From a phage, in the sequence record KM111297.1: a stretch of 853 nucleotides of DNA, one strand, 5' to 3'. The notes below the pieces were generated by a model, which searched no databases, was not told where the DNA came from, and worked only from the letters and a program-made list of their open reading frames with translations. Of this stretch, positions 1-853 are shown one piece after another (the stretch's first letter is position 1; every line of letters begins with the position of its first letter). Position numbers and translations under genes: made by a program.

Positions 1-853
1 ATGGGTATGGTGCGGCGTGCTATTCCTCATCTGATTGCTTTTGATATTTGTGGTGTTCAGCCTCTGAATAACCCTACCGGCCAGGTATTTGCACTGCGTG
101 CAGTATACGGTAAAGACCCTATCGCTGCTGGCGCTAAAGAAGCTTTCCACCCGATGTATGCTCCGAATGCTATGTTCTCTGGTCAGGGTGCTGCTGAATC
201 TTTCGAAGCACTGGCTGCAAGCAAAGTTCTGGAAGTTGGTAAAATTTATTCTCACTTCTTCGAAGCTACCGGTGCTGCACACTTCCAGGCTGTTGAAGCT
301 GTAACCGTTGATGCTACTGCTACTGATGCCGCTAAACTGGATGCTGCTGTTACCGCTTTGATTGAAGCAGGTAAGTTGGCTGAATTGGCTGAAGGTATGG
401 CTACTTCTATCGCTGAACTTCAGGAAGGCTTTAACGGTTCTACCGATAACCCGTGGAACGAAATGGGCTTCCGCATCGACAAACAAGTTATCGAAGCTAA
501 ATCCCGTCAGCTGAAAGCAAGCTACTCTATCGAACTGGCACAGGACCTTCGTGCAGTACACGGTATGGATGCAGATGCTGAACTGTCTGGTATCCTTGCT
601 ACCGAAATTATGCTCGAAATCAACCGTGAAGTTATCGATTGGATTAACTACTCTGCGCAGGTTGGTAAATCTGGTATGACCAACACCGTTGGCGCTAAAG
701 CTGGTGTGTTTGACTTCCAGGACCCGATTGATATCCGTGGTGCTCGTTGGGCCGGTGAGAGCTTTAAAGCCCTTCTGTTCCAGATTGATAAAGAAGCAGC
801 CGAAATCGCTCGTCAGACCGGTCGTGGTGAAGGTAACTTCAAATCGGATCCCG
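1..853 (+). CDS. 23: Major capsid protein gp23 of a T4-type (T-even-like) myovirus; internal fragment, partial at both the 5' and 3' ends
   Basis: Frame 1 is open across all 284 codons (nt 1-852) with no stop; the supplied ORF track omits it, presumably because it has no in-window stop. The translation contains long runs that match T4 gp23 as I recall it, e.g. MGMVRRAIP-LIAFDICGVQP, PTGQVFALRAVYGKDP, AAGAKEAFHPMY, AMFSGQGAA, EGMATSIAELQEGFNGSTDNPWNEMGFRIDKQVIEAKSRQLKA-YSIELAQDLRAVHGMDADAELSGILATEIMLEINREV-DWINYSAQVGKSGMT, AGVFDFQDPIDIRGARWAGESFKALLFQIDKEA-EIARQTGRGEGNF. Codon choice is strongly biased (gct, ggt, ctg, gaa, aaa, cgt, ttc, acc, ccg), typical of a highly expressed gene in an enterobacterial host. 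The ATG at nt 1 is an internal Met codon (T4 ...AVMGMVRR...), not the start. The last 3-4 codons (nt 841-853) may not be native. Confidence 0.93.
   Translation, partial: MGMVRRAIPHLIAFDICGVQPLNNPTGQVFALRAVYGKDPIAAGAKEAFHPMYAPNAMFSGQGAAESFEALAASKVLEVGKIYSHFFEATGAAHFQAVEAVTVDATATDAAKLDAAVTALIEAGKLAELAEGMATSIAELQEGFNGSTDNPWNEMGFRIDKQVIEAKSRQLKASYSIELAQDLRAVHGMDADAELSGILATEIMLEINREVIDWINYSAQVGKSGMTNTVGAKAGVFDFQDPIDIRGARWAGESFKALLFQIDKEAAEIARQTGRGEGNFKSDP
841..853 (+). other. Possible non-native 3' junction: BamHI site GGATCC (nt 846-851) within the terminal sequence tcggatcccg
   Basis: After the conserved ...GRGEGNF, T4 gp23 continues IIASRNVV as I recall it, but this window reads K-S-D-P (aaa tcg gat ccc g). 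The terminal 10 nt tcggatcccg are the reverse complement of CGGGATCCGA, a very common clamp-plus-BamHI primer tail. GATC is also a Sau3AI/MboI site. Natural divergence cannot be excluded. Confidence 0.4.

What the first reader, a model, noticed from the sequence alone, without database searches (positions are those of the whole stretch)
193..393. Substitution-rich central segment between near-invariant gp23 blocks, with no apparent length change relative to T4
The flanks (nt 1-190 and 394-840) are nearly identical to T4 gp23 at the amino-acid level. The central segment encodes ESFEALAASKVLEVGKIYSHFFEATGAAHFQAVEAVTVDATATDAAKLDAAVTALIEAGKLAELAEG, which differs at many positions from the T4 segment as I recall it (KKFPALAASTQTTVGDIYTHFFQETGTVYLQASVQVTIDAGATDAAKLDAEIKKQMEAGALVEIAEG) while appearing to keep the same length. 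This is the known variable part of gp23 among T4-type phages and may be surface-exposed. The pattern suggests a phage moderately diverged from T4 itself rather than a T4 isolate. The segment is Ala/Glu-rich and lacks the Lys cluster of T4, which would alter local surface charge.
Basis: partly seen in the sequence, partly recalled or inferred. Interest (0 to 1): 0.4.

Follow-up and report, generated by a model that had tools for sequence, protein, structure and literature searches.

The report
Variable insertion domain of T4-type capsid protein
The window is a PCR-amplified piece of the major capsid gene (g23) of a JS98-like relative of phage T4, and its substitution-rich middle encodes the surface "insertion domain", already known as the most variable part of this protein, so the finding is real but ordinary.

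Summary
In frame +1 the window encodes T4 gp23 residues 96-375 with no gap. Against T4, 29 of 67 residues differ in the segment, compared with 6/64 and 6/149 in the flanks (Fisher p = 4e-12).

The phage is JS98-like (genus Dhakavirus): 97.7% nt identity to WG01 and 96.3% to JS98. The segment itself is typical of that group, with 1 aa difference from WG01.

The segment corresponds to T4 gp23 residues 160-226. This is the roughly 60-residue insertion (I) domain that follows I-domain linker 1 (aa 132-160). It forms the bumps on the capsid surface and rests on the neighbouring subunit. In 80 relatives it has 4-6 times the entropy of the flanks and holds nearly all the indels. Cyanophage-like relatives keep only 23-36 residues of it. 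dN/dS is about 0.3-0.5 in the segment and 0.05-0.1 in the flanks, which indicates relaxed purifying selection rather than none.

The window ends are not phage sequence: nt 1-23 come from primer Mzia1, nt 818-841 from primer CAP8, and nt 842-853 are a non-phage tail with a BamHI site.

One side result: RB69 carries a T4-type I domain next to a JS98-like 5' flank, which points to recombination at the domain borders.

Verdict: already known, low interest.

The parts
1..23 (+). Sequence derived from PCR primer Mzia1 (5'-TGTTATIGGTATGGTICGICGTGCTAT-3', positions 5-27). The three inosines read as G.
   Evidence: Primer sequence is given in PMC4229321. The match is exact except I->G at nt 3, 12 and 15. 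Nt 12 and 15 differ from WG01, JS98 and T4, which have GTT/GTA CGT.
1..841 (+). Partial g23 coding sequence (major capsid protein), frame +1. Equivalent to T4 gp23 residues 96-375 and to WG01/JS98 residues 94-373.
   Evidence: Open frame. Pfam Gp23 PF07068 at E = 1.8e-72. Solved T4 gp23 chains 8t9r, 6uzc, 5vf3 at E about 1e-156, ungapped. Annotated as major head protein in every best hit.
109..195 (+). Region equivalent to T4 gp23 aa 132-160, I-domain linker 1 (the counterpart of the HK97 E-loop). Well conserved.
   Evidence: Linker 1 is given as aa 132-160 in PMC9546572. Coordinates were transferred through the ungapped alignment.
193..396 (+). Substitution-rich segment, the I (insertion) domain of gp23 (T4 residues 160-227). 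JS98/Dhakavirus-type allele, same length as T4.
   Evidence: 29/67 aa differ from T4. Entropy is 4-6 times that of the flanks and nearly all Straboviridae indels fall here. dN/dS is 0.39 vs 0.05-0.09. The I domain is about 60 residues and follows linker 1. No Pfam model covers the segment on its own.
397..817 (+). Near-invariant block: I-domain linker 2, the P-domain spine helix and part of the A domain. It includes the region equivalent to the Hoc-binding stretch G326-R344 (window aa 231-249, nt 691-747).
   Evidence: 6/149 aa differ from T4. Spine-helix residues 292, 306 and 307 are listed. The Hoc site is from PMC10385173. gp24 paralogy starts at gp23 residue 242.
818..841 (+). Sequence derived from PCR primer CAP8 (reverse complement of 5'-TGAAGTTACCTTCACCACGACCGG-3'). 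It imposes the T4-like codon GAA (E277).
   Evidence: Exact match at nt 818-841. Primer sequence is given in PMC4229321. WG01 and JS98 have GCT (Ala) at this codon.
842..853 (+). Non-phage tail AATCGGATCCCG with a BamHI site at nt 846-851. Most likely a cloning-vector or adapter remnant.
   Evidence: T4, WG01 and JS98 all continue with AT(T/C)ATCGCTTCCC here, so the tail diverges from all three. The vector identity rests on my own inference and was not tested.

Best explanation
The window is an Mzia1/CAP8 PCR amplicon of gene 23 from a JS98-like (Dhakavirus) T4-type phage. The substitution-rich centre encodes the I (insertion) domain of the major capsid protein. This is a globular module of about 60-67 residues inserted in the E-loop-equivalent linkers of the HK97 fold. 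It protrudes from the capsid surface and rests on the neighbouring subunit of the same hexamer.

The shell-forming parts (linkers, spine helix, A and P domains) make many obligatory contacts and are under strong purifying selection. The I domain mainly has to keep its own small fold and one interface of about 650 A2 with the neighbouring subunit, so its solvent-facing positions drift or diversify several times faster. The hydrophobic and glycine framework and the length stay fixed within Tevenvirinae.

Shown here: the clustering of substitutions, the constant length, the lineage assignment, the correspondence to the I-domain residue range, the higher dN/dS, and the family-wide variability and indels.

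Inferred from homology to solved T4 structures and from the literature: surface exposure and the stabilising role of the domain in this particular phage.
For: - **Substitution clustering:** 29/67 vs 12/213 substitutions, p = 4e-12, with no gap.
- **Lineage:** the closest genomes are all Dhakavirus at 95.3-97.7% nt identity (H1-H40). Within the segment the window differs from WG01 by 1 aa and from JS98 by 6 aa.
- **Structural mapping:** the segment equals T4 residues 160-226/227. [quoted passage not shown] - **Paralog comparison:** BLAST alignment of gp23 to its paralog gp24 starts only at gp23 residue 242, downstream of the segment.
- **Pfam:** the Gp23 profile spans 238 positions across the 280 residues, and the segment alone hits nothing.
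- **Panel of 80 distinct relatives:** mean entropy is 1.08 in the segment vs 0.25 and 0.17 in the flanks for Tevenvirinae, and 1.71 vs 0.56 and 0.40 for Straboviridae. Straboviridae indels fall at window aa 65, 67, 87, 104-109 and 115-116, with only one site outside (aa 45). Segment length is 67 aa in most Tevenvirinae-level sequences, 62-76 aa in other Straboviridae, and 23-36 aa in the cyanophage-like relatives of this panel. The Ackermannviridae phage moki in the smaller panel also lacks most of it.
- **Selection:** dN/dS is 0.30-0.45 in the segment vs 0.01-0.12 in the flanks, across six between-genus comparisons.
- **Substitution type:** 22 of the 29 substituted positions involve a polar or charged residue. 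The 38 conserved positions are mostly Ala, Leu, Phe, Val, Ile, Tyr, Gly and Thr, the pattern expected for a kept core with a changing surface.
- **Literature:** other work also finds the E-loop insertion domain to be the most divergent part of gp23 homologues (PMC4621102).
Against: - No structure of a JS98-type capsid was examined. My AlphaFold model of the 280-aa fragment was unusable (mean pLDDT 50). Exposure of individual residues is therefore inferred, not measured.
- The exact C-terminal boundary of the I domain was not found in the texts I could read. The last residues of the segment may belong to linker 2.
- dS is also somewhat higher in the segment (0.98 vs 0.60-0.70 against T4), and RB69 shows a mosaic pattern. 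Faster local drift alone therefore does not explain all the divergence, and separate allelic histories contribute.
Confidence: 0.88

Rival explanations
1. Cassette exchange. The I-domain coding segment is an old allelic module moved between Tevenvirinae lineages by homologous recombination in the conserved linker-coding flanks. On this reading, the T4-vs-window contrast reflects different ancestries of segment and flanks more than a faster local rate.
For: - For the JS98/T4/RB69 triplet, RB69 is JS98-like in nt 1-192 (18:7 informative sites; synonymous-only 14:2). It is T4-like in nt 193-393 (5:57; synonymous 1:8) and equidistant in nt 394-840 (25:28). Chi-square p = 4e-9, synonymous-only p = 9e-4. 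The switch points lie near nt 166-196 and 381-414.
- T4-RB69 dS is 0.19 in the segment but 0.81 and 0.40 in the flanks.
- IMG/VR locus L064 has T4-type flanks with the RB69-type 'ISSTADD' patch, and L020 mixes segment and 3'-flank clusters.
- dS between the window and T4 is higher in the segment (0.98 vs 0.6-0.7).
Against: - Across 32 Tevenvirinae-level sequences, segment type mostly tracks flank type. Pairwise distances correlate at r = 0.77, and only 4 pairs have a segment closer than their flanks.
- The window itself shows no mosaicism relative to its Dhakavirus relatives (98.5% and 95.9-99.5% identity to WG01).
- Recombination cannot explain the 5-8 fold higher dN/dS or the concentration of indels in this segment at every taxonomic depth.
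- No formal breakpoint method (GARD, RDP) was run.
Confidence: 0.35
2. Positive diversifying selection. Exposed I-domain residues are driven to change by an external agent such as animal-gut antibodies, environmental adhesion, or bacterial defences that sense the capsid protein.
For: - The domain is on the outer surface.
- Substitutions are mostly polar or charged and shift net charge from -4 to -7.
- Within Dhakavirus, all 6 aa differences from JS98 outside the primer-derived ends fall in the segment, with window-vs-JS98 dN/dS = 0.53.
- Position 106 takes T, A or G within a few closely related phages.
Against: - Segment-wide dN/dS stays below 1 (0.16-0.53) in all eight comparisons.
- No site-level test was run.
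- No selective agent is identified by any evidence here.
- Relaxed constraint explains the same data more simply.
Confidence: 0.2
3. Artefact. The divergent centre is a PCR chimera, a sequencing error cluster or an in-vitro construct.
For: The window is an amplicon with primer-derived ends and a non-phage tail. One primer-imposed amino-acid change, A277E, is present.
Against: - The segment is 98.5% identical at the nucleotide level to the complete genome of WG01 and 93.5% to JS98. The flanks match the same genomes at 96-99.5%, so segment and flanks come from one natural lineage.
- The frame is intact.
Confidence: 0.01

Closest known systems
gp23 major capsid protein of JS98-like phages (genus Dhakavirus: WG01, vB_EcoM_005, IME281, QL01, Bp7, JS98, JS10)
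   Same: 95.3-97.7% nt identity over the whole window (H1-H40). Outside the primer-derived codon 277, aa differences number 3 from WG01 and 6 from JS98. The I-domain allele is the same (ESFEALAASKVLEVGKIYSHFFEATG...), and these sequences cluster with the window.
   Different: Thr at window aa 106 (DATATD), where relatives have Ala or Gly. A54/N56 match JS98 but not WG01. No identical sequence is present in the phage collection searched.
T4 gp23 I (insertion) domain as seen in solved T4 head structures (PDB 5VF3, 7VS5, 6UZC, 8T9R)
   Same: Same position in the chain (T4 residues about 161-226), same length, and 38 of 67 residues identical, including the hydrophobic/Gly framework and the ATDAAKLDA motif.
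   Different: 29 of 67 residues are substituted. Net charge is -7 vs -4, and Ala content is higher.
Environmental g23 marker amplicons (Mzia1/CAP8, and the nested MZIA1bis/MZIA6 pair)
   Same: Both window ends are the Mzia1 and CAP8 primers. From memory, the shorter MZIA1bis/MZIA6 amplicon used in diversity surveys lies inside this window and spans the same variable segment.
   Different: This sequence is from an enterobacterial T-even-like lineage, not from the marine or soil clades. It carries a 12-nt non-phage tail.

Membership tests
T4-type major capsid protein gp23 (Pfam PF07068) | Significant match to the family profile above the curated cut-off | tested here: met
   245.3 bits against a cut-off of 24.4, E = 1.8e-72, residues 1-280 on profile positions 9-246.
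T4-type major capsid protein gp23 (Pfam PF07068) | Collinear homology to experimentally solved gp23 | tested here: met
   phmmer E about 1e-156 to 8t9r, 6uzc and 5vf3 chains, residues 1-280 to 96-375, ungapped. 85% aa identity to T4.
T4-type major capsid protein gp23 (Pfam PF07068) | Gene context g21-g22-g23-g24 in the head-gene cluster | not testable with these tools
   The window holds only 853 nt inside the gene. The closest genomes WG01 and JS98 have this context around the matching gene.
gp23 I (insertion) domain | Located between I-domain linker 1 (T4 aa 132-160) and linker 2, about 60 residues long | tested here: met
   The segment equals T4 residues 160-227 by ungapped alignment. The boundary and size come from PMC9546572 and PMC9958956. 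The exact C-terminal boundary was not found.
gp23 I (insertion) domain | Globular fold protruding from the capsid surface and resting on the neighbouring subunit | tested here: inconclusive
   The AlphaFold model of the fragment had mean pLDDT 50 and pTM 0.24, so it was not usable. The feature is inferred only from 57% identity of the segment to the T4 domain.
gp23 I (insertion) domain | Lineage-variable and dispensable in distant gp23 homologues | tested here: met
   Highest entropy and nearly all indels fall here. The cyanophage-like relatives keep only 23-36 residues, and the Ackermannviridae phage moki also lacks most of the segment.
Genus Dhakavirus (JS98-like phages) | Genome-wide nucleotide similarity to genus members | not testable with these tools
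   Only one gene fragment is available. That fragment is 95.3-97.7% identical to the 40 best hits, all JS98-like, with Dhakavirus taxonomy confirmed for WG01 and JS98. It is 80-90% identical to 771 other T-even-type records.

The most novel reading that the evidence does not exclude
The I-domain coding segment of g23 behaves as an exchangeable cassette among Tevenvirinae genera. Recombination breakpoints sit in the conserved linker-coding borders: RB69 has a JS98-like 5' flank joined to a T4-type I domain, and L064 has T4-type flanks with an RB69-type patch. If so, capsid surface types could be reassorted independently of the shell, possibly under selection on the exposed surface. The window would then carry the 'JS98-type' allele of such a system.
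Probability: 0.35. Interest if true: 0.3.

Novelty: already known. Interest (0 to 1): 0.1.

Why it matters
It matters little beyond correct annotation. The result confirms that the centre of this widely used g23 marker amplicon is the surface insertion domain. Most of the phylogenetic signal in such amplicons therefore comes from a fast-evolving and possibly recombining module, not from the capsid shell.

Users of the sequence should trim nt 1-23 and 818-853, which are primer or vector sequence, and should not count E277 as a real residue. For phage engineering, the tolerated substitutions mark I-domain surface positions that can vary without a change in length.

Tried and rejected
- **Structure prediction:** AlphaFold2 on the 280-aa fragment with a 41-sequence alignment gave mean pLDDT 50 and pTM 0.24. 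This was too poor for a fold search, so none was run. The alignment was dominated by cyanophage-like proteins that lack most of the segment.
- **Homologue search:** The search for homologous proteins returned few T-even-level proteins and mostly homologues of 37-43% identity. The conservation panel was built instead from annotated phage genomes and IMG/VR loci.
- **Papers not held:** Comeau & Krisch 2008 and Tetart et al. 2001 were unavailable. The primer sequences were confirmed from PMC4229321.
- **gp23-gp24 alignment:** BLAST alignment of the two paralogs to transfer I-domain boundaries starts only at gp23 residue 242. It bounds the domain from the C-terminal side but does not delimit it.
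- **Other frames and strand:** only ORFs of 71 aa or fewer were found, all embedded in the g23 frame. Nothing suggests a second feature.
- **Chimera or artefact reading:** rejected, because the segment and both flanks match the same complete genomes.

Full report
**What the window is**

Frame +1 is open from nt 1 to 852. No other frame or strand has an ORF longer than 71 aa. The translation matches Pfam Gp23 (PF07068) at E = 1.8e-72. It also matches the solved T4 major capsid protein chains (8t9r, 6uzc, 5vf3) at E about 1e-156, residues 1-280 to 96-375, without a gap.

Megablast against 50,697 phage records gives 844 hits. The 40 best, at 95.3-97.7% nt identity, are all JS98-like phages, including WG01, vB_EcoM_005, IME281, QL01, Bp7, JS98 and JS10. 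WG01 and JS98 are classified in genus Dhakavirus. A further 771 records, T-even types included, fall in the 80-90% band. In WG01 and JS98 the matching gene lies between g22 and g24, and window nt 1 is the first base of codon 94.

**The ends are not phage sequence**

- Nt 1-23 equal positions 5-27 of primer Mzia1 (5'-TGTTATIGGTATGGTICGICGTGCTAT-3'), with the three inosines read as G.
- Nt 818-841 are the exact reverse complement of primer CAP8 (5'-TGAAGTTACCTTCACCACGACCGG-3').
- The CAP8 primer carries the T4 codon GAA, so E277 is imposed by the primer. WG01 and JS98 have GCT, Ala.
- Nt 842-853 (AATCGGATCCCG, BamHI site at 846-851) match no phage. T4, WG01 and JS98 continue with AT(T/C)ATCGCTTCCC. 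I take this tail to be a vector or adapter remnant. That is an inference.

**Checking the observation**

The alignment with T4 gp23 is ungapped. Differences from T4 are as follows:

| Window region | aa differing | Fraction |
|---|---|---|
| aa 1-64 | 6/64 | 9% |
| aa 65-131 | 29/67 | 43% |
| aa 132-280 | 6/149 | 4% |

Fisher exact p is 3.8e-12. Nucleotide identity to T4 is 64% in nt 193-393 and 86-87% in the flanks.

They occupy window aa 66-132 (nt 196-396) and T4 residues 161-227, one codon downstream of the stated coordinates.

The composition remark is half right. Ala (18 vs 12) and Glu (8 vs 5) are higher than in T4. Lys, however, is 4 vs 5. The T4 pairs K161/K162 and K213/K214 are lost and K75, K81 and K125 are gained. 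Net charge goes from -4 to -7.

**What the segment is**

By the ungapped alignment the segment corresponds to T4 gp23 residues 160-226/227. Fang et al. 2022 (PMC9546572) give I-domain linker 1 as aa 132-160. [quoted passage not shown] The interface is about 460 A2 before head expansion and about 650 A2 after. Rao et al. [quoted passage not shown]

From the C-terminal side, gp24 I-domain linker 2 includes gp24 residues 143-154. BLAST alignment of gp23 to gp24 begins at gp23 242 = gp24 151. The I domain therefore ends before about residue 233. The segment is thus the I domain, possibly with the first residues of linker 2.

The Pfam profile uses only 238 positions for the 280 residues, and the segment alone matches no Pfam family. 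This fits a lineage-specific insertion.

**Family-wide behaviour**

A 17-sequence panel spanning Tevenvirinae, other Straboviridae, a cyanophage and an Ackermannviridae phage shows conserved blocks on both sides. The stretch between them is variable and changes in length.

I then aligned 80 distinct sequences: IMG/VR loci plus T4 and RB69.

| Group | Entropy aa 1-64 | Entropy aa 65-131 | Entropy aa 132-280 |
|---|---|---|---|
| Tevenvirinae-level (39 seqs, >=78% identity) | 0.25 | 1.08 | 0.17 |
| Straboviridae-level (70 seqs) | 0.56 | 1.71 | 0.40 |

- Straboviridae indels fall at window aa 65, 67, 87, 104-109 and 115-116. Only one site lies elsewhere (aa 45, in linker 1).
- The segment is 67 aa in most Tevenvirinae-level sequences and 62-76 aa in other Straboviridae.
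- It is only 23-36 aa in the cyanophage-like relatives of this panel. The Ackermannviridae phage moki also lacks most of it.
- So 'no length change relative to T4' is the rule within the subfamily, not a peculiarity of this window.

**Mode of evolution**

Nei-Gojobori estimates for the window against T4, RB69, N2, PEi20, a Jiaodavirus and an Acinetobacter phage give dN/dS of 0.30-0.45 in the segment. The flanks give 0.01-0.12. Constraint is therefore relaxed about 5-8 fold but not abolished.

Of the 29 substituted positions, 22 involve a polar or charged residue and 7 are hydrophobic-for-hydrophobic swaps. The 38 conserved residues (FALAASVGIYHFFTGQAVTDAATDAAKLDAEAGLEAEG) are largely hydrophobic, Gly or Thr. 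That is the pattern of a retained small fold with a changing surface.

Within Dhakavirus the same stretch is again the variable one. All six aa differences from JS98 outside the primer fall in it. The window's own segment differs from WG01 by a single residue, T106A.

**A complication worth recording**

dS is also somewhat higher in the segment (0.98 vs 0.60-0.70 against T4), and phylogenetic signal is not uniform along the gene. For JS98, T4 and RB69, the informative sites divide as follows:

| Region | RB69 = JS98 | RB69 = T4 | Synonymous-only |
|---|---|---|---|
| nt 1-192 | 18 | 7 | 14:2 |
| nt 193-393 | 5 | 57 | 1:8 |
| nt 394-840 | 25 | 28 | 19:18 |

Chi-square p is 4e-9 for all sites and 9e-4 for synonymous sites only. 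The switches lie at the borders of the segment.

IMG/VR locus L064 has T4-type flanks with the RB69-type 'ISSTADD' patch. PEi20 is 97-100% identical to the window over nt 481-570 but about 90% identical elsewhere in the 3' flank.

Some recombination around the I-domain borders has therefore occurred in the subfamily. Even so, segment type mostly follows flank type (r = 0.77; only 4 discordant pairs among 32 sequences). The window is not mosaic relative to its own relatives. I treat recombination as a contributor, not the main explanation.

**Comparison with what is known, and verdict**

The three corrections are the one-codon coordinate shift, the Lys count, and the primer and vector ends.

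The mechanism is ordinary. The surface insertion domain is under weaker constraint than the shell-forming parts of an HK97-fold capsid protein. The variability of this part of gp23 is already in the literature I read. From memory, Comeau & Krisch 2008 mapped about 1,400 gp23 sequences onto the structure. It is cited in PMC3012670 but I could not read it.

The window adds one more JS98-type allele with a private Thr at aa 106. Novelty: already known. Interest: low.

Surface exposure of the individual substituted residues in this phage remains inferred, because the fragment model failed.

Noticed in passing
window 1-23, 818-841 and 842-853: Both ends are PCR primers (Mzia1 with inosines read as G, and CAP8), followed by a 12-nt non-phage tail AATCGGATCCCG with a BamHI site. 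Codon 277 (GAA, Glu) is imposed by the primer, and close relatives have GCT (Ala).
   Followed up: yes
window 166-196 and 381-414 (borders of the variable segment); L016 (RB69), L003 (T4), L002 (JS98), L064: There is a mosaic signal in g23. RB69 is JS98-like 5' of the I domain, T4-like within it and equidistant 3' of it (p = 4e-9; synonymous-only p = 9e-4). L064 has T4-type flanks with an RB69-type I-domain patch.
   Followed up: partly
window 481-570 vs L004 (Edwardsiella phage PEi20): Nucleotide identity to PEi20 is 97-100% over about 90 nt, against about 90% elsewhere in the 3' flank. This may be a short gene-conversion patch or simply strong local constraint.
   Followed up: no
window 661-696 (aa 221-232; T4 residues 316-327): A second, small variability peak (N228L, V230P and A232S relative to T4) directly abuts the gp23 stretch G326-R344 that binds Hoc at the capsomer centre (PMC10385173).
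   Followed up: no
window 1-81 (aa 1-27; T4 residues 96-122): This is the most conserved stretch of the panel (entropy about 0-0.1 for aa 11-20). From memory it coincides with the Gol peptide of gp23, which activates the e14 Lit protease. PMC3014915 states that Gol is the most conserved region of gp23. The window differs from T4 here at H10N, L22M and N24S.
   Followed up: partly
window 316-318 (aa 106): Thr (ACT) occurs where the closest relatives have Ala or Gly. This is the only private residue of the window within the I domain and the most variable position inside Dhakavirus.
   Followed up: partly

Follow-up and report, generated by a model that had tools for sequence, protein, structure and literature searches.

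The stretch of phage DNA analysed here (the window, 853 nucleotides) is in all probability a PCR amplicon of the major capsid gene g23 which carries the junction to a TA-cloning vector at its 3' end. Four things were directly observed: there are primer footprints at both ends, the inosines are read as G, the tail is identical to a documented polylinker, and the natural sequences searched do not contain the junction. The likely course of events is as follows. The g23 gene of a Dhakavirus-type T4-like coliphage would have been amplified with the degenerate primer pair Mzia1/CAP8 and a Taq-type polymerase. The amplicon would have been ligated into a T-vector whose polylinker, of the pUC57/pTZ57R type, had been opened with EcoRV, and the deposit would represent a single clone. 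Trimming was presumably imperfect: the 5' end lost four primer bases, whereas the 3' end kept 12 bases of junction and vector. A preliminary description, made from the letters of the window, had considered that the 3' end might be something other than phage DNA and the whole an engineered or cloned PCR product. The primer footprints and the polylinker tail bear this out as far as the non-phage end is concerned. The proposed mechanism, the role given to the opening ATG and the extent of the non-native sequence had to be revised.

An internal fragment of a Dhakavirus g23

A single open frame runs from base 1 to the end across all 853 bases of the window. The window matched g23, the major capsid gene of T4-like phages, and the best matches were Dhakavirus genomes; in these relatives the match falls within the CDS annotated as 'major head protein'. 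Over the whole window megablast identities were 97.7% with WG01, 97.4% with vB_EcoM_005 and 96.3% with JS98. Taxonomy was checked for these three top matches; all are Dhakavirus. When only positions 24-817 were compared, identity was 98.5% with WG01 and 97.0% with JS98, colinear and ungapped, and the ungapped identity with 10 relatives ranged from 93 to 98.5%, as is proper for a Dhakavirus g23. The colinearity with the Dhakavirus genes (WG01, JS98, vB_EcoM_005, Bp7, IME08) over 24-817 covers an internal part of the gene only; the fragment corresponds to locus positions 1201-2041 of a 1560-nt g23 CDS annotated at 922-2481. A megablast search of PLSDB returned no plasmid match to the window. By its identity to WG01 and its placement in the CDS the segment 24-817 (plus strand) is authentic phage sequence from inside the gene for the major capsid protein of a T4-like coliphage of the Dhakavirus type. 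Independent phage sequence is confined to this segment.

Altogether five window bases were found in no close relative, two of which (12 and 15) are located at inosine positions of the forward primer. Within 24-817 the bases at 316 (A106T), 369 and 657 were private, i.e. absent from 10/10 close Dhakavirus relatives. These may be true strain variation or polymerase (Taq) errors which were fixed in a single clone. The core also contains native sites of two widely used environmental g23 primers, MZIA1bis at 43-67 (one mismatch) and MZIA6 at 604-628 (three mismatches). Because both sites are internal, the standard amplicon of environmental g23 work lies wholly within the fragment.

Primer footprints at both ends

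In the 5' alignment with WG01, JS98 and vB_EcoM_005, the window had G instead of T at exactly positions 12 and 15; in the 3' alignment GAA of the window stood opposite GCT of the same three genomes. Taken together, this raised the suspicion of degenerate primers. The sequences of two g23 primers used in diagnostic PCR for T4-type phages, Mzia1 (TGTTATIGGTATGGTICGICGTGCTAT) and CAP8 (TGAAGTTACCTTCACCACGACCGG, published without a tail), are quoted in PMC4229321. Mzia1 mapped exactly onto positions 1-23 (plus strand) with its bases 5-27; the first four primer bases, TGTT, are missing. Its inosines are at window positions 3, 12 and 15 and all three read G, as is to be expected from the established pairing of inosine, which polymerases treat like G. 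Positions 12 and 15 are T in 10/10 close native relatives. At the other end, positions 818-841 (minus strand) agree with the reverse complement of CAP8 in 24/24 bases. This primer is T4-derived and its 24-mer is present without a mismatch in T4 g23. The GAA at 829-831 supplants the native Dhakavirus GCT, with CT at 830-831 in 9/10 close relatives. Thus, bases 12, 15 and 830-831, the latter appearing as an Ala-to-Glu exchange, are dictated by the primers. The preliminary description had missed the footprints at 1-23 and 818-841 and with them the non-native bases 12, 15 and 830-831. It had emphasized that the protein tracks T4 closely up to GNF. The 'GEG' in this place is the sequence of the T4 primer CAP8 and so is no evidence about this phage.

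The distances agree as well. In T4, the span from Mzia1 to CAP8 is 845 nt, which equals 841 nt of the window plus the four missing primer bases. In all, the window resembles a Mzia1/CAP8 amplicon in that the footprints are at the expected ends, the length is that of T4 and the inosines are read as G. It differs from a plain amplicon of this kind by the absence of the first four Mzia1 bases and by 12 additional 3' bases which do not belong to the amplicon.

That the window starts on an in-frame ATG is correct, and it had been taken as a sign of an engineered construct. This does not hold. The initial ATG is made up of Mzia1 bases 5-7 (A, T and an inosine read as G), and native relatives carry ATG at the same place (...GTAATGGGTATGG; GTA ATG GGT ATG GTT). 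There it is an internal Met codon, 279 nt into the g23 CDS (CDS from 922, match from 1201). An engineered start codon was dismissed for two reasons: relatives have this ATG by nature, and the Mzia1 footprint covers it.

A separate observation was made with phage Ec2-ASingh (PQ561418.1, a record labelled UNVERIFIED). The interior of its g23 is Dhakavirus-like (95.6%); in the region matching 818-853 of the window it has a T4-like GAA at the CAP8 site and TTATC after it. This suggests natural mosaicism in this region, and a native Dhakavirus-like g23 could accordingly have GAA.

The twelve-base tail and its match to a polylinker

The window ends with ...GGTAACTTCAAATCGGATCCCG, which in frame 1 is translated as ...GRGEGNFKSDP. 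Past ...GGTAACTTCA there was no match to native g23; the window closes with AATCGGATCCCG (KSDP). At this point WG01, JS98 and vB_EcoM_005 have GGTAACTTCATCATCGCTTCCCGTAAC (GNFIIASRN). The window is identical to these three up to the TTCA near the 3' end, after which the native genes continue with TCATCGCTTCCCGTAAC. We inspected 85 native loci (80 from IMG/VR, four phage-genome matches and T4) and located GN[F/Y/W] in 73. In 73/73 the motif was followed by [I/L/V][I/L][A/C]SRN, and KSDP occurred in none. Bases 842-853 of the window lack this conserved segment. The claim that likeness to g23 ends near GNF and that KSDP then takes the place of IIASRN was thus confirmed by the close relatives and by the 73 native loci; in the alignment with native g23 of close relatives, which had been proposed as a check, the junction was absent. 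The departure had been placed at 841. It is real, but starts one base later because the A at 841 still fits both native sequence and CAP8. This leaves exactly 12 foreign nucleotides, 842-853, and the advice to trim some 10-13 nt was sound.

The sequence GGATCC (BamHI) occurs once in the window, at 846-851. By chance, about 0.10 sites are expected, and at least one site was present in 20/200 shuffled sequences. For this reason the BamHI site by itself is unremarkable; its position is remarkable. A megablast alignment reaches 853 solely through a one-base gap, which is possible since the vector sequence ATCGGATCCCG (843-853) happens to resemble the native ATCGCTTCCCG. With an offset of one base, 9/11 bases are alike. 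Due to this likeness BLAST aligns the window end-to-end with a single gap, and vector contamination stays hidden in routine similarity searches.

The junction was then sought in natural sequences. The 20-mer GGTAACTTCAAATCGGATCC had no exact match in IMG/VR and none in JGI metagenome contigs. With window positions 800-853 as a query in a sensitive BLAST against 50,697 phage records, 1113 records matched; in none did the whole length align free of mismatches and a gap, and 92.7% was the highest identity of a full-length match. The preliminary description had specified beforehand what would speak against it, a native genome with the junction contiguous with g23. No such genome was encountered in IMG/VR, the JGI metagenomes or the phage records.

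After the last CAP8 base the tail reads A-ATC-GGATCC-CG (all on the plus strand). EcoRV cuts its site as GAT^ATC, and a Taq product in an EcoRV T-vector yields A, then ATC, then polylinker. The tail can be parsed accordingly. The A at 842 would be the non-templated 3' A of Taq paired with the T overhang of the T-vector, and the ATC at 843-845 would be the EcoRV half-site. The remainder, GGATCCCG at 846-853, would comprise the BamHI site and CG as the start of SmaI; CCCG at 850-853 equals the first four bases of the overlapping SmaI/XmaI site. Blunt cloning predicts TTCA joined directly to ATC. The window has TTCA-A-ATC, i.e. the extra A that marks TA cloning, and from this A we infer a T-vector rather than a blunt EcoRV vector.

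For the pUC57/pTZ57R polylinker we assumed TCTAGAT/ATCGGATCCCGGGCCCGTCGAC, and a full-text search with this string led to a pUC57 construct printed as ...GGTACCTCGCGAATGCATCTAGAT-[insert]-ATCGGATCCCGGGCCCGTCGACTGCAGAGGCCTGCATGCAAGCTT... (bioRxiv 10.1101/2024.02.13.580208). The EcoRV-opened polylinker in the same source is ...[insert]ATCGGATCCCGGGCCCGTCGAC.... Positions 843-853 of the window matched the right arm of EcoRV-opened pUC57, ATCGGATCCCGGGCCC..., in 11/11 bases, and the window stops before GGCCC. For a random 12-mer, the probability of agreeing with a particular junction is 6e-8; about 2e-6 is obtained when some 40 choices of vector and orientation are allowed. Insert, A and ATCGGATCCCG hence agree with the documented right side of the insertion point of an EcoRV-derived T-vector of the pUC57 type. 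Compared with a complete junction of this kind, the window shows 11 polylinker bases from the right side only, as it begins inside the forward primer. With 12 nt on one side the vector is not confirmable from both sides. For the left arm of a 57-type T-vector we would assume ...TCTAGAT plus T in front of the insert. Beyond 853 a 57-type polylinker should presumably continue with GGCCCGTCGAC... (GGCCCGTCGACTGCAG), and for a clone in reverse orientation we would expect the tail AATCTAGATGC. pTZ57R/T (InsTAclone) and pUC57-T are commercial T-vectors which we take to carry this polylinker. The actual product may have been one of these; only pUC57 itself is documented. The assumed 57-type polylinker was absent from GTDB genomes (25-mer) and from PLSDB (81-mer), neither of which is a vector database. 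In the literature searched, no relevant connection of g23 or the junction string with pTZ57R or pT7Blue was found. That the deposit breaks off after CCCG, one base beyond a complete codon, might speculatively be put down to a long Sanger read whose usable part ended there.

Other origins of the tail and use of the record

The BamHI site had originally been ascribed to a reverse primer tailed with CGGGATCC. In its full form this would be a CAP8 with a 5' BamHI tail (5'-CGGGATCCGATT-TGAAGTTACCTTCACCACGACCGG-3') with a view to directional cloning or to expression. Primers commonly carry CGGGATCC as a clamp with a BamHI site, the last 8 nt of the window are its reverse complement, and the tail begins exactly where CAP8 ends. 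Yet in a tailed primer, site and clamp abut the template-specific part. Here, the site is separated from the CAP8 part by AAAT (GATT as read in the primer), for which a tailed primer gives no account. GATT fits neither the template nor a need of design; it would be a purposeless 4-nt spacer which is exactly the EcoRV half-site plus the T overhang. In addition, the published primer has no tail, the frame of the KSDP fusion has no evident design, and the 11/11 polylinker match, which extends beyond BamHI (ATC before, CG after), would be mere coincidence. We therefore regard a BamHI-tailed CAP8 as unlikely. Somewhat less probable still is another T-vector with EcoRV and BamHI sites, e.g. pT7Blue, in which one C was lost to homopolymer compression in a long read. 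We assume the pT7Blue junction to be AATCGGATCCCCGGG, which would match 11/12 tail bases. At the tail a Sanger read would have covered about 850 nt of insert, a distance at which homopolymers are probably often miscounted. The 57-type polylinker, however, matches 12/12 without any sequencing error. In a pUC19-derived linker such as that of pT7Blue the sequence beyond 853 is presumably GGTACCGAGCTC (CGGGTACCGAGCTC), which differs from the continuation assumed above for a 57-type vector.

Could the tail be genuine phage DNA, i.e. a natural variant, a recombination or mobile-element junction inside g23, or the end of a genomic Sau3AI/BamHI fragment? In T4 the homing endonuclease gene segD adjoins g23, and in vB_EcoM_005 a homing-endonuclease-like ORF does. 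Such neighbours make the flanks of g23 prone to recombination, and the BLAST alignment can be extended to 853 with one gap. On the other side, the junction was found in 0 of IMG/VR, the JGI metagenomes and the 50,697 phage records, the segment after GNF is conserved in 73/73 native loci and the divergence starts exactly at the last base of a primer. A natural tail is effectively refuted and has next to no probability. The same minimal credence goes to the special case of a homing endonuclease or other insertion or recombination junction in an unsequenced Dhakavirus whose likeness to a polylinker is coincidental. A Sau3AI/BamHI-cloned genomic fragment, which the preliminary description had offered as a second possibility, is impossible, as GATC is absent from this site in native relatives.

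Remnants of vector and primers in the deposited sequence of a cloned amplicon are a familiar artefact; they matter for data hygiene only, and nothing here is biologically new. When left in, these bases generate a false C-terminal 'KSDP', a false Ala-to-Glu exchange (codon 277) and two false synonymous changes (12 and 15), and any alignment, phylogeny or set of training data based on the record would inherit them. An analysis should drop 842-853, mask 1-23 and 818-841 and use 24-817 alone.

A minor observation concerns vB_EcoM_005 (MK295203.1), one of the closest relatives. At locus positions of about 2219-3067 the colinearity of its g23 with WG01 is lost, starting near 2219. The gene has a stop at codon 462, giving a CDS of 1389 nt compared with 1560 nt, and the homing-endonuclease-like ORF is located just downstream. 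In length the genome falls about 15 kb short of its relatives. The short g23 reflects either a deletion or an assembly problem.
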